Below are positions 1-64,000 of a stretch of 64,000 nucleotides of DNA, in pieces. The notes beneath the pieces are model-generated. The model worked only from the letters and a program-made list of their open reading frames with translations. It did not search any database and was not told where the DNA came from. The number at the start of each line of letters is the position of its first letter. The stretch's first letter is position 1. The stretch comes from a virus. The stretch lies in IMG/VR virus record IMGVR_UViG_3300005253_000015, positions 32,001 to 96,000 of that record; one strand, written 5' to 3'. A program made the position numbers and the translations under genes.

Positions 1-8654: not shown

Positions 8655-9416
8655 ATGATTTCTACTAAAGAAAAGGGAGAGAGATTTAGAGGCTGGGTAT
8701 TGGGTATCATAAATGGTATTGATACTAAGATGTTAAAGCGTATGATAATAAAAAATGAGATACCTATATTATGGGAATATGAATTACCCAAATATTTAGG
8801 CTTTATGAAAATCTTAATTACTGAATATAAAGACCAAATAATAGAGCAATTAAAGTTTAGTGTTGTAATGGACTACGCTAAAGAATATCGCCCAGATTTA
8901 GCTAGGATTATAATACATCCCCAAGGTAAAAAGTGGATGGAACGCTTTCTTAGAATGATACGATTTCTCATTGAGAATTCACATTTAGAGAACTTTGAGA
9001 TTGCTGCTAAGTATAATGAAAGAATGCATGAAATTAAGGCACAACGGGCTAAACAAAAAGAAAATGTCCAACTTGAATTAGTAAGACAAGAGCAAGAACG
9101 TTTATATTATGAAAACGCACAAAAGGAGCAAGAGCATATAAATAAGGAAAATGAAAGAATGACACGACTAAGAATTAGAGAAGAGTTAAAAGAAGAGTTT
9201 AGACTTAAGAGAGAGGAAAAACGTAATGAAAGACGTAGACCAATAGAGTTTGCCGAAGAGAATAAACCTATATCAGAACCAGAAAGCGTAGAACTTGAGG
9301 AAGAGACTGTACCTTTAATAGAAGCAGAAGAAGTAGCCCTTGAAGAGGAAACTGTTTCAGACCCACTTGATGTTGATACTACTGTTGACCTTAAAAATAA
9401 GTATGATTTTCTATAA
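8655..9416 (+). CDS. Hypothetical protein with charged coiled coil and acidic tail
   Basis: 253 aa, GAGG SD. Confidence 0.75.
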   Translation: MISTKEKGERFRGWVLGIINGIDTKMLKRMIIKNEIPILWEYELPKYLGFMKILITEYKDQIIEQLKFSVVMDYAKEYRPDLARIIIHPQGKKWMERFLRMIRFLIENSHLENFEIAAKYNERMHEIKAQRAKQKENVQLELVRQEQERLYYENAQKEQEHINKENERMTRLRIREELKEEFRLKREEKRNERRRPIEFAEENKPISEPESVELEEETVPLIEAEEVALEEETVSDPLDVDTTVDLKNKYDFL

Positions 9417-9491
9417 ACAAACTTAAATATTTTTTATACTAATTTTATAATTTTTCACAATCCTTAAATGTATTACTACATATTAATATGT

Positions 9492-9632
9492 ATGGCTAAA
9501 TATAAACAAGTGACTTTAACTCTTAATGGTAAAATAGTTAAAGGTTTACAAGATAGGGGTTTTAATATCAGTAAATTAGTCCGTATATATTTAAAGAAGA
9601 GACTTGAGGATGAAGAAAAATTACAGAAGTAA
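9492..9632 (+). CDS. 46-aa ribbon-helix-helix (CcdA-like) regulator
   Basis: MAKYKQVTLTLN...GFNISKLVRIYLKKRL. Confidence 0.6.
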   Translation: MAKYKQVTLTLNGKIVKGLQDRGFNISKLVRIYLKKRLEDEEKLQK

Positions 9633-10159
9633 AACAATACCGTAATAAAGAATGGTTAGAAGACCAATATATTAACCAGAAAAAATCTAAGGATAAAATA
9701 GCTAAAGATATTGGAATATCAAATACAACAATCTCTAGATGGATGGGTATACATAATATTAAGTCGAGAAGTTGTTGGGCTCATTGGGTTGGAAAAATAG
9801 GAGCTGAAGCTAATAGTTGGAAAGGTGGTAGGATATATAAAAGAGGATATACTTTAATTATGAATAAAGGGCATCCAAGGGCAGACTCGAATGGATATGT
9901 ACTTGAGCATATATTAGTAATAGAGAAATATTTAGGGCATTATATTAAATATTATGGAATAAGGCATAAGGATAATGAAATTGTCCATCACTTAAATGGA
10001 ATTAGAAGTGATAATAGAATAGAGAATCTCATATTAACTGATAATTTATTAGAACATAATAAAATACATCATTCTTTAATAAAATGTGCTTATAGAAAAT
10101 TTGAAGATAATACCATAAAATTTAATTATAAAAAGAAGGAATATTATATTAATGAATAA
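9620..10159 (+). CDS. HNH homing endonuclease with N-terminal HTH (starts upstream of the tracked ATG 9743)
   Basis: Frame open from 9614 encodes YRNKEWLEDQYINQKKS..IAKDIG HTH; HNH motif VHHLNGIRSDNRIENL; start uncertain (ATT, or frameshifted ATG 9610). Confidence 0.75.
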   Translation: MTEVKQYRNKEWLEDQYINQKKSKDKIAKDIGISNTTISRWMGIHNIKSRSCWAHWVGKIGAEANSWKGGRIYKRGYTLIMNKGHPRADSNGYVLEHILVIEKYLGHYIKYYGIRHKDNEIVHHLNGIRSDNRIENLILTDNLLEHNKIHHSLIKCAYRKFEDNTIKFNYKKKEYYINE

Positions 10160-10511
10160 AACAAATGTAATAGAAACTCCCGATTTTATTTATGTTATGA
10201 TAAATAATTTTCCCCCTTATAAAAAACCTATAGTTGTGGATAAAGAAAAGGGCATTATTAAGCACAGAGGTATAGATGGAGACTATATTAAGACTAATTA
10301 TGTAAAGTATCCAACCAAGCATTATACCAAAGAGTATGTTGAAAAATATATATCACCTCAATATGAGGACTGTCCCAAATGTAATATTGGTGAATTGATT
10401 ACAGATGATACAAAAAGTATGAATACTCTGTCATTTAAGAATAGTGCCCCTTTACTATTCTTTGTTGGAGCAATTGCAGTTCCCTTATTATATCGTTTTT
10501 TAAAAAGATAA
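10152..10511 (+). CDS. Protein with CxxC and C-terminal TM anchor
   Basis: CPKC; LLFFVGAIAVPLLYRF. Confidence 0.7.
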   Translation: MNKTNVIETPDFIYVMINNFPPYKKPIVVDKEKGIIKHRGIDGDYIKTNYVKYPTKHYTKEYVEKYISPQYEDCPKCNIGELITDDTKSMNTLSFKNSAPLLFFVGAIAVPLLYRFLKR

Positions 10512-10599
10512 CACTATAAATATGAATAATCCTAAGTTTTAAATACTCGAAAACAAATAATAATTCATAATAAACATTTTATAAATTTGGTAAAAAAAT

Positions 10600-11166
10600 A
10601 TGGCAAGATTACCCAGCGTAAGTTTGAAGGGATTTGGAAGATGGATTAAACAACCAGCAGTTGCAGGTCAAGGCTTAGCTCAGATTCCTAAGTTCGCAAT
10701 TGGCTTAGCCAGTACAGAATTAGGAAATAAAGTCTATAATACTCTTATAGGCATAGTTGGAAATATTATAAATGAGAATACAAAAAAGAGTGCCCTGCTA
10801 CGTTCTTTATTCACAAATATGATGTTTACGGTTGCTGACCCTACTGCTAATCAAATTAGAGAGTTAAGTAGAAATGTTCAAGATTTAATGGGTGGATTGA
10901 AACTGAAAAGTTATTCAACTGCCTTCGGTGCTTTAAATGAAGACCCACAAGAGATAGTTAGTGCGATTCGCTCAGCAATACCTAAGTTTAGTGGGTTTAA
11001 AGGTTTTAAAATTCCTTCATTAAAGAAATTCAAAAATATTTCTATTGGTCGTACTGATGCTATTTCAGAAGTCACATCAGATTTAGTCACTAAATTCACT
11101 GGTGGATTTGACGGGGGAATGTCTTATGGAGACCCTCTATCTGAAGATGATTTAGTTGAATATTAG
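10600..11166 (+). CDS. Hypothetical (possibly virion/membrane-associated) protein
   Basis: 188 aa, amphipathic, upstream of the capsid-like genes. Confidence 0.7.
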   Translation: MARLPSVSLKGFGRWIKQPAVAGQGLAQIPKFAIGLASTELGNKVYNTLIGIVGNIINENTKKSALLRSLFTNMMFTVADPTANQIRELSRNVQDLMGGLKLKSYSTAFGALNEDPQEIVSAIRSAIPKFSGFKGFKIPSLKKFKNISIGRTDAISEVTSDLVTKFTGGFDGGMSYGDPLSEDDLVEY

Positions 11167-11587
11167 ACTCTCAATCCAAAATAATTAAATTTTTTTAAAT
11201 TCATTTTCCTACATTTTAGAATATATCTGAAGTCTCAGTTTTTTTAAGGATTAGTTCTCCTTCTTTGTTTAAACACCACATAACTAAGTCTCCGTCTTTA
11301 AATCCTATTCTTGATAAAATTTTTTTACCAATAAAAACTTTTGATTGTGTTATTTTTGTTGTTTTTAAAACTTCAGTAATCATATTTATATTATTTTTTT
11401 ATATCTTAATAAACTTTAGTGTAGATACGTACTGGCAGTACAATATAATACAACTCTTTACTGAAGCCTTATATATGGATTATTCTAAATAATATCTAAC
11501 TTAAAAAAAAAAATATAAGTATAGGTTATAAAGGACTGATGGATTTCAGACTACCTATTAAATATATATAAAAAAGGCTCGATAAAA

Positions 11588-12172
11588 ATGTTAGGAAATT
11601 TAATTTTCGAAGCTCCTCATATTTGGAAACTTATTAGACACCAATTGATTGGAAACGGTGGAAAACCAGATGAACTTGGAAATGCTGTTGGTGGATTCGT
11701 TCGAAAGACCGAAGTTAAACATAATGCACAGCAAGGCTCTTACTGGTATCGATTTTTTAAAGCTGATGACCCTATGATTAACGGTGGTACTGTTAAAACT
11801 TATGATGCTACTTTAACTACAGTAACCGAAGAGAATATCTTGGCTACTGGAAATGTTGTTACAGTTCCTACTGGAGAGGCTATGGCTTCTTTTGGATGGA
11901 TTGATTTAGTTGATTTAGGAAGACTTGGATACTTACATGTTAAAAAAGAGGGTGTGCTTAAAAGTGAACTACCTGCAAGGGTAGCATATAGACAGCAAAA
12001 TCCTACTGGTTATTATGTAGACTTAGACACAGTTATGTTTGGTGAGGAAAATGCCAAAGTAGATTTCGTTATCTATAATGGTAATGCATTTGATGTTACT
12101 GATATTTGTATTCCTATCATGTTTAGAATTGCTTCAAGGGCAGCTCTAAACTTAGAAAAGCCATTTTATTAG
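11588..12172 (+). CDS. Candidate major capsid protein 1 (beta-rich, possible single jelly-roll)
   Basis: Paralog of next ORF (GSYWYRF, EENI.A, FGW, MFRIAS..ALNLE); heads the strong-SD structural operon. Confidence 0.55.
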   Translation: MLGNLIFEAPHIWKLIRHQLIGNGGKPDELGNAVGGFVRKTEVKHNAQQGSYWYRFFKADDPMINGGTVKTYDATLTTVTEENILATGNVVTVPTGEAMASFGWIDLVDLGRLGYLHVKKEGVLKSELPARVAYRQQNPTGYYVDLDTVMFGEENAKVDFVIYNGNAFDVTDICIPIMFRIASRAALNLEKPFY

Positions 12173-12185
12173 AGGTTGATTAATT

Positions 12186-12713
12186 ATGTTGGCAATGTTA
12201 ATTAATAAATACCCAGAAATAATGAATATTATCAAACGTAGGCTAAAAATATATGTTGCTGAAGCTGAACGTAGGTATAACTCCAGTGCTGGTAGTTATT
12301 GGTATCGGTTCTTACGACCAAATGACCCTGCTATTGGTGGAACTGATAAGGTTTATACCGCTACATATACTAATACTGCTGAAGAGAATATTTTTGCTTC
12401 TGCCGCTACGATTACCGTACCAGTCTCTAATGCTTATGTCATCTTCGGATGGTATAACGATGCTGATTTTGGTGTCGGTGGTTATCTAAAGGTAGAAAAA
12501 CAAGGAGTAGAAAAATCGTTGATTCATGCAAGATTACCTTACCAAAACGCCAATCCTAAATATCTCTATCTTGACTTCGACCATGTAATTGTCGGATGGC
12601 AGCAAGAGATTTTAGACCCAATCGCTTATAATGAATTCGGTGCTGACCAGATTTGTATGTGCTTCCCTTTCATGTTTCGAATTGCAAGTAAATCTGCTCT
12701 GAATTTAGAGTAG
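12186..12713 (+). CDS. Candidate major capsid protein 2 (paralog)
   Basis: As above; GAGGTTGA SD. Confidence 0.55.
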   Translation: MLAMLINKYPEIMNIIKRRLKIYVAEAERRYNSSAGSYWYRFLRPNDPAIGGTDKVYTATYTNTAEENIFASAATITVPVSNAYVIFGWYNDADFGVGGYLKVEKQGVEKSLIHARLPYQNANPKYLYLDFDHVIVGWQQEILDPIAYNEFGADQICMCFPFMFRIASKSALNLE

Positions 12714-12742
12714 AAATACTCACTATTTTAAGGTGATTAAAT

Positions 12743-13102
12743 ATGGCAACTGCTATGACGGTCTATGACCAAGATGAGGTTGCGGGACATAATTTGGTAG
12801 TAGCTATAAGCTTTACTTCTGGTGGAGTAGCTAATACACTTACTATTCCCGCTGGACATCCCGACTTTGATTTACGACACGCACATCCCTTAATTGGTGC
12901 TCTGGCACTGTTAAATGAAGCTAATACTGACCAATCTGAATCCTCTCTTATGAACTGTGCTAAAGAGATGAAACGTGCTGTAGCTGCTGATTCTGCTGGT
13001 GAAATGAGTATTATGAGTGCTACTACAGTAAGTCTATATACAATTGATAAAGATGGAATTGCGTTAGTATCTTATAGAGCTGGTGGAGCAAGGCGTTACT
13101 AA
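12743..13102 (+). CDS. Small structural protein, tandem paralog 1
   Basis: TVYD..GH.., AG.P..DL..AHP, SY.AG; AGGTGATTAAA SD. Confidence 0.7.
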   Translation: MATAMTVYDQDEVAGHNLVVAISFTSGGVANTLTIPAGHPDFDLRHAHPLIGALALLNEANTDQSESSLMNCAKEMKRAVAADSAGEMSIMSATTVSLYTIDKDGIALVSYRAGGARRY

Positions 13103-13113
13103 GGTGATTAAAA

Positions 13114-13485
13114 ATGGCTGACCCAATTACTGTTTATGACCAACGACAAGAAGGGCATATAGTTACTATCTTCTTGGATTTCACGTCTGGTGGAGCTACT
13201 ACTGCGGTAGAGCTTACTATTACTGCTGGATATCCAAACCTCGACTTAAGCAAAGCACATCCCATAATTAGTGGGGCTCTGTTTGAATTTGAAGGTGATG
13301 TTATAGTTAATTCTCTTGCTATGCTACCCTCTGCTGAGGTTTCTCGAAGTGATGCTACAGCTCCCGATACTGCTGGTGAATATCAGATAACTGCTGCTAA
13401 TACTTTTAAATATTGTAATGGTGCTGGTAATGCTGATGGTATTATTGCTATCTGTTACTGGGCTGCTGGGAACAAAAACGTATAA
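13114..13485 (+). CDS. Small structural protein, tandem paralog 2
   Basis: Same motifs and SD. Confidence 0.7.
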   Translation: MADPITVYDQRQEGHIVTIFLDFTSGGATTAVELTITAGYPNLDLSKAHPIISGALFEFEGDVIVNSLAMLPSAEVSRSDATAPDTAGEYQITAANTFKYCNGAGNADGIIAICYWAAGNKNV

Positions 13486-13496
13486 GGTGATTAAAA

Positions 13497-13868
13497 ATGG
13501 TCGCAACTCCTATAACCGTATATGATAGAGAAGAATGTGCTGGACATATTGTTACTATTTTTCAGTTAGTAAGTTCTACAGGAGCTACTAAGGCAGAGAC
13601 GATTACTCTTAATGCTGGTTATCCTGCTATAGATTTAACTAAAGCTCATCCAATTCTTAGTATTCTTTGGTATAATATTGAAGCTAGTGATTCCAGTGCT
13701 ACTGAAGAAGAATCCAATGCCGATGACGAAATAGCAAGGGGTACTGCTCCTACTGCTTCTGGAGACTTCGATATTGAAGGGTATATGTCATTCAAACTAT
13801 ATCTGACTGCTGATGTAAATGGGCTTGTAATGGTTTCATACTGGGCTGCTGGAAGTAAGCAAGTATAG
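13497..13868 (+). CDS. Small structural protein, tandem paralog 3
   Basis: Same motifs and SD. Confidence 0.7.
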   Translation: MVATPITVYDREECAGHIVTIFQLVSSTGATKAETITLNAGYPAIDLTKAHPILSILWYNIEASDSSATEEESNADDEIARGTAPTASGDFDIEGYMSFKLYLTADVNGLVMVSYWAAGSKQV

Positions 13869-13899
13869 TTTAGCACTATCAAAAAAAACTTAGTTTTAA

Positions 13900-13923
13900 C
13901 TTTCTTTTTTTTATTTATTTTTT
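13900..13923 (+). terminator. Oligo-T archaeal-type terminator after the structural operon
   Basis: TTTCTTTTTTTTATTTATTTTTT. Confidence 0.5.
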
Positions 13924-13960
13924 CTAAAAGTTTATTAAATTCATATGTCATTTCTTATTT

Positions 13961-14479
13961 ATGGCTAAACTCTACCATTCAAAAGATTATCTAATTAATG
14001 AATATATAAACAATAATAAAGAGATACAAGAGATAGCAAGAGAGAATGGTGTTTGTGATAGTACAATCAGTCGTAGAATGGATAAATTAAAAATTCCGAA
14101 GAGAGGACAGAAAAGAGAGAATCATCCTATGTGGAAGGGTGGTAAATATACAGATATGTATGGTTATGTAAAAATAAAGAATTATAATCATCCAAATGTT
14201 GATAGTGGAAATTATATAGGAGAGCATACTTTAATTATGGAAAAATCAATTGGTAGATATCTAAAACATTATGGAAGAAATAATAAAAATAATGAATTAG
14301 TACATCATATAAATGGTATAAAAAATGATAATAGAATCGAAAATCTTTTTTTATGTAATAATATGTCTCATCATAAAAATATTCATTATAATTTAGAAAA
14401 AGTAGCTTTAAAGTTATATATGGAAGGTAAAATAAAATTTAAGGAAGGAGATTATAAAATTGGTAAAATTGGACTATAA
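13961..14479 (+). CDS. HNH homing endonuclease with HTH
   Basis: HPMWKGG, EHTLIME..IGR, VHHINGIKNDNRIENL. Confidence 0.85.
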   Translation: MAKLYHSKDYLINEYINNNKEIQEIARENGVCDSTISRRMDKLKIPKRGQKRENHPMWKGGKYTDMYGYVKIKNYNHPNVDSGNYIGEHTLIMEKSIGRYLKHYGRNNKNNELVHHINGIKNDNRIENLFLCNNMSHHKNIHYNLEKVALKLYMEGKIKFKEGDYKIGKIGL

Positions 14480-14882
14480 TAGGTGTCTTGTTTGTGAATG
14501 CAGAGGTTTATGTTGTTATTTTTCAACTTTAATAGATGGCAAACATAATATAATTTTAGACGACCATCCATGTACTTTTTTGAATATTGATACTGGTTTA
14601 TGCAAACAATACAAAAATAGAAAGGAAGTATTCGAGAATTGTATAAGTGTCGAAGATGCTAAAAAGATAGGGGGTCTACCAGAAGGCTGTCTTCATTTAA
14701 AGAAAGATGGGATATATCCTTATCCACCAAAACGGAAATTAAGGGAAGATGATAATGAACGAATTAAAGTACGAACTGCGTTTGTAAATGCGATGTCTCA
14801 TAAAAACTTCCAAGAATATATACCCGATTTTATGAAACCATTATCAGACGAACTAAAAAAAATACCAGAAAAAGATATATAA
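14460..14882 (+). CDS. YkgJ/YcgN-like CxxCxxCC cysteine-cluster protein
   Basis: CLVCECRGLCC, PCTFL..TGLC.QY.NR, LPEGC; TTG start. Confidence 0.75.
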   Translation: MVKLDYNRCLVCECRGLCCYFSTLIDGKHNIILDDHPCTFLNIDTGLCKQYKNRKEVFENCISVEDAKKIGGLPEGCLHLKKDGIYPYPPKRKLREDDNERIKVRTAFVNAMSHKNFQEYIPDFMKPLSDELKKIPEKDI

Positions 14883-14902
14883 TTTAACCTTATCTTCTAA
14901 GC

Positions 14903-15142
14903 TTATTTAGCATCCTTTAATTTATCTCTAAATTTATCTAAAAGCCTACTTGTATGAGTTCGCTTACTTTCATCCTTGATTTCACGCCAGTGAATATCGT
15001 ATTTCCGCTGTAAATCCTCTATAAATATTTTATGGAAGCGAAACTTATCTATACCAATACATAATTCTTTATCATTCTTAATTATGCATAATTCTATTGG
15101 TAAATCCTCTTCATTATAAACAACCTTCCTTTCAGCCATCAT
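14903..15142 (-). CDS. Hypothetical protein
   Basis: 79 aa. Confidence 0.55.
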   Translation of the reverse strand: MMAERKVVYNEEDLPIELCIIKNDKELCIGIDKFRFHKIFIEDLQRKYDIHWREIKDESKRTHTSRLLDKFRDKLKDAK

Positions 15143-15165
15143 AATTCTATATTATTTTGGGTATT

Positions 15166-16380
15166 CTATATCACTTCGATATTAATCCATATATCGGCAT
15201 CATTACCACCAGTCTCAGACTTAACAGAACATTCAATAGCAGTACCCTGAGACACTAAATATCTTTCATTAAAAAGGATTCTATTAGACCTATTAGCAGC
15301 AGCTTCTAATATACCATCCCAGAAATATGTAGTACCACCATCCTTAGTCAGTCTGATACCCCACTTTTCTAATGTATCAAACTCAAATACTACTCCAGTA
15401 ACATAAAAAGGTTTAGTGGCGGCAGCAACATTCCTTATTTCTACATCAGCAACAGTCCAATTATTAGCACCCGCAGCCGCAGTGACTACCACCCCAGTTA
15501 AATCGGCTGGAGCAAGTGTAGCATTTAGAGAATCAGCATTAATATCAAAAAGCTCAGTTGAAGTACCATTATCATCAATATTAGCAGTACAACCGTAAAG
15601 ATATATATGAAAAAAGGCGTTCCCAGTCGAACCAGCATTATCAATCTGTATTCCCATAACACAATCGTCTATTTCAAATATCTCAAAATGGTTGTCATCA
15701 TCATCTGCATTGTCTAAATGAATACCAATTAAACAATCGTCAACCTCATTATCCTTAAATAATCCATCAGTACAATCATCCAAATGTATTCCCGTAGTAT
15801 TGGTAACAACTCCATGAAAAAAGCAATCCCTAATCTTAGGATACTTAACACCACCATCCAACATTAACAAATCCATAGCTCCAGTGGCAGTATCACCTTC
15901 AAAATGGACATTCTCAGCCTCAAATCCGTTAGCCCCAGTTCCATTGACTAAAATACCATCAATAGAAGTAGCTCCAACATCAATTTTAAGATTACTTAAA
16001 ATTGCACTACCAGTAAATTTTAAAATACAAGTAGCCCCACTATTACTATTAGTTATGGTTGTTAAGTTTCTACCCATACCCACAATAGCAATATTTTCAT
16101 CATAGGTCGGATTTCCAGTAGTGTCAATATCGAAAGAGCCCACACCAGTTACTATCAAATGAAACTGTCCAGATGATTGATTTGAAGCAATCCAATCGAG
16201 AGCTGTAGTTAATGATGTGTATGCTTTAATCCAGCTACTTCCATCAGAATTATCTCCAGCACTTGATACAAAAAGAGTATCCTCAAAACCAAGAGCTTTA
16301 GCTAATGATTTGAGGAGGTTAATAACTTTAATATCTACAGTTTCCCCTAGCATCACATTCTTTAAGCCCATTAATGACAT
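15166..16380 (-). CDS. Spike/adhesin with pectin-lyase-like right-handed beta-helix
   Basis: FVSSAGDNSDGSSW..AY.SL..A cap, PbH1-like GIHLD repeats. Confidence 0.8.
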   Translation of the reverse strand: MSLMGLKNVMLGETVDIKVINLLKSLAKALGFEDTLFVSSAGDNSDGSSWIKAYTSLTTALDWIASNQSSGQFHLIVTGVGSFDIDTTGNPTYDENIAIVGMGRNLTTITNSNSGATCILKFTGSAILSNLKIDVGATSIDGILVNGTGANGFEAENVHFEGDTATGAMDLLMLDGGVKYPKIRDCFFHGVVTNTTGIHLDDCTDGLFKDNEVDDCLIGIHLDNADDDDNHFEIFEIDDCVMGIQIDNAGSTGNAFFHIYLYGCTANIDDNGTSTELFDINADSLNATLAPADLTGVVVTAAAGANNWTVADVEIRNVAAATKPFYVTGVVFEFDTLEKWGIRLTKDGGTTYFWDGILEAAANRSNRILFNERYLVSQGTAIECSVKSETGGNDADIWINIEVI

Positions 16381-16397
16381 TATTTAGTCTCCCTTTA

Positions 16398-16583
16398 TTA
16401 TAATTCTTTTAGTAATTTTTCATATTTTTCTTTATATTCTAAATATTTCTGATGATGTTTTTCTGTCACTTTACAAGCAGCTTCAATATGATGATATTGA
16501 CAATCGTGAAAAGCCATACGTTCTTCTATTTTAAAGATTAAAGTCGAAAATAAAGTATCAAAGACTTTCTTGATTTCACTCAT
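16398..16583 (-). CDS. Hypothetical protein
   Basis: 61 aa, ATGA overlap. Confidence 0.55.
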   Translation of the reverse strand: MSEIKKVFDTLFSTLIFKIEERMAFHDCQYHHIEAACKVTEKHHQKYLEYKEKYEKLLKEL

Positions 16584-17068
16584 TTTGTCTCCCTTCCCTC
16601 TCTTAATGTATATTTACATAGAGCTACTGTTAATGTAGTGGCTGTACCACCAGTTAATTCAATTACAAAACCTTTCTTAAAGTATAAATTTCTAATACTA
16701 AAAACAAAAAACGCTCCACTTGGAAAAGCAGATAAATTATCTAACCAATCATCATAGGTTTGAAACCATGAGAATAGTTCATTAAATAATTCAGTATCAT
16801 CAATAATAATTCTAATTCTATAATCAGACTGGTCATTATATATAAATATCTGGTCTATTAAACCATTTCCACCAACGGACAGAAACTTATAGTAAGTATT
16901 AGCCCCTATACTATGTGATTTGTCTAATTCTGTTTTTGTGGTAAAATCGTGCCTTTCAGAAGTTGTTATAGCTCTACCATCAGTCAATAAGTCTAATATC
17001 GTCTTATTCTGTTTCTGAAACTCAGAATTGAGATACATTTGTAAATTTGCTTTCTTATCTTGAGACAT
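16580..17068 (-). CDS. Beta-sandwich structural protein, paralog family A
   Basis: GGNGLIDQIF...DYRIRIIIDD...SIRNLYF shared with 28660 and 17410. Confidence 0.7.
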   Translation of the reverse strand: MSQDKKANLQMYLNSEFQKQNKTILDLLTDGRAITTSERHDFTTKTELDKSHSIGANTYYKFLSVGGNGLIDQIFIYNDQSDYRIRIIIDDTELFNELFSWFQTYDDWLDNLSAFPSGAFFVFSIRNLYFKKGFVIELTGGTATTLTVALCKYTLREGRETK

Positions 17069-17186
17069 TATAATTTATTATTCATTTCTAATTATATAAA
17101 TTTTTATTTGTTCCTTAAATTTTATAAAACTAAAGTACATAAATATACATATAGATTTATATAATTAATATTATTGAGGTTATATA

Positions 17187-17387
17187 ATGCCAAGTGAAGA
17201 AAAACTAGCTCTTATTAATGATATAAAAAGGATGATGAGTGTTAATACTCAGAGAAGGTCAAGCTACGATTCACTTGGCACTCATAAGCTTTTAGACAAG
17301 TTATTTATGCGATTGGGTTTAGTTATTATAATTGGCTTACTTGGATATCTTGCTATAAGAGATTCTAATCGAAATAAGAAATGTTAG
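17187..17387 (+). CDS. Small single-TM membrane protein
   Basis: C-terminal TM plus basic tail; similar to 28429. Confidence 0.7.
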   Translation: MPSEEKLALINDIKRMMSVNTQRRSSYDSLGTHKLLDKLFMRLGLVIIIGLLGYLAIRDSNRNKKC

Positions 17388-17409
17388 ATGTGATAAGTGG
17401 GGATTATGA

Positions 17410-18099
17410 ATGAATTCGGTTGACTTTAGTAAATATTCGCTTGAAGAGTTAAAGAATTTAAAAAATAACCTAGAAAAGAAACCTAAACCTAATTTTGCTC
17501 CAAAATTAAATATTATAGATAAATTTACTAATATTGATGAGTTATTAATAGAAACTATTAGAGCTCTAAAAGATTTGACTCAAGACCAGAGGGAGACTAA
17601 TCGCCAATTACAAATATCAAATAAACTTTTACTTGGTCTCTTAATTGAAGAAGCTGCTGATGGTACTATTAGTTTGAGGGGTGAGTCTGGTATTGATACT
17701 GCTGCTATATTAGAGGAAATAGGTGGGGGGGGAGCAGTAATTACTCGAAAAATTGATTTAGCTAATACAACTGTAGAGGGGAATAAAATAATTTTTCAAG
17801 CTGAGTTTGAGGGTGGCTTAGCTGAAGTATTATTTACAAGTTCAACATCAACTACAGATAATAAGGATTATTCTGTTAGAGTTTTAGGTGATGATGAAAT
17901 AGCATATCAAGGTACATTTGCTGAATTTGAAGCTCGTGGTGGTACAGAAACTGATATGGCTTGTTTTGAAGATGAGATTAATAATTGGTATCTTTTGCAA
18001 TTCCAAAATGTGAATTTTGCTAATAAAATTTTAATAGAGGTTTATGATTCTTCAGCTACATTTTTAAGAATTTATGTAAAATACCATAAATCTACTTGA
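17410..18099 (+). CDS. Coiled-coil + beta-sandwich protein, paralog family A
   Basis: GGLAEVLF...DYSVRVLGDD...QFQNVNF. Confidence 0.7.
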   Translation: MNSVDFSKYSLEELKNLKNNLEKKPKPNFAPKLNIIDKFTNIDELLIETIRALKDLTQDQRETNRQLQISNKLLLGLLIEEAADGTISLRGESGIDTAAILEEIGGGGAVITRKIDLANTTVEGNKIIFQAEFEGGLAEVLFTSSTSTTDNKDYSVRVLGDDEIAYQGTFAEFEARGGTETDMACFEDEINNWYLLQFQNVNFANKILIEVYDSSATFLRIYVKYHKST

Positions 18100-18153
18100 G
18101 ATTTAAAATAATAAATAGATAATATTGTAATATATATAATAAACATTTAAAAA

Positions 18154-18402
18154 ATGGGAAATATCAAAAAGTTTAAAATCATTACCGATTTGGTAGGCTA
18201 CACTGTTGGGGCTATATCATCATTGTGGATGGGAATATTGGTTCATCACTTCTTTAGATATGGTGGTGTAATATTCTATGAAGAGAGTAGGGCTATCACT
18301 ATCATAGAAGGTATAGCAGCTGCTTTTGGTGTATCATATTTTGGCTATAAGATTGCGAAAATGATGACTAAAAAGGAAATAGATAAATATATTAGAGAAT
18401 AG
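18154..18402 (+). CDS. Small 2-TM membrane protein
   Basis: Two hydrophobic helices. Confidence 0.7.
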   Translation: MGNIKKFKIITDLVGYTVGAISSLWMGILVHHFFRYGGVIFYEESRAITIIEGIAAAFGVSYFGYKIAKMMTKKEIDKYIRE

Positions 18403-18405
18403 GAA

Positions 18406-21400
18406 ATGGCTGGTAAAGGTTCAAAACAACTTGTTCGGGAACTCATTAATTTCTATAAGGTAAATAGAGGTGGATATCCATACGAGATTATTTATAAATT
18501 AATCCAACTCTATCAAGTAATAGAAGATGTATACTCCGTCTCCACTGTGATAGAACTCCAAGAAGCTATTGATAATATAGGAACTGATGCTGGTACTATT
18601 TTTATAGCTTCTGGAACTTATGATGTCACTACAACAATAGATATTGATAATTGTGGTTCACTTGTTATATATGGGCATGGAGACAATACAATTCTTAAAG
18701 CCGCTGATGGTATTACGATATTTAATATAACATGTGTTGCTTCTTGTCTAATAAAGACATTAAAATTGGATATTACTAACTATACGGGAGATACTCAAGC
18801 CGTTTTAATTAATGAAACTAATAATAATATTGTTGGTTTTGAAGATGTATCTATTCTTGGAGCAGCGGCAAATGGTATAGGCATTGAAGTTCAATCCGAT
18901 AACTGTTATATTGACCAATGTAATATACTACAAATGAAAACGGGCATTTATTTGAATGGAGCTGAGAAAACAAAAATAACTGGAACTCTCTCTGGTCTTC
19001 ATGTTAATTACGGGCTTCATTTAAATCAAGCAGATTTTAGTATTATTACTGGAAATTCTTTTACTGCTAATACTTCTTATGGTATATATATTTATAATAG
19101 TGATTATTGTATTATTTCCAATACTGGATGTACGAGTAATCTTACTGGAATGTATTCGGATATTTCAAATTATAATACAATATCATCATGTTTATCTAAT
19201 AGTAATTCGGAAAATGGTATATTTATAACTCAAGGCAATTATAATACAATATCAAGTAATACATTAAACAACAATGACTCTAATATAGCTGGTAATACTG
19301 CTGGATTATATATCACTAATAACTCTGATTTTAATACTATAACTGCTAACTCTATTAATAATAACAATAATTCTGGTGCTGGTACTGCTTACGGTATCTA
19401 TATTGCTACAGCTGATTGTGATGAGAATGTAGTTGCCTCTAATAATGCTAACGGGAATGATGTAGATTATCAAGACTCTGGAACATCCACAACTGTAATA
19501 TATTATGTTCAAAATAGTGATGAGCTTCAAGACGCAATAGACTCTATTGGTTCTAGTGCTGGGACAATATACATTAATTCTAGCTTTACTGTATCAACTA
19601 CTATTGATATTGATGGTGGTGGAAGCTATCTTATCGAAGGCGAAGGTAGTAATACAGTTTTAACTACTGGTATTGATATAAAATGTTTGAATGTAGACCT
19701 AGCTCGTCAATGTATATTACGGAACTTCAGAATTGACGCTAGTGCGTATACTGCTGCTGGTGTGGCACTGGAAATAATAGATGTTAATGAGAATAATAAT
19801 GATTTAGTTATATTAGATAATGTATCTATTACTGGAGATGGTACTAATGGATACGGAATTGAATTAAATTCTAACAATTGTAGGATTGAAAATTGTGAGA
19901 TAGATAATATAAGTATCGGTATTAATATTTTATCAACTAATAATATAATCTCTGGTAATAATGTTAATAACTGTAATACATATGGGATTCAAATAAGCTC
20001 AGCTAATACTAACAATGTAACAACAAACATCGTAGATAGCAACACAACTGGTATATATTTATCATCATCTGATTATGTTTTAGTAAGTGGGAATTCAGTA
20101 AACACTAATACTGAAAACGGTATAGAGCTCACTGGTAGTGATTATACTAATATTAGTGGGAATTCATGTATAGGGAATGATTCAAGTACAGCAAATCCTC
20201 AAGCTGGAATGTATATAAGCACAGACTCTAACAATAATAGTATTATTGGAAACACTATTATCAATAATAATAATGCTGGTGCTGGAATTGGATACGGAGT
20301 ATATATAGGAACAGCTACTTGTGATGAGAATATAGTTCGCTCTAATAATATTTCTGGAAATGATACACAGTGGGGTGATACTGGTACTAATACTCAAATA
20401 GAATATTTCTGTCTAACTGAGGGTCATATACAAGATGCTGTAGATTCTATAGCTGGTAAGGCTGGTACGATAATTATTGGAGAGGTTACCATTGCTATTA
20501 CAACTGGCATAACTGTAGATAATGCTACCGCAAAGATACGCATTATTGGGAAAGGACAACCATCTATATTACAACCAACTATTGGTATCACAGTATTTAC
20601 ATTTACAAATGCTTATGAGCTTCATTTAGAAGCCTTTTATATAGATATGGATAATTATACAGCAGATACTACAAAAGCAATATTCAATAATGGTGCTAAT
20701 TGTTTAAGACAAACTTACGAAGATATAACATTCGAGGGAACAGCTGATGGGATTGCGATATATAATTCTGGTGATTCTATTACTGTTAATAATTGTTATT
20801 TTAACAATGTATTTAATTGTATATACATTACGGGTTCTGTTGTAGCTTTTAAAATCACTGGTAACGAATTCTGGACTATTAGAGATAGTTCTGTTTATAT
20901 TGATTATGGTGAACAAGGTGTTATTGCCAATAATATAGCTGATGCTACTGGTGGTAAACCCGTTATAGATGTAATTCGAGGTAAATATATATCTATATCA
21001 AATAATCAAATCATTACGGGTGGAAGTACAGCTACTAATGGTTCATCAATACAAATAACTGGTGCTGTTGCCAGTAGTGATATTCAGATAGTAGGTAATA
21101 CCATCAGAAGTACAAATTCAAGTGGCACTACTAATAGTATGGTATACATGAGTGGTACTGTTTCTCGAATAACAATATCTTCTAATGTAATCATTTCCTA
21201 TACTAATAGTGATGATTCTTGGGGTATAATAATAGAGGATGCTACAGTTATAGATTGTACTATCACTGGGAATAGTATTTATGCTTTCGGGGGTATTAAA
21301 GTAGTAAATGCTGATAATATGGTTATCTCTGGGAACAAAATTACTGGTAATACTTCTTTAAAACAATCTGGTATATTATTAGAAGGGTCAATTGGAAATG

Positions 21401-21867
21401 CAATAACATCAAATATTATTGATGGAGTATCTGTTAACTTTGGTACGGATGTCAATGGGATATCATTAACTTCCGTATCGACTGATAATATTATTGCGAA
21501 CAATCGAATACTTGATATGGCTAATGCGGGAGCTGGAGATGGTTATGGAATAATTATAGCTGCGGGATGTAATAATAATGTTATATCTGGAAATGTAATT
21601 ACGAGTTGTGATACTAACTTGTCTGATGCGGGGACTGGAACTATATTATTTGGCGATGATACTGCCTACGGAGCTGGTTGGAACGGGGACTTAGGCACTC
21701 CGACCAAGAATGTTATATATGACCAATTTGTAGCTACTTTAGCTGCTGCTGTTGCTTTAATATCTGATACTGCTTATGCGGCAAGTTGGGATGGAGTCAC
21801 TACAATTGCTCCGAGTAAGAATGCTGTATATGATAAAATACAAGCTCTTATTGCTGTATGGGGTTAA
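18406..21867 (+). CDS. Large spike protein with three tandem beta-helix (NosD/PbH1-like) domains
   Basis: Three (L/I)Q(E/D)A(I/V)D.I...AGTI caps, N/I/G-rich repeats, C-terminal APSKNAVYDKI motif. Confidence 0.85.
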   Translation: MAGKGSKQLVRELINFYKVNRGGYPYEIIYKLIQLYQVIEDVYSVSTVIELQEAIDNIGTDAGTIFIASGTYDVTTTIDIDNCGSLVIYGHGDNTILKAADGITIFNITCVASCLIKTLKLDITNYTGDTQAVLINETNNNIVGFEDVSILGAAANGIGIEVQSDNCYIDQCNILQMKTGIYLNGAEKTKITGTLSGLHVNYGLHLNQADFSIITGNSFTANTSYGIYIYNSDYCIISNTGCTSNLTGMYSDISNYNTISSCLSNSNSENGIFITQGNYNTISSNTLNNNDSNIAGNTAGLYITNNSDFNTITANSINNNNNSGAGTAYGIYIATADCDENVVASNNANGNDVDYQDSGTSTTVIYYVQNSDELQDAIDSIGSSAGTIYINSSFTVSTTIDIDGGGSYLIEGEGSNTVLTTGIDIKCLNVDLARQCILRNFRIDASAYTAAGVALEIIDVNENNNDLVILDNVSITGDGTNGYGIELNSNNCRIENCEIDNISIGINILSTNNIISGNNVNNCNTYGIQISSANTNNVTTNIVDSNTTGIYLSSSDYVLVSGNSVNTNTENGIELTGSDYTNISGNSCIGNDSSTANPQAGMYISTDSNNNSIIGNTIINNNNAGAGIGYGVYIGTATCDENIVRSNNISGNDTQWGDTGTNTQIEYFCLTEGHIQDAVDSIAGKAGTIIIGEVTIAITTGITVDNATAKIRIIGKGQPSILQPTIGITVFTFTNAYELHLEAFYIDMDNYTADTTKAIFNNGANCLRQTYEDITFEGTADGIAIYNSGDSITVNNCYFNNVFNCIYITGSVVAFKITGNEFWTIRDSSVYIDYGEQGVIANNIADATGGKPVIDVIRGKYISISNNQIITGGSTATNGSSIQITGAVASSDIQIVGNTIRSTNSSGTTNSMVYMSGTVSRITISSNVIISYTNSDDSWGIIIEDATVIDCTITGNSIYAFGGIKVVNADNMVISGNKITGNTSLKQSGILLEGSIGNAITSNIIDGVSVNFGTDVNGISLTSVSTDNIIANNRILDMANAGAGDGYGIIIAAGCNNNVISGNVITSCDTNLSDAGTGTILFGDDTAYGAGWNGDLGTPTKNVIYDQFVATLAAAVALISDTAYAASWDGVTTIAPSKNAVYDKIQALIAVWG

Positions 21868-21924
21868 GAGTTATATTTATTAATTTAATATCTATTTTAT
21901 AATATATAAAACTAGGTTGAAAAT
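21814..21924 (+). repeat. Inverted repeat, left copy (108/111 identical to 29457..29567)
   Basis: Manual alignment, includes the non-coding spacer. Confidence 0.9.
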
Positions 21925-22845
21925 ATGAAGAAAATAGAGTTTAAAAGACAGTTTTTTATAAAAGATTTATTCATACCTGAAAGAGTTATTAATTGTTTTA
22001 ATTGTATTGAATTTGAATCTTATCAAATATTTAGTTATTGTATTGAGAATGATTTGTTTATAATCCCAGAGAATGGGTTTATATTTATACCAATAAAGAG
22101 TATATCTGATTATAAAAGTATGGTTAAGATATTTAACGAAACTAATATATGTAATAATAGCTATTTATATTTAATAATAGAAGAACAATCCCTTCTTGAT
22201 GCGGTACTTTCCACTATTGTAGATAAAAGGTTTAGTATTTTAATCACTAAAGATTTAAAAATAGATTTTGTTAAGTACTGGAATAATACAATTGGAAAAG
22301 AATGGATTTCTAAAAACAGAATCATTAAAAAGATAAAAATAGACTATCCTAATTATGATAGACAAATTAATGAAATGATTAGTATATTCAATGAGGAATT
22401 TATAAGATTTTTCTTATTAGATTTTGATTATGTATCATTTGAAAAGATAAAAATAGAAGAGATACACAAACTAAAATTCTGGATACGTAATTTTATTGGC
22501 TGGACAAAATTAAAAGATGTTGATTCAATAGAAATCATATCAACTCCATTTGTTAGAAAGATTTTTGTTTCTGATGAGTTGGTCTTATATATGGATAATA
22601 AGAAAAAAGACATATGGTCATTTGATTTAATGTTATATTTAAAAGACGATGGAGAAAGTATGCCAATGAGAGAGCTCAATCTTCTTAGGAAATATATTGA
22701 CTTTGTACCAAATGCTATGTACACAGAATCTAAAATAACAAATTGGTTTTTAATGGATTATGCTCAATGTAAAGAAATTCAGGGAAGTTTAAATGAAATA
22801 CCATTAATGATGGGATTAATAAATAGGTGGTTATATGATTTTTAA
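21925..22845 (+). CDS. Radical-SAM-associated protein, possibly a degenerate rSAM barrel lacking CxxxCxxC
   Basis: Overlaps the rSAM gene; F..F.LDFDY...IEEI segment resembles the rSAM C-half. Confidence 0.5.
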   Translation: MKKIEFKRQFFIKDLFIPERVINCFNCIEFESYQIFSYCIENDLFIIPENGFIFIPIKSISDYKSMVKIFNETNICNNSYLYLIIEEQSLLDAVLSTIVDKRFSILITKDLKIDFVKYWNNTIGKEWISKNRIIKKIKIDYPNYDRQINEMISIFNEEFIRFFLLDFDYVSFEKIKIEEIHKLKFWIRNFIGWTKLKDVDSIEIISTPFVRKIFVSDELVLYMDNKKKDIWSFDLMLYLKDDGESMPMRELNLLRKYIDFVPNAMYTESKITNWFLMDYAQCKEIQGSLNEIPLMMGLINRWLYDF

Positions 22846-24010
22846 TGTTGTGTGTCCAGATATTTTGATTTCAACAAATTGTAATATGAGATGTAAGTAT
22901 TGTTTTGAGAAGGATAAAATTAACGAGGTTATGGATGAAGAAAGAATATTAGAATATTATTCACATAATCCCTGTACAGGAACATTTCCTATTGGTGGTG
23001 AACCTTTTCTAAATTTAGATTTACTCTTCAAAATAATGGATACAGTAGAAAATAATAAAATTATACAAGAGAAAAGAAAAAAAACGTTATTACAGAATTT
23101 AAAATGTGTTATTACTAATGGAACTTTAATTAAACAAAACATACAGAAGATTAAGGATTATGGATTAATATTACAGATAAGTTTCGATGGTTCTAAAAAA
23201 GTTCATGATACTTATAGGGTTTTTCCTAATGGAAAGGGAACGTATGATAAAATCATTGAAGGATTAGAACTTTGCGTAAAAGAAGGAATTGAATGGTCTA
23301 TTCATGGTGTTGTAGCTAAAGATACTATTAAATATTTCTATGATACGTTTGTATGGTTTTTTGAGATATATAAAAAATACAAAGAATTAGATATAGCAAT
23401 AGATTTTATGAAGAATAACGTATTTCAAGTAATATTCGAACAAGATTATTCTGATAAAGATGTTGATGAACTAGTCAGACAGTTTCATAAAATTGCTGAA
23501 TGGATTTATTCAAGAGATTATATGACTATTAAACAAAAAGACCAATTATTTCATAACTTCTTAGAAAGACGTGGTGGTGTTTGTTCAGCTGGAACAACAT
23601 TAATAGCTTTTGATAATAATTTAGATATGTTTCCATGTCATAGACTTGCTGTTGTACCAGAGAAAGAAAATTATTACCTAGGAAATGCTATGGATATTAA
23701 GACTATTAAAAATTTCAAACAATATAACTCTTACTATAATATTGGGAGAGGTTATAAATACATGTATTCAGCTATACAACATAACCACGATTACAAAGAC
23801 AAGGAGAGTTTGAGATGGTTTATGTGGTGTCCTGCTACAAATTTACAAACATCTGAAAATGTTTATTATCAGAATGCTAAATATAATGTGATGTTTGTTG
23901 AAGTAAATAGAATGGTTAGAGCACTTAAGAAAATATATTATCAAAATAGTGATTTAATAAAAGAAAAGGATAATGCCAATAAGCTCAGGAAGCCCGATAC
24001 TAGCAAGTGA
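22835..24010 (+). CDS. Radical SAM/SPASM-family enzyme (anSME/peptide-maturase-like)
   Basis: CNMRCKYC, GGEP, TNGTL, ISFDG..HD.YR..NGKGTY, CSAG...FPCHR, CPA. Confidence 0.92.
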   Translation: MIFNVVCPDILISTNCNMRCKYCFEKDKINEVMDEERILEYYSHNPCTGTFPIGGEPFLNLDLLFKIMDTVENNKIIQEKRKKTLLQNLKCVITNGTLIKQNIQKIKDYGLILQISFDGSKKVHDTYRVFPNGKGTYDKIIEGLELCVKEGIEWSIHGVVAKDTIKYFYDTFVWFFEIYKKYKELDIAIDFMKNNVFQVIFEQDYSDKDVDELVRQFHKIAEWIYSRDYMTIKQKDQLFHNFLERRGGVCSAGTTLIAFDNNLDMFPCHRLAVVPEKENYYLGNAMDIKTIKNFKQYNSYYNIGRGYKYMYSAIQHNHDYKDKESLRWFMWCPATNLQTSENVYYQNAKYNVMFVEVNRMVRALKKIYYQNSDLIKEKDNANKLRKPDTSK

Positions 24011-24749
24011 TGTAAATGCTATTATCGCTAAGATAAATTCAGAGGAAAATAATAGAACTGGGTTAGGTCTGTCTGATTTACCAGATATGATTGTTAGTAA
24101 TCCTTGTTTGGCTTCAGACCACGATTCTTGGAGAACTCGTAATGATGCTATTAATGCTTTTCATTGTTATTGTGAAGCAGATGGAGGGCGTGATGCTGGT
24201 GATACTACTAAGACAGGTACAACATTAGGTCTAACTGCTCCTAATGTTACTTCTGGTAATTCAATGTTAGCTTCTCAACTTACAACTTTAGAAACAGATA
24301 TAGATAATTTAGTAGCTCAATGTGATTGTGATACTTATGTTTGTAGTTGTGTAGGTAATTGTACTACTGTTTGTACTTGTAATACAAATGTATGTACTTG
24401 TGTAGGTAATTGTACTAGTGTCTGTTCTTGTAATACTAATGTTTGTACTTGTGTTTCCCAATGTGGTTGTAATACTAATGTATGTACTTGTGTAAGTCAA
24501 GGGTGTGCCTGTAATACTATTAGAACACCTGAATGTCTTGATTGGACATTCATATGTGGTTGCCAAAGTCAGGGGTGTAGTTGTAATCAATTATGTACTT
24601 GCGTAAATCAAGGCTGTGGTTGTAATCAATTGTGTACATGTGTAAGCAATGTGATTGCACAGTGTACTTGTAATCAATTGTGTACATGTGTAAGTAATGT
24701 GATTGCACAGTGTACTTGTAATAAAGTCTGTGGGTGTGAATATAACTAA
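23973..24749 (+). CDS. Cys-rich CxC-repeat protein, candidate rSAM substrate
   Basis: 18 CxC motifs (39 Cys) in the C-terminal ~143 aa; N-terminal G..(I/M)LAS repeats. Confidence 0.85.
   Translation: MPISSGSPILASDVNAIIAKINSEENNRTGLGLSDLPDMIVSNPCLASDHDSWRTRNDAINAFHCYCEADGGRDAGDTTKTGTTLGLTAPNVTSGNSMLASQLTTLETDIDNLVAQCDCDTYVCSCVGNCTTVCTCNTNVCTCVGNCTSVCSCNTNVCTCVSQCGCNTNVCTCVSQGCACNTIRTPECLDWTFICGCQSQGCSCNQLCTCVNQGCGCNQLCTCVSNVIAQCTCNQLCTCVSNVIAQCTCNKVCGCEYN
24621..24722 (+). repeat. 48-bp tandem duplication inside the Cys-rich gene
   Basis: CNQLCTCVSNVIAQCT x2, one nt mismatch. Confidence 0.85.
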
Positions 24750-25165
24750 TGGTAGATAAAGAAACTTATTGGAAGAAAGTTAATTTTATAGTAGATACTT
24801 CCATCTTTATTAGAAACGGAGCTTGTAATCGTTGTGGTAAATGTTGTTATGCGTATGATGAAGAACATCCCCCAGAAGAGGGAATAAAAGTTCCATGTAC
24901 TAAATTAAGTTATGATGGTGCTTTAGCAATATGTGGAATTCAAGAAAATAAATATCAAATCTGTAAAGATAATCCGATTTATCCTACACCATGTATGGTT
25001 TCAGAAGCTGTTGATACTTGTGGATATTCTTGGGTAGTTGATAATAGTTTAACAAAAACAAAAGCATTGGATAAGTTTAATATTATATGTGATGTTTGTC
25101 ATAGAAAAGAACCATGTACTTATTACGATAAAATAGTTAATGAAATAAATGAGGTGTGTAAATAA
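24749..25165 (+). CDS. YkgJ-like CxxCxxCC (Fe-S/Zn) protein
   Basis: CNRCGKCC, PCTKL, CGI..K.QIC..P, CGY; TAATG coupling. Confidence 0.8.
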   Translation: MVDKETYWKKVNFIVDTSIFIRNGACNRCGKCCYAYDEEHPPEEGIKVPCTKLSYDGALAICGIQENKYQICKDNPIYPTPCMVSEAVDTCGYSWVVDNSLTKTKALDKFNIICDVCHRKEPCTYYDKIVNEINEVCK

Positions 25166-25536
25166 TAATTCTAAAAAATGCGTCTATAATAACTTTTAAC
25201 GATTCTACTGTTGAAGTAGAGGATACTGATATTATGGTGAATTCTGATATTCATATGTATTATTATCATATAAGACCCCCTAATTTTGACTTTACATCTA
25301 AGTCTATACATTTTATAGTTAAGTTTATGAAGAATATTATGGATTTTATACATGGTATTGAATCAGGTTATAGGCTTTGTTGTATTATATCATACCTACG
25401 AGGAAAGGCTAAGTTCATAAGACCAACACACCAGTATTTTTGTTATAAATGCCAAGACAAAATTAAAAAAGGTATTTATAGACATCGTAAGAGACTACTT
25501 AAAATTAGAAAAGAATGGAAAGGTCTAGGTAACTAG
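25162..25536 (+). CDS. Hypothetical protein with Cys cluster (probable ATA start upstream of tracked 25234)
   Basis: GAGGTG SD at 25151, open frame from 25162; CC and CxxC. Confidence 0.55.
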   Translation: MIILKNASIITFNDSTVEVEDTDIMVNSDIHMYYYHIRPPNFDFTSKSIHFIVKFMKNIMDFIHGIESGYRLCCIISYLRGKAKFIRPTHQYFCYKCQDKIKKGIYRHRKRLLKIRKEWKGLGN

Positions 25537-25728
25537 TACTTTTTTGTACTACATGCTTATATGTCTATAAAACAATAGTTATTTAATTCTCTAATATCAC
25601 AAAATCGGAGAGAAGAGTGTAGAAATGCCCTTTTTTTTGAAGTTATGTGTATTTAGAGACTAATCTAAATAAAAATTCAATAAAAAAACAACTATTAAAA
25701 ATTAAATATAAAATTAGAGGAATACAAA

Positions 25729-26256
25729 ATGATAATTTTTATAGATGGCGAGAGAAAATTTAAATTTATGAAAGGTTACAATATTAAACTCGGGGCTAAG
25801 ATGTTTAAGATTATGGGAATCGAAGAGTTGCGATGGAAAGAGGCTATTGGTTCTGTAGCAACTGGAATTGCAACAACTAAAGACTGGGATACATATATGA
25901 AACCACTTGATAACTATATATATTTTGTTGAGTATATGGGAATAGACGGGTTCTGTGGGTTCGCATTACAATTTCCTAAAGGAATTGTTCATGGAGCTCC
26001 AAGAGGGCAAACTGAATATGTATATAAAGATGAGGCTGGAAAGCTAAATCCTATGTTCTATCCGTTTCTAATTTCCTCACCCGACTATCCAACATGGGCT
26101 GTATTTAATGCTGCTGCTATCGCTAATAACTCTGATGCTTACTTCTTTGGGGAAAGATGGAGAGTTAAAATACTTAGTGGTACTGAGATTCAAGAAATAG
26201 GCTCTAATTTTACCGAAATGACTGACTATGCCAATAGTGGTATAGGTCAAGGATAA
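25729..26256 (+). CDS. Beta-rich structural protein
   Basis: GAGG SD; aromatic beta-strand pattern. Confidence 0.65.
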   Translation: MIIFIDGERKFKFMKGYNIKLGAKMFKIMGIEELRWKEAIGSVATGIATTKDWDTYMKPLDNYIYFVEYMGIDGFCGFALQFPKGIVHGAPRGQTEYVYKDEAGKLNPMFYPFLISSPDYPTWAVFNAAAIANNSDAYFFGERWRVKILSGTEIQEIGSNFTEMTDYANSGIGQG

Positions 26257-26267
26257 GGTGATTAAAG

Positions 26268-26750
26268 ATGACACGAAAAGTTAGAAATCTGACTCAAGTT
26301 ATCCAGATGGCGGAAGACGCAGACGGTAAAATTAAATTTGGTGGTCAATTTCCTATGGATATAAGTGCTAGGGTTGCTGCGTGGACTGAAGCTGAAGGGC
26401 TCGAAGTTGTAGGAGATGGTGTTGCTAATGGTACTACGGTAGTTTCCTTATCTATAGCTACCCTTACTAAGTTTGCTTGTATGAGCATTTCAGGCAGCAC
26501 TAATATATCAGCTGTTATAGCTATTGCATCTGGTACTTTAGCTTCACACACAGATATATATCATATTGATTTACAAAATGCTGGTGGATTTGTAGCTGTG
26601 ACTGAAAATACTCCGATATTTGTATATAATAATTCCACTGCTGCTGCTGTGACTCTTTTGATGTTAGTTCCACAAACAGCAATGGGAGCGGCTACTAACA
26701 ATGATGCTAATCATTACTTTAATGGTTATATGGGAGGAATACTGATTTAA
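26268..26750 (+). CDS. Beta-rich structural protein
   Basis: AGGTGATTAAAG SD as in the capsid operon; A/T/G-rich. Confidence 0.65.
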   Translation: MTRKVRNLTQVIQMAEDADGKIKFGGQFPMDISARVAAWTEAEGLEVVGDGVANGTTVVSLSIATLTKFACMSISGSTNISAVIAIASGTLASHTDIYHIDLQNAGGFVAVTENTPIFVYNNSTAAAVTLLMLVPQTAMGAATNNDANHYFNGYMGGILI

Positions 26751-26751
26751 A

Positions 26752-27030
26752 ATGTCTCAAAACGAAGCTGATAAGGATAAACCTACTATTATTAATAGTC
26801 AACCTCGGCAAGTTAAAGAAAACCCTTTGGTAGCTATAGGGAAAGTTATTAATAATCATGCCCTGTCTATCAATGAAATAAAGAATGCTTTTGGTCTTAG
26901 CCAAATTGATATTAAGGCTAATAAAGCTACTGCTGAGATATTTGATAAACGGTTTACCCTTTTCGAGAGACAACTTGACAATTTAGATAAGGAACTCTCT
27001 CGATTAAGAAAACAAATTAACGAAGAATAA
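26752..27030 (+). CDS. Coiled-coil protein
   Basis: Heptad C-terminus. Confidence 0.65.
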   Translation: MSQNEADKDKPTIINSQPRQVKENPLVAIGKVINNHALSINEIKNAFGLSQIDIKANKATAEIFDKRFTLFERQLDNLDKELSRLRKQINEE

Positions 27031-27044
27031 AAGGTGAAATAAAC

Positions 27045-28325
27045 ATGGCTATAATTCAAAGAAGTGGGGCTTCAAGAATAGACCCAGACACTATTAGATT
27101 TGTTGATAGACTAGACACAGACTTATCTCATTATTTTGAGATTAATGTTGACGATACTAATAATTTGATTGATTTTCTTGCCAAGATAGGCGATTTTAGG
27201 TTTAAGGATGCTGATGATTCAGATAACTCTGATACCTTTCAGATAGTAGCTGATGATGCTGGTGGCTCAGTAATACAGAAAACATCAATGATAACTGATG
27301 GAACAGTATACGATATAATAGCGACTGGTACTATTACTGGTGCTGTTGCTACTGTTGATATTGATTATATATCAATAGATTTAGATTCTTTAGTTCTTAA
27401 TGATGCTGCTACAAGTGCTCTAACTATTGTTGGTCAGAGGATTGATTTTAATGGAGCTACTTTAACTGCTATAACATTATCTACTGTATATGGTCTATAT
27501 ATTGATATGCCTACTGGTTTAGGTGTAGCATCGAAGACTATGGAAGGAGCATATATTATAGATGGTGAAGGACATATAGCTCATTTATGTAATGGTTCTA
27601 TGGCTGTTTCTGCTATGGGTATAAACGAAGAAAAATATTATAAATGCGAAGATTTTGACGAAGAGGCTGCTGCTGTCACCCTAGAAGCTGGGTTAAGAAC
27701 TGATGAATGGGCTCCTGGTGGTCTTAATGATACTGCTGCTGATGTAACTTATATTCAAGACCAAGGCGGAGTTATTCAATTAAAGTCACGAGCAGCAGAT
27801 AATGACAGTACAGAGATTACTTGGTTAAGCACTGCTGTTAATATCGCATCTAATCCGATTTTAGAATTTCGAGTGAATGTTGATGCTATAACAGCTTCTC
27901 TTACTGGATTCTTTGTGGGAATAACTGAAACGGCAAATATTCAAAATATAAATGATATTGTTGGTGCTGTTGATGATTTCTATGTCGTTGGTATGAACAG
28001 CGATTTGGGTACTCCAGCAAATCTCAGAGCCTTTTCTGAGGATAATAATGGTGGATTAGTTACTGATAATTTAGGTGTTGCTATTGCAGCTACTTGGTGT
28101 ACCATAAGAATGGACTTTACTGATACTGAACAGCCTAGAGTATGGATTAATACCACTGGTGGAGCAATTGACTCAAGTCATGAAATTGCTGCGGCAACTA
28201 TTACTGGTACTGTACAAGACTCTATATATGTATTTCCAGTTATATTTGTTCAATGCTTAGATGTCACCCCAACTCAACGAACTTTACTAGTGGACTATTG
28301 CAAAATCTGGCAAGATAGAAGTTAA
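27045..28325 (+). CDS. Acidic structural protein with C-terminal ConA/LamG-like domain
   Basis: LEFRVN..FFVGI..W.TIRMDF..V.IN..VDY.KIWQ pattern; AGGTGA SD. Confidence 0.7.
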   Translation: MAIIQRSGASRIDPDTIRFVDRLDTDLSHYFEINVDDTNNLIDFLAKIGDFRFKDADDSDNSDTFQIVADDAGGSVIQKTSMITDGTVYDIIATGTITGAVATVDIDYISIDLDSLVLNDAATSALTIVGQRIDFNGATLTAITLSTVYGLYIDMPTGLGVASKTMEGAYIIDGEGHIAHLCNGSMAVSAMGINEEKYYKCEDFDEEAAAVTLEAGLRTDEWAPGGLNDTAADVTYIQDQGGVIQLKSRAADNDSTEITWLSTAVNIASNPILEFRVNVDAITASLTGFFVGITETANIQNINDIVGAVDDFYVVGMNSDLGTPANLRAFSEDNNGGLVTDNLGVAIAATWCTIRMDFTDTEQPRVWINTTGGAIDSSHEIAAATITGTVQDSIYVFPVIFVQCLDVTPTQRTLLVDYCKIWQDRS

Positions 28326-28428
28326 AATTTAATATTAAATTCTTTTTTTGTTTTTTTTCCTTAACTTTTTTATAGTCTCTAACCGATATTGTATTAAGAG
28401 CATAAAATATTTCTAACGATTATATATA

Positions 28429-28653
28429 ATGAGTGATAAGTTTAATTTAATACGAGAGCTAAAAGATAGTTTAAACGAGCTTAATTCACTTAATAGACCT
28501 CAACACACCCGATATAGTAATTATGGTTTTCCCTCTAAATATGAAATATCTGATAGTGTAGTTAAAAAACTCAGTTTTATTGGAATATTTTTTATATTAG
28601 GAACTTTACTTGGTCTTGCGATTAGTTTAATTGCTAAACAAAATAAGAAATGA
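28429..28653 (+). CDS. Small single-TM membrane protein
   Basis: Paralog of 17187. Confidence 0.7.
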   Translation: MSDKFNLIRELKDSLNELNSLNRPQHTRYSNYGFPSKYEISDSVVKKLSFIGIFFILGTLLGLAISLIAKQNKK

Positions 28654-28659
28654 TGATGT

Positions 28660-29178
28660 ATGGAAGATGCTGGTTTTGAGAATCTTACTGTTGAACAGTT
28701 GCAAAAATATATAAAACAGACTAAAGATAGAATAGCTATTATTACTAATACTGAAAAAATTAAAAATACAATAAAAAAAGATGAAGCTCCCACTAATATT
28801 ACTGTAAACATAGAGGACATCTATACAACTAGAACCGTAATAAAAACAGAAGAGACTATTACTGCTTTTTATGAAATCGCTAGAGCTGGTGGGAAGGGGT
28901 TAATCAATCAGATATTATATAAAACGGATTCTAATGATTATACAGTACAGATTTTCCTAGATAATTATACTTTATTTGATAGAGATTATTCATATTTCTA
29001 TGATTATTCATCCATATTAGAAAATATTAGTGCCTATGACCTAGCTGGTTATTATTATCTAAGTATTAGAACCCTAAATTTCTTAGAGAAATTTATTATA
29101 AATGTAGTTCCGAATTCGAGCATTACCTTTAATGAGATTCATGTGAAATATACCATTAGAGACGAGCATTATATATAG
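28660..29178 (+). CDS. Beta-sandwich structural protein, paralog family A
   Basis: GGKGLINQIL...DYTVQIFLD...SIRTLNF. Confidence 0.7.
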   Translation: MEDAGFENLTVEQLQKYIKQTKDRIAIITNTEKIKNTIKKDEAPTNITVNIEDIYTTRTVIKTEETITAFYEIARAGGKGLINQILYKTDSNDYTVQIFLDNYTLFDRDYSYFYDYSSILENISAYDLAGYYYLSIRTLNFLEKFIINVVPNSSITFNEIHVKYTIRDEHYI

Positions 29179-29179
29179 A

Positions 29180-29455
29180 TTACTTATTCTCTAAAGCCAT
29201 TATACGGGCTTCTAAATCTATATTTTTAGCTTCTAATTCTTCTATTTTTATTTGTTCGGGAGTTTTTTGAGGGATTATATTTCTATTTGGCGAGTCTTTC
29301 AGACTTATATTGTTTATAGAATCCCAAGAATCATAACTAACCCAATCTCCCATAGGTAAATCTAAATAATCCTTATCATCAATAGAATTATCTCTTTTAT
29401 TTATTAATTTTGAACAAATATCGTGTATTTTTCCATCTTTTATTCCTAATTTCAT
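29180..29455 (-). CDS. Small fibre-associated (chaperone-like) protein with C-terminal coiled coil
   Basis: Directly downstream of the fibre gene; LEAKNIDLEARIMALE. Confidence 0.6.
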   Translation of the reverse strand: MKLGIKDGKIHDICSKLINKRDNSIDDKDYLDLPMGDWVSYDSWDSINNISLKDSPNRNIIPQKTPEQIKIEELEAKNIDLEARIMALENK

Positions 29456-29456
29456 T

Positions 29457-29567
29457 ATTTTTAACCTAGTTTTATATATTATAAAATAGATATTAAATTA
29501 ATAAATATAACTATTAACCCCATACAGCAATAAGAGCTTGTATTTTATCATAAACAGCATTCTTACT
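29457..29567 (-). repeat. Inverted repeat, right copy
   Basis: Reverse complement of 21814..21924 with 3 mismatches. Confidence 0.9.
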
Positions 29568-32408
29568 GGGAGCGATTGTAGTCACCCCATTCCAAGAGGC
29601 AGCATAAGCAGTATTAGAAGGAGCAGTATGTAGAGCAGTAACTTGTGCTGCTGTTAAGTGTTGTTCATTAACATTTCCATTGGGAAGTGTAATACTATCG
29701 TGTGTTAAATCTCCCCCTACAGTAGCAGCATGGTCTCTTGCCGCAATATCAACTCCGTCTACAGTTCCACTAACAGTTATATTACCAGTTATATCTAGAC
29801 TTGCTACTCCAGCACCACTATTATTAATCGAAAAAACAGTAGCACCAGCATTCACCATGTCTATAGATATACTCCCAGTAGTTGCAAAAGCAAAAGCTCC
29901 ACCATTGCTATTAATACCATCAAATTGTAATGTATCTCCATCATGAACATGAGCTACGGGGGCTGGTTGTGCTTGAAAGCTTGGGGCTGCTGCGACACCA
30001 TTCCCAATCAGTATTGTTGCTGCTGCTCCAGTCGCTATTTCAGTCATAACACCAGCTCCATTAGTACAATATACCTTCCAATTATTAACTGCTGTAGGCA
30101 TATTTGTGATACTAAGAGCAGATACATCAACGCCATCAACAGTCTCAGCTCCAGCCATCGTAATATTAACGCCATTCATTTGTAGACCACCTGTTATTAC
30201 TAAGGCATTAGCTTCTATATAAGCATGTGCCTCTGCGTCAGTATATTTTTGACCAAAAGCCATAGCATCTTGAGCCGCAGAACCATTACCAAGACCAGTT
30301 ATTTTAGAAGTTCCCATAACGATTGGAATACCCATTGTTAATTCAGTGGCAGTCATAGTCATTTTAGCAGAATTATTAATTCTAAAAACAACACTTTGAC
30401 CAGTAGCAGCATTCAATAAAGTAAGTCCAGTAGCATTTTGTGCTAAAGCATAATTAGTTCCAGATAACATATCTCTATGACTAAAAACCATCCAATCAGC
30501 AGTCGTACTTCCTAATGCTGCTCTTCCAAAAGTAAAGGTTAAATCCTCATCGGCAGAAGTAATAACTTGAGTGCCGTGAAGGGTCATACCAGCCGAGTTG
30601 ATTAGCGGAGTGTAATTATCCCCGACAGTATAATTAGGGTCTTCCTTCTCTCCATAAGCATCTAAATAAAAATAATCAGTAGAATCTCCAAAACATTTAA
30701 TATGTATTCTATTTACACCAGAAACCATATTATCATCAGTAGAGACATTATTGGCTTCTAATACATCATTTACATATATATCTTGAGTGTTATCTGCTCT
30801 CCATACTAACTGAACATGATATAAAATATTATTTGAAACAACAATAAGAGCAACCCACGCAGCTCCGTTATAATAATCCATACTACTTGCTGTTATACGG
30901 AGGCGATTTATATAACCGACGCCTCCTTCAAAAGTATAAAACTCCCAATATTTTGTTACATCATTAGTTCCAATCCAGAATTCATGAGTTCCACTTGTAG
31001 CCTGAGTTATGCTATGATATATGGTTGGATCTTCTCCTCCAGTAGCATCATCTTGTAATCGTAATACTTTTTTATGACCTTGCCATTCATCAACAATAAT
31101 ACATTCTCCATCATAGAGAGTTGCTGCATCTATAAATGGTATATCTGTACCTTCCGTACCTACAGGCACATCCTTAAAATTATATGTAGCCCAGAATATT
31201 CCAGCTTCAATCCCACCTTTTATATTTCCTATGCTCTTTATATCGTTTCCATCCATAACAATATTGCCACTCATCTGTCCGCCAGTAAGGGGTAGCATTA
31301 AGTCTGCATATTCCTTTACTGTAGTATTTGTAGGAACTTTTACATCACTGTTAGCTAATGCGGCAATATCGCCCAACGTAGTTATAGTAGCCCCAGTACC
31401 TATTTTTATACTTGATTTAACGGTTAATATTCCACCTGTGGTAAGACTCATAGCACCATCATTTTGGGCATCATCAGAATCTCTCCAAACAAATCCTCTA
31501 TCAGCATCAGGGTTCATAGTAAAGGTCATAGCCCAGTCATTAAGTCCTCCATAGGTCATAGCACTATGCATACCAATAGTATAAACACTCAAATTATATA
31601 CTCTAAGTTTGTCGTAATCTGATTCGGCTCGAGTTGATATTCTATTAACATTGTTGATATCATAAAAACCCATATCAATATCACCATTCATAGTATCCCC
31701 AACAAGTTTAAGATAAACATCTGCTGCCGCTATTGCTGCAACAGCTTCAGCATCTGTATAGACTGCATGAAGTGCAGCCACTTGAGCAGCAGAAATATGT
31801 TCATAGACAGTACCAGCATTTATATTAGCTAAGTCATTATGATTTAAATCTCCTGCTACTGTCGCAGTATGATGTGCAGTAGCAACCCCTGTATGAGTGG
31901 ATATTAAAGCATCTATTGCAATATCAATAGTACCAGCGGGATTAGTATTTTGCACAACAATTCTTGCATCTACTTCTGCATCAGTGTATTTAGCATGATG
32001 GTCTCCAGCTATTGCTTTATGTGTTGCTATTAGTGAATCTATAGCATTATCTATGGATTGACCATCTACTATTTCTGCTATAATAATAGTTTCTACTTCT
32101 GTAGTTGTGCTATTAGCATCTATTAATATATCCATTGCAGCTATCTTGTCATAAACAGCATTTTGACTTGGAGCATGTGTAGTGTCTCCATTCCAACCAA
32201 CTCCATAGACATCATCCTCTATTAATGCTACGGCAGCAGCGGCTATTGATTCGATTTTGTCATATACAGCATTCTTGCTGGGTGCTACATCAGTAATAGC
32301 ATTCCAAGCAGCAGCATATACATCATCGGATATTAATTCGTCAATAGCCTTAATTATCTCGATGTCTACATTCTCATTTAGCATAAGTCGTCTAAAATTA
32401 TTACTCAT
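29514..32408 (-). CDS. Long mosaic fibre/spike protein with a central lectin-like domain
   Basis: APS.NAVYDKI motifs at both ends, His-rich fibre repeats, G.M.G.I.M repeats, ConA-like insert. Confidence 0.85.
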   Translation of the reverse strand: MSNNFRRLMLNENVDIEIIKAIDELISDDVYAAAWNAITDVAPSKNAVYDKIESIAAAAVALIEDDVYGVGWNGDTTHAPSQNAVYDKIAAMDILIDANSTTTEVETIIIAEIVDGQSIDNAIDSLIATHKAIAGDHHAKYTDAEVDARIVVQNTNPAGTIDIAIDALISTHTGVATAHHTATVAGDLNHNDLANINAGTVYEHISAAQVAALHAVYTDAEAVAAIAAADVYLKLVGDTMNGDIDMGFYDINNVNRISTRAESDYDKLRVYNLSVYTIGMHSAMTYGGLNDWAMTFTMNPDADRGFVWRDSDDAQNDGAMSLTTGGILTVKSSIKIGTGATITTLGDIAALANSDVKVPTNTTVKEYADLMLPLTGGQMSGNIVMDGNDIKSIGNIKGGIEAGIFWATYNFKDVPVGTEGTDIPFIDAATLYDGECIIVDEWQGHKKVLRLQDDATGGEDPTIYHSITQATSGTHEFWIGTNDVTKYWEFYTFEGGVGYINRLRITASSMDYYNGAAWVALIVVSNNILYHVQLVWRADNTQDIYVNDVLEANNVSTDDNMVSGVNRIHIKCFGDSTDYFYLDAYGEKEDPNYTVGDNYTPLINSAGMTLHGTQVITSADEDLTFTFGRAALGSTTADWMVFSHRDMLSGTNYALAQNATGLTLLNAATGQSVVFRINNSAKMTMTATELTMGIPIVMGTSKITGLGNGSAAQDAMAFGQKYTDAEAHAYIEANALVITGGLQMNGVNITMAGAETVDGVDVSALSITNMPTAVNNWKVYCTNGAGVMTEIATGAAATILIGNGVAAAPSFQAQPAPVAHVHDGDTLQFDGINSNGGAFAFATTGSISIDMVNAGATVFSINNSGAGVASLDITGNITVSGTVDGVDIAARDHAATVGGDLTHDSITLPNGNVNEQHLTAAQVTALHTAPSNTAYAASWNGVTTIAPSKNAVYDKIQALIAVWG

Positions 32409-32514
32409 AATAATTTATGGGGCGTTAAAATATTTTAAACTTACTTTTTTATAGTTTTTTACCAATATTATTATGGAATGAAAAAAGTGGATATTAATAA
32501 CCTAACTATTATAT

Positions 32515-32817
32515 TTGAGTAATACTGGTATGAATATGACTAATGTAGAATATAAGGTATCGCTATATCCATCTAAGTATGTGGGTTATCAATCTAAAGC
32601 ACAAGGAGATGGAATAGTTAAGACTTATATTAGTACTATATGGAAAATGTGTGACTCTGATTTTTTTAAATTTGTTTTTTGGTTAGATTTTATAACGGTT
32701 TTAGAAAGGGTTTGCTTAGAAAGGGGATTTCAAAAGATTAAAATGATAAATAGGTGTAAACCATATAAAAAACATAATTGTAAAATGGAATGGGTAGCAT
32801 ATAATCTATGTTTTTGA
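32515..32817 (+). CDS. Hypothetical protein (start uncertain)
   Basis: 100-aa ORF. Confidence 0.55.
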   Translation: MSNTGMNMTNVEYKVSLYPSKYVGYQSKAQGDGIVKTYISTIWKMCDSDFFKFVFWLDFITVLERVCLERGFQKIKMINRCKPYKKHNCKMEWVAYNLCF

Positions 32818-33036
32818 GAGATATGGTGGGTATGGGAACATTGCTGCTCCAGCTAGCTTCCAGTGTAAACTCACTTTCACACCCATTATAAAAATTTATT
32901 ATTTGAAATAATACATTTTTCACTTATTAGTGTAAAGCCACCTTTAAATACATTATTAGATATAACGGCTCTACCTCTAATAATATTCCAAATTAGTTTT
33001 AATTTTAAAAATCTCATAAATAATTAAATATCTGTA

Positions 33037-33051
33037 TGTTAACTTTATAAA
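33037..33051 (-). promoter_or_regulatory. TATA promoter motif TTTATAAAGTTAACA, copy 1
   Basis: Identical 15-mer at 53576 and 56555, each about 20 nt before an ATG. Confidence 0.65.
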
Positions 33052-33274
33052 CTTATGGTTTACACTTATAAATCTATATGCCCATTATTATTTTGATGAC
33101 TGTTAAAAAGAATACTAAAAAAAGGAATTCATATTCTGGAAAGCTTTATATAAGACGTACTAGTAATCCCTTTTCATATAGTAAAAGTTCAAATCTTTTT
33201 AAATGTAAATGTAGTAAAAAGTAGTTTTTTACCACAAACTAACTTTTTTATAGACTTAATCCTAAGTTATTATT

Positions 33275-34057
33275 ATGACTAAAGGAATTTATACTAAAAG
33301 GAAAGGAATAGGATTCTCAAGTACAGTTATTATATATCTTAGTCTTATAGTGTTTTATGGCGTTTTTCATCCAGCATCCCCAAGTTCACCACTAACCCTA
33401 AACACAATGATAATGCTTGGTGTATATATGCTTATTGGATTGGCTTCTGTTGATTATAAACCAATTAGTATGATGATAGAGAGAGTCTGGAATATGAACT
33501 GCCAAGATGGTGTTAGTGATAATTCAAAATTCCAAACTATTAAGTCTTATATTGCTATGAATGTTAACCAATGGAATAAGTATAATACGTTATATGCTAA
33601 TATTGTTGAGGGTAATACTAAAGCAGTATGGAGTACAAAAGATAGTATTAAAGAACATTTACTCAGAATTCCGAAAGGGCAGCTTAATATAAAGCAATTT
33701 ATATGGATTGTTGTATATGTTGGCTATAATGTCATAAAGGGTAATGGATATTTACCATTTCTAACTCCAGATTACTCAGATATAGATTTCCTAATTGATT
33801 TTGTGGGAGTTGGGTTTTTCTCATTCACAAGTGGTACTATTATAGGGCTTGGAAGTTATATGGAAAAACTGTTTGAGTCAATTAAACCAGATAAACTAAT
33901 TAAAGTAGAAGAAAGCTTAAGATTAATTGAGCAAAATATTATATTTGGAGCACGACATTTTGGGTTCTTGCGAGATGTTGTTGAAGTTGAATGCGAAAAA
34001 TGTGTAGATGAAATAGTACCAGTAGCTAGTACTAAAAAAGCTACGGCAAAAACATAG
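33275..34057 (+). CDS. Multi-pass membrane protein with internal duplication
   Basis: Two TM-hairpin + helical halves. Confidence 0.75.
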   Translation: MTKGIYTKRKGIGFSSTVIIYLSLIVFYGVFHPASPSSPLTLNTMIMLGVYMLIGLASVDYKPISMMIERVWNMNCQDGVSDNSKFQTIKSYIAMNVNQWNKYNTLYANIVEGNTKAVWSTKDSIKEHLLRIPKGQLNIKQFIWIVVYVGYNVIKGNGYLPFLTPDYSDIDFLIDFVGVGFFSFTSGTIIGLGSYMEKLFESIKPDKLIKVEESLRLIEQNIIFGARHFGFLRDVVEVECEKCVDEIVPVASTKKATAKT

Positions 34058-34116
34058 AGATATGAGGGTATATAAAATAGCCAATTTTATTCCTCTGCGA
34101 ATTTAACCCTCTATCT

Positions 34117-34443
34117 CTACCTTCTTATTGTTTTCTCCATCATAGCATTACTACGATTACGGTGTATATTTATAAGTTGTTGCTTTCTTTTATGACTAAA
34201 CTTCTTTATTTTAAGTTCACGTTTATGTGATATATGTCTTGCCTCTTTCTTACCTCTATGCTGAAACTCTTCTAAATATTCCATATAGAGATTTCCATGA
34301 AAACGTTTTGTAAATTTAGCTTGAGACTTTTTATGCTGCATATACCTTCTTTTAGGATTATCTGTCATACCAGTGTAATATATGGAACTTCCATTATTAC
34401 AACATCTTAAGATATAAACATAATGACTATAAATTTTATTCAC
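34117..34443 (-). CDS. GIY-YIG endonuclease
   Basis: HYVYILRC..IYYTGMTDNPKRR..QH..AKFT, RELKIKK. Confidence 0.9.
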   Translation of the reverse strand: MNKIYSHYVYILRCCNNGSSIYYTGMTDNPKRRYMQHKKSQAKFTKRFHGNLYMEYLEEFQHRGKKEARHISHKRELKIKKFSHKRKQQLINIHRNRSNAMMEKTIRR

Positions 34444-34501
34444 CTAAAAATGAGAGTACATCAAACAAAATAAAGAAAATAATTATTTAAACTTATTTTA
34501 T

Positions 34502-34690
34502 TTAGTCCACTTCAGTATAAATTGGGTCGAATGTTCTTATAGGTTTTAACTCATCTTTATCTATTATTTGAAGACTGTGATATCTATGCTTACGCTCAAA
34601 TCTTTTTAGTTTCTTATTAGCTACAAAATTATGTGCGTGAATAGGCACATATGTTTTACAATCGAGGCACACACGGACACGAAGGCTCAG
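34502..34690 (-). CDS. 62-aa CxxC/HxxH zinc-finger protein, CTG start
   Basis: GGAGGT SD, (M)SLRVRVCLDCKTYVPIH...FERKHRYH. Confidence 0.7.
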   Translation of the reverse strand: MSLRVRVCLDCKTYVPIHAHNFVANKKLKRFERKHRYHSLQIIDKDELKPIRTFDPIYTEVD

Positions 34691-35304
34691 AATAGATAAC
34701 CTCCCTCTTTTTTTAAATATTCTACTGCTTTAATTAATATTAATGGATTATCATTTGATAAACCTATTACTGAGTTACATTTAGCACATAATAATCCTCT
34801 TACTAATACTTTATTATTATAACTAAAATTATGGTTATGGTCAATGGTAAATTTCCTTCCATTATTATTTGATGTACCACAAATAGCACATCTTTCTTTT
34901 TGTATATTTAATATAGCCTCATAATCTTCTAAAGTCATATTATAATATCTTTTCAAATTAGCTTTTCGTAGATATCCTCTAAATTTATCTTTATTTTCAC
35001 TCCTGATTTCGCCTCTCCGTTTCTTTATTCTCTCTTTATTTTTATGATAATATCTATTATATGTTGATTTTGTCTGCTCCCTATGATGATTAATATATTC
35101 TCTTTCTCTTTTTAGAAATCTTTCTATATTGTTCTTACGATGCTCTTTAAGATATTTATTACGACACTTCTTACAACGTGAAGCGAAACCACCCTTTCTT
35201 GATTTATCACTATGAAAGTATTCTACTGTTAATGGTAGATTTCTGTTACACCCCGTACACAGTCTTGTTTTTATATCATCAATACATACTTTTACTCTTA
35301 TCAT
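34687..35304 (-). CDS. Endonuclease VII-family homing endonuclease
   Basis: YNMTLEDY...Q..RCAICG, IDHNH, VRGLLCAKCN..IG..NDNP..L.KA.EYL. Confidence 0.9.
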   Translation of the reverse strand: MIRVKVCIDDIKTRLCTGCNRNLPLTVEYFHSDKSRKGGFASRCKKCRNKYLKEHRKNNIERFLKREREYINHHREQTKSTYNRYYHKNKERIKKRRGEIRSENKDKFRGYLRKANLKRYYNMTLEDYEAILNIQKERCAICGTSNNNGRKFTIDHNHNFSYNNKVLVRGLLCAKCNSVIGLSNDNPLILIKAVEYLKKEGGYLF

Positions 35305-35549
35305 CTAATCATCTCCCGTGTAATATATTTTATTTTTATATTTTCATCTTTTACCCTCTCTTGCCATGTTACCCAAAGGTTCTTATTTAACCCATATGAT
35401 AGATTTTTTAATTCCACTTCTTTTTCTTTAGTTAAATATACACATTTCTCTCCACATACGTGACAGAGAGTAAAATAAAAATCACTCTTATCTGGAATTG
35501 TTAATGTAAGAAAATCACAATTTGGACATTTTTTCATTATCATTATCAA
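35301..35549 (-). CDS. Zinc-ribbon protein
   Basis: CPNC...CHVC. Confidence 0.65.
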   Translation of the reverse strand: MIMIMKKCPNCDFLTLTIPDKSDFYFTLCHVCGEKCVYLTKEKEVELKNLSYGLNKNLWVTWQERVKDENIKIKYITREMIR

Positions 35550-35554
35550 TAGTC

Positions 35555-35905
35555 TTAATCATCTCTCACTAATTCTTTAAAATATCTATTTATAAAATTG
35601 ATATAGCTTTCAAGATAGCTATGTTTTCTACCAGATTTAGCTCTTCTAATTATAATATCGTATATAGGGAAGTCTTTTTCATACATAGAACGCAGTTTCA
35701 TATAGACCTTATTTGAATCAATCTCTATCTTTCTTTCCATTAATGCCATTTTTTCAAGTCTTTCATTCTCTTCCCTATCTCTTTCCCTAAGCTTTCTTTT
35801 TATTTCATCAGTATATGCTTTAGTCTTTTCTATAGCCAAGCCAATAGGTATGATTTTAGGTTGTTTCTTAGATTTACCCAAGCTACCGAAGTCAAATTCT
35901 GGCAT
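35555..35905 (-). CDS. Hypothetical protein
   Basis: 116 aa, coupled to upstream ORF. Confidence 0.6.
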   Translation of the reverse strand: MPEFDFGSLGKSKKQPKIIPIGLAIEKTKAYTDEIKRKLRERDREENERLEKMALMERKIEIDSNKVYMKLRSMYEKDFPIYDIIIRRAKSGRKHSYLESYINFINRYFKELVRDD

Positions 35906-36144
35906 TATTTATTTAATTCCTCAGAATATATTTTTATAATTCTAATTTCTTCATCTGTTAAATCTATTTTAACTCCCTTTTTTATAAACGTTGATACAAC
36001 CTTTGGCATTATACTGAATAATATACTTCTGAAAAACTCACTTTTATTAACAAATTTATCCATTAATTCCTTTTGTTTTTTATTTACCGTAAATGAATAT
36101 CTGTGTTCTTTCTTATACTCTTCTGGTAATTTAGGTCGTGTCAT
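35905..36144 (-). CDS. RHH-like DNA-binding protein
   Basis: RPKLPE..K..RYSFTV..NKSEFFR. Confidence 0.65.
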   Translation of the reverse strand: MTRPKLPEEYKKEHRYSFTVNKKQKELMDKFVNKSEFFRSILFSIMPKVVSTFIKKGVKIDLTDEEIRIIKIYSEELNK

Positions 36145-36215
36145 ATTTTTATATCTTATTTATACTATATTTATTCGATAATTATATTAAGTAATAATGA
36201 TTTAAAAGTATTACT

Positions 36216-36614
36216 ATGGTAGAATGGTTAGCAATTAATTTTGTAACGGGAGACCAAAAAGAAGAAATTAGAAATAGAGATAAATCTGCTTTTTTTCGTA
36301 TGGAAAATGATAATTTAAAGAGGGCATATAAAAATTTTAATAATAATAAAGAAATCGTTATTTATACAAACATAATAGCGAAAGTTGCTGAGTTAGAAGG
36401 GTGGCTCTATCTTAGTTATATAGATTTTTTTAAATGGAATTCTATAACATATTTTGCTGCTATAATAGAAAGGGCTGGTTTTGGTGATAAGGATGAATTG
36501 AAGGAATTCTTAGTTAAACTATATGGTATGGAGCTTTTTGGAGACCATTTAGATGAAAAACCTTTCTTATATTATATAGAGTTTGACTATACACCATTTC
36601 CAAAACACATATGA
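36216..36614 (+). CDS. Hypothetical protein
   Basis: 132 aa, leaderless after TATA. Confidence 0.6.
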   Translation: MVEWLAINFVTGDQKEEIRNRDKSAFFRMENDNLKRAYKNFNNNKEIVIYTNIIAKVAELEGWLYLSYIDFFKWNSITYFAAIIERAGFGDKDELKEFLVKLYGMELFGDHLDEKPFLYYIEFDYTPFPKHI

Positions 36615-36650
36615 AATTTTTTATAGTAGAAAATAAATATATTATTCATA

Positions 36651-36941
36651 ATGGAAGAACAGAAATTTAGTGTGTGCAATCTTGCTATGGATACTGTAAT
36701 ATTAAAAATAGCTGCACTGAAATCTAAAGGTGTTGAAAGTATTCTTAGAGAAATACAGATGAATGATGAAGATTTAACAGAAGGTCGTATAGCTTTGGAA
36801 TTGGACGATATTTATGAATATTGTGTATTAAAAGAGCCAAGTGACCCCGACCAACCTTATATGGAAAAAATAGTTAAAGCTTTTATGATTGAGCTTCCTA
36901 ATAGCGATGATTATATAAAATTATATAATTGGGATATATAA
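36651..36941 (+). CDS. Hypothetical protein
   Basis: 96 aa. Confidence 0.6.
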   Translation: MEEQKFSVCNLAMDTVILKIAALKSKGVESILREIQMNDEDLTEGRIALELDDIYEYCVLKEPSDPDQPYMEKIVKAFMIELPNSDDYIKLYNWDI

Positions 36942-37028
36942 TATTTTCTCTTCAAAATATTTCATCTATATATTACTCTTTTTGTTGTATTAAAATTTTT
37001 ATATGTAGAAAATAATTTAAATAGTATA

Positions 37029-37160
37029 ATGGCAAGAACAAAAAGTGATGATATCCAAGAAATCATTGATGATATAAAATCTGGTAAAAGGGATTGGCGA
37101 AGGATGATGTCAACATTCCCTCAACCAACTTCATGTCCTATTAATAATAAAGATAGATAG
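37029..37160 (+). CDS. 43-aa ORF in frame with 37173..37547 across one TAG
   Basis: MARTKSDDIQEII...NKDR*CWCIMVR. Confidence 0.5.
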   Translation: MARTKSDDIQEIIDDIKSGKRDWRRMMSTFPQPTSCPINNKDR

Positions 37161-37172
37161 TGTTGGTGCATA

Positions 37173-37547
37173 ATGGTAAGAGGTGTAGAGTATCAGACTG
37201 ATGAGGCAACTGACGCACTATATATATGTGAGATTGAGTTTGATAAAAAGTTTTGTGTGCCACAAAAAACAGATATGGTTGGAGAAAGATGTTTAAATCA
37301 TTATTTTTCTGATGGTTTTGACAGAGACGGTATATCTTATGTAGTGAGGAATTATTCATTAGGAATCCCGCAAGAAGAAGCTGAAGTTGACAATAAAGAT
37401 ATTATTGATATTGGTATTGTAACGGATGGTGAAAAGTGTTGGTGGTTTTATCCTGAATATGAAGGTGCAATAAGAGGGCTTGCATCCCAAAGTAGAATTT
37501 TTTATGAAAAAGAAGTGTTAACAATGAGGGAATGGTTGGGAGAATAA
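37173..37547 (+). CDS. Cys-containing protein with C-terminal TMREW motif
   Basis: Ends VLTMREWLGE like the ORFs at 23-940. Confidence 0.7.
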   Translation: MVRGVEYQTDEATDALYICEIEFDKKFCVPQKTDMVGERCLNHYFSDGFDRDGISYVVRNYSLGIPQEEAEVDNKDIIDIGIVTDGEKCWWFYPEYEGAIRGLASQSRIFYEKEVLTMREWLGE

Positions 37548-39251
37548 ATGGTAGAAGATGTAGATAGGATACCAATGAAACAGAATGATGAAAAATATGA
37601 GGACTTAATAGATAAATGTCTTTATGGTGGTATGCATAATATAGGACGAGGTGCTGCTTGTAGAATGTTAGCAGCGGAATGTAGTAAACGTATGAAGACC
37701 TATAGTGAAAAGGATAGGGAAGCATATCGGGAAACCATGATTAATGATGCTGGTATCGAGAACTATTATCTTGAGTACGATACTTTTCAAATTAAGGGGA
37801 GTGATGAAGAGTATCAAAAACAGTACGGTTTTAATTTACTATATGACCCTAATGTAAGCGTAGATGAGTATGTTAACAAGAAACTTGAACACCCTTTAGG
37901 AATATGTGATATCGCTCTTTTTGGTGTTGAAACCCAGTTCTCTGAGCTTATAGTAGAGGAATATTTCCAACCTATAAGTAACGATGAGGATTTTAGAATA
38001 ATCGAGAACTTAGTCTTTAAAGATAATATTGAATATAAATATATTCCCAACCCAGCAAGTATTAAAAAGCATTTTGATAATGTTCTAAATGATGATGAGC
38101 GATATAAGATAGCAGAATCGTTAATTCATGTCATAGATATAGAGGACTATTATAAAAAAGAAGTAGCGGCTGCTACAGAGCGTGGTGAAATTATATCTCA
38201 TAATGACCTAGAGATGAAATTAATAGATACAATAGCTACAAAAGGCTTTAAAGCTATATATCGAAAGCATTATGGAAATATTGCTCAATATTATGAAGTA
38301 AATTATCCAGATGTAGTTGAATATATGCCAGATTTAATAAATGCACGGGGTTCACTAAGGATATCAGTTCGGACTGATATAAATAACCCTTTATTACCAA
38401 AAAATAAATATAAAATAGAGTCCACAGCTAGTACAGCTAATACACAGAGCTTTAAGCTTATTAGGAATTTGCAAGTTGATGATGGATTTTCTATTGATAC
38501 TTATGAACAAGTCTTAGGATTACCTGTTAGAGAGTTCTGGAATGAAATTAAGGATGATAAAAAGGATGAAGTTATGCAAAATGCCCTTATCGAAGCTGAT
38601 AACATGGGTTTTGGTCAACAAGTTAAAGACGAATTACGTAATGCAAAAAGTTTTGATGATTTGAAGTCAAAAGAGGTTATAAATGCCATAAAAAGTGGAA
38701 TTATAAATTATTATAATAAAGACGAAATTGTTAATCTATTAGGGAAACGTCCACCTAAATACGAATGGAAACGTAAAAAGTCACTTAGTTGTTATCATAA
38801 TCAATTAGGATGGACAAATTATCCACAGAAGGTCTGGGAGAGATGGGTTGAGATTGAGGAAGCAAGGGACAGAGGCGAGATAACAGACGGACAGGCAAAG
38901 GAATTATATAAATCAATGCAACATATGAAAGAAATGGCTAAAATACAAGGTACGGAGAGGACAGATTTAGATTCATCAGAGAAAAGAGTAAGTGGTACGG
39001 CTTTCATAAAGCCTTCTACCTACCAACCAATACGGCTTAGATTATATGGTTCTCATAAATATATTAATGATATAATGAATGGAACTTCACCTTACACACC
39101 TATTCAAGAAGCAGCCTATTGGAATACTCAGGTTTTAGATAATATAGAGAGTGCTGTTGATGATTGGGAATGGACACAGCTAAGAAAGAATGAGATTATA
39201 CACCCCGAAAAATATGAAGATATTCCGTATACAAAAATGAAAGATGAATGA
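37548..39251 (+). CDS. Large hypothetical protein
   Basis: 567 aa, no motif recognised. Confidence 0.75.
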   Translation: MVEDVDRIPMKQNDEKYEDLIDKCLYGGMHNIGRGAACRMLAAECSKRMKTYSEKDREAYRETMINDAGIENYYLEYDTFQIKGSDEEYQKQYGFNLLYDPNVSVDEYVNKKLEHPLGICDIALFGVETQFSELIVEEYFQPISNDEDFRIIENLVFKDNIEYKYIPNPASIKKHFDNVLNDDERYKIAESLIHVIDIEDYYKKEVAAATERGEIISHNDLEMKLIDTIATKGFKAIYRKHYGNIAQYYEVNYPDVVEYMPDLINARGSLRISVRTDINNPLLPKNKYKIESTASTANTQSFKLIRNLQVDDGFSIDTYEQVLGLPVREFWNEIKDDKKDEVMQNALIEADNMGFGQQVKDELRNAKSFDDLKSKEVINAIKSGIINYYNKDEIVNLLGKRPPKYEWKRKKSLSCYHNQLGWTNYPQKVWERWVEIEEARDRGEITDGQAKELYKSMQHMKEMAKIQGTERTDLDSSEKRVSGTAFIKPSTYQPIRLRLYGSHKYINDIMNGTSPYTPIQEAAYWNTQVLDNIESAVDDWEWTQLRKNEIIHPEKYEDIPYTKMKDE

Positions 39252-39669
39252 TATATGTGAAGCAGAGGTTCTCCCCGAACCTATTAGCTATGTTGATGCC
39301 GTTGTCAAGGTAATGGGATTTACCAAAGAGACAAATAAAGAAGCTGGTTTTATTTTTATATTTGAAGAACAGAAAACTGGTAGAGAACATATTGATAAAA
39401 TATTTTATGGTGATTGTAAGAAAGTTTATATGGATGATATAAAGGGGGATAATAATGCTAACTTTCATACCCATCCAAAGCAAGATTATTGTCATCCAAG
39501 TCCTAGAGATATAGTATTATATACTGGACACCGTCTTGTTATAGGATGTCCACATAAAAGGTTCAAAAATACATTTAGTACAAACGATTTACGTTTTATA
39601 AATGATGAGAATATAAAAAGCTATACAGATGCGATAGAGTTTGAATGTAAGGAGATATATAAAGATTGA
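39244..39669 (+). CDS. JAB/MPN+ (JAMM) metalloprotease-domain protein
   Basis: KEAGF, FHTHP...PSPRD. Confidence 0.75.
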   Translation: MNDICEAEVLPEPISYVDAVVKVMGFTKETNKEAGFIFIFEEQKTGREHIDKIFYGDCKKVYMDDIKGDNNANFHTHPKQDYCHPSPRDIVLYTGHRLVIGCPHKRFKNTFSTNDLRFINDENIKSYTDAIEFECKEIYKD

Positions 39670-39878
39670 TATGTTATAATTGTGGGAATGATATTCCAAT
39701 GGGATGTATGTTTTGCCAAGATTGTTATAATAAACTTATAAAGAAAGGTACGATAAGATATACTGATAGTCATATTATACACCAATCTAAATGTATTAAA
39801 TGTGGAAAAGAAATACCATGCTCATGCATAGTGTGTGAAGTATGTTATAAAGAATTATTAGAGGAGAAAAAAGATTAA
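39666..39878 (+). CDS. Double zinc-ribbon protein
   Basis: Four CxxC. Confidence 0.7.
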   Translation: MICYNCGNDIPMGCMFCQDCYNKLIKKGTIRYTDSHIIHQSKCIKCGKEIPCSCIVCEVCYKELLEEKKD

Positions 39879-40381
39879 TGACGAAAAAAAGGTCAACTTA
39901 TATTGCTATAGATGAGGCATGGTTAAGGAAGGAATATAAAAAAGGTCGTACCATGATAGACATTGGTAAGGAGTTAGGGGTTAGTAAGTCTACCATTGGC
40001 TTAAGAATGAAGGAATTTGGAATTAAAACCAGATTTGCTCCATGTGGCGAGGATAATCCAGTTTGGAAGGGTGGTAAAACTATACATGAAGACGGATATA
40101 TACAAATTCGTTGTACTACACATCCAAGAGCACATCAAAGTGGCTATGTATTTGAACATATACTTGTAATGGAAGAGCATCTTGGTAGGTATATAACACT
40201 AGATGAGAAAATACACCATATAGATTATGATAAAAGTAATAATAATATAGGAAATCTAGCGTTGTTAGAAAGTAGAAGTGCTCATAATAAGATAGTTAAA
40301 TCTCTCTATAATTTAATACCAAAATTATTAGATAAATGTTTAATATATAATAAAAAAGATAATAAATATTATGAAATATAA
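39878..40381 (+). CDS. HNH homing endonuclease with HTH
   Basis: NPVWKGG, YVFEHILVME..LGR, IHHIDYDKSNNNIGNL. Confidence 0.85.
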   Translation: MTKKRSTYIAIDEAWLRKEYKKGRTMIDIGKELGVSKSTIGLRMKEFGIKTRFAPCGEDNPVWKGGKTIHEDGYIQIRCTTHPRAHQSGYVFEHILVMEEHLGRYITLDEKIHHIDYDKSNNNIGNLALLESRSAHNKIVKSLYNLIPKLLDKCLIYNKKDNKYYEI

Positions 40382-40808
40382 AAATCATTTTCTTATTACA
40401 GTAATCATTTTTATAATATTATGGCTCATAGTCCCAGAAGTTCAGATAACAGAGATTATATTTCCAAGTGTATTAGCTACGTTTCCTGATATTGATAAAC
40501 AGTTCAAGATTTTGGGGCATAGGTCAGCTGTAACACATTCTATAATAATTCCCTTTATAGTGTATTTATTTAACCCATACATGGACTATCTTTTAATTAT
40601 GTTATCAATAACGATACACGGTTTACTTGATATTAGGATTAGTAAAAAAAAGCAAGTGGGATATTACACTATTAAATGGTTTGGCTATAGTATTGGTGCT
40701 GGTAAATGGCGTTATAAGGGTATGAATGGTAAAAACTCTACTATATGGTTGAGCCTAAATTTTTTTATATCACTTAGTCTATTTATATATGTAATAGGTG
40801 CTAATTAA
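40371..40808 (+). CDS. Membrane-bound metal-dependent hydrolase (YdjM-like)
   Basis: H, FPDID, GHR..THS, HGLLD, TM helices. Confidence 0.8.
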   Translation: MKYKNHFLITVIIFIILWLIVPEVQITEIIFPSVLATFPDIDKQFKILGHRSAVTHSIIIPFIVYLFNPYMDYLLIMLSITIHGLLDIRISKKKQVGYYTIKWFGYSIGAGKWRYKGMNGKNSTIWLSLNFFISLSLFIYVIGAN

Positions 40809-41161
40809 TGAATAAAAAAGCTAGAGATGTATTATGGAGAAGAGTAATAGCACAAGGTCTGAAAGAGGAATCAGAAAAAAGAAGTCAATATTTAGCATCA
40901 GAAGAGGGAAAACAACATATTAGTGATATAGGGGTAAAACATCGAGAAAGTAGGGAAAGATTAAAAGAAAAACAACGTATAGTTAGAGAATTAAAAAGTA
41001 AATGTGATAAAGACGAACATGGACATACATTGTATCTATCTACAATTAGCTTACAAACAAAAGTAGAGGCATATCATTATAAAAATGAGAGATTCCCCGT
41101 AGGTTTCTACTGTCCTATATGTGGGGAGTTATACAACTTAAAATGTAAGAAATGTGAATAG
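40808..41161 (+). CDS. Hypothetical protein with C-terminal Zn finger
   Basis: C..H, CPICG. Confidence 0.6.
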   Translation: MNKKARDVLWRRVIAQGLKEESEKRSQYLASEEGKQHISDIGVKHRESRERLKEKQRIVRELKSKCDKDEHGHTLYLSTISLQTKVEAYHYKNERFPVGFYCPICGELYNLKCKKCE

Positions 41162-41171
41162 GTGCTAATTA

Positions 41172-41531
41172 ATGCCGACTAGAATGGGGAATATATCTGC
41201 TGATGAGCTTGATATTAATGAGATAAAGAAATTATATTATGGTCAATGTCGAACTATTGATGAATTAGCAGATGAACTTAATGCTGATTATAGTGCTGTT
41301 AGGAAGCGTATGGGTATTGAGGGGATGTATATTAGAAATAAAGATGATGCTAAGAAGCATAGACGATATGCTGAATGTCGTTGGAGAGTACCATGTTATA
41401 AATTGAAGATAGATTATAGGGATAAAGTCAAGTCAATTAGTAAAATTTCAAAAGAGTCTGGATTAGGAAAACACAGACTTAAACAATGTTTAGAAATATG
41501 TAAAATACCATTATATAAAGAGGATAGATAA
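41172..41531 (+). CDS. Double-HTH protein (HNH-associated HTH without nuclease)
   Basis: LYY...TIDELA..L...AVRKRM; second SISKISKE. Confidence 0.65.
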   Translation: MPTRMGNISADELDINEIKKLYYGQCRTIDELADELNADYSAVRKRMGIEGMYIRNKDDAKKHRRYAECRWRVPCYKLKIDYRDKVKSISKISKESGLGKHRLKQCLEICKIPLYKEDR

Positions 41532-41776
41532 TGTCTAATATAAAAGAGAAGTTTATTGAGAATACTATCAATCTAAGTCTTGGTGCTTTAAAGGCAAGAG
41601 AGATATTTGAGGGGTCTCGAAGGGTTGCTAATGATAATCCTTTAAGAAAAATTCAGAATATTATTTCTGTTGTTATAGGCGAAATTAAATATTATATTGA
41701 TAATAATATATTAGGTAAGTATCAAGAGAAAGTTCACGATTTTTTAAGTGATTTGTTTTTAGGTAGTTATAAATAA
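41531..41776 (+). CDS. Hypothetical protein
   Basis: 81 aa, TAATG coupling. Confidence 0.55.
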   Translation: MSNIKEKFIENTINLSLGALKAREIFEGSRRVANDNPLRKIQNIISVVIGEIKYYIDNNILGKYQEKVHDFLSDLFLGSYK

Positions 41777-41788
41777 TGAGGGAATTAG

Positions 41789-42238
41789 ATGGCTGATTTA
41801 GATAAATGTGTTAATGACTTATTGGATATGTATTTATATGCTCATGAAGTAGTGGAATTAACCACAATTGAAATGGAGAAAGGTGTGCAAGACTTTTTTC
41901 GTGAGACGGAGATTAGTATTGAATCAATGGAAGAGAGTGAAGCCTTTTCAAGAATGATTGGTGATAATATAGCTGAACTTATTAATATCACCAATAATTT
42001 AAAAAAGTGTGTTCTTAATAATAAAGTTATTACTCCTCTTATCGCTGGTATGAAACATACATGTATACCATTTAATAATACTCTCGACACATTGTTTAAT
42101 AAATATGTTAAAAATCTTAAAGATAATTATAATAGTAATTCAAAAAGGTCAATGGAGAGTTTAGATATATTAGTTAGGGCTCAAATAATTAAAGAAACTG
42201 CTATAGGAGCTATATCAAGCTATAGATGTAAAAAATGA
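41789..42238 (+). CDS. Helical hypothetical protein
   Basis: 149 aa, GAGGG SD. Confidence 0.6.
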   Translation: MADLDKCVNDLLDMYLYAHEVVELTTIEMEKGVQDFFRETEISIESMEESEAFSRMIGDNIAELINITNNLKKCVLNNKVITPLIAGMKHTCIPFNNTLDTLFNKYVKNLKDNYNSNSKRSMESLDILVRAQIIKETAIGAISSYRCKK

Positions 42239-42257
42239 ATAATGAGGTGATGACATC

Positions 42258-42746
42258 ATGACGGCTGAGGGAGTATTAAAAAAAGCAATAAATATTTTTG
42301 GTATTACGGATAAATGTTTAATAAGTAGTTTCATCCTTCCCGATGGAAATGTTCTAGATATAAGAAGTAGCTATGATGGTCATCATCAAGAGCATAGTGC
42401 TGTAGCCGAAATATACCCCTCTAGTCTTGAATATCATGCTCCTTTTATATTCATGCAAGATGCTTCCGCTTTATCTTTGTACACTTTTAAGAATCAGTTT
42501 GGACTTGATATAAGTATACAGAATGATGTATCTAAAAAGCAATGGGATAAATTGGAAGAATGTATATGTTATTATGATTCAGAGAAAACTAAGAAAGTTC
42601 ATTATGGTTTTTTGGATGAAATCTCTAATTTATTTCCAAAAACTATAGTATATGAAATATCTTCTACTACACCGAAGGAATGCATTGATATGATTAAAAA
42701 GATTAAAAGACACCATAAGGATATAATGATTGAAAAAGGTAAATAA
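42258..42746 (+). CDS. Hypothetical protein with FILPDG..LD / EH motif
   Basis: GAGGTGA SD. Confidence 0.65.
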   Translation: MTAEGVLKKAINIFGITDKCLISSFILPDGNVLDIRSSYDGHHQEHSAVAEIYPSSLEYHAPFIFMQDASALSLYTFKNQFGLDISIQNDVSKKQWDKLEECICYYDSEKTKKVHYGFLDEISNLFPKTIVYEISSTTPKECIDMIKKIKRHHKDIMIEKGK

Positions 42747-42775
42747 AGAGGTGATGGCATCATGACTGGTACAAC

Positions 42776-42970
42776 GTGATGTCAGTTATATATAAAAGAG
42801 ACCATAAAAAAAAGAAAAAGTTTCCACGAGTCAATCACCGAAACTATCATATCGCAAATCGTAATAAAGCGAAACGTAGAATCTATCGTAGAAGTGGATG
42901 GAAAATTTTAAGATTCCCAGATTATTTTATGGAAATAGATAAATTTCCATATATAGTTAAAAGAAAGTAA
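42776..42970 (+). CDS. Small basic protein whose C-terminus is duplicated beyond the HNH gene
   Basis: Ends FPYIVKRK; relic YPYIIKKVQKD at 43489. Confidence 0.6.
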   Translation: MMSVIYKRDHKKKKKFPRVNHRNYHIANRNKAKRRIYRRSGWKILRFPDYFMEIDKFPYIVKRK

Positions 42971-43001
42971 AGTTTATAATTATTAATTCATATTATCCAA
43001 T

Positions 43002-43484
43002 ATGAGTGAGTTCAATAAACTTTACCATGAATATATTACTAAAGGGAAGTCTTGTAAAGAGATTGCAAAAGATATTGGGATGTCTGCATCTGGATTATAT
43101 AAAAAACTCGCTAAACTTAGAATAAGGAAGGTTAAGGGAAGCTTTGTAAGTGGTAAAAACCATCATCAATGGAAGGGTGGTAGAGTTATCAAAAATGGTT
43201 ATATTAGAGTATATTCCCCAGAACATCCATATAGAGACTATGATAGATATGTAGCAGCACACCATTTGATTATGGAGAAAAAGATTGGGCGATATATATT
43301 AAAGGGTGAGGAAGTACATCATATTAATGGTGATAAATTAAATAATAATATTGACAATCTCTTTCTTTCAACTAAAAGGGAACATGCAGCCTTACATCAA
43401 CAACTTCAATGTATAGGAAAGGAATTATATAAAAGAGGAATAATCGGTTTTAATAATAAAATCGGTCAATATTATATCAAATAA
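43002..43484 (+). CDS. HNH homing endonuclease with HTH
   Basis: HHQWKGG, HHLIME..IGR, VHHINGDKLNNNIDNL. Confidence 0.85.
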   Translation: MSEFNKLYHEYITKGKSCKEIAKDIGMSASGLYKKLAKLRIRKVKGSFVSGKNHHQWKGGRVIKNGYIRVYSPEHPYRDYDRYVAAHHLIMEKKIGRYILKGEEVHHINGDKLNNNIDNLFLSTKREHAALHQQLQCIGKELYKRGIIGFNNKIGQYYIK

Positions 43485-43485
43485 G

Positions 43486-43524
43486 ATTTACCCATATATT
43501 ATTAAAAAAGTCCAAAAGGACTAA
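43486..43524 (+). pseudogene. Stranded duplicate 3' fragment of 42776..42970 (IYPYIIKKVQKD*)
   Basis: CCATATAT..TTAAAA DNA and PYI(V/I)K(R/K) protein match. Confidence 0.6.
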
Positions 43525-43574
43525 ATTTTTTTTCTTTATTAAAATTTATATAATCTGGTGTTGTATTATACATT

Positions 43575-43994
43575 ATGGATTTAACAAAAAAACAAAAAAT
43601 TGCATTGGGTGTTGGTATACCCGTTGGCTTACTCTCTATTTTAGCAATAAGTAAAATGTCGGGTACATTTACTAGACGTGGAATAGGTCAACCAGCACCG
43701 AGAAAGAAAATCCTACCATCTATATTAACAAGACGTAGGAGAGGATACAATTCTGGAGAATGGGTTACTACACCTCAATATCCTATTAGAAACATTGTTG
43801 ACTTGCCTAGACAAATTAGGGGTAGAGGTAGTATAATTGAAGGTGGTAGAGCTTCTCAATTCAGTATTACTCCCCCTGACATAAGAGCTGCTACTACTAA
43901 GGATGAACTAGAAGCATATTTAGAAAGAAAAGAAGCTAGACGAATGCTTAAAATATATGATAGAAATAGAGCATTAATACAAGCCGCAGGGTGA
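43575..43994 (+). CDS. N-terminally anchored Arg-rich membrane protein
   Basis: TM IALGVGIPVGLLSILAI, basic tail. Confidence 0.7.
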   Translation: MDLTKKQKIALGVGIPVGLLSILAISKMSGTFTRRGIGQPAPRKKILPSILTRRRRGYNSGEWVTTPQYPIRNIVDLPRQIRGRGSIIEGGRASQFSITPPDIRAATTKDELEAYLERKEARRMLKIYDRNRALIQAAG

Positions 43995-44452
43995 GATTAA
44001 TTATGCCATTTAAACATAAAGCTTGGAAACTTCAAGAAGCACAAGCAGAGGAAAAACGTCATGATATTTTAGACCAGCAATCTTTGGCTGAGAGCAATAA
44101 GGCAAGAGTAGCTGGAGCATTAGAGACAAAAAGAAATTGGCAACGTAATCAACAGTTAAAGACAGATAGAGAAGTTGCTGAAAGATTGGCTCGTGATAAA
44201 AGGGAGGCTGTACGAAAGGAAGAGAGAAAACGTAAGAAACATGATTCTAAATATTACACAGATAAAAAAAGGTCTGAGAAAAATGTTGGTCGTCAAAGGG
44301 ATGTGGGTATTACAGAGCATAGGTATCGTGGCGAGAGTAATCTACGACCACAACCAGCACCAAGAAGGAGAGCTATTCCTAAGTCCATAGAAGAAAGACG
44401 TGCTATTAATAGGAAGCAAGTCCATGATATGGGTATAAATGGTCAGCGTTAA
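43991..44452 (+). CDS. Basic coiled-coil protein
   Basis: R/K-rich. Confidence 0.65.
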   Translation: MRLIMPFKHKAWKLQEAQAEEKRHDILDQQSLAESNKARVAGALETKRNWQRNQQLKTDREVAERLARDKREAVRKEERKRKKHDSKYYTDKKRSEKNVGRQRDVGITEHRYRGESNLRPQPAPRRRAIPKSIEERRAINRKQVHDMGINGQR

Positions 44453-44904
44453 AAAGTAATGGAAAAATCTTTAGTTGGCTTATTTTCTATTTTAAAATCC
44501 ATGAAGCAATTAGGGCATCTATAATGAAAATAGTCTGGGTCATCATTCTGAGAATGTAATGAAAATATTGATATCATACTACCATCTACTCCCTTACATT
44601 TAGGGCATATATATACACCATTTATTATAACTGGGTCATATTTATTTCCAGATAAATCCTCGAATTGCTCCTCTTTATTAGTCCAATCTTCTTTCATAGT
44701 GGTATATCCAGCTGAAGCCAGTTCTGTTTTTATATCTGGAATATACATTCTCATTGAAACACTTTTTCTGTCTGTGGCACATACATATCTAAATATCACG
44801 AGTTTGTCATACCCTTCTTTATCACTAGCAATTACTGCTGGTTTGGATACCATCATTGATTTACCACATTCGTTACACAAAATCTCTACTATTGGAAAAG
44901 TCAT
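44449..44904 (-). CDS. Zinc-ribbon protein
   Basis: CNEC, CPKC, CPNC. Confidence 0.7.
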   Translation of the reverse strand: MTFPIVEILCNECGKSMMVSKPAVIASDKEGYDKLVIFRYVCATDRKSVSMRMYIPDIKTELASAGYTTMKEDWTNKEEQFEDLSGNKYDPVIINGVYICPKCKGVDGSMISIFSLHSQNDDPDYFHYRCPNCFMDFKIENKPTKDFSITF

Positions 44905-44950
44905 GCTAACACCAATTTACCTCTATATATTTTTATCATTATTGGAAATT

Positions 44951-45199
44951 CTATGATTCATCACCTTCTTTTTTGAAAGGTCGTTTAAACCATGTTTTTA
45001 ATATAAAAGGTATTACATCATGCATATCAATAATATCTTCTTTCTTTATTTTTATTATATATGTGCTATTACATGTAGTAGTTTTACCTAATAATGATAT
45101 ACTTATTTTACCACATTCATTTGTTGGATAATGAAAAACTTGTCCACATTTCTCACAAGCATAATATTCTTCTTGATAATTCATATTATTTCTCAACAA
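44951..45199 (-). CDS. Zinc-finger protein
   Basis: CEKC..C..C. Confidence 0.6.
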   Translation of the reverse strand: MLRNNMNYQEEYYACEKCGQVFHYPTNECGKISISLLGKTTTCNSTYIIKIKKEDIIDMHDVIPFILKTWFKRPFKKEGDES

Positions 45200-45557
45200 C
45201 TCCTTTTTTTAATCCTATTATTAATATAAATTTGAAAAGCTCTTTTATTGTAATATCTCCAAAAGGAGAAAAATATATAAATTCAGATGTTAATTGATTA
45301 GCAATTATTTTAAAGTCTGCTGTTTTTATGAATATTTCCATTCCTATCATATTATCTTTTTCTATTTTAATAATATTTGTAGGAAGTATTTTGCTTTTAT
45401 TAAGTAAATTAATGGTTTTGTCTAAAGCCTCTCTGTTTTCTTTTGTATCTGGAACATACTCATTATATTTTTCATACCAAATACCATTTTCTTTCCATAT
45501 TGAAATATCCCATCTCTCTGGTTGTATTATATCCATTTTTACATTACTCTGTTTCAA
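45186..45557 (-). CDS. Hypothetical protein
   Basis: ORF in minus-strand array. Confidence 0.55.
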   Translation of the reverse strand: MKQSNVKMDIIQPERWDISIWKENGIWYEKYNEYVPDTKENREALDKTINLLNKSKILPTNIIKIEKDNMIGMEIFIKTADFKIIANQLTSEFIYFSPFGDITIKELFKFILIIGLKKGVVEK

Positions 45558-45699
45558 TCTTTTTCTTTAGTATTATTTCTAATCTATCTAACATTCTCAT
45601 ACTATTATTCCTAACCCCTTCATGCTCTTCTGCTTGAAAATAACCCCGAAGTTGATTTATTATATTTTCTACTTCTTGCATATCATTTAAAACCATTTT

Positions 45700-45924
45700 T
45701 TACATCAACTCCCTTCTTTTTTTAAAATAACTATCTCTTTTTTTTATATTATCTGGATGCCTACACCATTTTAAAGGATAGAAAACGTCTTCTTTATTAC
45801 CAGTATAGTACCGACAGAAAAGACATACATCCTCTACATTTATCTCTCCCTCATGGATAGGACATCCCGTAAATATTAAACTCATAATTCTATCTCTATT
45901 TTGTATGTTTCTTTTATAGGACAC
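45700..45924 (-). CDS. Small Cys-rich protein
   Basis: CP..CLFC..C. Confidence 0.5.
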   Translation of the reverse strand: MSYKRNIQNRDRIMSLIFTGCPIHEGEINVEDVCLFCRYYTGNKEDVFYPLKWCRHPDNIKKRDSYFKKRRELM

Positions 45925-46050
45925 ATTTTTTCAAAGCAAAAATAACAACACTGCCGACCACAAGAACAGCAAATATCTCTATCTTTATTCCATATTGTAC
46001 ATATATTCATACAGCCCATTGATGCTGGTATAAGTTTAGTTATAACCGTT

Positions 46051-46239
46051 TTAACACCACCCCTTTAAATCATAGTTTCCTTCTTCAATCCTATTTCTTA
46101 ACAGTTTTATATAAGCAATCATCGCTTCATACTTAACTTTATCTTCATAATTTGGTGGTGGTATTGTATAGATTGACTTCAAACACACATCTGTATTTAT
46201 ATCAAGCCATTCTAATAACAGTTCTTTATTGAGACTCAT
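46051..46239 (-). CDS. Hypothetical protein
   Basis: 62 aa, GGGTG SD. Confidence 0.55.
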   Translation of the reverse strand: MSLNKELLLEWLDINTDVCLKSIYTIPPPNYEDKVKYEAMIAYIKLLRNRIEEGNYDLKGWC

Positions 46240-46821
46240 TTTAATATTTACACCCTATGCATATTGGTTTTTCTTTCCTTTTATTTGATAATTTCCAGCG
46301 AATCCACCATTTAAATGGCATAACAAGATTTATACCGCATATTCTACATTTTTCTTTTATATCCATTTTAATATTGTTCCTTCTTCTTTTTGTTTACTTC
46401 TTTCATAACAAATATCACAAATTCCATCCTTATTATTTTTTCTCATATTTCTTGGTAGACTCTCATAAGTAAGCCCACACTGTTTACAAGTAAATTCTAT
46501 TGATTTAATCTTTATCTTTACTGTCATACCAATCCTCTATGTTTGATAACATATCACATTCCCAACACTCAACTATTCCCCCAGTTAAATGTCTTTTAAC
46601 AGATTCCTTTTTACATTTTGGACATGTTTCAGTCATTATTATTCCTTATTTACCTTTTTAAGTATTTTACCACAATAAGGGCAGTATTTAATTTCTGAAG
46701 TTTGACAATCAGTTGTACCACAATAATGTCCATGAATCTCCCACTTTCCAAAATACCCTTTTTGTATAATATCCTCATCATAAGCATTTGTAAATTCTTT
46801 ACAACAATATCCAGTCATTAT

Positions 46822-47148
46822 TTATGTCTCTCCGTGAGTTTTTGAGTTCTTTATATCCCAATCAATAACAATTACAGCATTACTATTGGGATATTCAAGT
46901 CTGATTTTTCTATGAAAATAAATGTTATGGTCTTTATTACATATCCAATACATTCTACCGTGATTATAGTTAGTACACTTAATACAGTTATTAGAGAGCC
47001 TAAGTGTATTTATATAATCAATAACAGTCCTTTTAGAGTACGCATTTAGATAAACTTCGATTAGCTGTAATATGTCTCTTTTTATCTTATCAAACTCTTC
47101 CTTAGATATTATTTCATACAATGCTTTTTCATATTCGTTCTCGTTCAT
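46822..47148 (-). CDS. Hypothetical protein
   Basis: 108 aa, TAATG coupling. Confidence 0.6.
   Translation of the reverse strand: MNENEYEKALYEIISKEEFDKIKRDILQLIEVYLNAYSKRTVIDYINTLRLSNNCIKCTNYNHGRMYWICNKDHNIYFHRKIRLEYPNSNAVIVIDWDIKNSKTHGET
46834..46849. repeat. 16-bp direct repeat GTGAGTTTTTGAGTTC (also 48092-48107; 1 mismatch at 48395-48410)
   Basis: Direct reading. Confidence 0.75.
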
Positions 47149-48065
47149 TATTCCTTACTCTCCTTTGTTATATTATTCATAAAGATACTTATTCCCTCAT
47201 TAGATGTTGGTTTTTTATTGTCTTCTACTTGTCTTTTCATTTTTGTACCAAAATGAACACCACAATAATTACAATAATTAGAACTAAACACTCTCTCTAT
47301 CTCAGAACCGCAAAAACCACATACCTCATTATTCTTTAGAGTCTCTATCCAACTCTTATAGTTAGGGTCAAGTTTAGCTCGTATTTCATCATGCTCGATA
47401 TTATTTTCATCCTTTACCCTAACGATATCCATAGGAGTGGGATTTAGATAAGCATTAAGCATATCCTTTATAACTGATATATCACTATTCTGTGAAGGGA
47501 TTTTAATATCATTATTGACTTTTCTATCTGATTTTTTAAATAGATTTAATGCAGATAAATGTGCTATTCTATATAGTATAGGTATAACATTAGCAGTAAT
47601 AATATTTTTGTTATCATTGTAAACTCTAAATTCTATTCTACTATTTTCCCTTATTGATATAATATTTTGAATATCAATAAATGTATGGGCTGGATTCTCA
47701 CAATTATATACAAATGTAGAGCTAATCTTTGATTTAAGAACCCCTTCATGGTAGAAAGAAAAATCACTATTTATTCCCAAGTCTGTATCAGTAAACCACC
47801 CAAAATATACCCATGCATTACTTGCTGGTACTGATAACAGTTGTCTTGATTCTCCTATATCACCTACAGAATTACTCATCTTAGGTTCATATGTATTCTC
47901 CCATGTAGAGCCGTTAATACCTACATCATCTAGCCTAATTGGTCTAAAACCAAAACTCCCTTTTGTTTGATTAGCTCTTATCTCTGTCTCTATCACGGCT
48001 TCCTTTAGTATATCAATACATTGATTATACAAATTTGGATTTGAATTTAATAACATTTCTAACAT
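47148..48065 (-). CDS. Orphan paralog of the candidate capsid proteins fused to a zinc ribbon
   Basis: VPASNAWVYFGW, EGVLKS, ENP, YRIA.LSALNL align with 12186; C-terminal CGFC..CNYC. Confidence 0.8.
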   Translation of the reverse strand: MLEMLLNSNPNLYNQCIDILKEAVIETEIRANQTKGSFGFRPIRLDDVGINGSTWENTYEPKMSNSVGDIGESRQLLSVPASNAWVYFGWFTDTDLGINSDFSFYHEGVLKSKISSTFVYNCENPAHTFIDIQNIISIRENSRIEFRVYNDNKNIITANVIPILYRIAHLSALNLFKKSDRKVNNDIKIPSQNSDISVIKDMLNAYLNPTPMDIVRVKDENNIEHDEIRAKLDPNYKSWIETLKNNEVCGFCGSEIERVFSSNYCNYCGVHFGTKMKRQVEDNKKPTSNEGISIFMNNITKESKE

Positions 48066-48105
48066 TTTCTATCCCTCATTTATATCTATTAGTGAGTTTT
48101 TGAGT

Positions 48106-48288
48106 TCATAATTTCATAAATTCTTTTTCTAATTTACCGTCAAGATTTACTTCCATTAACATATCATCCAATAGTCCAGATAAATGATTGCATATATATT
48201 TCTTCGATGCCCATTCCTCTGTTTTAAGATGCTCTGTGAGCTCTATTAATTGTTCTAATCTATTAACTAAATTTTTCTTTTTTATCAT
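48106..48288 (-). CDS. Hypothetical protein
   Basis: 60 aa. Confidence 0.55.
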   Translation of the reverse strand: MIKKKNLVNRLEQLIELTEHLKTEEWASKKYICNHLSGLLDDMLMEVNLDGKLEKEFMKL

Positions 48289-48620
48289 TATTCATCCTTA
48301 AATAAATCTGTATATATTTCTTTCATCACTTTATTTTCTTCTGTAGTTAAACCAAATGGATTATCTGATTCATGATTTGGGTTTACTTCTATTAGTGAGT
48401 TTTTTAGTTCTTTATATTTCTCAAGCCTTTTTTTGTACATGTCATGCCAGAATATATAACCAGCCTTAAATACATTATCGAGTCTTTTTTGTAGTCCTTT
48501 CTGTGCCTCTTGATGACTTATTCGATTCATCATATCTACTGGAATATCAGTACCAGCATAACTAAAATCTCTAGCCGTTATTTTATTCACCCTTTTCAAT
48601 CTTTTCCACAAACTCATCAA
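48288..48620 (-). CDS. Hypothetical protein (start uncertain)
   Basis: 110-aa ORF. Confidence 0.55.
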   Translation of the reverse strand: MMSLWKRLKRVNKITARDFSYAGTDIPVDMMNRISHQEAQKGLQKRLDNVFKAGYIFWHDMYKKRLEKYKELKNSLIEVNPNHESDNPFGLTTEENKVMKEIYTDLFKDE

Positions 48621-48748
48621 GATATGTAAGGCATAGCTTTACTCCATATAGTTTATCATAACCAGAACCATCAAAACTCTTAGGGTCAAACTTTATCTTC
48701 ATTTCTTCAATCCATTCTTTTAATATTGTTATTTTAATTACTTCTGTT

Positions 48749-49216
48749 TTAACCATTTATTATCCCTGCTTCTATATTTTTTTGTTTAATTTCTAGTAAA
48801 TGTTTATTGGCTATATGCCTTCTTTCTTCTTTCCATTTCTTTTTTTGTTTAATATCTTTTTTAGGGATTGGTTTTAGGACTCTACTACCATGAGCTCTCA
48901 TTTTTATACTATTATGGAGTTCACCTATTCCCCCACTTTTAGAAAATATCTTCATATTATCTAATCTGGCTTGTTGATAAGGGGCTATATAGGCTTCTTT
49001 ACCAGCCTTTATTCTCTCAATCACTTCTGGAGCTGCTTTATATGGAATGATAAGTTCTCTTTTTGTTTCTACTTGTTGTTGTATACTTCCAGTCGGAGAA
49101 AATAGATGCCAACGAATATAATCAGCAATTTTTAGATGAGCCTTGTTAGCTCTCTGTACTATTTTATCATACTCAGTACTGTTAAAGCCGACTGAGATTC
49201 TATTTTGGCGAACCAT
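48749..49216 (-). CDS. MobC/RHH-like DNA-binding protein
   Basis: RISVGFN..EY..I..RA....L.IADYIR. Confidence 0.65.
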   Translation of the reverse strand: MVRQNRISVGFNSTEYDKIVQRANKAHLKIADYIRWHLFSPTGSIQQQVETKRELIIPYKAAPEVIERIKAGKEAYIAPYQQARLDNMKIFSKSGGIGELHNSIKMRAHGSRVLKPIPKKDIKQKKKWKEERRHIANKHLLEIKQKNIEAGIING

Positions 49217-49514
49217 GCTTTACAATACTCTTTATTATTTCTGTTGTTTTTCTTATTCGCTGACCGCAATTTGTACAGTATTTAGAGAATGGTTCTACTA
49301 TCTCCTTATGACATATCTTACATATAAGAGCATATTTAACTGATGGTATATCAGATAAACCCTCTACTCCATTGCCACAGTTCGGACAGTAATGGTACTC
49401 TCCATGTAGCTTCATACCACATTGTACACATACTATACTTGTAGTAGAGCTAAGTCTGAGCTGTTCTAATTGCTCTTTAATCTCGGCTTGGGTTGGTATC
49501 GGTTTCTTCCACAT
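49200..49514 (-). CDS. Double zinc-ribbon protein
   Basis: CVQCG..YCPNCG, CKIC..YCTNCG. Confidence 0.75.
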   Translation of the reverse strand: MWKKPIPTQAEIKEQLEQLRLSSTTSIVCVQCGMKLHGEYHYCPNCGNGVEGLSDIPSVKYALICKICHKEIVEPFSKYCTNCGQRIRKTTEIIKSIVKHGSPK

Positions 49515-49707
49515 CTTTTTCTTCTTTAATATCTTGCATTTCGTTGATTTTATCTACCACAGCCTTAAATGTTTTAGTTATAGTTTCCATATTGCTATCA
49601 AAAAGGCTAATCATATTTACTATAACCCATAAACTACCTACTACAGTGTCTTCTAGTTGACTTACTCTTTTTTTTAATTTCTTTACTTTTTTTTTTGATG
49701 ATGCCAC
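49477..49707 (-). CDS. Coiled-coil hypothetical protein
   Basis: AGGTGA SD, GTG start. Confidence 0.6.
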   Translation of the reverse strand: MASSKKKVKKLKKRVSQLEDTVVGSLWVIVNMISLFDSNMETITKTFKAVVDKINEMQDIKEEKDVEETDTNPSRD

Positions 49708-49711
49708 AATA

Positions 49712-49915
49712 TCACCTATTTTTATCTAATTTATCTAATTTATCACTTAATTGTTTGATGGCAGTTGTGAATGTAGCCATCATATTTTTTACTGTAATTT
49801 GAAATTCTTTAACTGTTTTATCAAACATTTCATTAACGTGTTTTAGTTCCTTAATTGTGAGATTGTAGAGCCTATCGCTCATATCGTGTATAATGTCTAT
49901 ATCAATGGGGCTCAT
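49712..49915 (-). CDS. Helical hypothetical protein
   Basis: GAGGT SD. Confidence 0.6.
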   Translation of the reverse strand: MSPIDIDIIHDMSDRLYNLTIKELKHVNEMFDKTVKEFQITVKNMMATFTTAIKQLSDKLDKLDKNR

Positions 49916-50433
49916 TTTAATACCTCGTCAACAAATTTCTTTTCTTTATTAATCTCCCGATATTCTATAAGGTCTCTATACTCCTCTTCGTAAGTTTCCC
50001 ACCATTTATTGATAATCTTTCTAATTTGTTTTTTTTTAATATTCAGCTTTGTCGTATATTTATATAATCTTAGCTTCTTTAGACCTGTATATGTGGCTTG
50101 TTCCTTTGTTATAGGCTCAGTACAGAACATAAGTGTAGTACCCATAGGAACTTCATATGCTCCAGCATCCCTTTGGATAAATGTTAATATATCATTGTTA
50201 TTTGATATATCATTCATCAATGCAATTAATTTATCTAAGTTTTTTATTTGTAAAATTATTTTAGTTTGTCCACTAGAATACCATCTATAAATTTTACGTT
50301 TTAAATCTATTGCATCATGTTGGTAAGCCATAAAAAACATTTTTGATATTACATGCCCAGCATGAACCATTAATTTTCCTACTGATGCTGGAAAATGTTG
50401 ACTAACAACTATATATACTTTTAGGTCTCTCAT
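49912..50433 (-). CDS. pth2: Peptidyl-tRNA hydrolase, Pth2 family
   Basis: YIVV...S.GKL..HAGH, W...GQTKIIL, DAG.YEVP.GT.L...P. Confidence 0.85.
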   Translation of the reverse strand: MRDLKVYIVVSQHFPASVGKLMVHAGHVISKMFFMAYQHDAIDLKRKIYRWYSSGQTKIILQIKNLDKLIALMNDISNNNDILTFIQRDAGAYEVPMGTTLMFCTEPITKEQATYTGLKKLRLYKYTTKLNIKKKQIRKIINKWWETYEEEYRDLIEYREINKEKKFVDEVLK

Positions 50434-50753
50434 CTTATCATCTCTAATAATTTTTTTATATCTTCTTTATTTAAATTATATCCCCAAATATGGTCATACT
50501 TATAATTCTGAGTATTCTTTAGATTCTTTATAAAACATTCAAAACTACAGAAGTCAAACTTCCAATCATCTCTACCCATATGGCTATTACACTCTGGTTG
50601 TTCCTCTTTAACCATTCTCATAGTGTATCTCCAACTATCTGAATCTTTTGGGATTTCCTTATCACAACAGTCGCATAGTGTAATATACTCCTCTTTGAAC
50701 GTGACTTTCTTACATTTATCACATACTTCTTTCTCTCTTAATACTTCATGCAT
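50430..50753 (-). CDS. Zinc-finger (TRASH-like) protein
   Basis: CDKC, CDCC, DFCSFEC. Confidence 0.65.
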   Translation of the reverse strand: MHEVLREKEVCDKCKKVTFKEEYITLCDCCDKEIPKDSDSWRYTMRMVKEEQPECNSHMGRDDWKFDFCSFECFIKNLKNTQNYKYDHIWGYNLNKEDIKKLLEMIR

Positions 50754-51456
50754 AATTTTTATCCCTCTTGATTTTTGTCATATCAATAATTCCAACGGTA
50801 TCCCAATCATGTTTCTTATTTCCAGTAAAATCTAAAAAAAACATCCAACAATTAGGTTTTATATTCTTAATAAATTTAGTGTCATTATATTTGTCAATAT
50901 ATAGTCTATTGATTTTTTGTTGTTCGTATTGATGAATAGCTGCTTGTAGTAAAAACTTAAAACTGTAAGACATTAAAGATGGAAAAGTCCCTACTCCTAT
51001 TTCACGACTCCATAATTCATAATGTATTGATGGTCTAGTGTCTATTAATTTGCCTAAAGGCTTTGTAATCATCCAATCTGGTACTGAGTCGGTGTTATGT
51101 ATACCAACATTATGACTATTCTTATCATTCTCTAATTTCATATGAACTAACTCAACTATTTTAATCTTTAAGCATTTTGAACATTTATATGTTATAGGTA
51201 AATTCTTATCATTGGGTACAGTAACCCATTCATGTTTACAAGGTGGCTTCGAGTCGGTCATTTTATCTATTGCTTCATATACTCCATCTTCAAATTTCTT
51301 ATCTGTTATTTTCTCGCCATCTTTTATCTTTTCTAATTCTTTTATTATTTCTTCTGTTGACCAAATTAATTGAAGTTGGGTTTTGAAGAATTCTATTGAC
51401 TCATCATTTATACTAGGCTTTAATGTTTTACTTAACTCTTTTTTGTTCATAATCAC
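50746..51456 (-). CDS. Hypothetical protein with C.H.W...CxxC finger
   Basis: 236 aa, GAGGTG SD. Confidence 0.65.
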   Translation of the reverse strand: MIMNKKELSKTLKPSINDESIEFFKTQLQLIWSTEEIIKELEKIKDGEKITDKKFEDGVYEAIDKMTDSKPPCKHEWVTVPNDKNLPITYKCSKCLKIKIVELVHMKLENDKNSHNVGIHNTDSVPDWMITKPLGKLIDTRPSIHYELWSREIGVGTFPSLMSYSFKFLLQAAIHQYEQQKINRLYIDKYNDTKFIKNIKPNCWMFFLDFTGNKKHDWDTVGIIDMTKIKRDKNYA

Positions 51457-51860
51457 ACCTCAAAATAGTTTACTGGTAATAATTTTTGATTATATTTTAG
51501 AACATTTTTAATAGTTTGTGCTGTACCATCTGGTAATGATACTAATAATTCGGGCATAAATACCTCTTGTAGTGTGAATAGCCCAAAATCTACTGCTTCT
51601 AAACGTGATTTTAAATGCCAATAGAAAGCCCTAAATTTCTGACGAGCAAATTGAGGATTATCTGGTGTTATTATTTCAAATTGAAAGGCATATTTCTTAC
51701 CATTATTTTCTAGGGCAAATACTAATCTGAATATCTCTCCATATTCCGTAATTTGAATACCAATTAAATTATATTTACGTAATAATTCCTTTATTTTTGC
51801 AATTGTATCTCTAATAGATACTTTAGTCCCATAATAGGGAAGTTTATTTGGTTTCTTCAT
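51453..51860 (-). CDS. Conserved viral hypothetical protein
   Basis: Y.GTKV...T...IK.LL.KY...R.FYW.LKS.LEAV..G...E.FMP pattern typical of phage/MGE proteins. Confidence 0.7.
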   Translation of the reverse strand: MKKPNKLPYYGTKVSIRDTIAKIKELLRKYNLIGIQITEYGEIFRLVFALENNGKKYAFQFEIITPDNPQFARQKFRAFYWHLKSRLEAVDFGLFTLQEVFMPELLVSLPDGTAQTIKNVLKYNQKLLPVNYFEV

Positions 51861-52147
51861 TTTCTTATTATCTTAAGCTTTCCTTTCATTACAATTTTTA
51901 CTAATTCTGTGAAATATTCTCGTGTATCTGAGTCTAATAGGAGATACATTTCATCATAATCAATTCTATCTTTAATCTTCATCATATTTATGAAGTCTGC
52001 CATAATTCTGCTGGTTTTGTCGGTATTATAGTTACTCTTTTCAATAACGGCACTTCCAGCTGCCCATATTATTATTGTCAAATCGGGGGGATATATTTTA
52101 TTTTTCTTAGCCCACTCTGCTACATCTCTTAATGGATTATTCTTTAT
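51857..52147 (-). CDS. Hypothetical protein, probable ATA start
   Basis: Frame extends 22 codons upstream of the tracked TTG (KNNPLRDVAEWAKKNKIYPPD). Confidence 0.55.
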   Translation of the reverse strand: MKNNPLRDVAEWAKKNKIYPPDLTIIIWAAGSAVIEKSNYNTDKTSRIMADFINMMKIKDRIDYDEMYLLLDSDTREYFTELVKIVMKGKLKIIRK

Positions 52148-52514
52148 TATCCTTCGCCTCTTTCATTTCCTTTCTATATTCCTCTTCCATAGCTTTATTG
52201 AGTCCCTCTATCTCTTCTTCTTGGTTTCTCCTATTTGTCCAATAATTCTCTTCTTTCTGTAAGAATTCTTTTTTCCATTCCATATCTTTATCCCATCTTA
52301 TTTCTAATGCGATACGCCCATTTTCCTCTATACGATAAAATGTTTTTTTATAGTGTTTAATATGCATACCACATTTAGGGCATTTTGTATAGAAATGGTC
52401 TTCGTCTACTTGATATGGTTCGTTCCAACGCTTCATAAGTATATTACAATCACCACATATAACATTTATGGCGTTTACATTAAATCGTTTCTTTCGCTTA
52501 GGGTTATTACTCAT
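52137..52514 (-). CDS. Zinc-ribbon protein with acidic coiled coil
   Basis: CGDC..CPKC. Confidence 0.65.
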   Translation of the reverse strand: MSNNPKRKKRFNVNAINVICGDCNILMKRWNEPYQVDEDHFYTKCPKCGMHIKHYKKTFYRIEENGRIALEIRWDKDMEWKKEFLQKEENYWTNRRNQEEEIEGLNKAMEEEYRKEMKEAKDNKE

Positions 52515-52735
52515 ATATGTTGACCATTTTTCTCAAACATTTCTGATATAATTTTAAATACTATTGGGATATTTTTTATTAGATTTTCTAAACATTCTTC
52601 TTCTTTTCCATAAAGACAAGTTCCATCCCAGTTTGAATTTGAGCATGGAGTACACATTCTATTATACCAATAAACTAAATCAGTTTTATGTTTATTACCT
52701 ACCTTTATCCAAATTCTTGTATCATCATCAGACAT
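52511..52735 (-). CDS. Small Cys-containing protein
   Basis: CTPC..C..C. Confidence 0.55.
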   Translation of the reverse strand: MSDDDTRIWIKVGNKHKTDLVYWYNRMCTPCSNSNWDGTCLYGKEEECLENLIKNIPIVFKIISEMFEKNGQHI

Positions 52736-52736
52736 A

Positions 52737-52919
52737 TTATTTACCCTTTTTTGCTTGTTTCCATTCTTTATAGTCTTCTTTTTTTAATAATCTTAAAGTT
52801 GCTTGACTACCACAAGACTGACAGTTAGGTGATACTTTGTAATGGAGAGTATTACATTTTCGACATATATATTGATATGTTAGCTTCCACATCTTATAAC
52901 TCATTATTTTTGGGCTCAA
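52737..52919 (-). CDS. Zinc-ribbon microprotein
   Basis: CRKC..CQSC; AGGTGA SD. Confidence 0.65.
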   Translation of the reverse strand: MSPKIMSYKMWKLTYQYICRKCNTLHYKVSPNCQSCGSQATLRLLKKEDYKEWKQAKKGK

Positions 52920-53356
52920 AATTCAATCACCTTAGCTCTTCCAGTTTTATGCTTATTTTCATATTTCTTAAAATCATGGCATTGTTTTGTACAGAATCCT
53001 TTTAGTTTAGAATACTTATCATTTTTCATTTTAACGTAATGTTTACACCTATCAATACAGCGTTCCTCTAAACCTTTCCAACAATCGGGCATATCATCAA
53101 CCTCTCCCCTACAATATGTTCGGTCTAATATTCGTAATGTGCCAACTCCACCTGACTTATCTCCAAGAATGGAGTTTACCTTCTCCTCATTCCAACAAGC
53201 TACAAATACATCTCTAAGAGGTCTAATCCATTTACATGGTAATCGTGGGAAGTCTTCTAATATATGTATCGTTTCTCTCTTTGCTTCCCTTTCTTTTCTC
53301 CACACATCATATTCTTTTGTCATAACTGGTGGAGTATATTTATCTGCTTCAGTCAT
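52916..53356 (-). CDS. Cys-rich hypothetical protein
   Basis: 146 aa. Confidence 0.6.
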   Translation of the reverse strand: MTEADKYTPPVMTKEYDVWRKEREAKRETIHILEDFPRLPCKWIRPLRDVFVACWNEEKVNSILGDKSGGVGTLRILDRTYCRGEVDDMPDCWKGLEERCIDRCKHYVKMKNDKYSKLKGFCTKQCHDFKKYENKHKTGRAKVIEF

Positions 53357-53556
53357 TTATCAAATTCCCATGTTTTTGTTATTTCTTTATATTCTGGGCT
53401 ATTCTGTATATAGTATTCGGGTGAATTCATATTAATTTTAATGTAATTCCATAGAAAGAAAGCATCACTAAATAATTTTTTAAAGGTCTCTTCTAATTCT
53501 CGGTATTTTTGTATTGCTTCAGCTTTATCTATTTTTAAATTCTCTATTTCAGACAT
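53353..53556 (-). CDS. Hypothetical protein
   Basis: Leaderless after the promoter motif. Confidence 0.6.
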   Translation of the reverse strand: MSEIENLKIDKAEAIQKYRELEETFKKLFSDAFFLWNYIKINMNSPEYYIQNSPEYKEITKTWEFDK

Positions 53557-53575
53557 TAATTAATAATATTTCATT

Positions 53576-53590
53576 TGTTAACTTTATAAA
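53576..53590 (-). promoter_or_regulatory. TATA promoter motif, copy 2
   Basis: TTTATAAAGTTAACA. Confidence 0.65.
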
Positions 53591-53634
53591 CTTTTGTTAA
53601 CATTTAAAAATTTTAATGGGATATAATTCTTATA

Positions 53635-53925
53635 ATGACTGATTTAGATGATTTTTTAGATAAAACTCATATGAATTTGGGAAATAAGTATGTTCTTAAT
53701 GATTGCCATAAGATTTTAAGAATAATAAAGGGACATCAATACAGAAAGAAGCATATAAGAAAGAGACTAAAGACGAGTAGGTTCTTAACTGAATGGTATA
53801 TTGACGGTCTTATGATGTTTGGATTATTATATAATTTCTATATTAAAAACTCCTTTAAAAGTAGATATAGTTATTATGAATTAAGCAAGATAGGAAATCT
53901 ATACGTAAAAAAATTCGATATATAA
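53635..53925 (+). CDS. Winged-helix transcription regulator
   Basis: KILRII...I..L...GLL...YYELSKIG. Confidence 0.65.
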   Translation: MTDLDDFLDKTHMNLGNKYVLNDCHKILRIIKGHQYRKKHIRKRLKTSRFLTEWYIDGLMMFGLLYNFYIKNSFKSRYSYYELSKIGNLYVKKFDI

Positions 53926-53927
53926 AA

Positions 53928-54002
53928 TTGCGGATATTCGATTTGAACGAATAACTTCGAGATTATGGGTCTCGTGGCATAACCAGATTAGCCTAATCCG
54001 CA
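53928..54002 (-). tRNA. tRNA with CAT anticodon (Met, initiator-like, or Ile2); no encoded CCA
   Basis: TGCGGAT/ATCCGCA acceptor, GGC/GCC D stem, CGAGA-CCCATAA-TCTCG, ATTCG-TTCAAAT-CGAAT, A73. Confidence 0.9.
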
Positions 54003-54023
54003 TTAAAATAAAAGTAGTATGAC

Positions 54024-54056
54024 GGCTCAGAGACAAAGGGGTATCTCTTCATAGCC
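54024..54056 (-). ncRNA. Kink-turn hairpin upstream of the tRNA
   Basis: GGC-UAU-GA-AGAGAUA-CCCCUU-UGUCUCU-GA-GCC. Confidence 0.55.
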
Positions 54057-54076
54057 TTTAAGTGTTATTAATATGT

Positions 54077-54421
54077 TTATGATACTATGCTTGGAAGTAT
54101 ATCCGAATCATCCTCTCCCTCAGATTCGTCTTCTTCATCAGTTTCTTCTCCTTCAGCTTCCTTTTCTATTATCTCTTCAACTTTTTCTAATATTGATGCT
54201 TTATCTGCTGAATACAAAAATATTTGTGAACTTGCTTCATCGAAGAATGATTTATCTTCATCAAGACTTAAACCAGCTTCTTTAGCTGCTGCCATGATTG
54301 TATTAAAGACATCCTTACTTCCTTCGGCTACTTCAGCTCTTACCATATAATATCCCTTGGTAATAACATCCTTATTAACAGCATAACCACTATCAGTTAG
54401 AAATTTTCCTATTTTTGACAT
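54077..54421 (-). CDS. Hypothetical protein with acidic tail
   Basis: 114 aa, AGGT SD. Confidence 0.7.
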   Translation of the reverse strand: MSKIGKFLTDSGYAVNKDVITKGYYMVRAEVAEGSKDVFNTIMAAAKEAGLSLDEDKSFFDEASSQIFLYSADKASILEKVEEIIEKEAEGEETDEEDESEGEDDSDILPSIVS

Positions 54422-54630
54422 TTTTTTCTACCTAATTTTTTATTTATAATTTAAAATTGTATATCAACTTAATAAGTTTTTTGTAAAGAAGGAGTGAAAA
54501 GAGATAAAAATACCATTTTAAATAGTGTGGAAGGATTAGAAGTAAATCATGTTAAAATGTATATTATTTGATTTTTAATAGTATATTATCTCTAAAGGGG
54601 TTGTTAATAAAAAAAGGGTTAATAGAATAT

Positions 54631-54855
54631 TTAAATATTTGCGTTAGATTTTGGTTTGTCTTCAGTTTTATTTTTACCTATGACCGCTTTCATTATATTC
54701 TCCGCTGTTTTTAGAACGATATTACTATCCTTATTTAACTCATTATCACAACATTTCTCGAAGTTATCACTACCTAAACCCTCAGTTGTGGCACACTTTT
54801 TAAATATATTAGTGTATGAGGTCTTATTTTCTTTTTTTTCTGACATATTATTCAT
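54631..54855 (-). CDS. Hypothetical protein
   Basis: 74 aa. Confidence 0.55.
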   Translation of the reverse strand: MNNMSEKKENKTSYTNIFKKCATTEGLGSDNFEKCCDNELNKDSNIVLKTAENIMKAVIGKNKTEDKPKSNANI

Positions 54856-55105
54856 TACTTAATTTTTCTTTTAATTTTGCTATCTCATCTTTTAAATGTT
54901 GTTTTTTCTCTTTCTTTCCTTCTCTGAGCTCTTTACGCATTATATTACCTGCCATTTTAAGTATGCGTTTCTTCATTTTACCCATAATAATCTCTTCATA
55001 GAGATGTTTTATTTCAATATTAGTTAGGGTATTAATATTGGCGGCAGCGTACTTCACTCGTTCATTAAAAGTTCTTTCGGAGCTTAGCATATCTTCTTTT
55101 TCCAT
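54848..55105 (-). CDS. Basic coiled-coil protein
   Basis: 85 aa. Confidence 0.6.
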   Translation of the reverse strand: MEKEDMLSSERTFNERVKYAAANINTLTNIEIKHLYEEIIMGKMKKRILKMAGNIMRKELREGKKEKKQHLKDEIAKLKEKLSNE

Positions 55106-55113
55106 AAGTATAT

Positions 55114-55476
55114 TTATTCCTCGTTTTTTTTTTGTTCATTATCTATTTTTTTGACAGTTGAACCATCATTAGAGTAGTATATATCTTCTGATGTCGTATT
55201 ATTTTTACTTGGTGCTTTAGTTGTTTCTGCATCCCATCCATATGGCTCACCACTATTGTTATAATGAATCTTATCAATATCGACAGCAGTTCCTTGTTCA
55301 TAATCGTTTATTCTTATGGGAGCAGTACCAGTATTCAAGTCTGGTTTAGCATTTGGGTCTATATTAACTTGTACTTTTTCTTGAGGTATTCTTTTAATTA
55401 ACTCAAATATAGATTGTATTAATAATGCGATATCTCCATCTTCTAGTTTTATGCTAATATTTATTTCCATAGTCAT
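55114..55476 (-). CDS. Hypothetical protein
   Basis: 120 aa. Confidence 0.6.
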   Translation of the reverse strand: MTMEINISIKLEDGDIALLIQSIFELIKRIPQEKVQVNIDPNAKPDLNTGTAPIRINDYEQGTAVDIDKIHYNNSGEPYGWDAETTKAPSKNNTTSEDIYYSNDGSTVKKIDNEQKKNEE

Positions 55477-55663
55477 TATATTATATTCTCATTCCATTAT
55501 ATAATTTTTTCGATAGTTATAGTTAATTTTTTAGTGCCCGAATCATGTATAATTTTCATCATATCACCACTAATTTTCTTTTCTAACTCCTCAAATGAAT
55601 CATACGCAAAACTTTGTGTAAAGTCCATACCTTCACCAATCCGAAAGTAATGTATTAAGAATT

Positions 55664-55999
55664 TCATGATTTAGCTCCTTTACGATGAATGTGCCCATGA
55701 CAGGCAACACATATAGTTATTAGAAAGTCTGGATGTAAACAAATCTCTGGAAATACTCTCAAGCTTCTTATATGATGTACATAATTGGCGTATTTATCAC
55801 CACAGAATCTACATATAAAGTTGTCTCTTTTTAATATCTCAGCAGACCTAATTCCCCATTCTAATGTTGAATAGAAACCATTTGCGAATTCATTGATTCC
55901 ACGAAACTCATCTTGTATCTCCTCAAGAGTATATCCCAATACTGATACACAACTATCCATTAATAGCTCTTGTGCCTTATCACTAACAGTCATTATCAT
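55664..55999 (-). CDS. HNH endonuclease (McrA-like, Zn-binding)
   Basis: ILKRDNFICRFCG, VHHI, LITICVACH..IH. Confidence 0.85.
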   Translation of the reverse strand: MIMTVSDKAQELLMDSCVSVLGYTLEEIQDEFRGINEFANGFYSTLEWGIRSAEILKRDNFICRFCGDKYANYVHHIRSLRVFPEICLHPDFLITICVACHGHIHRKGAKS

Positions 56000-56249
56000 T
56001 ATTACCAGCCGTTATAATATCACGTAAATCTTCTGGTGTTAATTCTTGTGCTTTTTCGTATGCTATTATTTTATCCTTAAATTCTTGTAGTTCTTTATTT
56101 TCTTTAAGTATGTCCGTTATACATTTTCCATTATTAATATAGTAATCAACGAAATCTCTAATCGGTTTTTTCATTTCCTCAAGCATGGATTCTGGGACTC
56201 TGATTCCTATAACTTTAGTTACTTCTCCGTATTTATGTTTTTTTGCGAT
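55983..56249 (-). CDS. DNA-binding protein, probable ATC start
   Basis: Upstream extension (I)AKKHKYGEVTKVIGIRVPES is an RHH-type strand; GAGGCG SD. Confidence 0.65.
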   Translation of the reverse strand: MAKKHKYGEVTKVIGIRVPESMLEEMKKPIRDFVDYYINNGKCITDILKENKELQEFKDKIIAYEKAQELTPEDLRDIITAGNNDNDC

Positions 56250-56538
56250 TATAATACGCCTCTAAGACCTTTATTGCCTCATCAAGTAATTCTGCCCTTT
56301 CTCTCTGGTGTTGATTCATTATTGCGTATATAGTATCTTTTTTTTCAGCGTATTCGTTTTTCTCATCATCCCAAGTACCAGTAGTCCATCGACAATTACA
56401 ATTGGCTCTGTACGTTCTAAGAATTCTTAAAGTATATTCTTTATCTGGAGTGGAGTCTATATGTAGAACGGGTTCTTGTGTCAATGGTGATAAATTAAAT
56501 TTTTCAGCAGTTTCTATTAATGATTCTTTATCTGTCAT
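56233..56538 (-). CDS. Hypothetical protein
   Basis: First gene of the minus-strand array. Confidence 0.65.
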   Translation of the reverse strand: MTDKESLIETAEKFNLSPLTQEPVLHIDSTPDKEYTLRILRTYRANCNCRWTTGTWDDEKNEYAEKKDTIYAIMNQHQRERAELLDEAIKVLEAYYNRKKT

Positions 56539-56554
56539 TAGTGTAAATTTGATG

Positions 56555-56569
56555 TGTTAACTTTATAAA
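56555..56569 (-). promoter_or_regulatory. TATA promoter motif, copy 3
   Basis: TTTATAAAGTTAACA. Confidence 0.65.
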
Positions 56570-56647
56570 TATTATGGTTTACCGTAAATTTTTAAATGCG
56601 TAAATCTAAGATTATGTATATAACATTATATTTTTAAAGCTTTAATA

Positions 56648-56959
56648 ATGCCTCAGCCTAATATTACTACTGGTGATAGGTCTGCTAGAAGAGTAGCGGA
56701 TGTTCTATTTACGGCATTAACACCTTCTAATGCGGATAAACTATGTGAGGCTATAAATATTGCGGTGTGTGATTATAGGTTTGTTATATTGGATAACATG
56801 ATTGATGACAGCCCAGACATATTTAATGCTAGTCTGAGAAGAACCCTTACCGATATTGCCACTGCCTCTGATATGGCTCTGGGCGGTAAATGTGTTATTA
56901 AATGTAAACTAACACCCGAAGCTAGAGATGATTTAATAACAAGATTGGGACAAGTATGA
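56648..56959 (+). CDS. Hypothetical protein
   Basis: 103 aa. Confidence 0.65.
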   Translation: MPQPNITTGDRSARRVADVLFTALTPSNADKLCEAINIAVCDYRFVILDNMIDDSPDIFNASLRRTLTDIATASDMALGGKCVIKCKLTPEARDDLITRLGQV

Positions 56960-57165
56960 TAGAAATAAAAAAGGAAATTGAAATAGAAGATATTAAGAAC
57001 GAGGTTGTTGATGTTAAGGAACTAAGAAAGCTCCTACGGGATTTTATGTTATGGTATGACGGCTATACTCGTGGAGAACCTACACCAATAAGAAAGTTAA
57101 TTACTCTATATGTAAATATTGAGACATTACTTTTTGGAAAAATAAAAACACCTTCATGGAAATAA
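56956..57165 (+). CDS. Hypothetical protein
   Basis: ATGA overlap. Confidence 0.6.
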   Translation: MIEIKKEIEIEDIKNEVVDVKELRKLLRDFMLWYDGYTRGEPTPIRKLITLYVNIETLLFGKIKTPSWK

Positions 57166-57671
57166 CATTATAGAAAGAAAAAATGTCTTTCATCATAATT
57201 CTTTTTTTTATATTTTAAAACTTTCTTAAGTTCACTCTTCACTTCTCTAGAAATATAGTCTTTTAAGGTTAAAAATACCCTTTTCTCGATATTTTTTATC
57301 TCTAATTCATCTAATTGTATCATCGAAAAAATGATGGTTTAAAATACGTTTAAATGAATGGTCTGAAATAGTTTACTAATATGTATAGAAAGGCTTAAAA
57401 AGTTAATATCCAATTTAATAATTACTATGAACGAATTAAAAGATAAGTTGGAAGAATTTTTTTTAAAGGTATTAGAAGAGAATATAGCGGATGATATTTA
57501 TATTCTTTTATAACACTCATATTTTTTAACTTTTATTTAATTATTATGTTTTTTATAAATAATGTTAATAATGCACATCTTATAAAAGTTTAGGAGTATA
57601 AGAAATTACTAAAGTGTCATACCCTTTCATCATATTTATAAAGTGTATATCTTTATTATTAATTGAATAAT

Positions 57672-57836
57672 ATGGTATCAATTAAGATAAATGACGACTT
57701 AATTAAGAAATTAAAGGATAAATGGCTTGAAATACATACTTTAGATACTGATAAAAAAATTACTCATATTATTATTGAAGTTATAAAAAAATATATTTTA
57801 AATAAAGGTGAAAAATCATCGCAAAAAGACCAATAG
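57672..57836 (+). CDS. 54-aa RHH-like protein
   Basis: MVSIKINDDLIKKLK; TTTATAAA upstream. Confidence 0.55.
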   Translation: MVSIKINDDLIKKLKDKWLEIHTLDTDKKITHIIIEVIKKYILNKGEKSSQKDQ

Positions 57837-58141
57837 ACCATGATAAATCGGCTTTTGTTAATAAGCAGATAAATTCTAATTTAAAACTTAAATTTATAGA
57901 TGGTAGGATTAATGAAACAAAAAAAGAGGGTGTCAAGGATGTATTGAAGATTACTCTTGTCAATCCTAATGATGGAATTACCGTCATATTAACGGGTAAG
58001 AAGGCTACTCATATAGCTAGGGAATGGGATAGACGAATGTTTAGTTCAAAAGAGCCTATTCATATGGTACTTTCAATGCCCACCATCAAGCAAAGACATA
58101 TAACCGATAAATTTAATGGTGAAGAAGAACAAGAGGAATAG
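57818..58141 (+). CDS. Hypothetical protein, probable ATC start
   Basis: AGGTGA SD then ATC GCA AAA AGA, 42 codons upstream of the tracked TTG. Confidence 0.6.
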   Translation: MAKRPIDHDKSAFVNKQINSNLKLKFIDGRINETKKEGVKDVLKITLVNPNDGITVILTGKKATHIAREWDRRMFSSKEPIHMVLSMPTIKQRHITDKFNGEEEQEE

Positions 58142-58143
58142 TC

Positions 58144-58371
58144 ATGACAAAAGTGCCTAAGAAGATACCTATTGGTACTTCTCTTCTTGAAGAAGATAGA
58201 ATTAAGCTTGAGGCTTTGAAGGAGAGGTCTTATATCAAGTCTATAGCTGAGGGTATTAGAAGGGCTACTAATGAATGGCTACACAAACCAGAAGTCGTTA
58301 TTAAACTTAATGAAGATGTTAATCAAAAAAGGATTGTTGATTATGCCCGAAAACAAAAGAAAGACCAGTAG
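58144..58371 (+). CDS. RHH-like regulator
   Basis: IPIGTSL.EED..KLE.L...SIAE.IRRA..EWL. Confidence 0.65.
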   Translation: MTKVPKKIPIGTSLLEEDRIKLEALKERSYIKSIAEGIRRATNEWLHKPEVVIKLNEDVNQKRIVDYARKQKKDQ

Positions 58372-58519
58372 TGATGCTATAGCGTCTCTGGAAGAGGCAT
58401 ATAAAAGATTAGCTGAGAAATATAAAATTGTTATAAAGACTCTGGACTTGATTGGAAGTAAATTAACTGAAATACAAAAAATTATACCAGAAACTATAAG
58501 TGAGTTAATGGAATTATGA
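58343..58519 (+). CDS. Small coiled-coil protein
   Basis: MPENKRK...; overlaps the ERCC4 start. Confidence 0.5.
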   Translation: MPENKRKTSSDAIASLEEAYKRLAEKYKIVIKTLDLIGSKLTEIQKIIPETISELMEL

Positions 58520-59577
58520 CTGACCAGAAATTAGCAATATTAGAAGTAAAGGTAGATGTCCGTGAACCAGATGATACTCTCGAAAAAGTTTTAACATTTT
58601 GTCCGTTAGCTAAAAGAGAGCAGCTGGAGATTGGTGATATCGTCTATAAACATGTTGCTATAGAACTTAAATCTTGGGTTGATTTCATTAATGCCTTTAC
58701 ATCTAGGAGTGATGATAGATATAGAAGGCAATTATATAATTTTCTTATCAATAAGGAAATTGAAGGTTATTATGTTATTTATGGGGATTGGGAAGAAATT
58801 AATGATTACTCTCATGTAAAAATGACAGCTGTATTAGGAGCAATTGCTTCAATCCAAGCCCGTTATGGTATGAGATTAATGATTTTACCTAATAAGGATT
58901 ATGCTATCTATACTTCTCTTAAAATAATTGAGAAGACATTTGACCATAAAGATGTTAGACCAGTTGTTTATAAAGTTGGCACGGATGAGAGGGCTATAGA
59001 TATGCTCGTTGCTGCTGGTAATCGTATTGGTAGTAGTGATGCCATTAGATTACTTAGCCATTTCAAGACAGCTAAAAATGTAGTGAATGCCACATCTAAA
59101 CAATTACAAGAAGTTAAAAAGGTTGGTAAGGTTAAGGCTGATAATTTAATAAAAACATTTAATTATGATTTTAAAGCTAAAAAAGATTTCGAAGATAATA
59201 TGAACGATTTATCAGAGGAAGCTCCAAAAAAAGAGGAGAAAGTAGAGAAAAAAGCTCCTAAAAGAAAACCGCCTATAAATAGAGTTATAGAAGAGGCAAT
59301 ACCAATTGATGTAGAAATGGATATAGATATTATTGATATTGAGGCTGATAGGGTAGACTTCATAAAAGAGCATTATAAAGATTTTGATAAGCAGAAAAGG
59401 CTTGTTATGGAAGCTATAGACATGTATACTAAGAAAATAAAAAAGCCAGTTCCTTTAGCAAATCTAGTTAGTGCTCTTCCAACGATTGGTAAGGAAAGAG
59501 TATTTGAGGTAATACAAGATTTAATTAGAGAGTCTATGATATATGAGGCTGAAAAGGATAAATATGAAGCATTCTAA
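58516..59577 (+). CDS. ERCC4/XPF(Hef)-family structure-specific nuclease with HhH and C-terminal winged helix
   Basis: VDVRE, LEIGD, IELKS..DF, RQL; HhH L.EVKKVGKVKA. Confidence 0.9.
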   Translation: MTDQKLAILEVKVDVREPDDTLEKVLTFCPLAKREQLEIGDIVYKHVAIELKSWVDFINAFTSRSDDRYRRQLYNFLINKEIEGYYVIYGDWEEINDYSHVKMTAVLGAIASIQARYGMRLMILPNKDYAIYTSLKIIEKTFDHKDVRPVVYKVGTDERAIDMLVAAGNRIGSSDAIRLLSHFKTAKNVVNATSKQLQEVKKVGKVKADNLIKTFNYDFKAKKDFEDNMNDLSEEAPKKEEKVEKKAPKRKPPINRVIEEAIPIDVEMDIDIIDIEADRVDFIKEHYKDFDKQKRLVMEAIDMYTKKIKKPVPLANLVSALPTIGKERVFEVIQDLIRESMIYEAEKDKYEAF

Positions 59578-59694
59578 AAAAAATAAGCATTTTAAAAAGT
59601 TTAATATCCCCAAAATCGTTTCTAATATAGATAAGGGTATTATTATCGGAACATTAAAAAAATAATATAAATACATGATAAAAAGGGTGTTATA

Positions 59695-59916
59695 ATGGGA
59701 ATAGGGATAAAGGAAAAGTCGACATTTAAGACTTATGACCAAATGTTATTAGACAAGTTAGAAGAGATTGGTAAATCTACATTATTAGAGTGGGCTAAAG
59801 CAATGGGGTATGATTATTCTAATACTATGGCAAAGTTTGCCAAGAATTTATCTGATAGATTGATTATAACACGCTATAAATCAAGAAGAGTAAAATATTA
59901 CGAGGTTAAGAAATAA
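59695..59916 (+). CDS. Winged-helix protein
   Basis: TLLEWAKAMGY...KYYEV. Confidence 0.6.
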   Translation: MGIGIKEKSTFKTYDQMLLDKLEEIGKSTLLEWAKAMGYDYSNTMAKFAKNLSDRLIITRYKSRRVKYYEVKK

Positions 59917-59919
59917 TGG

Positions 59920-59947
59920 GTCTCCTTACATTAATATGTGTGGGGAC
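59920..59947 (+). other. Intergenic stem-loop
   Basis: GTCTCC-T-TACAT-TAAT-ATGTG-T-GGGGAC. Confidence 0.5.
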
Positions 59948-59992
59948 ATTGTTAATAGTTAATATATTTCAGGATTTTCCAGAGGATTAAAA

Positions 59993-60187
59993 ATGAAGTT
60001 AGAAAATGTTAGAAAAATATTGGATATCAGCATAACTTATGAAGATTTATTAATGTACACAAATGCTATAAGTACCATCATTCCTCATATTAATGGAAAT
60101 GGTTTGGAAGAGGTAATAAATAGATTAAAAAGACTTACTTTAGAATTAACAAAAATAGTGACTAATGTGAGGGATTATGAAAGATGA
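59993..60187 (+). CDS. Hypothetical protein, paralog of 60522
   Basis: MKLE.V.KIL..SI...II.H..G...RDY. Confidence 0.65.
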   Translation: MKLENVRKILDISITYEDLLMYTNAISTIIPHINGNGLEEVINRLKRLTLELTKIVTNVRDYER

Positions 60188-60507
60188 TTAGTATTAGAGT
60201 AGATGGAATGATTACATGCGATTGTGATAAATGTTTTTATATCATACACTTAAAAGATGATAATGATAATAATATAGTAGATGCTTTGGGTATGAATTTC
60301 CATTTCTTTAAGCAAAAGGGTAAGGTTGTACATAAGTGTTTATGCAAAAAACATTCTATTGAAAAAGATAAAATATCAATTTCTCGTGAAGATATAATGA
60401 AGATTGTACAAAATATAAGGAAGTTCTCTAGTAAAAATACTGAGTTTAAGGGAGCAGGAATATCCCTAAATATAAGAAAGATTTTTGGTGAAAAATTGAG
60501 ATTATAA
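60184..60507 (+). CDS. Zinc-finger protein
   Basis: CDCDKC..CLCKKH. Confidence 0.6.
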   Translation: MISIRVDGMITCDCDKCFYIIHLKDDNDNNIVDALGMNFHFFKQKGKVVHKCLCKKHSIEKDKISISREDIMKIVQNIRKFSSKNTEFKGAGISLNIRKIFGEKLRL

Positions 60508-60521
60508 TTAAAATAAAAGAG

Positions 60522-60731
60522 TTGCAAAATGAAATGAAATTAGAAAGTGTTGATAAGATATTAAATGTTAGTATAAATGCTAAGGCTTTATCTAATAGTG
60601 TCTCAGCTTTACAAAGAATTATTAGCCATTTAGAAGGGGATAGTAACGAAGATATGAGAAGAGATTTAAAAAATTTAGAGGACTTCTGTGGGCGATTAGA
60701 TAAAATGCTATTAGATGCGAGGGATTATTAA
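60522..60731 (+). CDS. Hypothetical protein, paralog of 59993
   Basis: As above. Confidence 0.65.
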   Translation: MQNEMKLESVDKILNVSINAKALSNSVSALQRIISHLEGDSNEDMRRDLKNLEDFCGRLDKMLLDARDY

Positions 60732-60918
60732 AATGGCAAAAGAACCAGATATGATTATACATCTTAATAATGAAAAAATATTTACTAAAATGGAAACGGT
60801 AATAGCGAAAATATCATTTTCAAAACGTAATTCAAATGATACAAATATACTATTATGTGGTGTCATAGCATTATTAGTTGATATAGATAAAAATTTACGG
60901 AAATTAATAGGTGAATAA
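60715..60918 (+). CDS. Hypothetical protein
   Basis: Operon position. Confidence 0.55.
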   Translation: MRGIIKMAKEPDMIIHLNNEKIFTKMETVIAKISFSKRNSNDTNILLCGVIALLVDIDKNLRKLIGE

Positions 60919-60920
60919 TA

Positions 60921-61175
60921 ATGGCAGAAAAAAAGACTACAATACATAAAATAAGCACTCTTGATGATGCTATATTTATATATGAACCCAATAAGCCTAA
61001 TAGCGATTTAGAGGATATTGTGATTCAATTTGGGCATGAACCAGAGTTTATTGAGGAATCTAAGGCAACTTATGTTGATATATATCTTAGAGATATTCCA
61101 TATTTCTGTTCTAAGTTATTAGAAGTATATCATAAATCAATGAAAATAATAAGAAATAAAAAAGAGGTAAAATAG
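60921..61175 (+). CDS. Hypothetical protein
   Basis: AGGTGA SD. Confidence 0.6.
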   Translation: MAEKKTTIHKISTLDDAIFIYEPNKPNSDLEDIVIQFGHEPEFIEESKATYVDIYLRDIPYFCSKLLEVYHKSMKIIRNKKEVK

Positions 61176-61176
61176 T

Positions 61177-61563
61177 ATGAGCATAGATAATATAAATGAA
61201 AGATTAGATTTTGTAGAAAGATTTGATAAATTAAGTCTCGATGGAAAGAAAGCTTTTATATTATTTCAACGAACATCATTATCAAATTATAATTTTGGGG
61301 AGATTGAAGACCAAAGTAATGCAGAATTTGGTAGATTTCTTAGAGATGTTTTAAAGAATCAGAGAGAAATGATGAAGTATAAAGTTCAAGAATGGTATTT
61401 AAAATTGAGAGATATGGAATTACAATATGACCCTCTTACTGATTATGATAGATTTAAAAATGATGAAAAGACTTTAAAAGATATTATTGAACAGATGGGG
61501 GTCTGGGCTGGTAATGAAGAATGTATAAATAAACAAGTTGATGAAATAAGGGGTAAAATATAA
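61177..61563 (+). CDS. Hypothetical protein
   Basis: GAGGT SD. Confidence 0.6.
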   Translation: MSIDNINERLDFVERFDKLSLDGKKAFILFQRTSLSNYNFGEIEDQSNAEFGRFLRDVLKNQREMMKYKVQEWYLKLRDMELQYDPLTDYDRFKNDEKTLKDIIEQMGVWAGNEECINKQVDEIRGKI

Positions 61564-62315
61564 TGGCAGAAGGACATAATTATCAATTATTAACGGCAAT
61601 AGTAAAAATTGTACGACCTAAGAACTCCCCAGTTCTAGGAATCGCTGATGGTATTGGAAAGTTTATGTGGCTTCCAACTGATAAGATTATTATATCACAT
61701 CCACAACAATTTGATGTATGGCAAACGACTATATTTGCTATTGACCATACTTGGAAGATTACTTGGAAGGAAGAGCAAAACTGGGAGCAATATAAAAATA
61801 CATACTCAAATACTAAACCAATTATACAACCAGTACCTTCAATGTTTATACAACAAACCGTACCACAAGCACAAATGCCACCTACTCAATCAACAATGCC
61901 CATAAATCAACCGATTGTTCCGACTACAGCAACTCAACCAGCCAACCACCCAGAACCATCAACCACAACTGCTCCACCAAATATGTTTCAACCATCACAA
62001 ACAATTCCAGAACCACTTCAAGGCTCGATTCCTAATACATCATCGGATAGTATCATATCACCCCCACAAGTGGGAAAAGATGTTTATTTAGCAATAATAG
62101 CGAATGAATTAACATCAATTAGAAAATTGTTTGAGTTGTTTATAAACCCGCCTAAGTTAATCACTGCTGATGAATTAGTGGTTGAGAATATGAAAGTAAA
62201 AACTATGGAGCAAATAACAGAGGAGTTTGGAGCACCCCCTGCCGAAGAAGAGGCACTTATTAATAAGCAGTTAGAGAGTAAAACTAATAAAGGCAAACTA
62301 CCAAATATATTCTAA
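61563..62315 (+). CDS. Protein with small beta domain and Pro/Gln/Thr-rich linker
   Basis: WLP..KI N-domain; P/Q/T-rich middle. Confidence 0.7.
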   Translation: MAEGHNYQLLTAIVKIVRPKNSPVLGIADGIGKFMWLPTDKIIISHPQQFDVWQTTIFAIDHTWKITWKEEQNWEQYKNTYSNTKPIIQPVPSMFIQQTVPQAQMPPTQSTMPINQPIVPTTATQPANHPEPSTTTAPPNMFQPSQTIPEPLQGSIPNTSSDSIISPPQVGKDVYLAIIANELTSIRKLFELFINPPKLITADELVVENMKVKTMEQITEEFGAPPAEEEALINKQLESKTNKGKLPNIF

Positions 62316-62326
62316 GGTAATAATTT

Positions 62327-62623
62327 TTGAGTATGAAAAAATCTAAATCGTATGAAAAATTAGAACAAGAAAAGCTTATATTAGAAGGAGAACGATTCTC
62401 CGTTATAAGGAATTGTGTAATTAATAAGCTTGAATTATATAATTGTCAGAATTGTTTGATTTTATCAAATACTTTAGGACGGTTATATATTGGAGATAAA
62501 ATCCCAGATTTTAATGATAAGAGATTCTTTAGAAAGATTCGGAGAAAGCGTTATCGCAATAAGTATGGAAGTAATAATAATATTATTACTAATAATATAG
62601 TAAAAGGATATGATATAATATAA
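62327..62623 (+). CDS. Hypothetical protein
   Basis: 98 aa. Confidence 0.55.
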   Translation: MSMKKSKSYEKLEQEKLILEGERFSVIRNCVINKLELYNCQNCLILSNTLGRLYIGDKIPDFNDKRFFRKIRRKRYRNKYGSNNNIITNNIVKGYDII

Positions 62624-62817
62624 TGTTAGAATATTGGAATGTTTTTTTGGCTTTAGGGGTAGTAATGTTTTTTGCTATAATGTTTTTTACAGCATTTTTA
62701 CCATCTTTAAGTGATATGAAATTCAGATTTCGATTTATATATAATATGGGATATCTATTCCTATGGGTAAGTTTCATGCTCTTAATATGGGGTAGTATTG
62801 CCGAGACATTCTTTTGA
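62623..62817 (+). CDS. Small 2-TM membrane protein
   Basis: Hydrophobic. Confidence 0.65.
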   Translation: MLEYWNVFLALGVVMFFAIMFFTAFLPSLSDMKFRFRFIYNMGYLFLWVSFMLLIWGSIAETFF

Positions 62818-62835
62818 CTGATTGGAAAGTAATAT

Positions 62836-63999
62836 TTATCGCCTTACTCCACGCCCAATCCGTGCTTGTTGTTGTTTTCTTCTTTGTTCTTCTCTAAGTT
62901 TTTCATCTCTAAGCATTTTTTCTCTGGCTGCTTTATCTCTGGCTTTTTTAGCTGCGATTGCTTTTGCTCGTGCTTGTGCTGCTCTCTTAGCCTCGTTCTG
63001 TTGTTTTGGGGTGAGTGGCGATACACCTATTGGGGGCTTTGCTCCTTGTGGCATTCTTGCTGCTGGTGGTGGTGGTTCTACTGGTATAACTCTTCCCCCT
63101 CGTACTCTTATCACTTGTGGTTTCGGTGCTGTTTCTACGACTGCTTGTTTTTTTGCTGTTTCTATTGCTTTTAATACTTGTCCAGCTCCTCCATTAATTC
63201 TAGCAGACATATTCTGAAACATTTTATTAAAATTAGATAAGAAGGCATCCATATCAGTATCAATATTAACTCCAGTAGCTTCTATTTGATTTGCTATGTT
63301 AGTGGATTTAGTTTTTATAGTATCACCAAAAGATTTAAAATTAGTTTTTAATGTATCAAAAGCATCTCCGATTTGTTGGTATGCTTCCATCATTTCTGGT
63401 AATGCTGCCCCTGCCCCTGCTGGAGCGTTAGGTGGAGTTAGATATAATAAATATGCTACAGAATAAAAAGCATCAATCCCCATAGCAATAAAGTCTAGCC
63501 TTCTCGCATGATTAGGTATCCTTCTTGCCCAATTAGCAGATTCTATTATTGCTGGTTTTATTTCTGTTACGGCATCATTCATCTGTGTGGCAACACCTCT
63601 AATACCATCACTTAATGCTGTTGTTTTTTCTTTAATGTCAGTTCCAAATGAAATAAAATTATTTTTCATCTTATTTAACTCAGTACTTATAGTATCGGAA
63701 AGCTTCTTGCCTTGATTAGCAACTACACTAACGTCATTTCTTACACCATCACCTACAGATATAAAAGTATCCTTCATTTTTGTTATAGGTGGCATAACAT
63801 TTCTATCTACAAACCCCTTAATTTCGACCTTCATTTTAGTTAATAGGTCTGGTACTACTACAGTATTAAGATGGTTTTCTATCTGTGCAGGGAGTGCCTT
63901 TATTTCATCTCTAGCGGCAATTATTTTATCATGTATAGTTGTTATTTCAACTTTAAGTTTTTCAAGTTTTTCGATATTTTCAGTTATACTAGCAAGATT
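62836..63999 (-). CDS. 5'-truncated long amphipathic-helical protein with TM segment and basic tail
   Basis: Frame stays open to the window edge; apolipoprotein-like repeats. Confidence 0.75.
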   Translation of the reverse strand, partial: NLASITENIEKLEKLKVEITTIHDKIIAARDEIKALPAQIENHLNTVVVPDLLTKMKVEIKGFVDRNVMPPITKMKDTFISVGDGVRNDVSVVANQGKKLSDTISTELNKMKNNFISFGTDIKEKTTALSDGIRGVATQMNDAVTEIKPAIIESANWARRIPNHARRLDFIAMGIDAFYSVAYLLYLTPPNAPAGAGAALPEMMEAYQQIGDAFDTLKTNFKSFGDTIKTKSTNIANQIEATGVNIDTDMDAFLSNFNKMFQNMSARINGGAGQVLKAIETAKKQAVVETAPKPQVIRVRGGRVIPVEPPPPAARMPQGAKPPIGVSPLTPKQQNEAKRAAQARAKAIAAKKARDKAAREKMLRDEKLREEQRRKQQQARIGRGVRR

Positions 64000-64000
64000 T

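Follow-up and report, generated by a model that had tools for sequence, protein, structure and literature searches.

A viral gene cassette that may staple a cysteine-repeat protein by radical-SAM chemistry

The window studied here, a stretch of 64,000 nucleotides of viral DNA, contains four genes that we propose to encode a maturation system of the virus itself: a radical-SAM enzyme would staple a Cys-repeat protein by thioether bonds, and the stapled protein would probably be associated with the virion. We put the probability of this reading at slightly more than one half (roughly 55%). It builds on the gene content of the cassette and its conservation across viruses, on the co-occurrence of the enzyme with the Cys-repeat family, on the pattern of cluster ligands in the enzyme and on the repeat motif of the presumed substrate, all of which can be read directly from the sequences.

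Results

Layout and genomic setting of the cassette

The initial annotation had described four overlapping genes directly after the gene for a 1153-aa spike, and all four open reading frames lie as described, on the plus strand (Table 1). The reading frames overlap by 11, 38 and 1 nt in this order, and the cassette is therefore probably a single operon. It starts 57 nt behind the end of the spike reading frame. The spike protein matches the Pfam families NosD (6.9e-37) and Beta_helix (2e-34), and its C-terminal 100 residues recur in a 964-aa protein encoded further downstream (phmmer, 7.5e-31), which itself has no match in Pfam, PHROG or NCBIfam. The left arm of an inverted repeat covers the 3' end of the spike gene plus the entire AT-rich spacer up to the start codon of the first cassette gene, while the right arm overlies the 3' end of the convergent gene for the 964-aa protein. 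The repeat may serve as promoter or terminator. When ten further large reading frames were compared with Pfam, the only matches were to an AAA ATPase and RVT_3.

Table 1. Positions of the cassette genes and neighbouring features in the window
Feature	Position	Strand	Basis
Beta-helix spike-like protein, 1153 aa	18406-21867	+	Pfam NosD, Beta_helix; directly upstream of cassette
Inverted repeat, left arm, 163 nt	21763-21925	.	Repeat search; arms 92% complementary
Partner, 306 aa	21925-22845	+	ORF list
Radical-SAM enzyme, 391 aa	22835-24010	+	ORF list; PF04055
Cys-repeat protein, 258 aa	23973-24749	+	ORF list
Conserved N-terminal domain, residues 1-122	23973-24338	+	Family profile search
Cys-repeat tail, 39 Cys, 18 CxC	24321-24749	+	Repeat and motif analysis
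CxxCxxCC protein, 138 aa	24749-25165	+	ORF list
Inverted repeat, right arm, 163 nt	29456-29618	.	Repeat search
Second spike-like protein, 964 aa	29514-32408	-	phmmer with last 100 aa of the 1153-aa spike

The radical-SAM enzyme

The 391-aa enzyme belongs to the radical-SAM superfamily by its CxxxCxxC motif (C16/C20/C23), which is invariant across 40 relatives (two of these truncated at the N-terminus), and by a score of 55.2 bits on PF04055 (Radical_SAM), well over the gathering threshold of 29.5. Downstream of the core, C250, C268 and C332 are the only conserved Cys residues (40/40 relatives) and PF13186 (SPASM) is recorded in none of the 40 clade members, so that the initial designation as a partial SPASM protein is correct. 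The seven-Cys signature of a two-cluster SPASM domain (CX9-15GX4C...CX2CX5CX3C...C) is absent from the enzyme. When a profile of the enzyme family was compared with the PDB, CteB emerged as the best solved relative (6e-27) and anSME as the second (3e-21). C250 and C268 align with a C-x17-C pair of CteB, which by its spacing probably corresponds to the AC1 ligands C344/C362 (PMC10177961), and the homology stops at CteB residue 399, just short of the AC2 cysteines 400/403/409. The enzyme is thus predicted to possess one auxiliary-cluster site of the AuxI type and to lack the second SPASM cluster. It begins only 15 residues ahead of this motif, too few to accommodate an RRE.

All of the best NCBIfam matches of the enzyme are maturases that form Cys thioethers, namely PapB (NF047865; 111.7 bits, E 4e-32, cut-off 340), the CXXX-repeat maturase (TIGR04115; 79.4 bits, 3.5e-22, cut-off 350), the SCIFF maturase, TIGR04463 (rSAM_vs_C_rich; 49.6 bits, 2.5e-13, residues 13-163 only, cut-off 525) and QhpD (TIGR03906; 45 bits, 5e-12, cut-off 453). 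As none of the named maturase families is reached at its curated cut-off, the enzyme's chemistry is assigned by analogy. The earlier suggestion of Cys-thioether chemistry agrees with these results, PapB and CteB being the nearest relatives of the enzyme. Binding of the substrate chalcogen by auxiliary cluster 1 has been demonstrated for Tte1186, and the cluster is implicated in the same function in PapB (PMC10177961). Some sources label relatives of the viral enzyme 'AslB'.

The Cys-repeat protein and its family

The 258-aa protein contains 42 Cys and 19 CxC motifs, and the last 143 residues account for 39 and 18 of these, as originally counted. Expansion of this tail by tandem duplication, likewise proposed at the outset, is evident in the DNA as a 51-nt unit present 2.5 times (87%) and a 48-nt unit present 2.1 times (98%). 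The tail consists of nine CxC, a unique loop (NTIRTPECLDWTFI) and another nine CxC and terminates in the conserved sequence CGCEYN; the loop motif RTP.CLDWTF is found again in the homolog P0016. We presume the tail to be the substrate region.

With a profile of the N-terminal domain, 46 representatives were retrieved at E<=1e-3 among 1.84 billion proteins, and the family comprises about 45 clusters at 50% identity. All 45 real members (45/45) carry Cys after the N-domain, nearly all of them in a Cys-rich tail. The common architecture is a conserved N-domain of 120 residues, a hypervariable Cys tail of up to more than 330 residues and a conserved C-terminal end, CxCE[YF]N; the N-domain and the extreme C-end are better conserved than the tail between them. 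A scan with a DNA pattern for this C-end returned the real loci and three chance matches (L012, L015, L016). The family is unannotated, and none of 39 members matches an NCBIfam target model. Its proteins almost always stand alone, with an N-terminal extension in one of the 46 members. The 176-aa N-terminal extension of P0027, lectin-like by eye, matched no Pfam family.

The repeat can be written as C-x-C-[DEN]-x-x. In 43 family tails, D, E, N or Q occupies position +3 from Cys in 61% of cases as compared with 27% in shuffled sequences (z=28), and in the window protein plus four homologs one of these residues follows 111 of 126 CxC motifs (88%). In the window protein taken by itself, they follow 11 of the 18 CxC and Val follows the other 7. 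The homolog P0003 has mostly one Cys per repeat, which means that CxC itself is not essential, and P0046 and P0056 contain CCNGQ repeats. Cys makes up 25-31% of the tails and basic residues are few, while D/E are abundant in most homologs and scarce in the window copy. An AF2 model of the Cys protein reached a pLDDT of 37 and contains only three helices, predicted with low confidence and located in the N-domain. Segments of the type (I/M/C)LAS are indeed present at residues 9-12, 45-48 and 98-101, the second of which is not conserved in homologs. They occur nowhere else in the genome and have no paralog there, and their initial likening to fibre-attachment segments is hypothetical.

The partner and the CxxCxxCC protein

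As noted initially, the 306-aa partner lacks CxxxCxxC. It has no family match in Pfam, NCBIfam or PHROG, its family profile found nothing in the PDB, BLASTP detected no similarity to the neighbouring radical-SAM enzyme, and a search of viral contigs with the partner alignment yielded no related loci. Eleven close homologs were found. Of the Cys residues, none but C39 and C76 is kept throughout 12 homologs. The family is unannotated. The AF2 model (pLDDT 67.7) has a beta/alpha core at residues 27-195, for which PqqE (Z 8.9) and TigE (Z 8.1) are the best structural matches, tied with generic TIM barrels; BlsE, DesII, SkfB and CteB are also among the matches and are tied with unrelated TIM barrels, and Foldseek returned nothing at E<=1e-3. 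The model suggests a TIM-barrel-like alpha/beta core without an Fe-S motif.

The CxxCxxCC motif ascribed to the 138-aa protein is present as C26-x2-C29-x2-C32-C33. On PF03692, with its cut-off of 23 bits, homologs reach 22.7 bits (L003) and 15.2 bits, and homologs match YcgN models (NF0035xx) with 1.5e-5 to 7e-3, far under the cut-offs. The window's own copy has no PF03692 or YcgN-type match. By its motif and these relatives, the protein would be a YkgJ/YcgN-like, optional accessory.

Conservation of the cassette across viruses

Six independent loci with context were available: the window, G003/L003, L005, G002/L009, L010 and G001/L011+L022. In all six, the gene of the Cys family adjoins a radical-SAM ortholog, as does every Cys homolog of known context, and the co-occurrence anticipated initially is thereby supported. 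The neighbourhood search suggested initially had also included YkgJ; the pairing with radical-SAM stood in 6/6 loci, while three of the cassettes (L009, L010, G001) showed no CxxCxxCC gene next to them. The partner occurs in all five loci that are not cut at that point; it lies directly upstream of the radical-SAM gene in the window, L003, L009 and G001, and is truncated at its upstream start in L005. The overlapping four-gene layout of the window is repeated in L003, while gene order and extra genes vary among the six loci. These data support the view that the four genes belong together as a functional unit conserved across viruses.

A fibre or spike gene lies directly upstream of the cassette in all four loci with upstream DNA (4/4), which belong to four different viruses. 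Downstream in L003 and L010 are Baseplate_J and a candidate gene of the gp25/W type, named by sequence; neither Baseplate_J nor the L003 baseplate protein was found in the window virus's own genome. Sulfotransferases or glycosyltransferases are encoded beside the Cys gene in three viruses. Fibre loci are hot spots for unrelated cargo genes. Going by gene order, the Cys protein is probably associated with the virion. The more specific initial proposals of a place at the fibre tip, of metallation and of a role under anoxic conditions are hypothetical.

Discussion

A model for the function of the cassette

From these observations we infer the identity of the substrate, the type of chemistry, the roles of the helper proteins and the location of the product in the following manner. 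The 391-aa enzyme would cleave SAM at its CxxxCxxC cluster, and a Cys thiolate of the substrate would bind to the open iron of the single auxiliary cluster (C250/C268/C332). An acceptor side chain close by would then lose a hydrogen atom to the enzyme, leading to a thioether between Cys sulfur and carbon (ranthionine type), and this reaction would recur over and over, from one C-x-x-[D/E/N/Q] repeat to the next, in the tail of the 258-aa protein. The 120-aa N-domain could act as a recognition or assembly handle. The TIM-barrel-like partner may assist without taking part in catalysis, either by presenting the substrate or by stabilising the enzyme, and the CxxCxxCC protein may be a dispensable metal or Fe-S accessory, possibly conducting electrons in place of the second SPASM cluster that was lost. 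The product would be the whole, heavily stapled and hypervariable protein rather than an exported peptide, and it would probably function alongside the virion's spike or fibre proteins encoded next to it.

Other interpretations of the same genes have to be weighed. The tail, with its 25-31% Cys arranged in CxC and few basic residues, might be a metal or Fe-S ladder reminiscent of metallothioneins or rubredoxin knuckles, in which the CxC pairs of two arms form tetra-Cys sites and the other cassette proteins handle the cluster or the metal. The order of nine CxC, loop and nine CxC, the reappearance of the loop motif in P0016 and the presence of a 'zinc- or iron-chelating' CxxCxxCC protein fit such an arrangement, and for the CrpA gene cluster of Methanococcus voltae, which is upregulated on pyrite, metal binding has been suggested by the authors (PMC13692751). 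Metal binding requires no dedicated radical-SAM enzyme, however, and the relatives of the enzyme are cross-linking maturases; furthermore, the repeats of P0003 (single Cys) and P0046/P0056 (CCNGQ) do not provide a four-Cys geometry and the CxxCxxCC gene is absent beside three of six cassettes. We therefore consider such a ladder unlikely, whether in place of staples or coexisting with them. Quite improbable, too, is a RiPP-like released product, for which the N-domain would be the leader and the tail would be cut off as a toxin, signal or host-surface effector. The layout does resemble leader plus core, with a 'core' as hypervariable as in many RiPP families, and RiPP maturases, including a nif11-like maturase, are nearest to the enzyme. 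Long leaders occur in NHLP/Nif11-type precursors. On the other hand, none of the six loci showed a gene for a protease, a transporter or immunity next to the cassette, a signal peptide is absent, tails exceed 330 residues, the N-domain and the extreme C-end are the most conserved parts, and the position of the gene after fibre genes is fixed.

It is very unlikely that the Cys protein is a mere neighbour of an enzyme acting on the beta-helix spike, on a sulfatase-type formylglycine target or on viral DNA. The linkage of enzyme and Cys gene survives rearrangements and holds on virus backbones that are only distantly related, or not related at all, and that differ in the adjacent spike and fibre genes; moreover, no sulfatase gene was seen, nor were DNA-modification genes seen beside the cassette. 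These points outweigh the position of anSME as second-best solved relative (3e-21), the name 'AslB' given to some relatives, the sulfotransferases near the cassette in L003 and L010 and the participation of phage radical-SAM enzymes in DNA hypermodification (PMC8989533).

Should viruses use thioether stapling on a particle or host-contact protein, the cassette would provide disulfide-free, enzyme-installed hardening of a virion part that is diversified through repeat expansion. It would represent the first radical-SAM-cross-linked structural protein in any virus particle and a new principle of virion construction. This belongs to a wider reading in which several unrelated lineages of uncultivated viruses build a fibre-associated or host-contact protein with a hypervariable Cys ladder that is stapled by a dedicated, AuxI-only radical-SAM enzyme; the wider reading is tentative, and we place it clearly below even odds. 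The compact enzyme with one auxiliary cluster would be useful for dissecting the roles of the SPASM clusters, and the tails, hypervariable as they are, would amount to a natural library of stapled scaffolds. Target and partner families are both unannotated, so viral metagenomes would be better annotated once the two have names.

Comparison with known systems

The initial annotation knew of no characterised example. This stands for viruses, as no paper on a virus-encoded system of radical-SAM enzyme and Cys-repeat protein was found in the literature searched; it does not stand for the chemistry, since an enzyme that staples a whole protein by thioethers has recently been demonstrated in a single methanogen system, CrpA/CrpC (PMC13692751).

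The CXXX-repeat system (TIGR04114/TIGR04115/TIGR04116; PF27846) follows a similar logic, combining a Cys-repeat protein with a radical-SAM enzyme and a helper; its targets differ from the viral Cys protein in having CXXX instead of C-x-C-[DEN]-x-x repeats. The target model TIGR04114 (18 positions, cut-off 20 bits) has no match at E<=10 in the genomes G000, G001, G002 and G003, and the helper TIGR04116 has none in the cassette. A sub-threshold TIGR04116 match in G001 was discarded, as it lies at a great distance from the cassette and no Cys target is encoded around it. Viral proteins grouped in one Atlas cluster under the label PF27846 (tSAM_targ_Cxxx_rpt) may be structurally near the N-domain (TM 0.62), which is a lead only. 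In the jumbo phage Asesino of Erwinia, a CXXX cassette (gp180-gp185) is located next to tail-fibre genes just like the viral cassette described here. Homology between the two was rejected at the sensitivity of hhalign as used, with probabilities of 0.1 (partner versus gp182) and 0.4 (Cys family versus gp185), and our cassette HMMs match only the two radical-SAM proteins of Asesino, generically. Both of these are active enzymes, and the C-terminal region of one is rich in Cys and by eye resembles a full SPASM motif.

In the QhpD/QhpC system, a radical-SAM/SPASM enzyme introduces Cys-to-Asp/Glu thioethers into a structural subunit and not into a released peptide. That system is cellular, with three cross-links in an enzyme subunit without repeats. 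A single auxiliary cluster can be sufficient: SkfB, a Twitch-domain radical-SAM enzyme with one such cluster, is reported to form a thioether all the same (PMC6231123). The viral enzyme is only weakly similar to SkfB (1.8e-5, radical-SAM core only) and has the ligand pattern of a SPASM AuxI site.

By sequence, the maturases of freyrasin (PapB, acting on PapA) and of SCIFF peptides (CteB, Tte1186) are nearest to the viral enzyme. PapB forms repeated Cys-to-Asp/Glu thioethers (CX3D) and SCIFF maturases link Cys to Thr, with the Cys or Sec of the substrate bound to auxiliary cluster 1 (PMC10177961). PapB and CteB modify short peptides and have both auxiliary clusters, whereas none of the four AC2 cysteines is present in the viral enzyme.

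The likeness to CrpA/CrpB/CrpC extends to the architecture of the locus, in that a radical-SAM gene adjoins the gene for a large protein with a C-terminal Cys-rich tandem repeat of the type C-X-X-Q/D. In Methanococcus voltae, CrpC acts on the 28.8-kDa Cys-repeat protein CrpA and forms ranthionine cross-links at its C-X-X-Q/D motifs, as shown by mass spectrometry; AuxI with its three Cys ligands is required, and AuxII merely raises activity (PMC13692751, 2026). The N-terminal part of CrpA is used for engagement, and the yield of modification is higher with a third protein. An enzyme of the CrpC type has at least 525 bits on TIGR04463, an RRE and two SPASM clusters; the viral enzyme scores far lower and has neither the N-terminal RRE nor the two-cluster SPASM domain of CrpC. 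Compared by description with Crp, a cellular system, the viral target is distinguished by another N-domain, a conserved C-end and its setting among fibre genes.

Organization of the cassette

The four genes that follow the spike-like gene, encoding a 306-aa partner, a radical-SAM enzyme, a 258-aa cysteine-repeat protein and a 138-aa CxxCxxCC protein, are arranged as described in the initial annotation, with successive overlaps of 11, 38 and 1 nt and a gap of 57 nt between the spike-like gene and the first of them. The earlier counts for the cysteine-repeat protein are likewise correct, with 39 of its 42 cysteines located within the last 143 residues and 18 CxC motifs in the tail, and the proposed expansion by tandem duplication is apparent in the DNA in two places (51 nt x 2.5, 87%, and 48 nt x 2.1, 98%). 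The parent IMG/VR record is complete (111,456 bp, with direct terminal repeats), the window representing bases 32001-96000.

A 7.5-kb stretch containing the cassette is bracketed by a 163-nt inverted repeat whose arms are 92% complementary, each consisting of the last ~105 nt of one of two convergent spike-like genes (1153 and 964 aa) together with the same ~58-nt downstream spacer. The repeat may delimit an invertible or exchangeable segment; alternatively, the two genes may have a C-terminal domain in common, along with a terminator or promoter. Furthermore, an HNH endonuclease (PHROG 7545, 1e-19) is encoded within the presumed structural region, and a single gene for tRNA-Met (CAT) is present.

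Coordinates of features in the window and, where a locus or genome is named, in related viral sequences
Feature	Sequence	Position	Strand	Remarks
HNH endonuclease	window	13961-14479	+	
Small Cys-cluster protein	window	14460-14882	+	140 aa, 9 Cys
Spike-like protein, 1153 aa	window	18406-21867	+	NosD, Beta_helix matches
Inverted repeat, arms	window	21763-21925, 29456-29618		
Cassette, four ORFs	window	21925-25165	+	
Radical-SAM enzyme	window	22835-24010	+	PF04055, 55.2 bits
tRNA-Met	window	53928-54002	-	
ERCC4 nuclease-type protein	window	58516-59577	+	353 aa
Sulfotransferases	L003	10828-11481, 12165-12848		beside Cys-repeat gene
Sulfotransferase	L010	2230-2937		beside Cys-repeat gene
Glycosyltransferases (GT2, DXD type)	L011 and L022 (G001)	11777-12583 (L011), 73-747 (L022)		beside Cys-repeat gene
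Second, smaller radical SAM	L022 (G001)	1039-1827	-	
PF04055 match	G002	35279-35677		
PF04055 match	G003	3708-4154		

Conservation in related loci

Co-occurrence with the enzyme had been named as the decisive test, and all relatives of the cysteine-repeat protein with readable surroundings indeed accompany an ortholog of the radical-SAM enzyme, while the partner is found in every locus whose contig is uncut at that point. Gene order and accessory genes vary, the CxxCxxCC gene being present in only three of six cassettes, and enzyme, partner and target remain together across loci, directly 3' of a fibre or spike gene wherever upstream DNA is present. Protease or transporter genes were not seen adjoining the cassette in any locus.

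Gene order in related loci
Locus	Order
L003 (G003, 99.5 kb)	fibre - partner - radical SAM - Cys protein - two CxxCxxCC - two sulfotransferases - likely gp25/W - Baseplate_J
L005	partner - radical SAM - CxxCxxCC - Cys protein (>449 aa, 102 Cys)
L009 (G002)	788-aa fibre - partner - radical SAM - Cys protein - 406-aa protein
L010 (JAZGFO010000215.1, 16-kb contig in a Saprospiraceae MAG bin)	radical SAM - Cys protein - sulfotransferase - likely gp25/W - large protein like the Baseplate_J protein of L003
L011/L013/L022 (G001)	fibre - radical SAM - Cys protein - GT2 - partner - second small radical SAM - DXD glycosyltransferase

The sulfotransferase and glycosyltransferase genes lie immediately beside the cysteine-repeat gene, and this protein or the adjoining fibres may bear further modifications. 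The contig from the Saprospiraceae bin, on which the cassette is followed by baseplate-type genes, is probably viral or proviral, and the bin label is therefore unreliable as evidence for the host. For the virus studied here, an archaeal host may be hinted at by a protein that matches ERCC4 nuclease and helix-hairpin-helix domains as well as the MCM C-terminal winged helix, an archaeal-looking combination of the Hef/XPF type.

The cysteine-repeat protein family

Neither the 258-aa protein nor any of 38 relatives matched a family in Pfam, NCBIfam or PHROG. A profile of the N-terminal domain (first 122 residues) retrieved 46 proteins at E<=1e-3 from 1.84 billion representatives; P0057, one of these, is a false, low-complexity match. 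Nearly all others have a common plan, in which an N-domain of ~120 aa (motifs ITA.DIN.II.KIN.E...R, INA.HCYCE.D and DID.L.AQC.CD.Y) is followed by a cysteine-rich tail and a conserved end, C.C[ND].VC.CE[YF](N/GG). An N-terminal extension occurs in P0027 alone, and fusion to a long fibre protein was found in none of the family members. The tails comprise 32 to >330 residues, contain 17-33% cysteine with repeat types including CxC, CCNGQ and CSNNT, and cannot be aligned between members. Across 43 tails, D, E, N or Q nevertheless occupies the position Cys+3 in 61% of cases versus 27% in shuffles (z=28), and one of these residues directly follows 88% of the CxC motifs in the window's protein and four homologs; in the window's copy asparagine and valine follow CxC in near alternation. 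The AF2 model, of low quality (pLDDT 37), has three helices in the N-domain and a tail without structure.

The radical-SAM enzyme, the partner and the CxxCxxCC protein

The best NCBIfam matches of the enzyme are maturases acting on cysteines of peptides or proteins, each far below the family cut-off: PapB (E 4e-32), CXXX-repeat maturase (3.5e-22), DynA (1.5e-19), CefB (7.5e-18), CcpM (1.3e-16), anSME and SCIFF maturase (both about 1e-15), TIGR04463 (2.5e-13) and QhpD (5e-12). The clade that contains it in a collection of 5.8 billion proteins numbers 40 clusters (30-73% identity, E<=1e-50) and has a sharp boundary, beyond which scores drop to about 1e-11 for generic maturases. None of the 40 members carries the SPASM domain PF13186. 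C20 and C23 are invariant in the 40 sequences, as is C16 except in two N-truncated ones. Full conservation also applies to C250, C268 and C332; C147 occurs in 33 of the sequences.

A profile of six orthologs matches CteB (6e-27) and anSME (3e-21), C250 and C268 aligning to the 'C...PCH' pair of CteB. The matching C-x17-C spacing suggests that these cysteines of CteB are C344 and C362, which ligate auxiliary cluster 1 (PMC10177961). Judged by invariance and spacing, C332 is the likely counterpart of the third ligand, CteB C413. Given this conserved pattern, and since similarity ends just short of the CteB cysteines for auxiliary cluster 2, the enzyme is predicted to retain only the three-cysteine AuxI site. 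In PapB a Se-substituted substrate is bound to an Fe-S cluster, and in its homolog Tte1186 the substrate-binding cluster has been assigned to AC1 (PMC10177961); activity of CrpC from Methanococcus voltae requires AuxI, AuxII not being strictly needed (PMC13692751). The window's genome contains a single radical-SAM gene. Related viruses have a second, smaller one, which in G001 is coupled directly downstream of the partner gene; in G002 and G003 it is represented by a second PF04055 match.

The partner matches no known family, and its close homologs number 11. Its model (pLDDT 67.7) contains a beta/alpha core at residues 27-195, and among the top structural matches are PqqE (Z 8.9) and TigE (Z 8.1), both of them radical-SAM maturases. 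Because these tie with ordinary TIM barrels, it is only plausible that the partner represents a radical-SAM-derived helper without a cluster. Among homologs of the CxxCxxCC protein, the best PF03692 score is 22.7 bits, the cut-off being 23, and YcgN models are matched with E-values down to 1.5e-5. The small Cys-cluster protein encoded further upstream ('CECRGLCC', faint PF03692 match, E 0.137) aligns with it in part.

The initial annotation had suggested a system that cross-links or metallates a virion fibre tip. An enzyme-substrate cassette for cysteine cross-linking is well supported by the comparative evidence; as to the virion, it is the gene order that suggests this location of the product.

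Comparison with known systems

An experimental precedent for this class of chemistry is provided by M. voltae, in which CrpC introduces ranthionine cross-links at C-X-X-Q/D motifs of the 28.8-kDa cysteine-repeat protein CrpA, with a third protein raising the yield (PMC13692751). Related ideas are embodied in Pfam PF27846 and in the CXXX-repeat system defined earlier in silico (TIGR04114-04116); models of viral PF27846 clusters (Atlas labels) resemble the N-domain of the cassette's target, a lead only. The window's spike matches the NosD beta-helix family, whose Pfam name we take to be 'periplasmic copper-binding protein'. A protein with this annotation is reported to adjoin the M. voltae Crp cluster (PMC13692751). 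The parallel may be accidental, or it may indicate that surface beta-helix proteins, too, are served by Crp-like systems. Since helper and target of the CXXX-repeat cassette of the Erwinia jumbo phage Asesino have no detectable homology to the cassette proteins described here, the two systems appear to be analogous and not orthologous. New in the window's system are the target family, the partner family and the reduced enzyme.

Follow-up and report, generated by a model that had tools for sequence, protein, structure and literature searches.

The locus described here combines the in-frame insertion of a nuclease gene after codon 9 of a small conserved gene, the capture of that gene's start signals by the nuclease, and a nine-codon recoded replacement for the displaced start. 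The DNA analysed, referred to here as the window, is a 64,000-nucleotide stretch from the record of an uncultured virus, which is 111,456 bp long and has direct terminal repeats; the window covers bases 32001-96000 of that record. In our preferred reading, which we hold at a probability of roughly 70 %, an endonuclease VII (Endo VII)-type gene of the His-Me finger group would have been inserted by homing between codons 9 and 10 of the small gene, capturing its start and supplying a recoded replacement, the insertion point not being base-exact because the duplicated unit is only nine codons long. The Endo VII gene is most likely, as judged from its sequence and surroundings, a free-standing homing endonuclease gene. 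We infer a selfish role of the nuclease from its context only, and the small gene is its presumptive cleavage target.

The locus is a short minus-strand operon running from 36144 to 34117 in a virus genome of 30.4 % GC, and comprises in order a 79-amino acid gene, a 116-amino acid gene, an 82-amino acid gene, the 205-amino acid Endo VII gene, the small ORF and a 108-amino acid GIY-YIG nuclease gene. The 82-amino acid gene upstream of the nuclease (35301..35549, minus strand) has no family match, and its stop codon TGA overlaps the captured ATG of Endo VII as ATGA. The GIY-YIG nuclease gene (34117..34443, minus strand; PF01541, E 7e-10) lies directly downstream of the small gene. The virus and two relatives, L003 and L004, all come from one marine-sediment metagenome (LAZR01, LCGC14) according to protein look-ups. 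Searches of deposited phage genomes by blastn and tblastn with the locus and the small protein found no close relative of the virus, while IMG/VR yielded no relatives for the small protein, its neighbours, P0006, P0007, P0020 or a 260-amino acid neighbour. GTDB genomes gave no match to the small-protein family or to the junction sequence and therefore no clue to the host. No tRNA genes were found near the locus or in the relatives.

The nuclease ORF (34687..35304, minus strand; 205 amino acids, stop codon TGA at 34689-34687) matches PF02945 and the PHROG endonuclease VII families. It scores 72.9 bits against a PF02945 cut-off of 23.6, with residues 116-199 covering profile positions 3-82 of 82; in a whole-genome scan the score was 75.5 bits and this was the sole copy in the virus genome. 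In the protein, a Cys4 finger at the N-terminus and a basic region precede the C-terminal Endonuclease_7 domain. Residues C139, C142, D155, H156, H158, C173, C176 and N177 are invariant across three aligned Endo VII homologues, an alignment that shows no disruption of the zinc-binding Cys pairs or of the DHxH...CxxCN catalytic core. The gene has a GC content of 27 % and ordinary codon usage.

From 35304 the first codons of Endo VII read ATG ATA AGA GTA AAA GTA TGT ATT GAT (MIRVKVCID). The preliminary description of this DNA had proposed that this segment is the original 5' end of the small gene, fused in frame to the nuclease, which would be doubtful if MIRVKVCID were conserved among Endo VII homologues. 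The comparison bears the proposal out. The nearest Endo VII homologues, P0003 (51-52 % identity over the full length) and P0004 (37-38 %), begin M-IKKKLCTGC and M-TETKICTKC respectively; when they are aligned with the window protein both show a nine-residue gap right after the Met, their starts fall at its residue 10, and the Cys4 finger that they have in common with it follows from its residue 16. An identical fused N-terminus is present in P0002, a 99 %-identical fragment from another assembly. The relatives of Endo VII in IMG/VR are all distant (≤ 37 % identity), and one of these matches from residue 12 only. Judged from these alignments, the nine residues MIRVKVCID are foreign to Endo VII proper. 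A Shine-Dalgarno-like motif, GGGAG (35313..35317, minus strand), lies 8 nt before the captured ATG and is the putative original initiation signal of the small gene, now apparently used by Endo VII. Codons 2-20 of Endo VII contain no ATG, GTG or TTG and the nuclease thus depends on the captured start.

The interrupted small gene (34502..34690, minus strand) has 62 codons plus a stop if started at CTG. An exhaustive phmmer search with the small protein returned 38 proteins at E up to 0.001, and a word-indexed protein search matched only the protein itself. Two long repeat proteins among the 38 (P0011 and P0014) were rejected as family members because their matches, to LRR or RING repeats, were spurious. 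The alignment used here holds 35 members of 54-136 amino acids, mostly 58-84, which can be aligned over their whole length. Numbering residues along the 65-amino acid translation from 34699, F34 and H38 are invariant in these 35 sequences, with C11, C14, I20, H41 and E50 close to invariant; this conservation of Cys and His would suit a small metal-binding protein. The small protein belongs to no Pfam or PHROG family. An AlphaFold2 model built from the family alignment (pLDDT 91) shows a beta-beta-alpha-beta arrangement, for which Foldseek found no convincing fold (E above 2) and an all-against-all structure search with VIA-align found no convincing solved relative (Z ≤ 3.2). Strand 1 of this model consists of residues 7-11 (RVRVC), which are supplied by the recoded segment.

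The N-terminal consensus of the family is M(x)RV[RK]VCxxC. Exact starts of the form M-R-V-[RK]-V-C or M-x-R-V-[RK]-V-C are present in 17 of the 35 members, and several others have an in-frame Met at this position. ORF callers start the window protein at GTG 34672 (P0001, MCLDCK...), the first ATG, GTG or TTG in the small-ORF frame. On the evidence of the model, a protein begun at this GTG would miss strand 1 together with the invariant-to-conserved Arg.

Read through this region, the small-ORF frame is ATT CTG AGC CTT CGT GTC CGT GTG TGC CTC GAT TGT (I L S L R V R V C L D C), and its CTG at 34690-34688 runs into the TGA that ends Endo VII (34689-34687), giving the overlap CUGA. Both this reading of the downstream frame from CTG to GAT and the MIRVKVCID start of Endo VII had been given in the preliminary description, and both are confirmed in the sequence. 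To quantify the resemblance between the two starts, we scored an N-terminal profile of eight columns (x-R-V-R-V-C-x-x), drawn from 35 homologues with the window left out, on 129,563 stop-free 8-mers from six frames of the entire 111-kb genome. LRVRVCLD of the downstream gene ranked first with 22.4 bits and IRVKVCID, residues 2-9 of Endo VII, ranked second with 21.6 bits, while rank 3 reached 15.6 bits, about 6 bits below rank 2. As these two copies head the genome-wide ranking, their resemblance is not attributable to chance.

Over codons 2-9 the two copies differ at 12 of 24 nucleotides, yet five of the residues they encode are identical and the other three are conservative replacements (I/L, K/R and I/L). 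When 12 random substitutions were simulated, not one trial in 200,000 attained the BLOSUM62 score seen between the copies, and five identities arose in 0.04 % of trials. The DNA of the copies is thus about as divergent as the common peptide permits. Such divergence with the peptide kept argues that the downstream copy is translated now or was translated recently, and the sequence further argues for selection acting on the nucleotide difference itself between the copies.

The relatives L003 and L004 are syntenic with the window over the flanking genes at 66-87 % nucleotide identity. The Endo VII gene is absent from both, and in both the small gene is ATG-started. The preliminary description had expected that in nuclease-free relatives the small gene would begin with the peptide now at the front of Endo VII, and matching starts of this kind were found. 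In L004 the gene begins ATG TTA AGA GTA AAA GCC TGT CTT GCT TGT (MLRVKACLAC) and overlaps the stop of the preceding gene, like the captured ATG of the window; in L003 it begins ATG GTA CGA GTC TGT GTA TGT TTT AAA TGT (MVRVCVCFKC), and in a further nuclease-free relative (P0009) the small protein begins MIRIKVC. The AT-rich copy fused to Endo VII (35278..35304, minus strand), which is rank 2 in the profile scan and occupies Endo VII codons 1-9, matches the small-gene start of L004 at 22 of 27 nucleotides and that of L003 at 18, whereas the downstream recoded copy matches them at 12 and 15 of 27 respectively, the comparison being with two relatives only, each about 55 % identical in the small protein. 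Beyond these codons the small gene has 69 % identity to L004 and L003 alike. Being nearer the relatives, the AT-rich upstream copy is the native start of the small gene, still in its original place, and it is the downstream copy that is unusual. The same correspondence was recovered by blastn, which paired window positions 35314-35269 with the small-gene start of L004 (3634-3679) at 78 % over 46 nt; the last approximately 10 nt of the upstream 82-amino acid gene together with the start region resemble the L004 junction.

Nuclease genes flank the small gene in all three genomes: Endo VII and GIY-YIG in the window, GIY-YIG-T5orf172 in L003, and HNH_3 and GIY-YIG in L004, with the GIY-YIG genes of L003 and L004 at the place equivalent to that in the window. 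Between L003 and L004 the 3' third of the small gene is identical at 49 of 51 nucleotides, while the first two-thirds are 62 % identical. Exchange boundaries of this kind have been found beside nuclease genes in phages (PMC10448857). Both the nuclease-rich context and the L003/L004 boundary fit a reading of the locus as a product of homing.

The preliminary description had also remarked that the downstream codons are atypically GC-rich, which holds when set against the whole genome. The recoded N-terminal duplicate (34661..34690, minus strand) is a 30-nt tract of 60 % GC against 30.4 % for the genome, which places it in the top 0.15 % of 30-nt windows. Its nine codons, CTG AGC CTT CGT GTC CGT GTG TGC CTC, each have a relative synonymous usage of 0.03-0.21, and none of 16,360 nine-codon windows from ORFs of at least 150 amino acids is as rare. 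The native copy is built from the commonest codons. The rarity stops exactly with the duplication: GAT, TGT and AAA, the codons that follow, have usages of 0.80, 0.88 and 0.71, and the remainder of the small gene is of ordinary composition with 31 % GC. Since the anomaly is confined to the nine duplicated codons, with Endo VII and the rest of the small gene of ordinary composition, an origin of the tract as the margin of a more extensive GC-rich foreign import was rejected. RNA structure was also rejected as the cause of the high GC content, the folding of the tract being unremarkable (z = -0.05).

One could suppose that the resemblance between the two starts is a coincidence, the small gene beginning at GTG 34672, the first residues of Endo VII being its own and the GC-rich stretch being non-coding. 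The repeat is indeed just nine residues long, but its copies occupy the first two of 129,563 places with a 6-bit gap to the third, the segment is absent from Endo VII homologues, blastn independently pairs the Endo VII start with the small-gene start of L004, and the codon-usage outlier coincides exactly with the repeat. We give coincidence next to no weight.

Composition and context also bear on whether Endo VII might be the virus's own junction resolvase, comparable to T4 gp49, placed here by illegitimate recombination, with the duplication as a by-product and the odd copy as a donor allele. PF02945 is named after a resolvase, and the gene is the sole Endo VII copy in the genome. A resolvase of the virus is nonetheless difficult to reconcile with the lack of the gene at this locus in both syntenic relatives, with an N-terminal Cys4 finger and basic region such as are found in mobile-type nuclease genes, and with a position in a cluster of GIY-YIG and HNH genes; a donor allele, for its part, would be unlikely to have rare codons in exactly the nine duplicated codons beside an AT-rich nuclease gene. 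We therefore regard a resident resolvase as unlikely, and retain the insertion of a homing nuclease gene as the preferred account of the locus.

How the rebuilt gene would be translated is suggested by the sequence before it. A Shine-Dalgarno-like motif, GGGAGG (34700..34705, minus strand), lies within the last Endo VII codons, 6 nt before the ATT at 34693, 9 nt before the CTG at 34690 and 27 nt from the GTG. Shine-Dalgarno spacing in this genome is broad, mostly 7-13 nt; the distances to ATT and CTG both lie inside this broad range, and CUG and AUU are not separable by spacing. A single base change would turn the CUGA overlap with the nuclease stop into the common ATGA arrangement. In the systems studied so far, both CUG and AUU initiate poorly. 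We favour a putative start of the rebuilt gene at CUG or AUU, which would be aided by coupling to translation of the nuclease.

It might instead be argued that the small gene is a recent pseudogene that was inactivated by the insertion, with the recoded tract as the relic of an earlier functional state. No ATG, GTG or TTG lies upstream of the conserved Arg, and the version called by gene finders (P0001) starts at GTG and is without strand 1. Yet the frame runs through 62 codons without a stop although stop codons are frequent in this AT-rich genome, every conserved residue is retained (F34, H38, C11, C14, H41 and E50), the GGGAGG motif stands at the right distance, and the differences between the two copies are almost all silent or conservative. 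We consider loss of function quite improbable on this evidence.

A further possibility would dispense with a start codon altogether, in that ribosomes slipping into the -1 frame as they finish Endo VII would yield a fusion of the nuclease with the small protein. The small ORF is indeed shifted by -1 relative to the nuclease ORF, whose stop it overlaps, but the sequence TAT CTA TTC TGA offers no slippery heptamer, stimulatory RNA structure is lacking (z = -0.05), and the members of the family are free-standing proteins of 54-136 amino acids. Longer fused forms of the small protein were searched for and none were found, which is weak evidence. Frameshifting is accordingly a highly improbable source of the small protein, and initiation behind GGGAGG remains the favoured route.

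Under the preferred reading of a homing insertion, the nuclease would be translated from the Shine-Dalgarno motif, ATG and first nine codons of the small gene, coupled through ATGA to the upstream gene. The 3' end of the element would carry the replacement codons, the small gene being rebuilt as (M)SLRVRVCLD followed by original codon 10 onward. The nuclease would cut the uninterrupted site, formed by native codons 1-9 and codon 10 onward, in nuclease-free relatives, and repair would copy the nuclease gene and the replacement tract from the carrier genome, with the upstream gene and native codons 1-9 as the left homology and codon 10 onward as the right. The insert divides this site in the carrier, where the downstream copy has 12 of the 24 nucleotides of codons 2-9 altered; recoding would thus split or remove the recognition site, and self-cleavage would be avoided. 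The two copies would, moreover, be kept too unlike for direct-repeat recombination, and the insert would not be deleted. The rebuilt gene would be translated from CUG (34690) or AUU (34693) behind GGGAGG, probably through coupling to the nuclease.

We put forward tentatively, and as an unlikely extension of this scheme, that the host gene has become dependent on the element, in that translation of the small gene may need ribosomes just coming off the nuclease ORF. If this were true, the small gene would fall silent whenever the nuclease gene suffered a nonsense or frameshift mutation, and selection for an intact nuclease ORF would break the usual decay cycle of fixed homing genes. The extreme recoding would then be a combined immunity and anti-deletion device borne by the element.

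Elsewhere in the window an HNH_3 nuclease gene (4226-4912, plus strand) sits between two versions of one gene start. One version is a dead-end copy, a 17-codon ORF encoding MKKNKILIIAPLQDIPT followed by a stop (4962-4909, minus strand), and the other is the live copy, the start MNKAKILIISPLQDIPT... of a peptidase C25-like gene at 4164. This second case suggests that, in this virus, the insertion of nuclease genes repeatedly leaves the 5' end of a gene duplicated.

Mobile nuclease genes usually spare their host genes in one of three ways, by residing in self-splicing introns or inteins, by occupying intergenic sites, or by leaving split halves that are workable. The present locus would represent a fourth route, in which the element takes the translation start of the gene and carries a recoded replacement for the displaced codons, a route known until now from fungal mitochondria and yeast, where it operates at the 3' ends of genes. 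It offers a compact testable system, with a presumptive recognition site of ~30 bp, a natural and putatively resistant version of that site, and nuclease-free relatives in the same sample. There is also a consequence for annotation, since gene callers begin the small protein at a GTG inside it, and other genes rebuilt in this way with non-canonical starts would escape them.

Among known systems, T4 endonuclease VII (gp49), the founder of PF02945, shares with the window protein the catalytic domain with its Cys and DHxH motifs. It is a structure-specific junction resolvase needed for packaging and not a homing enzyme; the protein described here differs in its additional N-terminal Cys4 finger and basic region, and its gene behaves as an insertion that relatives lack. 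T4-like phages also carry free-standing homing endonucleases, SegF and SegG being further examples besides mobE, and T4-type elements that reside inside genes split them into two polypeptides, as in Aeh1 nrdA. The locus resembles the free-standing elements, of which mobE is representative, in its position between or beside conserved genes, its variable presence and flanks that would be co-converted, and in a carrier that is presumed to be protected by sequence differences at the target site (PMC2790892). The T4 elements, in contrast, are intergenic, use their own start signals and involve no duplication or rebuilding of the target, whereas here the gene is rebuilt.

A nearer likeness is found in the WHO ('weird HO') elements beside the yeast gene FBA1 (Coughlan et al. 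2020; PMC7282806). There, a free-standing nuclease gene homes beside its target without splicing, repair swaps the cut end for a resistant version, and a fragment of the gene stays across the nuclease gene, all of which have counterparts in our reading of the present locus. The WHO elements as described there belong to a eukaryotic nuclear genome, act at the 3' end of FBA1 and encode an intein-derived LAGLIDADG nuclease with a zinc finger. Their nuclease ORF is not fused to the frame of the target as it is here, and their cleavage and resistance have been demonstrated experimentally (PMC7282806), whereas at the present locus both are predicted.

The mobile endonuclease ORFs of fungal mitochondria, which form 'gene hybrids' with atp6 in Allomyces macrogynus and with atp6, atp9, cox2 and nad3 in Glomus, likewise combine an in-frame endonuclease ORF with a duplicate of the displaced gene end (PMC3630166). 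In those hybrids too the native copy is nearer to the relatives in its DNA while the protein is conserved, which corresponds to the 22 of 27 against 12 of 27 nucleotides observed here (PMC3630166). The differences begin with the end of the gene affected: in mitochondria a foreign C-terminus arrives at the 3' end, while the native one goes untranslated or persists as a tail (PMC3630166), whereas here it is the 5' end, the native N-terminus with its Shine-Dalgarno motif and ATG becoming the start of the nuclease, and the replacement is without a canonical start. The nuclease is LAGLIDADG or GIY-YIG in the mitochondrial ORFs and Endo VII-type here, and the replicon is an organelle in the one case and a virus presumably infecting prokaryotes in the other. 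Recoding, in contrast with the mitochondrial ORFs, is limited to nine codons here and is of extreme codon usage. Within the literature covered, which is incomplete and does not prove absence, we did not find this layout described in phages or archaeal viruses. The layout is the 5'-end mirror image of the fungal mitochondrial ORFs and the yeast WHO elements.

In L003 and L004, two syntenic contigs from the same marine-sediment metagenome that lack the Endo VII gene, the small gene (L003:3998-4218; L004:3644-3864) is 96 % identical over its last third (49/51 nt), while identity across codons 10-45 is only 62 %, a contrast that places a recombination boundary within the gene. The visible identity extends for around 35 nt past the stop codon. 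The boundary directly adjoins nuclease genes that differ by contig, a GIY-YIG-T5orf172 nuclease in L003 and an HNH_3 nuclease in L004. Between the homologue of the window's 116-aa gene and the next gene, both contigs also contain a conserved stretch of ~150 nt (L003:3840-3995; L004:3290-3445), which can be read in each as an ORF of 49-50 aa and in which no tRNA was found using ARAGORN. It could be regulatory or encode a small RNA. The window has no counterpart of this stretch, the 82-aa gene following directly.

P0001, the public gene call of the window's small protein (56 aa, 34502-34672), begins at an internal GTG and as a result leaves out the conserved first strand. This short start is an annotation artefact arising from the lack of a canonical start codon in the small gene. 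In another member of the family, P0020, a protein of 136 aa encoded on a contig of 503 nt, the N-terminal ~47 residues are those of a small-protein family member and continue straight into a segment weakly similar to the N-terminal Cys finger region of Endo VII (pairwise E 0.005). P0020 may represent another nuclease gene fused in frame within the small-gene family, at a position differing from that in the window.

The HNH_3 nuclease adjoining the small gene in L004 (L004:3902-4765) and one encoded in the window (4226-4912, + strand) have very similar C-terminal halves with the common motif ...HHIN..K.DNRIENLFLCKNN..., which suggests a single HNH_3 lineage at different loci of related viruses. 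The L004 gene lies beside the small gene, and that of the window inside the start of a peptidase-like gene. Here, within a region spanning 4114-4962, the nuclease gene is flanked on its two sides by versions of the same gene start. One, MNKAKILIISPLQDIPT, is live and belongs to a peptidase C25-like gene (3523-4164, - strand), whereas the other, MKKNKILIIAPLQDIPT-stop (4962-4909, - strand), is a dead-end copy of 17 codons. The two copies share 79 % identity across 19 aa, counting two residues preceding the Met. This duplicated gene start parallels the Endo VII case in the same window; unlike Endo VII, the HNH_3 nuclease is encoded on the strand opposite to the start copies and is not fused to either.
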